Shown: piece after piece, positions 1 to 29,653 of the stretch
Numbering within the stretch: the stretch's first letter is position 1
Layout of the letters: every line of letters begins with the position of its first letter
DNA from: Candidatus Dojkabacteria bacterium UBA3081
GTDB lineage: Bacteria > Patescibacteriota > Dojkabacteria > SC72
Assembly: GCA_002366615.1 (NCBI GenBank)
Contig: DFBL01000023.1
Location: 1 to 29,653, forward strand
DNA: 29,653 nucleotides
Reading direction: 5' to 3'
Translations under genes and position numbers: made by a program
The notes under the pieces: model-generated
What the model was told of the DNA's origin: nothing
The model's database searches: none
What the model saw: only the letters and a program-made list of their open reading frames with translations

Positions 1-3000
1 TACTGGGATGGTGCTATTGATGAAGTTCGCGTATACAATACTGCGATAGGCGAAGATGAGATAGAGAGACTATATCAAGTGGGTTTAGTACAACATACAC
101 ATGGGGTTCATAGTTCTAATGAAGATGTCTTACCTGCAAGAGCTGATGTACAGTCGATATCATGGACAAGGGTAGGAGATGATACTGGTGATGGAGAAAC
201 ACCATATAGTACAAACTCCCTTTATGCCCAATGGGATTTCAATGAGACTAGTGGTACTACAGCTGATAATGAGGGGAGTCTTGGAGCTACATGTGATGGG
301 ACGCTAATAAATATGACAACAACAGGCCAAGATGTCGGCTTAGGAACGGGGTGGACTAATGATAAACGGCGTTGGGGTAGTGGAGCCTTGATGTTTGATG
401 GTGGGAATGACTATGTTAGAGTTCCTTCTGATTCAAATTTAAGAAGGATGGGTTCTTTCTCCATAGAAGCATGGGTAAATACTGATTCTATCGGGAATGT
501 CCAACAGATTATTACCTCTTCGGATAATGGGGGAGGTGATGATGGGTGGGGGTTACGTATTCAAGGAAGTGGTAGAGTTTCCTTCAATGGCTCTAATGAT
601 GCTGGATGGTATAACACTGTAATAGAATCAGATACCATTTTGAAAGCTGGAGAGTGGTACCATCTAGTGGCAGTTTATGGTGATATTGATATTTATAGTG
701 AAAATGCTCAGCTTAAGATATATGTAAATGGGGTTCTAGAAAATACGAGAATTGTTAAAGGTGGTGTAAGTTACTCAATTACAGACTATATTAGTATAGG
801 TAGGAGAGGAGGGACTCATCTCCCCGACACACTTTACTTTGATGGAGTTATGGATAGTATACGTTTCTACGGAAGACCATTATCAGATACAGAGATACTT
901 AGCAACTATCAGTCTGGAAACATTGAGATGAGGTATAGGACTAAAACAGGTAGTACATGGGGTTTTTGGAGTGGTACAGAGAACTTGATAGAACCTTTTG
1001 ATGATGATTATTTATACGATACTAGTTTAACAGGTTTTCTCTCATACTGGCCAATGGAAGAGAGTAGTGGAACTGATATAGTGGATATTGGTTTTTCTAA
1101 TGATGGTACTGCAAGTGGGGCATATATTACTGATGGTAAATTTGGTAACGCTAGAACTTTTGATGGTGTGAATGATTATATATCAGTTCCAGATAGCTCC
1201 TCGCTTCGTTTATCTAGTGGTTTAACTTTAGAGATGTGGTATAAAACGACAGAGATACCAGTTGATTGGATAGTTCCTGTAAGAAAAGACACTGAAACTG
1301 GTACACGTTATCTTTATGGGTTTGCTTTTGATGGAAGCTCAGGAGGAAGAATATATGGTCAGTATTATAATGGGACTAATTTTATAGGAACGTATACAGA
1401 TTCTGAAGTATTTGATGGGAATTGGCATCATGCAGTAATGACTATAAGTGGAACGACTCTTAAGTTCTATTTCGATGGTGTATTAAAGGATACTGTGACG
1501 ATAACGGGCACACAGGGAGTTCCAACTGGGGAATTAGATATTGGAGCTCAGCCTCCTTGGACTGAGGGTAGTAGAGGGCATTTCTTCGAAGGTTCTATAG
1601 ATGAGGTTAGAATAAGTAATACCGTTGCAACGGCTTCAGAGATTCATGAGAGATGGACAGAAGGTTCTTCTAATGCTACTACATTGAGATCCAGGGCCTC
1701 TGAGCATTTTCTTGAAGGTGATGGAGGTTTTGAGATTGAATCCTCAGGAACTACTGTAGATGCTAATACCATAGGATATTGGAAGTTAGATGAGATCTCT
1801 TCTGCCTCCTTTTCGGACAGTAGTTCATATAACAATGATTCTACTAGTGTTGTAGGTACAACCTTTGTAGATGGAAAGGTTGAAGGGGCTAGAAGTTTTG
1901 ATGGCACAGATGACATAATAACAGTTGGAACCACAGGACGTCCGACAAATAGTTTTACTGTTGAAGCTTGGTTTACAACGGATCAACCTATCACTATTCT
2001 TACAGAAACAACTTCCGGTGTATATGGTAATACAGGTCAACACTATCTATTCGGAGCAGAACAGATGTCTGATAATGGTGGTATGGGAGTATCCGTGGGG
2101 ACTAATGGGATACAAGTAATTGAGCATGGTGCCAATTATCTACCTGCTTTAGCTGTCTATGAGGGCCCTGTACCAAGTGGTTGGAATCATGTTGCTGTTG
2201 TATATAATAATAAACAGCCATCTATATACTTAAATGGAGTGTTAGTACGCACAGGTTTGACCTCTCTTAAAACTTTGGTTTATGCTACTAAGGAAATTGG
2301 TGGAGGTTCTTTTGGTTTTCATTCAGGAAAAGTAGATGAGGTTCGTATTTCCAATAGAGTAAGGAGTGCTGCTGAAATAGGGCAGGTTTATGCAATGGGG
2401 AGAAATGAGTATGTTACTAGAGAGACATTGCTTAGTAACGATATCTCTTCTGATAGTGTGTTACCCTTCTGGTTTGCCAGTGATCAATTAGGTAACAATA
2501 TGGATTTAATATATGGAGAGAGTGCATATGCTAACTATGAAGCTGATATAAATACTGTAGGACTATGGCATTTAGATGAAAACTATAATGTTCCTAACTC
2601 ATATTACCTAAAAGATAGTAGTGGTTATGGGAATTATGGTGATGCAAATGGCTCTGCGTATGGTTCATCTTCTAGTGGTGCTCCTCAAGGGAAAAGAGGT
2701 TTAGCTAGAGAATTCGACGGCACGGGTGGAACTATAGTGGTTGCAAATGATTCATCATTGGCATTTGAAAGAACAAATAGTTTTAGCGTAGAGGCATGGA
2801 TAAAAACATCTTCTACTGCAACCTTCCAAGAAATACTTGGAAAGATGGATAATGCAGCACCATATAGGGGATATGATTTAAGTATATATAATAATGCGGT
2901 AGATTTTCAGCTTATCAATACGTGGGATACAAACTGTATTTCTTTACAAGGTACTACTCCTATAGAGGATGGAAATTGGCACCATATAGTGGGAACATAT

Positions 3001-3885
3001 GATGGAAGTGGTAGTGCTACAGGTGCTGCAATATATATTGATGGGAAAAAGGAGACATATACGGTTTACAGGGACAACTTAAGTGCTACGATAGTTGCCT
3101 CTACAAATTTTACAATAGGTAGTAGAAATAGTAGTTCGGGAACATTTTTTGACGGTTTAATTGACGAAGTTAGAATTTCTAATGTATCTCGTACAGCAGA
3201 TGAAATTCGTCAGACCTATGAGTTTGAAAGGAGAACCCATCCAATAACAATTGATTTTAAAGCAGATTTACAATCTTCTAATCTAATTACAGGAAGTACA
3301 GATCTATCATTTTCAATTGATGAAAGAGACTATGGAGCTACTAACTATATTCAAAATATTGATGTAGGACAAAAGATAGCAGTTAGGGAGGTTATTGCTG
3401 GTACTGAATATATGGCTCAAGGGGATATAGCAACTGTTAATACCAGTACTGGAGCTGTTACAGTGTCTAGTTGGCTTCACTCTAGTACATTTCCTTCTGG
3501 GGGTTATACAGTAAATGCCTCTGTATTCAAATGGCAAAGAGAGTATGTAGATATCCGGTATCCCTTAAGTGAGGATATTAATGGTATCACTAGATTAACC
3601 TTTAGAAAAGAAACGGATGTACCGGCAAGGTTTTGGGTTGATGATGTCGAGAGGGCTACATATTCATCTGACTATGCAGGCACATCTTTTACAGAAATAG
3701 AGGGAGTGGATGATATACAATACCAATTTATATTTTCTAGCTGGGATGATAATCCTGAATTAGATCTGTATTTATCCCAAGTAACCCTATCATATACAGA
3801 AGTTCCAACAATGGAACAATTAATGAGACATGGTAAATGGTTTAATAGTAGTGGGGTACAACAACCCTTCTGGTGGGCTAAGTAA
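1..3885 (+). CDS. Large LamG-like jellyroll (concanavalin A-like) repeat surface protein, 5'-truncated by the window
   Basis: Frame 1 is open from base 1 (YWDGAIDEVRVYNTAI...), so the track start at 79 is not the true start. Four complete modules run from a W-x-[FML]-[DEN]-E start (AQWDFNE, SYWPMEE, GYWKLDE, GLWHLDE) through W[YHN]H[LAVI] to D-[ES]-[VI]-R-[IF] ends, plus the tail of a fifth module at 1-90. Confidence 0.9.
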   Translation, partial: YWDGAIDEVRVYNTAIGEDEIERLYQVGLVQHTHGVHSSNEDVLPARADVQSISWTRVGDDTGDGETPYSTNSLYAQWDFNETSGTTADNEGSLGATCDGTLINMTTTGQDVGLGTGWTNDKRRWGSGALMFDGGNDYVRVPSDSNLRRMGSFSIEAWVNTDSIGNVQQIITSSDNGGGDDGWGLRIQGSGRVSFNGSNDAGWYNTVIESDTILKAGEWYHLVAVYGDIDIYSENAQLKIYVNGVLENTRIVKGGVSYSITDYISIGRRGGTHLPDTLYFDGVMDSIRFYGRPLSDTEILSNYQSGNIEMRYRTKTGSTWGFWSGTENLIEPFDDDYLYDTSLTGFLSYWPMEESSGTDIVDIGFSNDGTASGAYITDGKFGNARTFDGVNDYISVPDSSSLRLSSGLTLEMWYKTTEIPVDWIVPVRKDTETGTRYLYGFAFDGSSGGRIYGQYYNGTNFIGTYTDSEVFDGNWHHAVMTISGTTLKFYFDGVLKDTVTITGTQGVPTGELDIGAQPPWTEGSRGHFFEGSIDEVRISNTVATASEIHERWTEGSSNATTLRSRASEHFLEGDGGFEIESSGTTVDANTIGYWKLDEISSASFSDSSSYNNDSTSVVGTTFVDGKVEGARSFDGTDDIITVGTTGRPTNSFTVEAWFTTDQPITILTETTSGVYGNTGQHYLFGAEQMSDNGGMGVSVGTNGIQVIEHGANYLPALAVYEGPVPSGWNHVAVVYNNKQPSIYLNGVLVRTGLTSLKTLVYATKEIGGGSFGFHSGKVDEVRISNRVRSAAEIGQVYAMGRNEYVTRETLLSNDISSDSVLPFWFASDQLGNNMDLIYGESAYANYEADINTVGLWHLDENYNVPNSYYLKDSSGYGNYGDANGSAYGSSSSGAPQGKRGLAREFDGTGGTIVVANDSSLAFERTNSFSVEAWIKTSSTATFQEILGKMDNAAPYRGYDLSIYNNAVDFQLINTWDTNCISLQGTTPIEDGNWHHIVGTYDGSGSATGAAIYIDGKKETYTVYRDNLSATIVASTNFTIGSRNSSSGTFFDGLIDEVRISNVSRTADEIRQTYEFERRTHPITIDFKADLQSSNLITGSTDLSFSIDERDYGATNYIQNIDVGQKIAVREVIAGTEYMAQGDIATVNTSTGAVTVSSWLHSSTFPSGGYTVNASVFKWQREYVDIRYPLSEDINGITRLTFRKETDVPARFWVDDVERATYSSDYAGTSFTEIEGVDDIQYQFIFSSWDDNPELDLYLSQVTLSYTEVPTMEQLMRHGKWFNSSGVQQPFWWAK

Positions 3886-3927
3886 AAAGATATAATACTG
3901 TTAATTAATATATATTAACTATTAATA

Positions 3928-4557
3928 ATGTCAGTAATAAAAGATGCAATAGGGGATAACAAGAAGTTTCTTCTTTTGTCTCTAACCCTTATGATTGTTG
4001 TAGTAATGGTCTTTGTAGTTATTAGTTTAGGGATATATAATCCAAGCACTGGGGAGATTGATACTGGAAGTACATCGTACAATGAGCCCAAGGATGTACT
4101 TTTAGACGATGTAAATTATAAAATATTTCTTTCAACAATATATGGGGATATTAAGATAGATTTGTACGAAGATAAAGCTCCTGAAAATGTTAATAGCTTA
4201 GTATTTTTGATAGGGGAGAGGTACTATGAAGGACTTACTTTTCATAAGGTTGTTAAAAACTTTGTTGTACAGGCAGGAGATACAAATGGAGATGGTGAAG
4301 GGAATCCGGGATACACAGTAGAGGAAGAGAATATGGTTGCTTTCTCTGAGTATCAAGTTGGTATGGCTAATGCATCTCAATTCTTTGTTGTTTTGCCTGG
4401 TGCAGATATGAATAAGATTAATGGAAAATATCCAGTAGTTGGGGAAGTTACTGATGGATTTGCGGTACTAGAATCAATGCAAAAGGTTCAGGTAGACGAG
4501 AACTATAAGCCAATCAATGATGTGCTGATTAATAGTATTCAGATTCATGAAGGTTAA
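3928..4557 (+). CDS. Cyclophilin-type peptidyl-prolyl isomerase homolog with N-terminal membrane anchor (degenerate active site)
   Basis: Hydrophobic N-terminal helix, then GDIKIDLYEDKAPENV, YEGLTFHKVVKNFVVQAGD, GNPGY, MANASQFF and GKYPVVGEV, matching the cyclophilin fold. Confidence 0.85.
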   Translation: MSVIKDAIGDNKKFLLLSLTLMIVVVMVFVVISLGIYNPSTGEIDTGSTSYNEPKDVLLDDVNYKIFLSTIYGDIKIDLYEDKAPENVNSLVFLIGERYYEGLTFHKVVKNFVVQAGDTNGDGEGNPGYTVEEENMVAFSEYQVGMANASQFFVVLPGADMNKINGKYPVVGEVTDGFAVLESMQKVQVDENYKPINDVLINSIQIHEG

Positions 4558-4601
4558 TACTACAAGATAGAATTCTTAATATATTTTTCATACCATTGTC
4601 T

Positions 4602-4607
4602 TAAAAT
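4602..4607 (+). promoter_or_regulatory. Putative sigma70 -10 box (TAAAAT) for a leaderless comEA operon transcript
   Basis: TAAAAT lies 7 nt before the GTG at 4615; no Shine-Dalgarno sequence. Confidence 0.5.
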
Positions 4608-4614
4608 AACTTAA

Positions 4615-5325
4615 GTGAAAAACAAGCTTAAGGTAAAAAATATTGCTATCCTTTTTCTTTTTTTTCTGCTTGGATTTCTTTCAAACATTTTCTTTGTCCA
4701 TAGGGAGGATATAGATATATTCGCTTTAATTTCTAATCTAAACAGAGAGGTTGTAATAGAGGAAGTAGAGCAGGAAGATGTAAAAAGTGTTGAAATAGAG
4801 GTGTTAGAAGAGGATGTGGTAGAAGAAGAGATAGATCTATGTCCCATACTTGTTGATATTAGTGGGGCTGTAAAAACTCCTGGTGTGTACTGCTTTGATA
4901 AAGGAGCAAGTGTAATAGATGCTGTTAAAAAGGCAAATGGTTTTACTACTCAAGCAGGGTATAAATATATATCTATGAAGATAAATCTAGCTACTAAGAT
5001 GGTAGATAATGGGAAGATCTATATACCTTTTGAAACAGATTACAACTGTCAATTACTAACTTTTAGCCTACCTAAAGAGATTGTAGATATAACGATACCT
5101 GAAAGTGAAGCAGAGGAAGGAGAAGAGCAAGAGGATGGTAACAATGAGGGTATTAGTATTAATAATGGTACACAGGAGCAATTAGAGACTTTAGATGGAG
5201 TAGGACCCTCTACAGCCTTAAAGATAATCGAGGGAAGGCCATATACTCAACTAGAGGATCTTTTAACTGTAAGTGGTATAGGGGAAGCTACATTTAACAA
5301 ATTTAAAGATTTCATATGTCTTTAA
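4615..5325 (+). CDS. comEA: ComEA DNA-binding/uptake protein (TM anchor, SLBB domain, helix-hairpin-helix)
   Basis: VDISGAVKTPGVY (SLBB), INLATKMVDNGKIYIP, and C-terminal ISINNGTQEQLETLDGVGPSTALKII...VSGIG (HhH); directly upstream of comEC. Confidence 0.9.
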   Translation: MKNKLKVKNIAILFLFFLLGFLSNIFFVHREDIDIFALISNLNREVVIEEVEQEDVKSVEIEVLEEDVVEEEIDLCPILVDISGAVKTPGVYCFDKGASVIDAVKKANGFTTQAGYKYISMKINLATKMVDNGKIYIPFETDYNCQLLTFSLPKEIVDITIPESEAEEGEEQEDGNNEGISINNGTQEQLETLDGVGPSTALKIIEGRPYTQLEDLLTVSGIGEATFNKFKDFICL

Positions 5326-6833
5326 AGACTTTTAAATATCGTATTAAAGCTTTAATGTTGTTTTTCATTGATTACAAGGCTATTTTACTCTGTTTTACAA
5401 TTCTTAGTTTAATAATTCCAACTGGGAATTTGTTAGAAAGGGTACTCTTTGATCAAGAAGCTATCTCCTTTTTGACAATTTTAAGAATTTTTCTTCCTTC
5501 AATTGCTTTGGGAATTGTTGGCACTGTTTCATACAGGCTATTTTTGCATGTACAAGTTTTAGGTACTTTTTTAAAAATCTTTTTAATATCAGCTATCTTT
5601 GTATTCTTTTTTGGATATGCAAAATATCAAAAAATTAGTGAAGAGATAGTAAATGTCCAAAGTTTCACTGGTAAGAATGTGTGGATAACTGGGGTTGTTA
5701 CCTCTCAGGAGGGTGCAAGTAGCTACCTGTTCCATCCAGAAGTTAAGGGGGTGGGCAATTCTTTAGTACGATTTAGGCAACGAACTGATTTACATGTAGG
5801 TCAGAGATGTAAATTTAAAGGAAAAGTTGTGCAACCTAAGAGTTTTGCTCAGTTTGATTACAGAAAGTATCTCTTTAGAAGAAGAATATACTCTATTTTA
5901 GAGATTGAGCAGTATGAATGTAGTGATTGGGGAAATACTGCTTTAGAGGTTAGATATAGGTTAGAAGGAGTAGTAGAGCGTGCCCTAGGAGAGCCTGAGG
6001 CATCTCTGCTGATAGGCATTATGTTTGGTAGTAAGAGAATCTTTACTGATGATTTTAATGAGGCTTTAAATAACTCGGGTGTCTCCCATATTGTTGCTGC
6101 TTCTGGATACAATGTAGCTTTAGTAGCTAATGGTATAGATTTGTTAACAAGAAAGTATAGTGGGAAGTGGGTTGTGATATTAAAGATACTTTGTATATGG
6201 CTCTTTTCTGTTTTCTCAGGTCTCTCATCATCCCTTGTTAGGGCTGCTACTATGACTACTTTGTATCTTTTTGCTCTTCTTTTAGGCAGAGAGGTAAATA
6301 GGGGAGTTTCTTTACTTTTTTGTATTACATTACTAATTCTTTTTAATCCATTTCTTTTACATGATATTGGTTTTCTATTTTCTTCTCTTTCTACAACAGG
6401 ATTAATATTCTTTTCTGGTTGTTTTAAGGAGATTAAAAGTACTGTTCTCAAAGACAGTGTATTACCAACATTAACATGTATTCTTTTTACATTACCGATA
6501 TCTGTAATGTTCTTTGGAAAGGTATCTGCTGTTTCTTTACTTTCAAATATTGTGGTAGTACCCATAGTTAACAGTACGATATTTTGGGGATTGGGGATTA
6601 CTTTGATTAATATCTTCTTTCCTTTAAGGGTATTGTACCTAATTCCATATCTACAACTTAGTATATTTAAATATTTTGTATTAATATCCTCTAATATGGA
6701 AATGGTAGAAGTAGGATTAAACAAGAATCTTTTAGCTGTATGTATATATACAGGCCTTTTTCTTTTTTGTTTACTTAAATATCCTTTATCATTGAACAAT
6801 TGGTATATGAAGGAGGCAAAAAATGGGAAGTAG
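5316..6833 (+). CDS. comEC: ComEC/Rec2 DNA uptake channel, membrane part (OB-like plus Competence domain)
   Basis: FDYRKYL, EASLLIGIMFG, GVSHIVAASGYNV, SSLVRAATM, NPFLLHDIGFLFS, many TM segments; overlaps the comEA end by 10 nt. Confidence 0.9.
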   Translation: MSLKTFKYRIKALMLFFIDYKAILLCFTILSLIIPTGNLLERVLFDQEAISFLTILRIFLPSIALGIVGTVSYRLFLHVQVLGTFLKIFLISAIFVFFFGYAKYQKISEEIVNVQSFTGKNVWITGVVTSQEGASSYLFHPEVKGVGNSLVRFRQRTDLHVGQRCKFKGKVVQPKSFAQFDYRKYLFRRRIYSILEIEQYECSDWGNTALEVRYRLEGVVERALGEPEASLLIGIMFGSKRIFTDDFNEALNNSGVSHIVAASGYNVALVANGIDLLTRKYSGKWVVILKILCIWLFSVFSGLSSSLVRAATMTTLYLFALLLGREVNRGVSLLFCITLLILFNPFLLHDIGFLFSSLSTTGLIFFSGCFKEIKSTVLKDSVLPTLTCILFTLPISVMFFGKVSAVSLLSNIVVVPIVNSTIFWGLGITLINIFFPLRVLYLIPYLQLSIFKYFVLISSNMEMVEVGLNKNLLAVCIYTGLFLFCLLKYPLSLNNWYMKEAKNGK

Positions 6834-7629
6834 GTTAATCAAAAATATATTGTGGTTACTGTTAGGAGTAATATATCTTTTTACTGTTAAACATGAGGAT
6901 AGCGTAGTGTTTTTAGATGTAGGACAGGGAGATTCTATCTTAGTACAAAAAGGAGATATTCAACTTCTAATTGATGGTGGTCCAGATGAGAAAATACTGT
7001 ATGAGCTTAGTAAATATGTACCGATATATGACAGAAAGATAGAGTATATTTTACTAACTCATCCCCATGATGATCACTTGGTAGGTCTTTTAGAGGTGCT
7101 AGAGAGATATGATGTAGGAGAGATTTTGTACTATCCTGTTTGTTATGACAACGAGAACTATAGGTATTTGTTACAAAATTATGATAATTTTAGAGAAATT
7201 GGGCAAGGTGACACTATACGGCTTAAAGATATGGAGATTGAGGTGCTGTGGCCAGTTCTGAACAAAAAAGAGAAGGGTTGTGTACCTCAGTTTAACAACA
7301 ATTTGAATAATGATTCTTTGGTACTTAGTTTTGAATTTTTGGGAAAGAAATTTCTCCTTATGGGAGACATTGAAATGGAAGCAGAGGATGTTATGCTTCG
7401 AGATGGATTAGTTGATGGTGAGTATAATGTGCTCAAGGCTGGTCATCACTGTTCCTCATCCTCCAGTAGTGAAACATTTCTAAAAATGGTTTCTCCTGAG
7501 TTAGCCATATGTTCAGCTGGGGAAGCGAATTCCTTCGGGCATCCAAGTAGTGAAACACTTCAAAATTTCTCTGAGTACAATGTTCAATATTTAGTTACAT
7601 ATGAGAAGGGAAATATACAGATAAAGTAG
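6823..7629 (+). CDS. ComEC-associated metallo-beta-lactamase-fold nuclease (stand-alone C-terminal domain)
   Basis: FLDVGQGDSIL, LIDGG, THPHDDHLVG, NNDSLV, LLMGD, LKAGHH, FGHP; overlaps the comEC end by 11 nt; AGGAGG at 6811-6816. Confidence 0.9.
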   Translation: MGSRLIKNILWLLLGVIYLFTVKHEDSVVFLDVGQGDSILVQKGDIQLLIDGGPDEKILYELSKYVPIYDRKIEYILLTHPHDDHLVGLLEVLERYDVGEILYYPVCYDNENYRYLLQNYDNFREIGQGDTIRLKDMEIEVLWPVLNKKEKGCVPQFNNNLNNDSLVLSFEFLGKKFLLMGDIEMEAEDVMLRDGLVDGEYNVLKAGHHCSSSSSSETFLKMVSPELAICSAGEANSFGHPSSETLQNFSEYNVQYLVTYEKGNIQIK

Positions 7630-7637
7630 AGGATATG

Positions 7638-7646
7638 TGGTAAAAT
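7638..7646 (+). promoter_or_regulatory. Extended -10 promoter (TG-G-TAAAAT) of tRNA-Arg(GCG)
   Basis: TGnTAAAAT ends 13 nt upstream of the tRNA 5' end. Confidence 0.6.
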
Positions 7647-7659
7647 GACTATTAAATAT

Positions 7660-7733
7660 GTACTTGTAGCTCAACTGGATAGAGCATTGGTTTGCGGAAC
7701 CAAAGGTTGGCAGTTCGAATCTGCCCAAGTACA
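7660..7733 (+). tRNA. tRNA-Arg, anticodon GCG (no encoded CCA)
   Basis: Acceptor GTACTTG/CAAGTAC, D-arm GCTC-AACTGGATA-GAGC, anticodon arm TTGGT-TTGCGGA-ACCAA (GCG at 7694-7696), T-arm GGCAG-TTCGAAT-CTGCC. Confidence 0.95.
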
Positions 7734-7757
7734 CTTACTAAATTTAGAATTAGAGAA

Positions 7758-8312
7758 ATGATATATCTTTTTACTGTAGGACTTTCTCTTTCGGGGAAAA
7801 GTTGGTTGGTAGAGAAGATAAAGGAGAGGTTTCCTAAGAGCTTTATAACCATTGAAAGTCGCTCCATACATGATATGCTCAACACAATTGAGCCCTTCCA
7901 AGATGACAATAGTCCAAAGGGTAGCTCATATGAATTAAGACAGGAATTCACAAAAGAGATTAGAGAGCTTCTAATAAAGCTTTTTGCAAAGGAGGGGTTA
8001 AATATTATTCAAGACTCCTGTAATCTGAAAAAGGAAGAAAGGCAGAGGAGAGTATTAGCAGTCAGGGAGATAGTTCCTGATGTAAAAATTTTTCTAATAT
8101 TTGTGGATACTCATAAAAAGGAGATAGAGAGGAGGGCTAATGATTTAGATAAAGAGAAGGGGAATGGAGTATGGAAGGACCTTTTCATAAAGCAAATAGA
8201 GGAATTTGATATACCTACAAAAGAAGAAGCAGACTTCTTTATCCATTACAATGGAAAGGATTGGGAGAGCGTAATAGAGAAAATATCTCAAGTATTAGAA
8301 GATGAGGTATAA
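7758..8312 (+). CDS. P-loop kinase/ATP-binding protein (AAA_33 / polynucleotide-kinase-like), 184 aa
   Basis: Walker A VGLSLSGKS near the N-terminus and IIQDSCNLKKEER. The track start at 7692 lies inside the tRNA, so the start is reassigned to ATG 7758, 7 nt after TAGAAT (7745-7750). Confidence 0.75.
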   Translation: MIYLFTVGLSLSGKSWLVEKIKERFPKSFITIESRSIHDMLNTIEPFQDDNSPKGSSYELRQEFTKEIRELLIKLFAKEGLNIIQDSCNLKKEERQRRVLAVREIVPDVKIFLIFVDTHKKEIERRANDLDKEKGNGVWKDLFIKQIEEFDIPTKEEADFFIHYNGKDWESVIEKISQVLEDEV

Positions 8313-8320
8313 TCGTATAT

Positions 8321-8394
<74 letters not shown>

Positions 8395-8417
8395 TTTTTA
8401 ATATATACTTAAGAAGT

Positions 8418-10205
8418 ATGATAGAAATTAAAGAGCAGATATCTAAAAACCTTTTAGATATTGTAAAAGGTTTAGGTGTAGAAATAGGGGATGTAGTGGT
8501 TGAGCAGCCTAATGATTCCAGTAACGGAGATTTAACCTCCAATATTGCAATGAGAATATCTAAAGAGCTTAAATCCAACCCAATGGATGTTGCAAATAGT
8601 ATAGCTAGTAAATATCCTAAATCAGATGATATTGATAAGGTTGAAGCTGTTAAACCAGGGTTTCTTAATTTCTTCTTCTCTGAGAAATACCTGCTGGAAG
8701 TATTAGAAGAGATAAATGTAAAAGGTGATGAGTATTTTAAATTAGATGTTAAAAATGGAGAGAAATATTTAATTGAATATACTGATCCAAACCCCTTTAA
8801 AACCTTCCATATAGGTCATCTGTATACCAATATGGTAGGAGAATCATTTGCATGTCTTACACAGGCTCTAGGAGCCTGTGTTAAGAGAGTTAACTATCAA
8901 GGTGATGTAGGATTACATGTCGCTAAGACAATGTGGGGATTAGAAAAGATGCTTAATGACCAAGGTATTACTTTCGCTGAGCTATCAAACAGATCTTTGG
9001 TAGAGAGGGTTAGATATCTTGGAGATGCATATATGTTAGGTTTTAAGATATATAACGATGAGAAAGTAGAGAGTGTAATAGGAGAGATAAAGGATATTAA
9101 CTACTACCTTTTCTCTTTATACATACCATCTTTAGAAAGAAAAGAGTATTTTACACAACTTGAAGAGAGGAATATTTCAAAGATGTATAGATTGGGTAGG
9201 GAGTGGTGTTTAGAGTATTTTGAAAGGATATATGAACGAACAGGTACTAAGTTTGATAAATACTACTTTGAAAGCCAAATGGGTAAGAAAGGGTTACAGA
9301 TTGTTAAAGAGAATATGCAAGGAAAAGGAAAGGATATATTTAAAGAGAGTGAAGGCTCTGTAATTTATGAAGGAGATGAGAGTAAGGGGTTGCATACTCG
9401 AGTGTTTGTAAACAGCGAGGGGCTTCCAACATATGAGTCCAAAGAGATAGCTCTAGCTTTACAGAAGTTTGTTGACTTCTCTTTTGATAAATCTATAACG
9501 ATAACGGCCAATGAACAGTCCTCTTACTTTAAAGTAGTTTTTGATGTTCTTTCGCAATTACAACCAGAGATTGCTAGCAGGTCTTTACACTTCTCTCATG
9601 GTTTAGTAAGACTTCCTGGAGCAGAAAAGATGTCAAGTAGAAAGGGTAAAATTATAGAGGGAGAGTGGCTACTAAATGAAACAGAAAAGAGAGTAAAAGA
9701 GGCAATGGTATCAAATGGGAAATGGAGTAAAGAGGAAATAGAGGAGGTTAGTGACCTAATAGCTATGGCTGCAATCAAATACTCTTTTCTTAAAGTTACA
9801 GTTGGTAAGGATGTAGTATTTGATTTTGAAAGATCTACGACCTTTGACGGTGATACAGGCCCATATTTACTGTATGTATATGCTAGATGTAATTCAATTT
9901 TAATGGATGCTAAACAGGAAGTTAACCCGAAGGCAACTGGAGAGCTAGAGAACTGTAGTAAAGAACTTCTAAGGGTAATTAGCAACTACAAAGAGGTATT
10001 GCTAGCCTCCGCTGTTAACTACTCTCCAAGTACACTTTGTACATATCTGTTTAACTTGGGTCAGCTGTTTAATTCCTTCTACCAAAATGTAAGAGTTTTA
10101 GATTCTGACAACAGAGATTTTCTTTTGAATGTTGTAAATGCAACTGCTCAAACAATGAGACATGGTTTAAATGTACTGGGTATTAAGGTAGTAGAGAGGA
10201 TGTAA
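8418..10205 (+). CDS. argS: Arginine--tRNA ligase
   Basis: GDLTSNIAM, PGFLNF, IEYTDPNPFKTFHIGH (HIGH), KMSSRKG, GDTGPYLLYVYAR, C-terminal GLNVLGIKVVERM; TATACT 8 nt upstream. Confidence 0.97.
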   Translation: MIEIKEQISKNLLDIVKGLGVEIGDVVVEQPNDSSNGDLTSNIAMRISKELKSNPMDVANSIASKYPKSDDIDKVEAVKPGFLNFFFSEKYLLEVLEEINVKGDEYFKLDVKNGEKYLIEYTDPNPFKTFHIGHLYTNMVGESFACLTQALGACVKRVNYQGDVGLHVAKTMWGLEKMLNDQGITFAELSNRSLVERVRYLGDAYMLGFKIYNDEKVESVIGEIKDINYYLFSLYIPSLERKEYFTQLEERNISKMYRLGREWCLEYFERIYERTGTKFDKYYFESQMGKKGLQIVKENMQGKGKDIFKESEGSVIYEGDESKGLHTRVFVNSEGLPTYESKEIALALQKFVDFSFDKSITITANEQSSYFKVVFDVLSQLQPEIASRSLHFSHGLVRLPGAEKMSSRKGKIIEGEWLLNETEKRVKEAMVSNGKWSKEEIEEVSDLIAMAAIKYSFLKVTVGKDVVFDFERSTTFDGDTGPYLLYVYARCNSILMDAKQEVNPKATGELENCSKELLRVISNYKEVLLASAVNYSPSTLCTYLFNLGQLFNSFYQNVRVLDSDNRDFLLNVVNATAQTMRHGLNVLGIKVVERM

Positions 10206-10228
10206 TTAATTTCTCAATATATTTATAT

Positions 10229-10408
10229 ATGTTTTTTAAAAAATATTGGATATTTTTTATAGCCATACTATATATCCTTCTTCCAATGGATCTAATACCA
10301 GATGTAATACCTTTTTTTGGAGGAGTAGATGATTCATTAGTCCTAGTATTGGGATTAATTAAGAAGTATGTAGATTACCGTAAAAAGATAAAGAGTAACG
10401 GGGTGTAG
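10229..10408 (+). CDS. DUF1232 (YkvA-like) small membrane protein, 59 aa, absent from the ORF track
   Basis: Manual translation MFFKKYWIFFIAILYILLPMDLIPDVIPFFGGVDDSLVLVLGLIKKYVDYRKKIKSNGV* contains the Y-x-L-x-P-x-DLIPD-x-IP-x-x-G-x-x-DD signature. Confidence 0.85.
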   Translation: MFFKKYWIFFIAILYILLPMDLIPDVIPFFGGVDDSLVLVLGLIKKYVDYRKKIKSNGV

Positions 10409-10472
10409 CTCAGATGGCTAGAGCGCTACGTTCGGGACGTAGAGGTCGCTCGTTCAAGTCGAGTCACCCCGA
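10399..10472 (+). tRNA. tRNA-Pro, anticodon CGG (no encoded CCA)
   Basis: Acceptor CGGGGTG/CACCCCG, anticodon arm CTACG-TTCGGGA-CGTAG (CGG at 10433-10435), T-arm GCTCG-TTCAAGT-CGAGT. Confidence 0.95.
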
Positions 10473-10496
10473 TTCCTTTAAAGTAGTAAACAAACA

Positions 10497-11090
10497 ATGA
10501 GAAAAGAAGGACGAACAACGAAGAAGAATGATATTGAAAAACTATCTGATGCTCAGATAGTGGAGCTTGTTCTTTCAGATCTTAATGCATATAGATATAT
10601 AATTGGGAGGTATGAAGAGAAATTACTAAGATATATCCGTAGAATACTTTACGTTAACAAAGAAGATGCAGAGGATATACTTCAGGAGGTTTTTGTAAAG
10701 GCGTATAGGAATATTAATAGCTATAACAGGAAATATAAATTCTCTAGTTGGATATACAGGATAGCTCATAATGAGGCTGTTTCCTTTTTAAGAAAGAAAA
10801 ACAATAAATTTGATACAGTACAAGATGATGAGATTTTTGACAAAATACCATCAAAAAGTAACATAGAGGATGATTTTTTGACAGATTTAAAGGGACTTGA
10901 AGTAAGAAATATTTTAGAAAGATTAGAGAAGAAGTATAGGGATGTTTTAATACTAAGGTATTTTGAGCAAATGGAGTATAATGAGATATCAGATGCTCTT
11001 CGTATTCCAAGTGGTACAGTAGCATCTTTAATTAATAGAGGGAAGAAAAAGTTTAAGATATTAGTACAAAAATATGGCAAAAATATCTAA
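10497..11090 (+). CDS. ECF-type RNA polymerase sigma-70 factor
   Basis: Region 2 DAEDILQEVFVKAY...FSSWIYRIAHN; region 4 YRDVLILRYFEQMEYNEISDALRIPSGTVASLINRGK. Confidence 0.92.
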   Translation: MRKEGRTTKKNDIEKLSDAQIVELVLSDLNAYRYIIGRYEEKLLRYIRRILYVNKEDAEDILQEVFVKAYRNINSYNRKYKFSSWIYRIAHNEAVSFLRKKNNKFDTVQDDEIFDKIPSKSNIEDDFLTDLKGLEVRNILERLEKKYRDVLILRYFEQMEYNEISDALRIPSGTVASLINRGKKKFKILVQKYGKNI

Positions 11091-11796
11091 CAGAATACTT
11101 GAAAAAATAGAGAAAGAGGATATTAAACCAATTGGTAAGTGGAGCTTTGTATTAAAAAACTCAATACTATGGACTCTCTTTGTATTGAATATCATATTTG
11201 GAAGTGTTGGATTTGCACTATCAATATATCTCTTTGAATCTAGTGATATATTAAATCTAGTGCTCTCTGTAAATGATTTTTTGGAGTTGCTTATACTAGC
11301 TATACCTACAATATGGTTAATACTTACAATTTTGTTTGTAGTAGTAGGATATCTTAACTTTAGATATACTGATAGGGGATACAAGATCTCCTTTCTTAAA
11401 CTACTTTTGATAAATATATCCACTATTATACTTTTAGGTATAGGGATACACTCTCTAGGTGTGCCTAAAAATGTAAATAAGTTGCTAGCAGAGAGAATAC
11501 CTTCTTACAGTGAGTTAACAGATCCAAGGTACAAAGTATGGAGCAGACCTGAGCAAGGGTATCTCTCAGGTAGTATATCTTCACTTGAAGAGAATGATAA
11601 ATTAATACTTAAAAGTTTTAACAATACTGTTTGGAGAATAGATGTATCTTCTGCAGTGGTAAGAAGGGCTGTTAATTTGGTTAAAGGAGAGAAGATAAAG
11701 GTTAGGGGTAATACTGTTGGAGAGGGTCTCTTTAAAGCTTCTGAGATACTTCCTTGGGAGGGTAGAGGAAGAAAAATGCAAGAAATTTATCAATAA
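11074..11796 (+). CDS. Multi-TM membrane protein with C-terminal OB-fold-like domain; probable anti-sigma factor
   Basis: Overlaps the sigma stop by 17 nt; short charged N-terminus, about three hydrophobic helices, beta-rich tail (GYLSGSI...WRIDV...GEKIKVRG...FKASEI). Confidence 0.6.
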   Translation: MAKISNRILEKIEKEDIKPIGKWSFVLKNSILWTLFVLNIIFGSVGFALSIYLFESSDILNLVLSVNDFLELLILAIPTIWLILTILFVVVGYLNFRYTDRGYKISFLKLLLINISTIILLGIGIHSLGVPKNVNKLLAERIPSYSELTDPRYKVWSRPEQGYLSGSISSLEENDKLILKSFNNTVWRIDVSSAVVRRAVNLVKGEKIKVRGNTVGEGLFKASEILPWEGRGRKMQEIYQ

Positions 11797-11904
11797 ATAC
11801 GTAATACTAAGTAGAGAGGTAATTTATTCTCTTTGTAGATATATTTTTGTAGAGATATATATCTACTGTTCTCTACATATACTTAATTTATTACAACAAG
11901 TAAC

Positions 11905-12312
11905 ATGAAGAACAAAGGAATTATACTAGGAACCTTAGCAGTAGCTCTTTTAGGAGTAATAGCGTTTACTACAACAAAGGCTGATGCTTACAGAGGTGAC
12001 TATACAAAAGTAGGTCCTAACCATACTGAGGAAAGAGAAGCTCAGATGGAGGAGGTTTTTGAAAGCAAGAACTTTGAGGACTGGAAAGCTCTTATGCAAG
12101 AGGATGGAAGAACTCCTGGAGTATTAAGGCATATCGAAAGCCAAGAAGATTTTGAGGCTTTTGTACAGGCTAGAGAATTAGCTAAGGAAGGAAATATAGA
12201 GGAAGCTAATCAAATTAGAGAGGAGTTAGGTATGGGTCAGGGAGGAATGAAGAGAGGAAATGGTCAGGGAAATGGAAACGGATCTATGATGAGAGATGGT
12301 AGTTGTAATTGA
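11905..12312 (+). CDS. Secreted helical protein with Gly/Met-rich tail (Spy/CpxP/ZraP-like by architecture)
   Basis: Signal peptide ending A-D-A, Glu-rich helical core, tail GMGQGGMKRGNGQGNGNGSMM; followed by a terminator hairpin. Confidence 0.6.
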   Translation: MKNKGIILGTLAVALLGVIAFTTTKADAYRGDYTKVGPNHTEEREAQMEEVFESKNFEDWKALMQEDGRTPGVLRHIESQEDFEAFVQARELAKEGNIEEANQIREELGMGQGGMKRGNGQGNGNGSMMRDGSCN

Positions 12313-12335
12313 TAACTAAACTAATCTCAATATTG

Positions 12336-12365
12336 AGGGCCTCCTTAGCGAGGCCCTTTCTATTA
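12336..12365 (+). terminator. Rho-independent terminator
   Basis: Perfect 8-bp stem AGGGCCTC/GAGGCCCT with 6-nt loop, followed by TTCTATTA; lies between convergent genes. Confidence 0.8.
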
Positions 12366-12382
12366 ATACTTTCCAGAGGGTT

Positions 12383-13387
12383 CTAACACTTATTACTATC
12401 GACTGCTAGCTGTCCACATGCGCCCTTAATATCCCCACCTTGTGATTTTCGTATAGTACAATTGATACCATTGTTTAGGAGAATCATCTGGAATGTTTTA
12501 ATATTATCTGATTTTTTAAAAGGTAAACATCCAACTTCATTGTAATTAATTAGATTAACTAGTGCTAATCTACCTTTTAGTAAATTTGCAAGCTCTATAG
12601 CATTTCCAACAGAATCATTTACCCCCTTAAGCAGGACATACTCATAAGTAATTCTCTTGTTACTGTTTTGTGTATACTCATCTAATACCTTAAAAAGATC
12701 TTTTAGAGTATTACTTTTTGATACTTTAGGCATTAACATATCTCTTAGTTTTTGGTTAGGTGCATGTAAGCTTATAGCGATTTTTACACCGTAATTTTTG
12801 TCTAAAAAGGTCTTTAAATTTTGTACATAGCCTGAAGTAGACAGTGTTGCACGCCTTTTCCCAAATGCAAGTCTATCCTTGTCTAGAATAGTCTCAATTG
12901 AGTATGAAACACTTTCTAAGTTGAGTAGTGGCTCTCCCATGCCCATGTATACAATATTGGATATCTTTTCATTCTTTGTTCTCAATTTCCTCCCAAAGTA
13001 AAGGATTTGATCGATAATTTGTTGGCTGTCTAGAGACTCATTAAGACCCATTTGACCTGTAGCACAAAATATACAACCAACAGGACAGCCACTCATACAG
13101 CTAACACATACAGTATTTCTTCCTTTTACTTTCATTAATACACTTTCTACAAAGTTTCCCTTCTCTGTTTTAAAAAGTACTTTTTCTGTTTTTCTATTTT
13201 TTGATATGTTGCTTTCCTGATGAATTAGTTTAGAGAAGGCAATTTCTTTCTTTAATTTTTCCCTTAAATCCTTAGGCCATGTGGTTAGTTCATCCCAAGA
13301 GGAAAGGTATTCTTTGTAATACTTCTGATTGAATTGATCAATTCTGTACTTTTCTATACTATATTTCTTTGCAAATTCTTCTATCAT
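12383..13387 (-). CDS. rlmN: Radical SAM 23S rRNA/tRNA adenine C2-methyltransferase RlmN
   Basis: ESVLM, CPVGCIFCATG (CxxxCxxC), MGMGEPL, AISLHAP, ITYEYVLL, GACGQL; TATAAT 8 nt upstream on the minus strand (13396-13401). Confidence 0.9.
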   Translation of the reverse strand: MIEEFAKKYSIEKYRIDQFNQKYYKEYLSSWDELTTWPKDLREKLKKEIAFSKLIHQESNISKNRKTEKVLFKTEKGNFVESVLMKVKGRNTVCVSCMSGCPVGCIFCATGQMGLNESLDSQQIIDQILYFGRKLRTKNEKISNIVYMGMGEPLLNLESVSYSIETILDKDRLAFGKRRATLSTSGYVQNLKTFLDKNYGVKIAISLHAPNQKLRDMLMPKVSKSNTLKDLFKVLDEYTQNSNKRITYEYVLLKGVNDSVGNAIELANLLKGRLALVNLINYNEVGCLPFKKSDNIKTFQMILLNNGINCTIRKSQGGDIKGACGQLAVDSNKC

Positions 13388-13425
13388 AGACTACAATTAT
13401 ACTACTAAATTAATACTTACTGCTC

Positions 13426-14796
13426 ATGGCTGTACAATTTAATTATGTTGCTCCTAAAGGTTGGAAACCAAAGAATGCTGATAGGGACTATTTAATTACC
13501 TATTTAGATATTGAATTAGCAGATGGAATTCCAGAAGATAAATTTGAGGATGCTGTAGCTAGTTGTGCTGCAGAAAGCTCTACTGGTACTTGGACAAAGG
13601 TATTTTCTGGTAAAAATTCTGGAGTAAAGCTTGCTGATAAATTAAAAGCTATAGCATATGATTTAGATCCTAAAACAAAAACCTTTAAAATAGCGTATAA
13701 GAGGGAGATATTTGAAGAAGGAAATATGTCGGGACTTTTAGCTGGGATTGCTGGAAACATAGATAGTATGAAGATGTTAAAAGCATTCAGACTAATAGAT
13801 GTCCGATTCCCTGAAAGTATTGTAAAGAGTTTCCCTGGACCACAATTTGGTATTGATGGTGTTAGGAAGTTTATGCAGATTGAAAGTGGTCCACTGATGT
13901 GTACCGTAGCTAAACCAAAAATTGGAAGGACTGCTAAAGAACAGGCTGCTTTAGCTAAGATTCTCTTTACAGCTGCAAAAGGAGAGTATCAAGGTATTAA
14001 GGATGATGAGAATTTAACTAGCTTGTATTTTAATCAGTTTGAGAATAGATGTAGAAGAGTACATAAGGTGAGAAGAGATATTGAAAGGAAGACTGGTAAG
14101 AGAAAGATGTTTTTGTGTAATACTACACACTCCGATATGGATATAATGCTGGAAAGAGCAGATATGATTAAGGAGCAGGGTGGTAGGTGGATGATGATGG
14201 ATGTTGTAACTACTGGTTTTACAGCTGTACAGACCGTAAGAAATCAGAATCCTGGACTAGCAATACATGCACATAGGGCAATGCATGGACTTTTAGATAG
14301 GGAATCTGGGCCCGGAGTGTATGATAAGAGAGAGATAATGGACTTCTCTATGTCTATGGTCGTTATCGCAAAAATCATGCGTTTACTAGGCGTAGATTCT
14401 CTTCATGGGGGTGCACCTAAGACAAAGATGGAGAATTACAATGAACCGAAATTAATACAAGAAGCATTGCAGTCAGCTGTTACCCCTCAAGGTCCTATGA
14501 CACTAGGGCAGAATTGGTTTGGGATGAAAGGAGTTTGGCATACTGCTTCAGGTGGTTTACATTCCGGCTCTATTGGTGAGTCTATTAAGAAATTAGGAGA
14601 GGATATCATTTTACAGGCTGGAGGAGGAGTATTAGGTCATCCATGGGGAATAGAGGCGGGAGTAGAAGCTATGGTTCAAGCTAGAGATATTGCTATGAAA
14701 AGGTTGGATATAGAGGTTTGGATAAAGAATAACCCAGATAGTGCACTTGCTAAAGCTTCATCTCATTGGGGCTTTGGTCCTAAGATTGTATATTAG
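13426..14796 (+). CDS. rbcL: RuBisCO large subunit, form III-like (no small subunit)
   Basis: AAESSTGTW, AGN, KPKIG, KDDEN, HAHRAMHG, LHGG...KME, ASGGLH, QAGGGVLGHPWG: the canonical active-site set is present. Confidence 0.9.
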   Translation: MAVQFNYVAPKGWKPKNADRDYLITYLDIELADGIPEDKFEDAVASCAAESSTGTWTKVFSGKNSGVKLADKLKAIAYDLDPKTKTFKIAYKREIFEEGNMSGLLAGIAGNIDSMKMLKAFRLIDVRFPESIVKSFPGPQFGIDGVRKFMQIESGPLMCTVAKPKIGRTAKEQAALAKILFTAAKGEYQGIKDDENLTSLYFNQFENRCRRVHKVRRDIERKTGKRKMFLCNTTHSDMDIMLERADMIKEQGGRWMMMDVVTTGFTAVQTVRNQNPGLAIHAHRAMHGLLDRESGPGVYDKREIMDFSMSMVVIAKIMRLLGVDSLHGGAPKTKMENYNEPKLIQEALQSAVTPQGPMTLGQNWFGMKGVWHTASGGLHSGSIGESIKKLGEDIILQAGGGVLGHPWGIEAGVEAMVQARDIAMKRLDIEVWIKNNPDSALAKASSHWGFGPKIVY

Positions 14797-14821
14797 TAAA
14801 AAAGTGTAGTAGAATACTCTT

Positions 14822-16288
14822 ATGTCAAACAAAGGTATAACTTCAAGAAGTGAAAGTTACTCTCAGTGGTATCTTGATATCATTGATAGAGCACAATTAG
14901 CTGAGAATTCATCTGTTAGAGGATGTATGGTTATTAAACCTTACGGTTATGCTATATGGGAGAATATTCAAAGAGAGCTTGATTTAAGGATAAAGGAGAT
15001 GGGAGTTAGTAATGCATATTTCCCGTTATTCATACCAAAATCCTTTCTTTCGAAAGAGGCTAGTCATGTTAAAGGTTTTGCAAAAGAGTGTGCAATAGTC
15101 ACTCATTACAGATTAAAAGAGACCAAGGATGGAATGGGGGTAGAGGTTGATCCAGAAGCAAAATTAGAAGATGAACTTATCGTACGACCAACCTCAGAAA
15201 CAATTATGTATGATACATTTTCTAGATGGATTGAGTCATGGAGAGATCTACCATTAAAGATCAATCAGTGGGCTAATATTGTTAGATGGGAGAGGAGAAC
15301 CAGACTTTTCCTAAGGACAACGGAATTTTTGTGGCAGGAAGGTCACACCGTTCATGAGAGTCATGAAGAGTCTAAAAAACAGGTAATAGAGGCATTAGAA
15401 ATGTATAAGAGATTTGCAAGAGAGGTTCTCGCATTGGAAATGTATGGGGGCAAGAAATCTGAATCAGAAAAGTTCGCAGGAGCAGTAGATACATATGGAG
15501 TAGAGGCTTTGATGCAAGATGGGAAGGCTTTGCAATTTGGAACTTCACATGATTTGGGTCAGAATTTTGCTAAGGTATTTAATATTAAATATATAAACAA
15601 GAATGGAGAGCTAGAGTATCCATGGCAGACAAGTTGGGGAGTGAGTACTAGGATGATGGGGGCCATAGTTATGTCTCATAGTGATGATTTAGGGCTTGTC
15701 CTTCCTCCTATAATTGCACCTATAAAGGTCGTGATAATTCCAATTTACAAAGAGGGAAATAAAGATAAAGTTATGGAGTTTGTTAAAGATGTAGAAAGCA
15801 AACTATCCACAGTAGTTGATAGGGTACATCTAGATGAGAGAGACTTTGTATCTGTTGGTTTTAAATTTAATGAATGGGAGAAGAAGGGTGTGCCAGTTAG
15901 AATTGAGATAGGGGAGAGAGACTTAGAAAAGAAAATGGTTACTATAGTAAGAAGAGATACAAACGAAAAGGAAGAGATTAGTGTTAATAGTATAGGAAAC
16001 GATATTAAAATTATCTTAGATAATATACAATCGGAGCTTCTTAAAAGATCTCAAAAAATACTAGAGGAGGGTACTACGCAAGTATCATCATATAAAGAGT
16101 TCAAAGACATTCTAAAGGGGAAGAAAGGTTTTCTTAAAGCATATTGGTGTGGTAGTAAGGAGTGTGAAGATGCTATTAAGTATGAGACAAAGGCTACAAA
16201 TAGGTGCTTTTCTAAAACAGGCAAAGGTAATTGTATATATTGTGGCAAAGAGAGTGATAAAGAGTGGGTATTTGCGATGTGCTATTAG
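14822..16288 (+). CDS. proS: Proline--tRNA ligase, archaeal/eukaryote-like type
   Basis: VRGCMVIKPYG, VRPTSET, NQWANIVRWE, FLRTTEFLWQEGHT, QTSWGVSTR, C-terminal Cys cluster and terminal Tyr; no INS editing domain; TAGAAT 6 nt upstream. Confidence 0.96.
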   Translation: MSNKGITSRSESYSQWYLDIIDRAQLAENSSVRGCMVIKPYGYAIWENIQRELDLRIKEMGVSNAYFPLFIPKSFLSKEASHVKGFAKECAIVTHYRLKETKDGMGVEVDPEAKLEDELIVRPTSETIMYDTFSRWIESWRDLPLKINQWANIVRWERRTRLFLRTTEFLWQEGHTVHESHEESKKQVIEALEMYKRFAREVLALEMYGGKKSESEKFAGAVDTYGVEALMQDGKALQFGTSHDLGQNFAKVFNIKYINKNGELEYPWQTSWGVSTRMMGAIVMSHSDDLGLVLPPIIAPIKVVIIPIYKEGNKDKVMEFVKDVESKLSTVVDRVHLDERDFVSVGFKFNEWEKKGVPVRIEIGERDLEKKMVTIVRRDTNEKEEISVNSIGNDIKIILDNIQSELLKRSQKILEEGTTQVSSYKEFKDILKGKKGFLKAYWCGSKECEDAIKYETKATNRCFSKTGKGNCIYCGKESDKEWVFAMCY

Positions 16289-16514
16289 TGAAACACGAAG
16301 AAATTTTCATTTTCCCTAACTTACTACTTTGACAAAAGTATGTGTTCTATATTTTTAAATATTTGAACATCAATTTCTTAATGTGTTTCTAAGTTGGATT
16401 TTTTAAGCGTATATATGTTTTGAACTACATGGTGTATGGGTGAGTTGATTTGGGGGTGTTGGGAATTGTATAGAGAAGTTTCACCACCAGTATAGGAATT
16501 TGGGAAAGAGTGTT

Positions 16515-19367
16515 TTATAGTTTTTTTAACCAAGCTCCAGTATAGCTTTTAGGATTTTTAATAATTTCATTTACACTACCTTGAGCAATTATCTCTCCTC
16601 CCTTATCTCCACCCTCTGGTCCCAAGTCAATAATCCAGTCCGCAAATTTTATTACTTCCAAATTATGTTCAATCACTATTACAGTGTTACCCTTAGAGAC
16701 TAATTTTTTAAGTAATGTAAGTAGCTTATCAATATCATAGAAGTGTAATCCTGTAGTAGGTTCATCTAGAAGATATACTGTTTGTCCTGTAGTACGTTTT
16801 GAGAGCTCTTTAGCTAATTTTATTCTTTGAGATTCTCCCCCAGAAAGTGTTAGAGAAGACTGTCCGAGTTTAATATATCCAAGACCTACATCTTCTAATA
16901 CCTTAAGTTTTCTTTTTATATATGGAATATCTTTGAAAAAGGTTAGGGCCTGTTCTACTGTCATATCTAAGATATTTGCAATGTTTTTCCCTTTATAGTC
17001 TATACTTAAAGCTTCGTTGTTATACCTTTTTCCGTTACATTCATCACAGGTAATATACATATCGGGAAGAAATTGCATCTCTACTTTTATTTCTCCATCT
17101 CCCTTACATTTTTCGCATCTTCCTCCTTTAACATTAAAACTAAATCTACCAGGTTTATATCCTCTTGCTCTTGCCTCTTTTGTTTGAGCAAAGAGATTTC
17201 TAATATATGTAAATATTCCTGTATATGTTGCTGGATTAGATCTAGGGGTTTTACCTATCGGTTTTTGATCAATTCCTACTACTTTGTCTACCTTATCTAA
17301 TCCTTCAATATTGTCATACTCTCCCTCTATTTGTTTTCCATGCATCTTCCTATTCATTAATACAGGATACAAAGTATCGTTAATCAGAGATGATTTACCA
17401 CTTCCTGAAACCCCTGTAATACAGGTAAAGGTGTTAAGTGGAATATCTAGGGTTACATTTTTTAAATTATTTGTTCTTACACCATTAAGGGATATATATT
17501 CTTTGCTTTTGATATCTAAATTAAGGCTTGGTTCTAATTTCTCTCCTACCCTTAGTTTTTTAGTAAGATATTTCGCTGTTAAGGAGTTAGATTTTTTAAT
17601 ATCTTTAATCTCTCCCTGAGCAACTACTTTACCTCCATGTAAACCTGCTTTGGGTCCGATATCGATTATCCAATCAGACCTTTTCATTGTTTCTTCGTCA
17701 TGTTCTACTACGATTACCGTATTACCAGAATCTCTTAATGATTCGATAGAGAGTAAAAGTTGGTCAAGATCTTTAGGATGAAGACCAACGGAGGGCTCAT
17801 CTAAGACATACAAAACACCTGTTAAGCCAGTACCAATTTGTGAAGCTAGCCTTATTCTTTGTGATTCTCCTCCCGAGAGTGTAGTAGATTTTCTTGAGAG
17901 TGTTATGTAGCTGAGGCCTACACTAACTAGAAATGTTAATCTATTATTTATTTCTTTAATTATGGGTTTTGCAATCTCATTTTTGTTTCCTTTTAGTTGT
18001 AAAGAGGTAAAGTATTTTTTGAGTTTTTCTATTGGTAAATTAGTCAGTTCTATTATATTGTAATCTCCGACCTTTACACTTAGAGAATATGGTTTAAGCC
18101 TGTTACCATTACATATATCACAGGTTTCTTGTGTCATATATTTTTCAATATCGACTCTTCTGTAATCTGAGTTTGTTTCTTTGTACAATCTTTTTAGTTC
18201 ATTAGTCACTCCTTCGTACTGTGTATCATATATTCTTTCTTTACCAAACCTATTTGTATATCTTATTCTGTAATTATCTTTTACTCCTTTGCCAAAGAAT
18301 ATTAAATCAAAAATCTCTTTTGGGTATTTTCCTATGGGTGTTTGTAGATCAAAGTTATGCTCTTTAGCAACACTTTCTAATATTCTTGTTGTCCAAGAAT
18401 CCTTTGTAGTTCTATTTCCCCAAGGAAATATTCCTCCCTCTTTAATAGTTAGACTTGGGTTGTATATTTTGTATACATCTATTTCATTTATATTTCCAAG
18501 TCCAGAGCATTTAGGGCATGCACCCTCTGGAGTATTGAAAGAAAAGGAGGCTGGAGTTAGGTTAGGATATGATATTTGACATTTAAAACAGGTATTTTTC
18601 TCTGAAAAGAAATACTCTTTTTTGTCAATCAGTATCTTTATCTCTCCATCTGAAAGGGAAGAGGCTAATTCCAAAGAGTCTATTAGCCTTTTATTAAAGG
18701 GGTTTTTATCTTCCATCATTTTGTATGTTAATCTGTCTACTACTAAATCTATTGTATGTTTAACATTAGAGTCTATTTTTAAATCCTCTATATCATCTAA
18801 ATGGTAGGTATTTCCATCTATGAATACTCTAGAAAATCCTTTTGAACGTAGTTTATCTAGTAGCGCTGTGTATTCTCCCTTCCTATTTTTGATTAAAGGG
18901 GAAAGTATTTGGAAGTTTTCTTTTTTCTCTCTGATTAATTTTGTAATCTGAACAGAGATTTGTTGAATACTTTGTGATTTAATCTTTTCTCTGCACTTCG
19001 GACAGTAGGCCTGACCAACGTGTCCGAAAAGAAGCCTTAGATATCCATATATTTCTGTTATTGTACCAACTGTAGAGCGAGGATTTGTACCTGTAGTCTT
19101 TTGATCTATCGATATTGCTGGAGAAAGACCAGATATTAGATCTACCTCTGGTTTGTGCATTAAGCCTAAAAACTGCCTAGCATACGAGGAGAGTGATTCT
19201 ACATATCTTCTTTGTCCTTCCGCATATAGGGTATCGAATGCTAACGAAGATTTTCCACTTCCTGATACTCCTGTTATTACTACTAGCTTGTTTTTGGGTA
19301 TATTTAGAGATATATTTTTAAGATTGTGTTCTTTGGCACCTTTTACTGTTATATATTTGCTTTCCAT
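16515..19367 (-). CDS. uvrA: Excinuclease ABC subunit A
   Basis: Two GVSGSGKSS Walker A motifs, two LSGGESQRI signatures, LDEP Walker B motifs, Zn-finger CxxC pairs. Start reassigned to MESKYI (19367) because the upstream ATG (19379) overlaps a TGGTATAAT box. Confidence 0.97.
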   Translation of the reverse strand: MESKYITVKGAKEHNLKNISLNIPKNKLVVITGVSGSGKSSLAFDTLYAEGQRRYVESLSSYARQFLGLMHKPEVDLISGLSPAISIDQKTTGTNPRSTVGTITEIYGYLRLLFGHVGQAYCPKCREKIKSQSIQQISVQITKLIREKKENFQILSPLIKNRKGEYTALLDKLRSKGFSRVFIDGNTYHLDDIEDLKIDSNVKHTIDLVVDRLTYKMMEDKNPFNKRLIDSLELASSLSDGEIKILIDKKEYFFSEKNTCFKCQISYPNLTPASFSFNTPEGACPKCSGLGNINEIDVYKIYNPSLTIKEGGIFPWGNRTTKDSWTTRILESVAKEHNFDLQTPIGKYPKEIFDLIFFGKGVKDNYRIRYTNRFGKERIYDTQYEGVTNELKRLYKETNSDYRRVDIEKYMTQETCDICNGNRLKPYSLSVKVGDYNIIELTNLPIEKLKKYFTSLQLKGNKNEIAKPIIKEINNRLTFLVSVGLSYITLSRKSTTLSGGESQRIRLASQIGTGLTGVLYVLDEPSVGLHPKDLDQLLLSIESLRDSGNTVIVVEHDEETMKRSDWIIDIGPKAGLHGGKVVAQGEIKDIKKSNSLTAKYLTKKLRVGEKLEPSLNLDIKSKEYISLNGVRTNNLKNVTLDIPLNTFTCITGVSGSGKSSLINDTLYPVLMNRKMHGKQIEGEYDNIEGLDKVDKVVGIDQKPIGKTPRSNPATYTGIFTYIRNLFAQTKEARARGYKPGRFSFNVKGGRCEKCKGDGEIKVEMQFLPDMYITCDECNGKRYNNEALSIDYKGKNIANILDMTVEQALTFFKDIPYIKRKLKVLEDVGLGYIKLGQSSLTLSGGESQRIKLAKELSKRTTGQTVYLLDEPTTGLHFYDIDKLLTLLKKLVSKGNTVIVIEHNLEVIKFADWIIDLGPEGGDKGGEIIAQGSVNEIIKNPKSYTGAWLKKL

Positions 19368-19377
19368 GTCAATGGGC

Positions 19378-19386
19378 ATTATACCA
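19378..19386 (-). promoter_or_regulatory. Extended -10 promoter TGGTATAAT for uvrA
   Basis: Exact TG-n-TATAAT on the minus strand, 10 nt before ATG 19367. Confidence 0.65.
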
Positions 19387-19423
19387 CGAAACATATTTGT
19401 TTAGTCCGTTTTCTGGTTAAAGA

Positions 19424-19432
19424 TGGTATAAT
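19424..19432 (+). promoter_or_regulatory. Extended -10 promoter TGGTATAAT for tRNA-Arg(CCT)
   Basis: Exact TG-n-TATAAT 9 nt before the tRNA; divergent from the uvrA promoter. Confidence 0.7.
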
Positions 19433-19441
19433 TTGGAGGTT

Positions 19442-19515
19442 GCACCCGTAGCTCAATTGGATAGAGCAACGCACTCCTAACGCGTAGGTTACTGGTTCGA
19501 TTCCGGTCGGGTGCA
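19442..19515 (+). tRNA. tRNA-Arg, anticodon CCT (no encoded CCA)
   Basis: Acceptor GCACCCG/CGGGTGC, D-loop AATTGGATA, anticodon loop CTCCTAA (CCT at 19476-19478), T-arm ACTGG-TTCGATT-CCGGT. Confidence 0.93.
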
Positions 19516-19545
19516 CTTACATCTATTTCATAATATACTTATTAT

Positions 19546-21147
19546 ATGGAAAATAAAATTACAATTGATCAACTTAAACCACCTGACAGGAAGGATGGAT
19601 ATCCTACACAAACACCTAAGTGGCTAAGGAGAGTTTTAGAATTTATACCAGGTAGTATGATTTGGTTTTTTGTTCTTTCTCCCTTGATTTTTGCACTACT
19701 TGGATGGGAAGATGTTTTTGTCTTCTACATATCATATTTAATAATTTACTGGGTATACAGAGGCATTAAGTTTGTAGTAGGGGTAGCTCTTGGTGTAAAG
19801 AGGATGCACAGGGATATGGATACTGATTTTCTTTCAAAGATTAAAGAGGTTGATAGTGAGAGGTTTGAGGAGCTAGAGTATATATATCTGTGTCCTGTTT
19901 ACAAAGAGGGCTTAGATGTTTTAGAACCATCAATTGAGGCCTGGAGGAAGAGTGATGTTGGAGCAAAGAAAATACATGTAGTTGTTGCAATGGAAGAGAG
20001 AACTGCAAATGAGATTCAGATTCCAAATTTTAAGGAATTAAAAGAGAAGTATGGTGAAGTATTTGCTAGTATGCAGTACTTTGTACACCCAGCGGGTATA
20101 GAGGGGGAGGCTGCTGGGGTAAAGGGGGCAAACATTAATTGGGCAACAAGAGAGTTTGTAAAAGATTTAGAAAGGAAGGGAAAAGATATTCATAACTATT
20201 TACTAGTAACTTGTGATTGTGATTTAAGACCACATCCCAAATATCTATCGGCTATTACTTACAAATATCTTACAGTAGAAGATCCAGATCATAGATATTT
20301 TACAAGTGCTATATATACACTAAACAACAACATATGGAGAGTTCCTGTATTAATCAGAGTTCAATCTACTATGTTAACATTAGTTACAATACACAACTGG
20401 ACTACCGAAAAGTATGAGACTATTCCTTTTTCAAGAAGTGTATTTAGTTCAAAGGCAACCTTTTCATCCTATGTAGTAAATCTTAGGATATTGAAAGAGG
20501 TTCATTTCTGGGATCCCGAATTGGGTATAGATGATACAACTTTCTTTTGGAATGCTGTTGTCAGGTACAAGGGTAATTTTAGAGGGGAGGAGGTATATCT
20601 CCCAAGTACCAGTGATGCTGTCGAAAATGAGACTATGATTAAGTCTTACAAGTCTTTTTACAAGCAGCAACATAGGTGGGGGTGGGGGATTATTATATTT
20701 CCAACAACACTAGCGGCTTTAATATATGCTAAGGATATTCCTTGGAATTGGAAATTTCATATGGTATTTTCAATGGTAAAAAACTACATACTCTTTTTTA
20801 CTGTAGTGTATCTGATGACTGTAGGGTTAGATCTGTTAGGGGTTTTCAGTAATAGATATGCTTATAGTTCTGCATCCTATAATCTACCAACTGCTATGAG
20901 TTTCTTATTAGGGTTGTTAATAGTTTGTAATGGATTCCTAATATATTATAGGAGGAAACTTATTCCTACTCCTAAAGATTGGCCATGGTGGAGACATATA
21001 CTAGATTTTGGAGAAATAGCTTTAATAGCTGTACAAATGTTAAGTTTTGGATTTATTCCATATCTGCAAGCACACACAGAGATGATGTTGGGCAAAGGTT
21101 TTAAGAAGAATTTCTATGCTACGGAGAAAGTAAAAATAAAGAAGTAG
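19546..21147 (+). CDS. Membrane-embedded processive GT2 glycosyltransferase (cellulose-synthase-like)
   Basis: N- and C-terminal TM helices, PVYKE, KGANIN, TCDCD (DxD), GIDD, KQQHRWGWG (QxxRW); TATACT 6 nt upstream. Confidence 0.85.
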   Translation: MENKITIDQLKPPDRKDGYPTQTPKWLRRVLEFIPGSMIWFFVLSPLIFALLGWEDVFVFYISYLIIYWVYRGIKFVVGVALGVKRMHRDMDTDFLSKIKEVDSERFEELEYIYLCPVYKEGLDVLEPSIEAWRKSDVGAKKIHVVVAMEERTANEIQIPNFKELKEKYGEVFASMQYFVHPAGIEGEAAGVKGANINWATREFVKDLERKGKDIHNYLLVTCDCDLRPHPKYLSAITYKYLTVEDPDHRYFTSAIYTLNNNIWRVPVLIRVQSTMLTLVTIHNWTTEKYETIPFSRSVFSSKATFSSYVVNLRILKEVHFWDPELGIDDTTFFWNAVVRYKGNFRGEEVYLPSTSDAVENETMIKSYKSFYKQQHRWGWGIIIFPTTLAALIYAKDIPWNWKFHMVFSMVKNYILFFTVVYLMTVGLDLLGVFSNRYAYSSASYNLPTAMSFLLGLLIVCNGFLIYYRRKLIPTPKDWPWWRHILDFGEIALIAVQMLSFGFIPYLQAHTEMMLGKGFKKNFYATEKVKIKK

Positions 21148-22725
21148 CTAGTGAATAGAGTATAAGTAGATAGAGATATCAGAAAGCTCCTCGTTAATAT
21201 TTCCTGTTAGAGATATGGTTATCAACTCATTACTTGAGTTAGTTACATCAAAGTAAAGGAGGGAATTAGTTTCGTCCAGTATTCTTGCCTCGTTATCTCC
21301 ATCTTTGTCAGATATATATACTGCAGTTTCTTTAGAATATATTACATAGGAAAAATTTGAAAGCCATGATATGTTAGATACTTTCTTTCCTAAGTTATCT
21401 ATCTTTTTAGCTCCAATAGTAGTTGTATGATCTCCATCCTCTTTAAAGAAAGTAAAGACCCAGTATCCACTTGTGTCTTTAAATATTAGTTTATTGTTAT
21501 CAGGCGAGATCTCTACTAGTTGCGAAGGGTATGAAGAGATTAGGTGATACTTTTTTGTATCAAGATTATACCAGTATGAGGATGTTTCTGTTTGTATATA
21601 TATACCCTTTGCATTTTGATTAACATCAAAGGACTCAATTGCACCAACGCTTTTGGTACTCTCTGGAGAATTTGTGAATGGAGCATATTTTCCTGAGCCT
21701 GTATCATCTCTATATCTCTTTATATATTCTGTATCTGTTTGAAAGTAGAGGTCTTGAACTAAGGTTTTAGGGGATGAGCCATCCATAAGCTCTACGGTTA
21801 GGAGGTAGGAATGGATATTTTCAGAGATGTTTTGGGTATTTGTTTCGACTTTATAAAAAACCCCCTGCTCATCAGTATTCCAAAGATACTGGCTCTCAGG
21901 TGATTTTTTAAGTAAAAGATACCTTGTTTGTTTAGTTATATCGAAGGATACTAAATCACTATCAGATTCAAACATCAAATATTTGTTGTCTTTAGACCAA
22001 GTCATTTCGTATGAAGAAAAGGCTGAGATATTGAGGATACTTAATTGGTCAAGTGTTAGTATCTTTGAGGAGTCAAGTAAGTAGCTATTTGTACTATCGG
22101 GGGTGGTTATCGTTAGTACCCCAAGTGTTCCACTAGGTGAAAGGGAGAGTAGTACTTCTGGTTGCTCTAAGCTTTCAAATGTAAGAACTACTCTTGGGTT
22201 ACTGTTTAAGTCCCAAAAGGTTGTGTTTAGATCAAACCTGTAAAGGGAGTAGAGATATTTCTGTCCGATAGCATCGTACTCATTGATTAAGAAATATGTA
22301 TGGTCCTTATATTTACTTGTCCAGCTATTAATATAATTTTTACCCTCTAATGAAAAGATTTCTTGTCCTTGTATATCCTCTTTTATTAACCATGGATATA
22401 CTGGGGTAGATTTCTCATCCTTTATTTCAACACTCTTTTTCCACTCTAAATATCCACTTCTGTATACAGAGATATTGTATACGCCTATTGGTAGGCTAAC
22501 ACTTTTAGGTGTTCTGCCTTTTTCAGCTCCATCGACGTATACCGTAGCTAAGAAAGGCTCTGATTCTACTGTTACTACTCCCGTTTTTATAAAGAATTGA
22601 TTAATATCTCCCACTCTCCAGCCATTTGCATAGAAGTATATTGCAACAGCACCTATATATACAAAAAGGGAAGCTAGAAGAGAAATTAAAGAGAAACTTT
22701 TTCTATTAAAATCTGTCTTGCTCAT
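21148..22725 (-). CDS. PEGA-domain membrane-anchored protein with probable beta-propeller-like C-terminal region
   Basis: TM helix ending YFYANGWR, then GVVTVESEPFLATVYVDG...RTP...LPIGVYNISVYRSGYLEWKK (PEGA); beta-rich repeats such as LSLSPSG, MTWSKDNKYL, ISPDNNKL, ISWLSN. Confidence 0.8.
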   Translation of the reverse strand: MSKTDFNRKSFSLISLLASLFVYIGAVAIYFYANGWRVGDINQFFIKTGVVTVESEPFLATVYVDGAEKGRTPKSVSLPIGVYNISVYRSGYLEWKKSVEIKDEKSTPVYPWLIKEDIQGQEIFSLEGKNYINSWTSKYKDHTYFLINEYDAIGQKYLYSLYRFDLNTTFWDLNSNPRVVLTFESLEQPEVLLSLSPSGTLGVLTITTPDSTNSYLLDSSKILTLDQLSILNISAFSSYEMTWSKDNKYLMFESDSDLVSFDITKQTRYLLLKKSPESQYLWNTDEQGVFYKVETNTQNISENIHSYLLTVELMDGSSPKTLVQDLYFQTDTEYIKRYRDDTGSGKYAPFTNSPESTKSVGAIESFDVNQNAKGIYIQTETSSYWYNLDTKKYHLISSYPSQLVEISPDNNKLIFKDTSGYWVFTFFKEDGDHTTTIGAKKIDNLGKKVSNISWLSNFSYVIYSKETAVYISDKDGDNEARILDETNSLLYFDVTNSSNELITISLTGNINEELSDISIYLYSIH

Positions 22726-22733
22726 TGTTCTCT

Positions 22734-22742
22734 AGTATATCA
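22734..22742 (-). promoter_or_regulatory. Extended -10 promoter TGATATACT for the PEGA gene
   Basis: TG-n-TATACT on the minus strand, 8 nt before ATG 22725. Confidence 0.6.
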
Positions 22743-22761
22743 CACATTATCCCATTTTTAT

Positions 22762-22770
22762 TGGTATAAT
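22762..22770 (+). promoter_or_regulatory. Extended -10 promoter TGGTATAAT for mreB
   Basis: Exact TG-n-TATAAT 5 nt before ATG 22776. Confidence 0.65.
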
Positions 22771-22775
22771 TAGTG

Positions 22776-23783
22776 ATGTTAGGAAAGAAATTAGGTGTTG
22801 ATTTAGGCACCGCAAATTCAATTGTTTTTGTACAGGGAGAGGGTATCTCTTTTGTTGAACCTACTGTTGTTGCAATAGATGTAAATACATTTAAAGTTAT
22901 TGCTGTTGGTACCCAGGCTAAAAAGATGATAGGGAAGACTCCAGAGAACATTATTGCTAAAAGGCCCCTAAAGGATGGTGTTATTGCTGATTCGAGGGTT
23001 ACAGAGGCTTTACTTAAGTATTTTTTTAACAAAGCCCTTGGTAAGTCTAGGGTATTTAAGCCTGATGTGGTAATAAGTGTACCTGCAGGAATTACTACTG
23101 TAGAACAAAGAGCCGTTATAAAAGCAGCAAATAATGCAGGTGCAAGACAGATTACTATGTTACCTGAGCCATTGCTTGCTGCATTAGGTGCAGGCTTACC
23201 TATAGAGACATCTTCAGGGAATATGATAGTTAATCTAGGAGGAGGTACAGCAGAAGTAGCAGTACTATCTTTGGATGGTATTGTAGAGTACGAGTCATTA
23301 AGAGTAGCAGGAGATGCAATTAATGATGCAATTATCAACTTTATGAAAAAGAAGAAGGGGGTATTAATAGGGGAACAGACAGCTGAAAATATTAAGATTA
23401 GGATAGGTTCTGCAATAGATATTAGAAATCCTAAGAGTATGGAAGTAAGGGGTAGAGATTTTGGTGCAGGATTACCTAAAGCCATTACCATAAATTCAAA
23501 TGATGTAGCAACTGCGGTAAAAAGATCTCTACTTAGTATAATTGGGAGTATAAAGAGTGTATTAGAGAGGACTCCTCCTGAACTTTCTGCCGATATAATG
23601 GATAGGGGTATTACTATGAGTGGTGGTACATCTAAATTGAGGAATTTAGATAAGCTTTTTGCAAAGGCTATTGGTGTACCAGCATATGTTGCAGATGAAC
23701 CGATGTATTGTGTTGCGAATGGAACTGGTATAGCATTAGAATTAATGGCAACAGGTGAAAGAGTTTTTGTGTTTAATAAGTAA
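22776..23783 (+). CDS. mreB: Rod shape-determining protein MreB/Mbl-family actin homolog
   Basis: GVDLGTANS, EPTVVA, RPLKDGVIAD, SVPAGITTVEQRAV, EPLLAALGAG, AENIKIRIG, VLERTPPELSADI, SGGTSKL; ATG 22776 preferred to GTG 22773 for promoter spacing. Confidence 0.93.
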   Translation: MLGKKLGVDLGTANSIVFVQGEGISFVEPTVVAIDVNTFKVIAVGTQAKKMIGKTPENIIAKRPLKDGVIADSRVTEALLKYFFNKALGKSRVFKPDVVISVPAGITTVEQRAVIKAANNAGARQITMLPEPLLAALGAGLPIETSSGNMIVNLGGGTAEVAVLSLDGIVEYESLRVAGDAINDAIINFMKKKKGVLIGEQTAENIKIRIGSAIDIRNPKSMEVRGRDFGAGLPKAITINSNDVATAVKRSLLSIIGSIKSVLERTPPELSADIMDRGITMSGGTSKLRNLDKLFAKAIGVPAYVADEPMYCVANGTGIALELMATGERVFVFNK

Positions 23784-23801
23784 ATTAAACAGTTTAGAGA
23801 T

Positions 23802-24959
23802 ATGTTTTCAAAATCAGGAAAAGCACAGATGAGATTAGAGGATGTTACTAAGTATCTTTCTAAACTTAGAATACCTACAGGCTTAGTTTTTACACCAACG
23901 AATTTAGAGCAGGAGAAAGAGAAATTCTTTAATTCTGATATATATGAACCTCAGTTTGAGTATAGAAGAACTAAAAACAGTAATGCTCAGATATTAAAAG
24001 AGCTTTCCTCTTTAAAAACTATCTCTGATGTTGATCCTCGTATTTCAAATTTTTACGTTGAATTAATAGCTTCTAAAGAGGAGTCTCATAGGCTAATGAA
24101 TGCAGTAGGTAATAATGAGCTTGTTAGTGAGATTTCATATCATAGGTATGGAAAAACATCTCCTTTACTTTTTAGAAATGCTTCTAGAGTTTTAAGAAAC
24201 AGGGTTAGTGGATACAATATTGTTAAATATCCCTCTAGACAAGCGAACCAGATGCTTGGATATGAAGAGATAGAGAGGGTTTTCAATACAGTTTTTGATG
24301 GTTTTGGTATACAAGGGTGGAAGGTTAAACCTTCTAAAGGTATAGCCAAAAATGGAGCTAAGGTAGGTGTTAAGAGTAGATGGGTATTACTGGATCCTAA
24401 CATTAAACGTTCAAAATTTAGATTAAAGAAAACTTTAGTCCATGAAGTAGGTACTCATGTGCTTAGAGCTGTTAATGGAGAGCAGACAGGTTTTGAGGCT
24501 CTATCAAGAGCTAACTTACCAAGCTATCTTGATATTGAGGAAGGATTGGCAACTTGGAACGAAGAGAATATGAATTTACTAACAAAGAAGTGGTTAAAGA
24601 GTAAAGCTGCAATGGTATGGGCTATATATATTGGTGAGAGAATGACTTTCAGGCAACTGTATAATAGTTTGTTGGGTGTTATTCCAAAAAAGTCAGCTTT
24701 TAATACAGCTTACAGAGTAAAAAGAGGACTAGAGGATACTAGTTATCCAGGTATATACACTAGAGATGTTGTGTATTTCAGAGGGTATAGGAGAGTAAAA
24801 AAGAAACTTGAGAAAGATAAATCAATGTATGAGAAGCTTTATGCAGGGAAAATAGATTTTAAGCAGTGTAGATGGGTAGATGAAGGATTATTACCTAAAG
24901 CAAAGATAGTACCAACTCAAGAGAAATGGAATGAGATATTTAAAAAGGCCGGTATTTAA
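23802..24959 (+). CDS. DUF1704 (MATCAP/QEGLA-like) zinc metallopeptidase
   Basis: VHEVGTHVLR (HExxxH), IEEGLA, RVKRG, YTRDVVYFRGY, LYAGKI. Confidence 0.85.
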   Translation: MFSKSGKAQMRLEDVTKYLSKLRIPTGLVFTPTNLEQEKEKFFNSDIYEPQFEYRRTKNSNAQILKELSSLKTISDVDPRISNFYVELIASKEESHRLMNAVGNNELVSEISYHRYGKTSPLLFRNASRVLRNRVSGYNIVKYPSRQANQMLGYEEIERVFNTVFDGFGIQGWKVKPSKGIAKNGAKVGVKSRWVLLDPNIKRSKFRLKKTLVHEVGTHVLRAVNGEQTGFEALSRANLPSYLDIEEGLATWNEENMNLLTKKWLKSKAAMVWAIYIGERMTFRQLYNSLLGVIPKKSAFNTAYRVKRGLEDTSYPGIYTRDVVYFRGYRRVKKKLEKDKSMYEKLYAGKIDFKQCRWVDEGLLPKAKIVPTQEKWNEIFKKAGI

Positions 24960-25900
24960 TTAGGAAAGGATTCAACTATTAACTTTGCTATGTTTACTGT
25001 CCCTTCTTTTATTTTCGTTTCATAAGCCTTAAATCCTGGGTTCATACTTATTTCCTGTAGTAATGGTTTGTTTTCTATTTCCATAATATCTACCGCAAGA
25101 AAATCGGCTTTGAGTTTTTGTGCAACATTTAACGCAAGTTCCTGGATTTTTGTTCCTGGTTTGTTGTAAGCAGAGTATTTTCCTTTCTTCACTGTCATGA
25201 AACCTTCCTTAGCTTCTCTCTTCCAACCACCTACAATATTACCCATACTAACAAATATTCTGTAGTCTATTTTACTACTTGAAAATTCCTGTATGAACAT
25301 CCTAGAGTAATTTAACTCTTTAAGATGTTCTTGTCTGTACCCATCTGCATTGTTAATTTTGAATACATTCTTTTTAATTTTCTTTTCCCCATTAATCAAT
25401 TCTATTCGATTTGCACCTGAGTACTCTTTCATAATTAAAGGGTAGGCATTGAGTACATCTCTGTGTGCAAGGTAGTTACCATCTGTTCTAAAGTAAGTGT
25501 TAAAGTAGGGGATACTGTTTTGAGAGCAGAAGAGTGCAAGTGCAATTTTGTTGTAGTAGGGGAGTTTTTTAATGGTTTTTTCATTTTGAACAAGGATCTT
25601 CTTTTCAGGATTGAGCACATTATATTGGTCAATGTAATCCACAATGTATTTTTTGAATTGATACTGTAACTCACTGTGTAAATCATGACCTCTGAATATG
25701 ATGTGAGTGTATTTTGTTATATCTTGACCTTTTGCTTTTATCAATGTTTCACCATTGATGAATTCAAATTCTAGTTCGTTTAGGTAGGTAAGAGAGTGGG
25801 GTATATTTTTTTTGTCCAATTCTTCAATTATCCTCTTTGAGGCATATGCAATTTTCTCACCAATTATTGGTTGTAGTTTGTCGATTATTAGGTAGTTCAT
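24956..25900 (-). CDS. Divergent RimK-like ATP-grasp protein
   Basis: NKIALA...IPYFNT, YPLIMK, FIQEF, DYRIFV, FLAVDIM, LQEISMNPGF. Confidence 0.7.
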   Translation of the reverse strand: MNYLIIDKLQPIIGEKIAYASKRIIEELDKKNIPHSLTYLNELEFEFINGETLIKAKGQDITKYTHIIFRGHDLHSELQYQFKKYIVDYIDQYNVLNPEKKILVQNEKTIKKLPYYNKIALALFCSQNSIPYFNTYFRTDGNYLAHRDVLNAYPLIMKEYSGANRIELINGEKKIKKNVFKINNADGYRQEHLKELNYSRMFIQEFSSSKIDYRIFVSMGNIVGGWKREAKEGFMTVKKGKYSAYNKPGTKIQELALNVAQKLKADFLAVDIMEIENKPLLQEISMNPGFKAYETKIKEGTVNIAKLIVESFPN

Positions 25901-25905
25901 ATTTT

Positions 25906-27600
25906 TTATATTGTCTTTATTTTATCTATTAATCCTTTTCTCTTGTATCTTTTTACTACTTTCATTTGCTCTTTTTCTTTAGAGAGTTCCTTTGTTATAT
26001 AAAGGGTATCAATGTAATCAAAACCTAGGCCATACTCTTTCACTTCATTCCAATCTCTAAAATGTAGCAAAATTACATCTAAGGAGGCATTGCATTTGAT
26101 AGCTTCTACATGTTGCCATCTATGAGCTTGGGAGTCCATCTCCATTCCATTAATGTAGTATTTTTCCCCCACTATCTCTCCCACATTCTGTTGCTGTTTA
26201 ATATCTTTCTTTTTTCTTAAAAGGGTAGGAAGATCATCTTTAGTTTGACCAACTAGTACAAATCTTTTACATTTGTTTTGTGCAAGTAGTTCATCTATGT
26301 AGGTATCTGCTACAGAGGCTCTCTGTGTGCCCAAAACAGGGTAGAGGTTTAGATAGGTCTCAGGCATTGTGTTTATCTCAAGAATAGCTCCATTATCCTT
26401 TGTTAAGGGTTTGGAGATGTCTTTACACATAACATCTACACCGAGGGTAAAGGCATGTACAGAGTGTGCAATGCTTTCAACAATGATTTGAATTTCTTTG
26501 CTTACTTCTTCAGTAAAGTCTTGGGTAATACCCCCTTGACTCATACTAGCAACCTTACGTACTTGTATCTTTTCATCTTTTTGGGGAACATAGTCTAGTG
26601 AGAGATTTTGTTCTTTAAGGTAGTTTAAGAGAGGCTTATCAATGTTTATAGGTTTTAATATATGTGCAGGATTTGAGAGGTCTCTTCTTGGGTCTTTGTT
26701 TTCTTCATTAATTAATTGGTCAATATTCTTTTTACCATTACCGACAATAAAAGCCGGAATTCTCTTAGTTGTTACCTGTAGTTTCCCATTTATAACTAAA
26801 AGCCTGTAATCTTCACCTTGCACCTGCTCTTGTATCATGATTTTTTTCTGCCAAGAGTTTCTATTTTTATCATTTACTTTTTCTTTTGCATAGTCGAAAG
26901 CTTTTTTGGCTTTTTCTATAGTATCAATTCCAACACTTACTCCTTTTCCTGCAGTTAAGCCTGTTGGTTTAATAACGACGGGTTTTTCGAACTCATCCCA
27001 CATCCCTTCGATAGATTTTTTTGTTGGTAACACCCCCCATTTTGGTAAAGGTAATTGCATTCTTTCGATGAAGATATTGGTTGCCCATTTGTCTCTTTGA
27101 AACTTCTGAGCCATATGTGTATCTTTAGTTGATGAAGCAGAGCCTGTAATATGTGAACCTCTTCCACAACCTAAAGTAAGATATCTGTTGAATGAATTGT
27201 CAAAGCCTTGATCACGATCTTCTAATCTGGGATACTCCAAAATGCTTGTTGTTATTTCAATATTTTTATTCATACAGGAATGCAAAAGAGATATAGTAGA
27301 CATTGATTTAATCCTCTTATTGATTAGAGTATTAATTATGAAAGAGGAAGCGTCTTTAAAGTTAGTAGAACTTTTTGATAGATTATTTAGAGTTTCTCCA
27401 GATTCTCTCCAAAGAAATGGTAATTTAGACCTTATAGTAAGTAGAGTGGGGGATATTTCATAGGAGTGAATAAAGATAGGGTGAAATGATGCTACTTTAT
27501 CTAGAATCTTTGACACATCTCCAATATTTGGACCTTCCAGATCTATTTTTACTGTTGTGAATTCTGATTCTAGATTTAATCCTTGTACTGTTTTTATCAT
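25906..27600 (-). CDS. Cyanophycin-synthetase-like protein: reduced N domain, ATP-grasp G domain, truncated degenerate Mur-like M domain
   Basis: KPVVIKP...GKGVS, IQEQVQGEDYRLLVINGK, RIPAFIVGNG, ASMSQGG, GVDVMCKDISKPL, ILEINTMP; tail VGEIVGEKYYING...LDVILLH...GLGFDYID resembles the start of the CphA M domain without its P-loop. Confidence 0.75.
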   Translation of the reverse strand: MIKTVQGLNLESEFTTVKIDLEGPNIGDVSKILDKVASFHPIFIHSYEISPTLLTIRSKLPFLWRESGETLNNLSKSSTNFKDASSFIINTLINKRIKSMSTISLLHSCMNKNIEITTSILEYPRLEDRDQGFDNSFNRYLTLGCGRGSHITGSASSTKDTHMAQKFQRDKWATNIFIERMQLPLPKWGVLPTKKSIEGMWDEFEKPVVIKPTGLTAGKGVSVGIDTIEKAKKAFDYAKEKVNDKNRNSWQKKIMIQEQVQGEDYRLLVINGKLQVTTKRIPAFIVGNGKKNIDQLINEENKDPRRDLSNPAHILKPINIDKPLLNYLKEQNLSLDYVPQKDEKIQVRKVASMSQGGITQDFTEEVSKEIQIIVESIAHSVHAFTLGVDVMCKDISKPLTKDNGAILEINTMPETYLNLYPVLGTQRASVADTYIDELLAQNKCKRFVLVGQTKDDLPTLLRKKKDIKQQQNVGEIVGEKYYINGMEMDSQAHRWQHVEAIKCNASLDVILLHFRDWNEVKEYGLGFDYIDTLYITKELSKEKEQMKVVKRYKRKGLIDKIKTI

Positions 27601-27608
27601 TATATTTA

Positions 27609-28589
27609 TTATACTATTTTAGATATGTAATCCATAATTGGTATTGCTACCTTAACAACTTCTCCCTGCTGTACTTTATAGTGTAAGCGCAATCCAGGAT
27701 TATAGTTTATTTCATTTATTACACATTTGGTAGGCTTTGTTATATCAGGTGTAATTATATCTACACCTCCAAATTTAGCACCTATTACACGAACAGATTC
27801 AATAGCTAAATCCTTATAGTATTGATGGGTTTCTTTAGAACACTCCTGTGTAGTCCCTCCTGTAGAGAGATTACAGTTATATCTTAGCCTTATCTCCTCT
27901 CTATCTTTAGGTATATATTTCATACTTATTCCTAGGTTATCTAGTCTCTGTTTTACTTCATTATCTATAGTTATTGGCTTGAGTAAATCTTTTTTTCTTC
28001 CTTTGTTCTTTTTTTCTATTAATTTTTTAATACTATCTTTACCATTTCCTGTAACAAAAGCAGACTTTCTTCTAACTATACCAATAACTTGGTTATCCAA
28101 TACTAAGAGTCGATAGTTATCACCTTGTATGAATTGTTCACCAATTACTTTGGTAGAACCTGTTCCCTTTGAGTGTTTTTTAGCATATGAATACGCTCTT
28201 AAAACATCTTTTCTATCTTTAGGAAGTAGTGTAACCCCTATACCACCAAGCTGTTGAGAGGGTTTTATGACGATATCCTTATAGTTATTAAAAAACCTAA
28301 CAGCATCCTCTTTGCTCTTAAGAGGCAATTGTTTAGGAACTGGCATATCAAATTTAGAAAGGACCCTGTTTGTTAGATTCTTCCTTTTAGCAATTGTAGT
28401 ACTTGGAGTATTTGTTAATGGTGTAGCAGTATTTATTATATACCAATGTTTTTTCTCCTTTCTAAATATTGCTAATAGTCCCTTTACTAAAACTTCATAC
28501 TCAATATTTAAACTGTCAGCAGCTTCTAAATAGTAGGCTAGATGTACATTTCCTGCTTCCTGAAGATATTGTTTATATGTTTTACTCAT
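27609..28589 (-). CDS. Stand-alone cyanophycin-synthetase/GshAB-type ATP-grasp ligase (G domain only), 326 aa
   Basis: IVIKP...GGIGVT, EQFIQGDNYRLLVL, RRKSAFVTGNG, NCNLSTGG, GGVDII, INEINYNPGLRLH. Start reassigned to MSKTYK (28589), 7 nt after TAAAAT; the track start (28628) lies inside the upstream gene. Confidence 0.8.
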   Translation of the reverse strand: MSKTYKQYLQEAGNVHLAYYLEAADSLNIEYEVLVKGLLAIFRKEKKHWYIINTATPLTNTPSTTIAKRKNLTNRVLSKFDMPVPKQLPLKSKEDAVRFFNNYKDIVIKPSQQLGGIGVTLLPKDRKDVLRAYSYAKKHSKGTGSTKVIGEQFIQGDNYRLLVLDNQVIGIVRRKSAFVTGNGKDSIKKLIEKKNKGRKKDLLKPITIDNEVKQRLDNLGISMKYIPKDREEIRLRYNCNLSTGGTTQECSKETHQYYKDLAIESVRVIGAKFGGVDIITPDITKPTKCVINEINYNPGLRLHYKVQQGEVVKVAIPIMDYISKIV

Positions 28590-28605
28590 GAATATGATTT
28601 TAAAG

Positions 28606-29653
28606 TTAAAAGGTATTACTTGTATCAATTAAATATCCAGACAGGTCTACTCTTCCCAGTGTTATGGGATATATACTATCTGCAGAGTTAGATGATACAA
28701 ATTCAGAAACTTTGTACTCCTTTGCCATCTTAAAAGGAACATCAAAAACAGGCCTTATCCTTATTTCTCCATCTTCAATAATTTTTGCTAATCTCTTTAT
28801 ATCAGTATCTTTACATACTTTTTGTTCATGTTTATCTATATACTCTTGAGCTTGCTTAAAACTATTGAAATTCTCAGGGATATTTGTCTTATTAAAATCT
28901 TTATGTGCTTGCATATATCCTATCCTATTTGCTAGTTTGGGATCTATTCTAGATGTTAATATTCCTGTATCCATAAAGGCTCTTACTAACTCTTTTGTAT
29001 TCTTTCTTCTACTACTAGATTTAGATATCTCTGTTTTTTTGTCATAAATATATATTTTTTCAGTAATATTAAGAACTTTCCTTCCACTTATTGCCTCAAT
29101 GCTTTCTTCAATTTCTCCCCCAAAAAGATTTTTAGAAACTCTAATACCGTGTTTAATACTTTTAATTTTTACATCCTTTATCTTTTCTAATCTCCATCTT
29201 AGACCAGCTTGATTGGCAACCTGTATTCCAAGACCAGGTCTTGCATTCATTTCGAATACAACGGGGCCTTTCTCTGCATCTAAAGCTATATCTACCCCTA
29301 TATATCCTAAGCCACTAACTTCTTGACATTTCAATGCTATCTCCAAGAGTTCATTCCAAAAAGGTATTTGTATACCACTTAGAGGTTTGTTTTCTTTAAG
29401 ATCTATTGTAGAATCAGTCATTTCATAGGTGTCACTTAGAAATGGACTCTTTTTCATATGCATGGAGTATGTAGTTATTCCTGTCCCTATATCTATACCA
29501 GTACATATTGCACCCGAATGGAGGTTAGCTGTTCCATCAGATTTTTTTGTTGGTAATCTGAGCATTGCCATTACAGGTACTTGGTTAAAGCATATTATTC
29601 TAATATCAGGTACACCTCTATAGGAGTACTGCTTAAGTAGAGTGTCTGTTTTA
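28606..29653 (-). CDS. Alpha-L-glutamate-ligase-like (ATPgrasp_ST) ATP-grasp enzyme fused to a C-terminal RimB/retropepsin-like protease domain; 5' end beyond the window
   Basis: Frame stays open from 29571 to the window edge (KTDTLLKQYSYRGVPDIRIICFNQVPVMAMLRLPT). Ligase motifs GVPDIRI, AMLRLPT, ANLHSGA, GVDI, FEMNARPGL; protease motifs AFMDTG..TSRID, RPV, YPITLGR..LSGYLID. Confidence 0.8.
   Translation of the reverse strand, partial: KTDTLLKQYSYRGVPDIRIICFNQVPVMAMLRLPTKKSDGTANLHSGAICTGIDIGTGITTYSMHMKKSPFLSDTYEMTDSTIDLKENKPLSGIQIPFWNELLEIALKCQEVSGLGYIGVDIALDAEKGPVVFEMNARPGLGIQVANQAGLRWRLEKIKDVKIKSIKHGIRVSKNLFGGEIEESIEAISGRKVLNITEKIYIYDKKTEISKSSSRRKNTKELVRAFMDTGILTSRIDPKLANRIGYMQAHKDFNKTNIPENFNSFKQAQEYIDKHEQKVCKDTDIKRLAKIIEDGEIRIRPVFDVPFKMAKEYKVSEFVSSNSADSIYPITLGRVDLSGYLIDTSNTF

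Follow-up and report, generated by a model that had tools for sequence, protein, structure and literature searches.

The window analysed here is a stretch of 29,653 nucleotides from Candidatus Dojkabacteria bacterium UBA3081, and it carries a gene for a RuBisCO large subunit, rbcL, between an rlmN-like gene and proS (Table 1). [quoted passage not shown] From the evidence described below, the product of rbcL is very likely a form III-like RuBisCO competent for catalysis, which would act in the AMP/pentose-bisphosphate salvage of this ultra-small CPR Dojkabacterium. The position between rlmN and proS, as given in the original prediction, was confirmed by the open reading frames and by the Pfam matches, and uvrA follows proS on the minus strand.

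Table 1. Features of the rbcL locus, in coordinates of the window.
Feature	Coordinates	Strand	Basis
rlmN-like radical SAM gene, divergent, 38-nt gap to rbcL	12383..13387	-	ORF + Pfam
rbcL, form III-like RuBisCO large subunit, 456 aa	13426..14796 (including stop codon)	+	ORF, ATG start; Pfam PF02788 + PF00016
RuBisCO_large_N domain, residues 24-131; E50, T55, N111 (spinach E60, T65, N123)	13495..13818	+	Pfam PF02788, E 4e-25
RuBisCO_large TIM-barrel catalytic domain, residues 142-446	13849..14763	+	Pfam PF00016, E 7e-58; same range in whole-genome search
GEYQGIKDDE activation/metal-binding motif; K192 = carbamylated Lys (spinach K201), D194, E195	13981..14010	+	Alignment
11-residue insertion PGVYDKREIMD, residues 296-306, after HAHRAMHG, following the strand with the H294/R295 equivalents	14311..14343	+	Alignment gaps
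proS, archaeal-type prolyl-tRNA synthetase, co-oriented, 25 nt after rbcL	14822..16288	+	ORF + Pfam

The 456-aa RuBisCO has the same start, MAVQFNYVAPKGW, as the homologue P0004, and the whole-genome search found one RuBisCO gene in the genome. The closest solved structures by sequence were the form III enzymes of T. kodakarensis (E 5e-78) and P. horikoshii. An AlphaFold2 model of the protein was obtained with a pLDDT of 92.4 and a pTM of 0.93, and its comparison with the T. kodakarensis RuBisCO-CABP structure (3A12) by Foldseek gave TM-scores of 0.88/0.92 with an rmsd of 2.2 A. Between rbcL and its relative in locus L004, pN was 0.10 and pS was 0.61. The resulting dN/dS of about 0.085 indicates strong purifying selection on rbcL.

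Using the NCBIfam models, the protein scored 374 bits as type III, 370 as a form I-type subfamily, 188 as form II and 111–157 with the form IV models (OiaX and MtnW). The type III model, TIGR03326, is the equivalog of form III-b, and the score of 374.3 bits is below its curated cut-off of 497 bits, so the protein was not assigned to form III-b. Form II/III identity was ruled out by the form II score, 188 bits against a cut-off of 489, and by the alignment, in which the form II/III-type insertion of 29 or more residues on the N-terminal side is absent from the query. In a search of 5.8 billion proteins, the nearest sequence was 88% identical. Two nr entries named 'RuBisCO long chain, Form III-like [uncultured bacterium]' were 85–86% identical, and proteins of Candidatus Dojkabacteria and candidate division WS6 were 71–76% identical. 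An exhaustive HMMER search of 50%-identity representatives gave two close full-length matches of 555 and 495 bits, and the next full-length match had 281 bits. This fall in score indicates that the form III-like clade is sharply bounded.

A maximum-likelihood tree of 70 sequences was constructed, and its root was placed with three form IV proteins annotated on plasmids, OiaX and two named 'large subunit family'. The locus search, performed with a 12-sequence alignment, gave form III-type loci only, and the form I and form IV references were taken from annotated plasmid records. Form I was represented by the cbbL gene of S. meliloti pSymB, which adjoins cbbS and cbbX, and by two representatives above the NCBIfam cut-off; form II-type by one representative labelled by its NCBIfam score over the cut-off rather than by a named organism; and form III by Methanosarcina and Archaeoglobaceae genes. 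An unannotated match from Azospirillum lipoferum (L085) was excluded. The branch support is SH-aLRT only, from the 'quick' method without bootstrap, and the deep order among the form III subgroups is not interpreted.

In this tree, the query was placed in a clade of 23 rows with an SH-aLRT of 100 and a stem of 0.7. The clade contains the 'Form III-like' nr entries P0004 and P0006 and sequences from Dojkabacteria, Gottesmanbacteria, Patescibacteria, Woesearchaeota, Pacearchaeota and Micrarchaeota; the Pacearchaeota sequence L017 has 44 stops in its joined match and a very long branch, and its position is therefore not meaningful. Form I, which forms a separate clade with 100% support, the form II-type sequence and the Methanosarcina/Archaeoglobaceae form III genes are all outside this clade, and the three annotated RuBisCO-like proteins (RLPs) of form IV are split from the query by a branch with 100% support. 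The form III-like clade has been defined, with CPR bacteria and DPANN archaea as its hosts (Wrighton 2016, PMC5113843; Jaffe 2019, PMC6389311), and the host range and topology of the query clade match those given in the sections of the two papers on these enzymes. These results bear out the predicted class, a divergent form III-like carboxylase, by membership in the named clade. They also agree with the prediction that the protein is not a typical form IV member, an identity that is ruled out by the tree, by the HMM scores and by the complete residue set described next. Form I, with a role in the Calvin cycle, was likewise rejected from the separate form I clade, the rlmN and proS neighbours and a genome in which no phosphoribulokinase (PRK) was found.

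Aligned with references of form I, form II-type and form III, the protein proved to have the complete catalytic and RuBP-binding set, at 18 of 18 positions including the carbamylated Lys and the loop-6 Lys, and this confirmed every spinach-equivalent residue that had been listed from the initial inspection. The correspondences, spinach residue first, are E60=E50, T65=T55, N123=N111, K175=K163, K177=K165, K201=K192, D203=D194, E204=E195, H294=H283, R295=R284, H298=H287, H327=H327, K334=K334, S379=S375, G380/381=G376/377 and G403/404=G400/401. All 18 positions are kept in 118 of the 126 form III-like rows, and the RuBisCO of UBA3081, judged by its sequence, belongs to this intact majority. Within the same clade, five to eleven of the positions are lost in P0100, P0101, P0104 and P0121. 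These four proteins resemble the residue-deficient WS6 proteins that were reported to be inactive (Wrighton 2016, PMC5113843).

Two features of the protein had been regarded as oddities, namely GEYQGIKDDE in place of the usual GxDFxKDDE and an insertion following HRAMHG. Both are real, but neither is confined to this gene. In the motif, the two changed positions (Asp-Phe to Gln-Gly) are outside the catalytic residue set. The displayed form III-like rows have the motif G-x-Y-x-[G/F/C]-I-K/Q-DDENLT. GSYDFIKDDE, the version in deeper members of the clade (Gottesmanbacteria and other Patescibacteria), remains compatible with GxxDFxKDDE. Because these deeper members keep Asp-Phe, the change to Gln/His-Gly is specific to the Dojkabacteria-type subclade, of which it is a signature.

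The insertion lies inside the 13-residue string that had been marked originally, and its ends are uncertain by 2–3 residues. A gap was found opposite it in the form III enzyme of T. kodakarensis, in form I, II-type and III-b sequences and in the sister group L018–L020. It is present clade-wide, in every displayed form III-like row, with a length of 11–12 residues, or 8 in P0122. An insertion of mostly 11 residues is described for form III-like RuBisCOs in the part of Jaffe 2019 (PMC6389311) that deals with them, and its site is presumably the one found here. The sequence P0155 is nearly identical to PDB 9Z01, the RuBisCO of Prometheoarchaeum syntrophicum, and the query and P0155 were aligned without a gap over the insertion site, which is residues 340–354 of 9Z01. 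According to the structural section of Kehl 2026 (PMC13454268), the insertion of 9Z01 pairs with the N-terminus as a beta-sheet and is common to the form III-like lineage. In the AlphaFold2 model of the query, on the other hand, the insertion is a loop with one short helix, predicted at moderate confidence; the pLDDT averages 67 over the block of residues 291–300 and 84 over residues 301–310. Both the altered motif and the insertion have been published as signatures of the clade (PMC6389311, PMC13454268) and are not peculiar to the gene.

The search for pathway partners was extended to the genome, which has 613 kb in 61 contigs, is 88.8% complete with a contamination estimate of 0.22%, and includes the window as contig C61. 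An AMP phosphorylase-like (deoA-like) gene and an e2b2-like gene were found adjacent and co-oriented on contig C18. The former encodes a 501-aa archaeal-type nucleoside-monophosphate phosphorylase, which passed the cut-offs of TIGR02645 and NF003338 and scored 447 bits with TIGR03327, below the cut-off of 535. Its best PDB match was 4GA5/4GA6, with 304 bits over residues 9–491 including the N-terminal domain, as compared with 114 bits or less for pyrimidine-nucleoside phosphorylases; 4GA4–4GA6 are the AMP phosphorylase of T. kodakarensis. The e2b2-like gene encodes a 313-aa isomerase of the eIF-2B family with a curated-model score of 183 bits, below the cut-off of 314. The best PDB matches of this protein were the ribose-1,5-bisphosphate (R15P) isomerases of Pyrococcus and Thermococcus (5YFJ/3A11) with 134–139 bits, against 81–96 bits for methylthioribose-1-phosphate isomerases. 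For PRK, no PF00485 match was found in the genome, and none of eight scored candidates passed. Since the phosphorylase and the isomerase are on C18 only and no PRK was found in the assembly, the window lacks all three, and no small subunit or Calvin-Benson (CBB) gene was detected within it either, in agreement with the original prediction. The further description of rbcL as standing alone without pathway partners is true of the window and untrue of the genome, where both partners are adjacent. The presence of these putative partners in a genome with no detected PRK supports the earlier assignment to AMP/nucleoside salvage instead of the Calvin cycle.

Of 41 related genomes (UBA3081 counted), 38 have RuBisCO and every one has the AMP phosphorylase-like gene. 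The RuBisCO forms differ among these genomes, being II/III-type, III-like or forms that scored higher on the Pfam catalytic-domain model, and some relatives have a second, distinct II/III-type gene as a split match. A Dojkabacterium with both RuBisCO forms is mentioned in the genome descriptions of Jaffe 2019 (PMC6389311), which agrees with these second copies. In the form III-like locus L013 of Patescibacteria, e2b2, rbcL and the AMP phosphorylase gene are in a row, and in the archaeal form III-like locus L016 the phosphorylase gene is 5 kb from rbcL. These arrangements indicate that form III-like enzymes are tied by position to the AMP phosphorylase and R15P isomerase partners.

The AMP/pentose-bisphosphate route has been described in T. 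kodakarensis (Sato 2007; Aono 2015; cited in PMC5113843 and PMC6389311), and the pathway discussions of Wrighton 2016 (PMC5113843) and Jaffe 2019 (PMC6389311) assign the form III-like clade to it. In UBA3081, the C18 AMP phosphorylase would convert AMP, or another NMP, and phosphate to ribose-1,5-bisphosphate and the base, and the adjacent R15P isomerase would convert ribose-1,5-bisphosphate to ribulose-1,5-bisphosphate (RuBP). After carbamylation of K192 and binding of Mg2+ on D194 and E195, the RuBisCO would then produce two 3-PGA from RuBP, CO2 and H2O. The 3-PGA would enter lower glycolysis through phosphoglycerate mutase, enolase and pyruvate kinase to yield pyruvate and ATP. We infer an active enzyme and flux through this route. 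For the last part, pyruvate kinase and two candidates of the metalloenzyme family (mutase-type) were found in the genome. Neither enolase nor PGK was detected in the assembly (88.8% complete), so that the route from 3-PGA to pyruvate is incomplete as assembled. Since 23 of 24 same-family genomes have enolase, its absence from UBA3081 is probably an assembly gap; among the related genomes including UBA3081, it was found in 35 of 41.

It is unlikely that the protein functions as an RLP, that is, that it has kept the fold and catalyses another enolisation-type reaction, or that it is a poor or inactive carboxylase like form IV and degenerate form III-like proteins. Published biochemistry gives this reading some ground. 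Recombinant form III-like proteins of WS6 had no detectable activity, and that of OD1 was less active than the active PER enzyme (Wrighton 2016, PMC5113843); weak or no activity was the outcome of all the assays of form III-like enzymes that were found in the literature. The residue losses in P0100, P0101, P0104 and P0121 occur in the same clade, and Gln-Gly replaces Asp-Phe in the motif of the query itself. However, the authors attributed the inactivity of the WS6 proteins to missing catalytic residues, and the UBA3081 protein has every examined residue for catalysis and RuBP binding. It is also far from form IV both in the tree and in the HMM scores, and a route to RuBP is encoded in the genome.

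A competent form III-like RuBisCO might also serve a cycle with PRK, either Calvin-Benson-like or reductive hexulose-phosphate-like, as suggested for some Gottesmanbacteria with form III-like or III-c enzymes. This is highly improbable in a 613-kb genome with CPR-like reduced gene content in which PF00485 was unmatched and PGK was not found, and the window has neither a small subunit nor CBB genes. Equally slight is the probability that rbcL was recently acquired by lateral transfer, or is a contaminant from binning or assembly, and has no part in stable metabolism. RuBisCO forms do move laterally among CPR and DPANN, as stated in the transfer analysis of Jaffe 2019 (PMC6389311), and the related genomes carry different forms. 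Nevertheless, the rbcL-proS pair is kept in seven related loci (L004–L009 and L015) with 70–83% RuBisCO identity, uvrA is the next gene in six of them, the exception being the short L015, and rlmN is upstream of rbcL in the two closest, L004 and L005. This conserved synteny indicates that the isolated position of rbcL is an old, stable feature of the lineage and not the result of a recent insertion. The GC content of the rbcL region (0.34–0.39) is similar to that of the rest of the window, and the contamination estimate for the genome is low. In this lineage, rbcL is thus a chromosomal gene that is stably maintained and passed on vertically, with a fixed location in the order rlmN/rbcL/proS/uvrA, and the feeder enzymes are kept together elsewhere.

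The RuBisCO of UBA3081, read as a salvage-pathway carboxylase, has no difference of substance from the form III-like RuBisCOs of CPR and DPANN. As described in the relevant parts of PMC5113843 and PMC6389311, it shares with them the clade, the hosts, the insertion of about 11 residues, the deoA-like and e2b2-like genes in the genome and the lack of a small subunit, and the database sequence nearest to the new one shares 88% identity with it. From the inactive WS6 proteins of 2016 (PMC5113843), it differs in its complete catalytic set. The form IV RLPs (MtnW and OiaX) have the same superfamily fold, but parts of the catalytic set are missing in them. With the P. syntrophicum enzyme 9Z01 (PMC13454268), the query has in common the site of the insertion, which follows the HxHRAxHG strand in both; the identity is 34%, and 9Z01, at 559 aa, is extended at the N- and C-termini and carries two more insertions.

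With the form III-b enzyme of T. kodakarensis (1GEH, 3A12), the query shares the fold, the catalytic residues and the proposed three-enzyme route at about 37% identity. It differs from that enzyme by the 11-residue insertion, by a helix before the KDDE strand that is three residues longer, and by Q-G in place of D-Y/F. The T. kodakarensis RuBisCO is an L10 decamer, whereas the RuBisCO of UBA3081 is probably a homodimer (L2) that has no small subunit. Dimers accounted for 15 of the 18 soluble rubiscos from deep-branching clades in the oligomer survey of Kehl 2026 (PMC13454268), and a Kerfeldbacteria enzyme is labelled III-like within the characterised set in the main article.

The gene accordingly adds one more marine-metagenome representative to a RuBisCO class known since 2016, and the original reading of it was correct but ordinary. 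The wider interest that remains is in the biochemistry and structure of the Dojkabacteria-type form III-like subclade. The literature covered, which includes the main article of Kehl 2026, gave no demonstration of RuBP carboxylation, no kinetics and no structure for a catalytically complete enzyme of this type. There is a small chance that the Asp-Phe to Gln-Gly change beside the carbamylated Lys and the 11-residue insertion jointly give the subclade properties unseen in characterised RuBisCOs. Activation or carbamylation might be changed, the subunits of the dimer might contact each other differently, or the preferred substrate might be another pentose bisphosphate. If this were true, the effects of the motif and the insertion could explain why form III-like enzymes are weak or inactive under standard assay conditions.

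The search of sequencing runs with rbcL listed no RNA run and matched a single DNA run, which is a marine metagenome and probably the source. A promoter scan gave counts no higher than in shuffled sequences, and no clear Shine-Dalgarno sequence was found before the rbcL start. A weak terminator-like hairpin is located inside the 3' end of rbcL, and co-transcription of rbcL and proS is possible.

Among the 41 related genomes surveyed for RuBisCO, including that of UBA3081 itself, two small genomes (G013 and G021) each carried two RuBisCO types, a II/III-type and a form III-like enzyme. The Pfam match of the II/III-type copy was split by an internal insertion in both of them. In two other families of the same order (f2 and f5), a RuBisCO form was detected at 260–290 bits on the Pfam catalytic domain.

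The catalytic and RuBP-binding residues were lost at 5–11 of the 18 positions in four database proteins, P0100, P0101, P0104 and P0121, which represent a minority of the form III-like sequences and are nested among the intact ones. P0121 has Gln at the position of the carbamylated Lys and Ser at the H294 equivalent (spinach numbering). These four proteins are degenerate copies, probably without carboxylase function. In three other proteins, P0126 (742 aa), P0127 (726 aa) and P0160 (1265 aa), the RuBisCO domain is joined to long additional parts. P0126 and P0127 have about 350 extra residues at the N-terminus and group near the sequences from Falkowbacteria and Kerfeldbacteria; they are probably isomerase-RuBisCO fusions, as reported for form III-c. 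The RuBisCO domain of P0160 occupies residues 449–842.

The genes for the proposed partners making RuBP, found on another contig of the same genome, are listed below together with two ORFs located upstream of rlmN in the window. Pyruvate kinase is encoded in this genome; searches of its assembly (88.8% complete) detected neither enolase nor phosphoglycerate kinase. Enolase was found in 23 of the 24 genomes of the same family.

Features on the RuBisCO contig and on contig C18 (locus L002) of the same genome
Feature	Location	Strand	Remarks
240-aa membrane-like protein ORF	window 11074-11796	+	no Pfam match
135-aa ORF	window 11905-12312	+	no Pfam match; hydrophobic N-terminal segment, tail rich in Gly/Asn/Met
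AMP phosphorylase-like (501 aa) and R15P isomerase-like (313 aa) genes	L002:1474-3941	minus in locus	neighbouring, same orientation
beta-CASP ribonuclease-like ORF fragment	L002:3947-4336		directly upstream of the preceding pair; archaeal aCPSF1/Cas14-like (NCBIfam)

The 135-aa and 240-aa ORFs are 67% and 50% identical, respectively, to their counterparts in L004, one of the closest homologous loci, where they likewise lie upstream of rlmN. The closest genome records (L004, L005, L008 and L015) carry the title 'uncultured Candidatus Saccharibacteria', but their RuBisCO and synteny place them with the Dojkabacteria records. The title is probably a loose automatic label.

Follow-up and report, generated by a model that had tools for sequence, protein, structure and literature searches.

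The gene cluster at the end of the window, a 29,653-nt stretch of DNA that constitutes an entire contig (C61) of a tiny, uncultured Candidatus Dojkabacteria bacterium, appears to encode an operon-borne system, associated with the membrane, by which a short peptide chain would be assembled on a terminal carboxylate and trimmed. On comparison of its genes with known families, the cluster would represent a Dojkabacteria variant of the Rlo/Rim type, expanded and with fused parts, a reading to which we assign a probability of about 0.5. The analysis directly yielded the identities of the domains, the conservation of catalytic motifs, the synteny, the fusions, and the layout of the operon, while we infer the chemistry, as well as which acceptor and which amino acids are used.

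Organization and conservation of the cluster

The window carries the following features:

28606–29653, minus strand: ATPgrasp_ST ligase-retropepsin gene, open at the contig end
29158–29653, minus strand: C-terminal half of its ligase domain, ATPgrasp_ST/TIGR02291 (RloC-like), assigned by PF14397 and TIGR02291
28606–29157, minus strand: its retropepsin-like aspartic peptidase domain (RloA/RimB, PF05618-type), assigned by profile and motifs
27609–28589, minus strand: G1, a stand-alone CphA-G-domain-type ATP-grasp ligase (TIGR02068, PDB 7lgn)
25906–27600, minus strand: G2, a CphA2-like protein of 564 aa (AF2 model with Foldseek, profile alignment)
24956–25900, minus strand: distant RimK-like ATP-grasp protein, closing the operon (PF08443)
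23802–24959, plus strand: MATCAP/DUF1704 (QEGLA-type) metallocarboxypeptidase (PF08014, motifs)
22773–23783, plus strand: mreB, context only (PF06723, E 7e-127)

These coordinates, with G1 starting at ATG 28589, agree with the sequence-only reading of five genes separated by gaps of 16, 8, and 5 nt and ending in a 4-nt convergent overlap, which is formed by the stop codons of the RimK-like and MATCAP genes. That reading had further predicted that the cluster runs beyond the window and that a 7TM partner is located upstream, and both predictions proved correct: about 125 initial codons of the first gene were located on a second contig of the same genome (C24:1–375, minus strand), the start of which also encodes a PF14402 7TM protein of 220 aa. 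Judged from relatives, some 18 codons are absent between the two contigs. The gene order is rplL, 7TM, ATPgrasp_ST-retropepsin, CphA-G-like, CphA2-like, and RimK-like, met by the MATCAP gene on the opposite strand. The region separating rplL from the 7TM gene contains a terminator-like hairpin and an 11/12 promoter match, no terminator-like site was found inside the cluster on the coding strand, and the intergenic gaps of 5–16 nt together with overlapping starts point to co-translation. The MATCAP gene is preceded, at a distance of 18 nt and in the same orientation, by mreB; the two genes remain neighbors within the order, an arrangement seen neither in sister family f13 nor in other Patescibacteria loci.

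All seven genes are syntenic at 17 loci, which represent four families of the order plus a sister family of the class, the latter keeping the gene order at 25–60% identity; within the order, the synteny is partly due to common descent. The core of the system is widespread in Patescibacteria, where ATPgrasp_ST also occurs fused to MATCAP (799 aa) or to retropepsin and ATP-grasp_3 (921 aa). According to coordinates read by eye, MATCAP is fused to ATPgrasp_ST or encoded within ~3 kb of it in 35 of the 55 MATCAP-bearing genomes outside this class, and at a locus of another class (L138) the core is joined by additional ligases of the ATP-grasp type and by an FGase-like amidohydrolase. Synteny across the family, the order, and a second family, combined with the Patescibacteria fusions, argues that the parts belong to one system. 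The earlier proposal of a single functional unit, for which lack of co-occurrence in other genomes had been named as the refuting observation, was upheld: all relatives examined in the family and order, and in a second family of the class, show the complete array in synteny.

Ligases, peptidases, and candidate acceptors

Domain profile searches identified the ligase half of the first gene (PF14397, E 4e-43; TIGR02291, E 7e-52), a full-length relative scoring 283.5 bits with TIGR02291 versus a cut-off of 314.2, and its E-x-N motif (FEMNARPG) is invariant. In an AF2 model of a relative's ligase, the nearest solved folds are ArgX/LysX and RimK-RpsF, such that the predicted fold is closest to modifiers of protein C-termini (ArgX/LysX on LysW, RimK on RpsF). 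In the peptidase domain of ~180 aa, the D-T-(G) motif is invariant (D228 and T229; DTG codons at 28963–28971), and G333, R334, and D343 belong to a conserved I-x-G-R-x-D-L motif. Its profile matches the RloA-type retropepsin structures 9g59 and 9g58 (E 5e-8 and 2e-7) as well as 2pma and Ddi1, and PF05618 matches the homologous stretch of the Patescibacteria locus L141 with E 8e-12. Ligase and retropepsin form one in-frame ORF of 482–516 aa in 17/17 relatives examined, in which no signal peptide was found. Fusion to a cytoplasmic ligase in the absence of a signal peptide suggests that trimming by the retropepsin is cytoplasmic.

G1 (326 aa) matches TIGR02068 with 205 bits over model positions 165–470, followed by GshAB and NAGGN synthetase, and PDB CphA1 7lgn with E 4e-33; the N-L-S-T-G-G loop and the E-I-N motif are kept. 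It is always situated immediately 5' of G2 in the loci of relatives that were compared. G2 comprises an N domain (~1–135), a G domain (~136–447), and a truncated M stump (~448–564) devoid of a P-loop. This N-G-M' architecture, put forward in the sequence-only reading, was confirmed by full-length superposition of the AF2 model (pLDDT 89) on CphA2 7ta5, the best Foldseek match (TM 0.70 over ~600 columns), and the G2 profile aligns to CphA1 residues 182–584. StCphA2 residues D362, R389, and S395 are retained, while D212 corresponds to a variable position (K166) and N393, essential in CphA2, to an invariant Ser (S352). G2 orthologues are present in 60/60 genomes of the Dojkabacteria family, full-length matches forming only ~10 clusters at 50% identity.

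A cyanophycin pathway was considered and rejected on the grounds of the M stump lacking a P-loop, the unconserved Arg-binding acidic residue, the N393-to-Ser exchange, and the missing cyanophycinase. The product is probably not cyanophycin, and a cyanophycin-like Asp/Arg polymer is unlikely. The absence of CphB and CapBCA noted earlier extends to the entire genome, in which no Peptidase_S51 (cyanophycinase) was found and MurF is the sole Mur/CapB-family ligase. As a separate observation, many relatives without Mur ligases, two closed genomes included, keep MurA, MurB, MurG, MraY, and PBPs.

The RimK-like protein is more distant from its namesake (PF08443, E 1.5e-11; TIGR00768, 46 bits versus a cut-off of 143; PDB RimK, E 2e-4 only). 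Its Mg motif E-x-N reads E-I-S (25046–25054) in all family members, as compared with E-[VIT]-N in sister families, and with Ser replacing the Mg-binding Asn the protein may be inactive. Of the four tandem ligases originally described, four ATP-grasp genes are indeed present, yet E-x-N is kept in three of them only, and four active enzymes are not assured. The MATCAP protein scores 105 bits with PF08014 (cut-off 27) and 125 bits with TIGR02421 (cut-off 339). Its HEVGTH (24441–24458) and EEGLA (24537–24551) motifs, present as described before along with the DTG of the retropepsin, are conserved in 16 sequences, and both are aligned in the match to human MATCAP 7z5g (E 6e-17).

As to candidate acceptors, the 7TM tails in this family end in ..KEDDK, ..DDSSN, and similar, not in Glu, which sets them apart from tails with a final Glu noted in other lineages, and S6 ends in ..KEIEI. 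In S12, a short extension of the C-terminus has Glu as its last residue in 18/29 relatives and could be a RimK-type target.

Proposed system and alternative readings

We envisage that the operon is driven by its own promoter-like site behind the terminator-like hairpin that follows rplL. Each ATP-grasp enzyme would phosphorylate the C-terminal carboxylate of the acceptor, which would be the tail of a protein or a peptide that the 7TM protein keeps at the membrane, and then add an amino acid, G2 perhaps adding a dipeptide instead. Joint action of the ligases would give rise to a mixed, probably acidic extension; the retropepsin would cut acidic runs and the MATCAP enzyme would take off C-terminal residues, writers and erasers in this way fixing chain length and end group. 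The opposite orientation of the MATCAP gene is a point against its co-regulation with the ligases. In keeping with the earlier suggestions, the product may be a polymer, a surface coat, or a reversible tag.

A clearly less probable scenario is that of a free amino-acid polymer or oligopeptide, in which G2 polymerizes scavenged dipeptides, G1 and the others prime or decorate, the product is stored or exported via the 7TM protein, and the peptidases act as depolymerases. The complete architecture that G2 shares with the dipeptide polymerase CphA2 would be in line with this, as would the small genomes (0.6–0.9 Mb), the ability of RimK to yield free poly-alpha-glutamate as well (PMC12239564), and the combination of a secreted protease with a cytoplasmic ligase in Pseudomonas, which suggests an exported product. 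On the other hand, the variable D212 position, the Ser in place of N393, and the lack of a cyanophycinase speak against it, as do the apparently cytoplasmic trimming by the fused retropepsin and the similarity of the first ligase to enzymes acting on protein C-termini.

We consider it improbable that, in Dojkabacteria lacking MurC-F and Ddl, the ligases provide UDP-MurNAc with its stem peptide or with a replacement. A Mur_ligase_M match is absent in 22/101 relatives, two of which (G001 and G021) are closed genomes, and searching independently with Mur_ligase_C gave no match in G001, G021, G005, or G022. Yet G001 retains a contiguous MurG-MurB-MurA-RsmH-PBP-MraY array, three PBP matches and MurB are found in G000, G001, and G021, and the Mur-less G005 retains alanine and glutamate racemases. 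G2 is present in all Mur-less genomes, whereas 0/15 genomes without G2 are Mur-less. The adjoining mreB, the shape and osmotic defects of rlo mutants, and the induction of Vibrio orthologues by VxrAB, a two-component system linked to cell-wall integrity (PMC12239564), would fit as well. However, all Mur-less genomes come from one family, so that the association may be phylogenetic, and scavenging of wall fragments offers another explanation. In G040, G002, G009, and the sister families, the cluster occurs alongside four or five Mur ligases, hence there is no complementarity; moreover, the core is common across Patescibacteria, and a precursor pathway is not expected to need a 7TM partner and two peptidases.

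Even a little less probable are separate roles (e.g., a dipeptide ligase akin to that of glutathione synthesis, a glutamylase of ribosomal proteins, and a housekeeping carboxypeptidase), with the genes adjacent merely by common descent in a small genome that is slow to rearrange: synteny evidence mostly from one order, displacement of G2 in the sister-family locus L047, interruption of the cluster by inserted genes in G063, G011, and G029, a lone G1-like gene between tgt and groEL (G091), and the S12 extension as a possible target would be compatible with this, but the fusions in distant Patescibacteria, the additional enzymes at L138, the spacing indicative of co-translation, and the gene order maintained in the sister family argue against it.

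Comparison with known systems

The proposed chain-building and trimming system has counterparts in several known systems. On tubulin tails, MATCAP pairs with TTL/TTLL enzymes. The Dojkabacteria protein belongs to the same Pfam family as MATCAP (KIAA0895L, the tubulin detyrosinase) and bacterial DUF1704 'QEGLA' proteins, with aligned motifs, and is likewise paired with ATP-grasp ligases; it is bacterial, however, with no tubulin, its partner ligases are of the RimK/CphA type rather than the TTL type, and its adjacency to mreB is lineage-specific.

CphA2 (PDB 7ta5, 8fxh), which the literature describes as an enzyme of cyanobacteria (PMC10206079, PMC10273328), has its N domain, its ATP-grasp G domain, and its truncated inactive M domain in common with G2, which also retains D362, R389, and S395 from the incoming-substrate pocket. 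The G domain is ~35% identical in an alignment judged by eye, the M stump of G2 is shorter, the Arg contact D212 is not conserved, and Ser replaces N393; G2 resides in an Rlo-type operon, with no cyanophycinase, CphA1, or cyanobacterial context.

Common to RimK/RimB and the Dojkabacteria cluster are an ATP-grasp enzyme extending a C-terminal carboxylate and a retropepsin-like peptidase removing the added residues, and among solved structures the fold of RimK is one of those closest to the first ligase. Nevertheless, no cluster protein reaches the RimK family cut-off, S6 lacks a Glu-Glu end here, the RimK-like gene has E-I-S for E-x-N, and a membrane partner is present.

The cluster, for which the sequence-only reading knew no characterized counterpart, does have a precedent: the three further ligases, MATCAP, and the fusion set the cluster apart, but its core of 7TM protein, TIGR02291-type ligase, and retropepsin is of the rloABC type, an operon of Pseudomonas aeruginosa described genetically in 2025 (Lormand et al., mBio; PMC12239564). 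Polyglutamate is cleaved by RloA and RimB, and the rloA1-3 mutant is suppressed by rloB/rloC deletions (PMC12239564). The homologous parts found in both operons are a membrane protein (corresponding to the 7TM portion of RloB), an ATP-grasp ligase of the TIGR02291 type (RloC), and a retropepsin of the PF05618 family (RloA), although all NCBIfam scores are under the cut-offs (283.5 versus 314, 28.5 versus 210, 42.6 versus 900). RloA is secreted, whereas the Dojkabacteria peptidase is fused C-terminally to the ligase and devoid of a signal peptide; the 7TM protein lacks the inactive extracellular transglutaminase domain of RloB, and the locus adds three ATP-grasp genes and a MATCAP-type carboxypeptidase. 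Judged by these family assignments, rloABC of Pseudomonas is the closest characterized relative, and the Dojkabacteria locus an enlarged, fused relative of the Rlo/Rim stress systems.

Gene content and operon layout

ORF listing and family searches confirmed the genes named in the sequence-only reading, and the gene coordinates bore out the gaps of 16, 8 and 5 nt between them as well as the 4-nt convergent overlap at the end of the row. The cluster within the window consists of:

28606-29652, minus strand: ATPgrasp_ST/TIGR02291 ligase, C-terminal half, followed in frame by a domain of ~180 aa; open at the contig end
27609-28589, minus strand: G1, a stand-alone CphA-G-domain-type ATP-grasp ligase of 326 aa; best matches to the CphA G domain, then to GshAB and NAGGN synthetase
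25906-27600, minus strand: G2, a CphA2-like protein of 564 aa from the same ligase clade as G1
24956-25900, minus strand: distant RimK-like ATP-grasp protein
23802-24959, plus strand: MATCAP/DUF1704 protein

The genome (613 kb) is split into 61 contigs, one of which is the window in full, and the 5' part that the first ligase gene lacks was found at the start of another contig, C24. The 7TM partner predicted to lie upstream is indeed present there, just before the ligase gene, as a protein of 220 aa with a PF14402 (7TM_transglut) match whose gene overlaps the ligase start by 11 nt. Further upstream follow rplL and then rplJ, rplA, rplK and nusG. The rplL-7TM spacer of 121 nt holds a terminator-like hairpin and a promoter match, and the ligase operon appears to be insulated from the ribosomal-protein operon. 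The hairpin (locus L006 on C24, 1064-1126, minus strand; 11 bp, 5 GC) lies directly after rplL, and the sigma-70-like promoter match (11/12) is located downstream of it, 36 nt before the 7TM start. Within the cluster, no terminator-like sites were seen on the coding strand. At its other end the RimK-like and MATCAP genes converge, and their stop codons overlap by 4 nt (window 24956-24959), so that the two transcription units have no room for terminators between them; the same overlap was observed in five loci of relatives (L041, L045, L046, L051 and L054). On the MATCAP side, mreB lies 18 nt upstream on the same strand (window 22773-24959), an adjacency kept across the order; neither the sister family nor any other Patescibacteria locus examined has it. 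The MreB C-terminus reads ..RVFVFNK, with neither an acidic nor an aromatic tail.

Evidence for a coupled ligase/peptidase system

Relatives, all from Candidatus Dojkabacteria (WS6), were retrieved with an alignment query; a single-protein query found none. G2 orthologues are present in 60/60 genomes of the family; four other families of the order carry one in almost every genome, and one further family of the class has G2 as well. Wherever G2 occurs, a G1 paralogue lies directly upstream of it. The full gene order, namely rplL, 7TM, ligase-retropepsin, G1, G2, RimK-like and convergent MATCAP, is kept in 17 loci of 14-20 kb, in all of which a single ORF of 482-516 aa encodes the ligase-retropepsin protein; exceptions to synteny are occasional insertions and the displacement of G2 in the sister family. 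Open frames of 893-905 aa in the relatives' genomes G024, G059 and G065 had suggested a ligase-retropepsin-G1 fusion, which the ORF listing resolved into separate genes. One genome (G091) carries a lone G1-like gene between tgt and groEL, an uninformative context.

Across Patescibacteria as a whole, we surveyed 401 evenly drawn genomes, of which 76 encode MATCAP and 168 ATPgrasp_ST (148 of the latter over the cut-off). Among the 55 MATCAP-bearing genomes outside the class, there are 35 in which MATCAP is either part of an ATPgrasp_ST fusion or encoded within ~3 kb of ATPgrasp_ST, as judged from coordinates compared by eye. The fusions include an ATPgrasp_ST-MATCAP protein of 799 aa (L135:6500-8899, minus strand) and an ATPgrasp_ST-retropepsin-ATP-grasp_3 protein of 921 aa (L141:7408-10173, minus strand), and a further locus (L138:3013-11418) combines genes for 7TM, ligase-retropepsin, MATCAP, an FGase-like amidohydrolase and two more ATP-grasp proteins. 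A PKD domain sits at the N-terminus of the 7TM partner in these other Patescibacteria lineages. Some Patescibacteria encode, beside the ligase-MATCAP fusion, a second, divergent MATCAP-like paralogue of ~450-510 aa (L137:8344-9804, minus strand).

Synteny in the relatives and domain fusions support the proposal that the genes form one coupled ligase/peptidase system; the sequence-only interpretation is upheld in this part, a polymer or a tag being a putative product. That ligases and peptidases would act on one shared substrate is best supported by the ligase-peptidase fusions of Patescibacteria. Four predicted ATP-grasp ligases and two peptidases occur in every member examined, despite genomes of 0.6-0.9 Mb that have been stripped of most biosynthesis, which makes it probable that the product of the cluster matters to these organisms.

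The two peptidases

In the alignment of ligase-retropepsin fusion relatives, D228 and T229 of the C-terminal domain are invariant and followed by Gly in 13/15 sequences; the domain also contains an I-x-G-R-x-D-L motif, with G333, R334 and D343 conserved. It thereby displays both the catalytic D-T/S-G and the G-R-D/N strand motif of retropepsin-like proteases (PF05618, clan AA). Foldseek searches with a model of the entire fusion did not list retropepsins, as the ATP-grasp part dominates the matches, and the identity of the domain was consequently settled by sequence profile. The profile of the domain alone matches the RloA-type 'Zn_protease' structures 9g59 (E 5e-8) and 9g58 (E 2e-7), then 2pma and the retropepsin domain of Ddi1, and PF05618 matches the homologous stretch in a relative of another lineage.

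The second peptidase matches human MATCAP (7z5g, E 6e-17) with HEVGTH and EEGLA both aligned, and 16 orthologous sequences keep the two motifs. Its PF08014 score of 105 bits (gathering score 27), with both motifs present, places it within MATCAP/DUF1704; against TIGR02421, the proteobacterial equivalog, it reaches 125 bits, below the cut-off of 339.

The ligases and the question of cyanophycin

Modelled by AlphaFold2 from 12 orthologues (mean pLDDT 89), G2 has the CphA2 structure 7ta5 as its top Foldseek match (E 1e-39, TMq 0.70, TMt 0.68), followed by CphA1 and a second CphA2 structure. Because the superposition on 7ta5 spans the whole length (~600 columns), the N-G-truncated-M architecture of G2 is, on this model, a real one. 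The sequence profile of G2 aligns to CphA1 residues 182-584 and ends ~100 residues into the M domain. G2 falls outside CphA1, which is defined by an active M domain with P-loop: it scores 229 bits against TIGR02068 (cut-off 850), and the position of the P-loop (GTNGKT) is occupied by G-Q-T-K-D-D.

Among 1.8 billion representatives, full-length relatives of G2 make up only ~10 clusters (50% identity), and public records name them either 'cyanophycin synthetase' or 'hypothetical'. We mapped onto G2 and its orthologues those residues of StCphA2 that bind cyanophycin/beta-Asp-Arg or are needed for activity, namely D212, R308, D362, R389, N393 and S395 (PMC10273328). Four of them have counterparts in G2 that are invariant among the orthologues (R308, D362, R389 and S395, corresponding to R266, D321, R348 and S354). 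N393 is replaced by an invariant Ser (S352), and D212, the Arg contact, by K166 at a position that varies between K, E, N, M and G; the full substrate-binding set of StCphA2 is hence not found in G2. G1 retains the N-L-S-T-G-G loop and, read by eye against the alignments, likewise has no acidic residue at the D212 position. The genome, at 89% completeness, gave no match to cyanophycinase (Peptidase_S51, PF03575). The residue differences in G2 and the lack of a Peptidase_S51 match make cyanophycin an unlikely product.

As to the first ligase, TIGR02291 (cut-off 314.2) gives 283.5 bits for a full-length relative (model positions 9-291 of 317), compared with 176 bits for the half gene in the window; the homology is clear, with the full-length score falling slightly short of the curated threshold. 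In a structure search with the model of the fusion, the closest folds to that of the ligase were ArgX/LysX and RimK, which join amino acids onto a protein's C-terminal residue. The RimK-like protein scores 46 bits against TIGR00768 (cut-off 143.4) and lies outside the RimK family as delimited by that model. It may be inactive (a pseudo-enzyme) or of altered chemistry: the orthologues of sister families retain E-[VIT]-N at the Mg-binding E-x-N motif of ATP-grasp enzymes. In every member of the family, this motif reads E-I-S (window 25046-25054, minus strand).

Candidate acceptors

Ribosomal protein S6, the acceptor of RimK, can be set aside here since its C-terminus (..RIKKKEIEI) does not end in Glu-Glu. 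A scan of 585 ORFs of the genome returned seven acidic C-termini, those of the 7TM protein, S12, NusB, a KhpB/Jag-like protein, a DUF5667 protein and two others, with no clear acceptor among them. In the sister family the 7TM tail terminates in Glu runs (..EEEEEEEREEE, ..EELEEE), and some other lineages also have Glu at its end (..IEE, ..AEE). For the family itself a Glu-ending tail had to be rejected, as one to three other residues come after an acidic patch (..KEDDK, ..DDSSN, ..DDNK); that a carboxypeptidase could expose this patch is speculation. A complex prediction for the 7TM protein and the ligase-retropepsin fusion of one relative (G021) gave 0.30, under the mark of 0.34, and is neither support nor counter-evidence. 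The C-terminal extension of S12 is a possible RimK-type acceptor; Glu is its last residue in 18 of 29 Dojkabacteria relatives (L150-L178). In the genome studied here, S12 (C26:12640-13056, L147) carries a short extension beyond ..SKYG[AV]K that reads ..KKSDEE.

Relatives without detected Mur ligases

A Mur_ligase_M match is absent from 22/101 relatives, two of them closed genomes; entire genera of the family are among these, and an independent search with Mur_ligase_C agrees; other families have three to eight Mur_ligase_M matches. Ddl is absent in 4/6 genomes checked, and in about one third of the sampled relatives within the family MurC, MurD, MurE, MurF and Ddl all went undetected. The same Mur-less members retain MurA, MurB, MurG, MraY, PBPs and MreB. 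In the closed Mur-less genome G001 a dcw remnant of the order MurG-MurB-MurA-x-RsmH-PBP-MraY persists (L179, G001:C1:612000-624000), the PBP being of class B, and the Mur-less genomes tested have three PBP matches and MurB each. Alanine and glutamate racemases are kept in one Mur-less genome and absent in two. In the UBA3081 genome itself, MurF is the single Mur ligase (contig C32, L149:674-2092), and Ddl gave no match.

Closed genomes with a lipid-II pathway and without any Mur ligase pose a missing-enzyme problem, for which the cluster is one candidate. It would then build or attach the wall peptide as a non-orthologous replacement, encoded next to mreB, that would have enabled the repeated loss of Mur ligases. 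The ligase cluster is present in all Mur-less genomes, and no Mur-less genome is among the 15 that lack G2. Since the cluster is also found alongside full Mur sets and the Mur-less genomes all come from one family, this association is a lead rather than evidence, and we consider such a replacement quite improbable.

Comparison with known systems

Iyer et al. (2009) are said to have been the first to predict such neighbourhoods. Our literature search found no published description of the locus, and nothing relevant on bacterial MATCAP with ATP-grasp enzymes, on CphA-like enzymes of Patescibacteria or on Mur loss in Dojkabacteria. The locus joins three types that have been studied separately: Rlo/Rim ligase-protease pairs, CphA-type polymerases and the tubulin-code MATCAP carboxypeptidase. 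With CphA2, G2 shares the N domain, the G domain and a truncated, inactive M domain. Relative to RimK/RimB, the S6 acceptor differs, lacking here the terminal Glu-Glu.

The closest comparison is with the Pseudomonas operon rloABC, which encodes the retropepsin-like peptidase RloA, the 7TM protein RloB and the TIGR02291 ATP-grasp ligase RloC. RloA cleaves polyglutamate in vitro, and a triple protease mutant is misshapen and sensitive to low osmolarity, defects suppressed by loss of rloB or rloC (PMC12239564). Homologues of all three parts are present here, each under its NCBIfam cut-off, and they are likewise linked in one operon (7TM overlapping the ligase start, gaps of 5-16 nt). Of RloB, only the 7TM part remains (220 aa, PF14402 positions 52-245) and the extracellular domain is lost; against NF052267 the protein matches just model positions 311-507, with 42.6 bits versus a cut-off of 900. 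RloA is a separate, secreted protein with a signal peptide, whereas the retropepsin domain here is fused behind the ligase and has no signal peptide of its own; with the protease fused to the ligase, trimming would be cytoplasmic, unlike in rloABC. Moreover, rloABC has no counterparts of the added G1, G2, RimK-like and MATCAP genes. We accordingly rate the locus as one of the Rlo/Rim type in an altered form. In Pseudomonas and Vibrio the rlo operon influences osmotic tolerance, cell shape, biofilm and antibiotic susceptibility, and the product of the present cluster, once known, would probably reveal what RloC makes in these bacteria.
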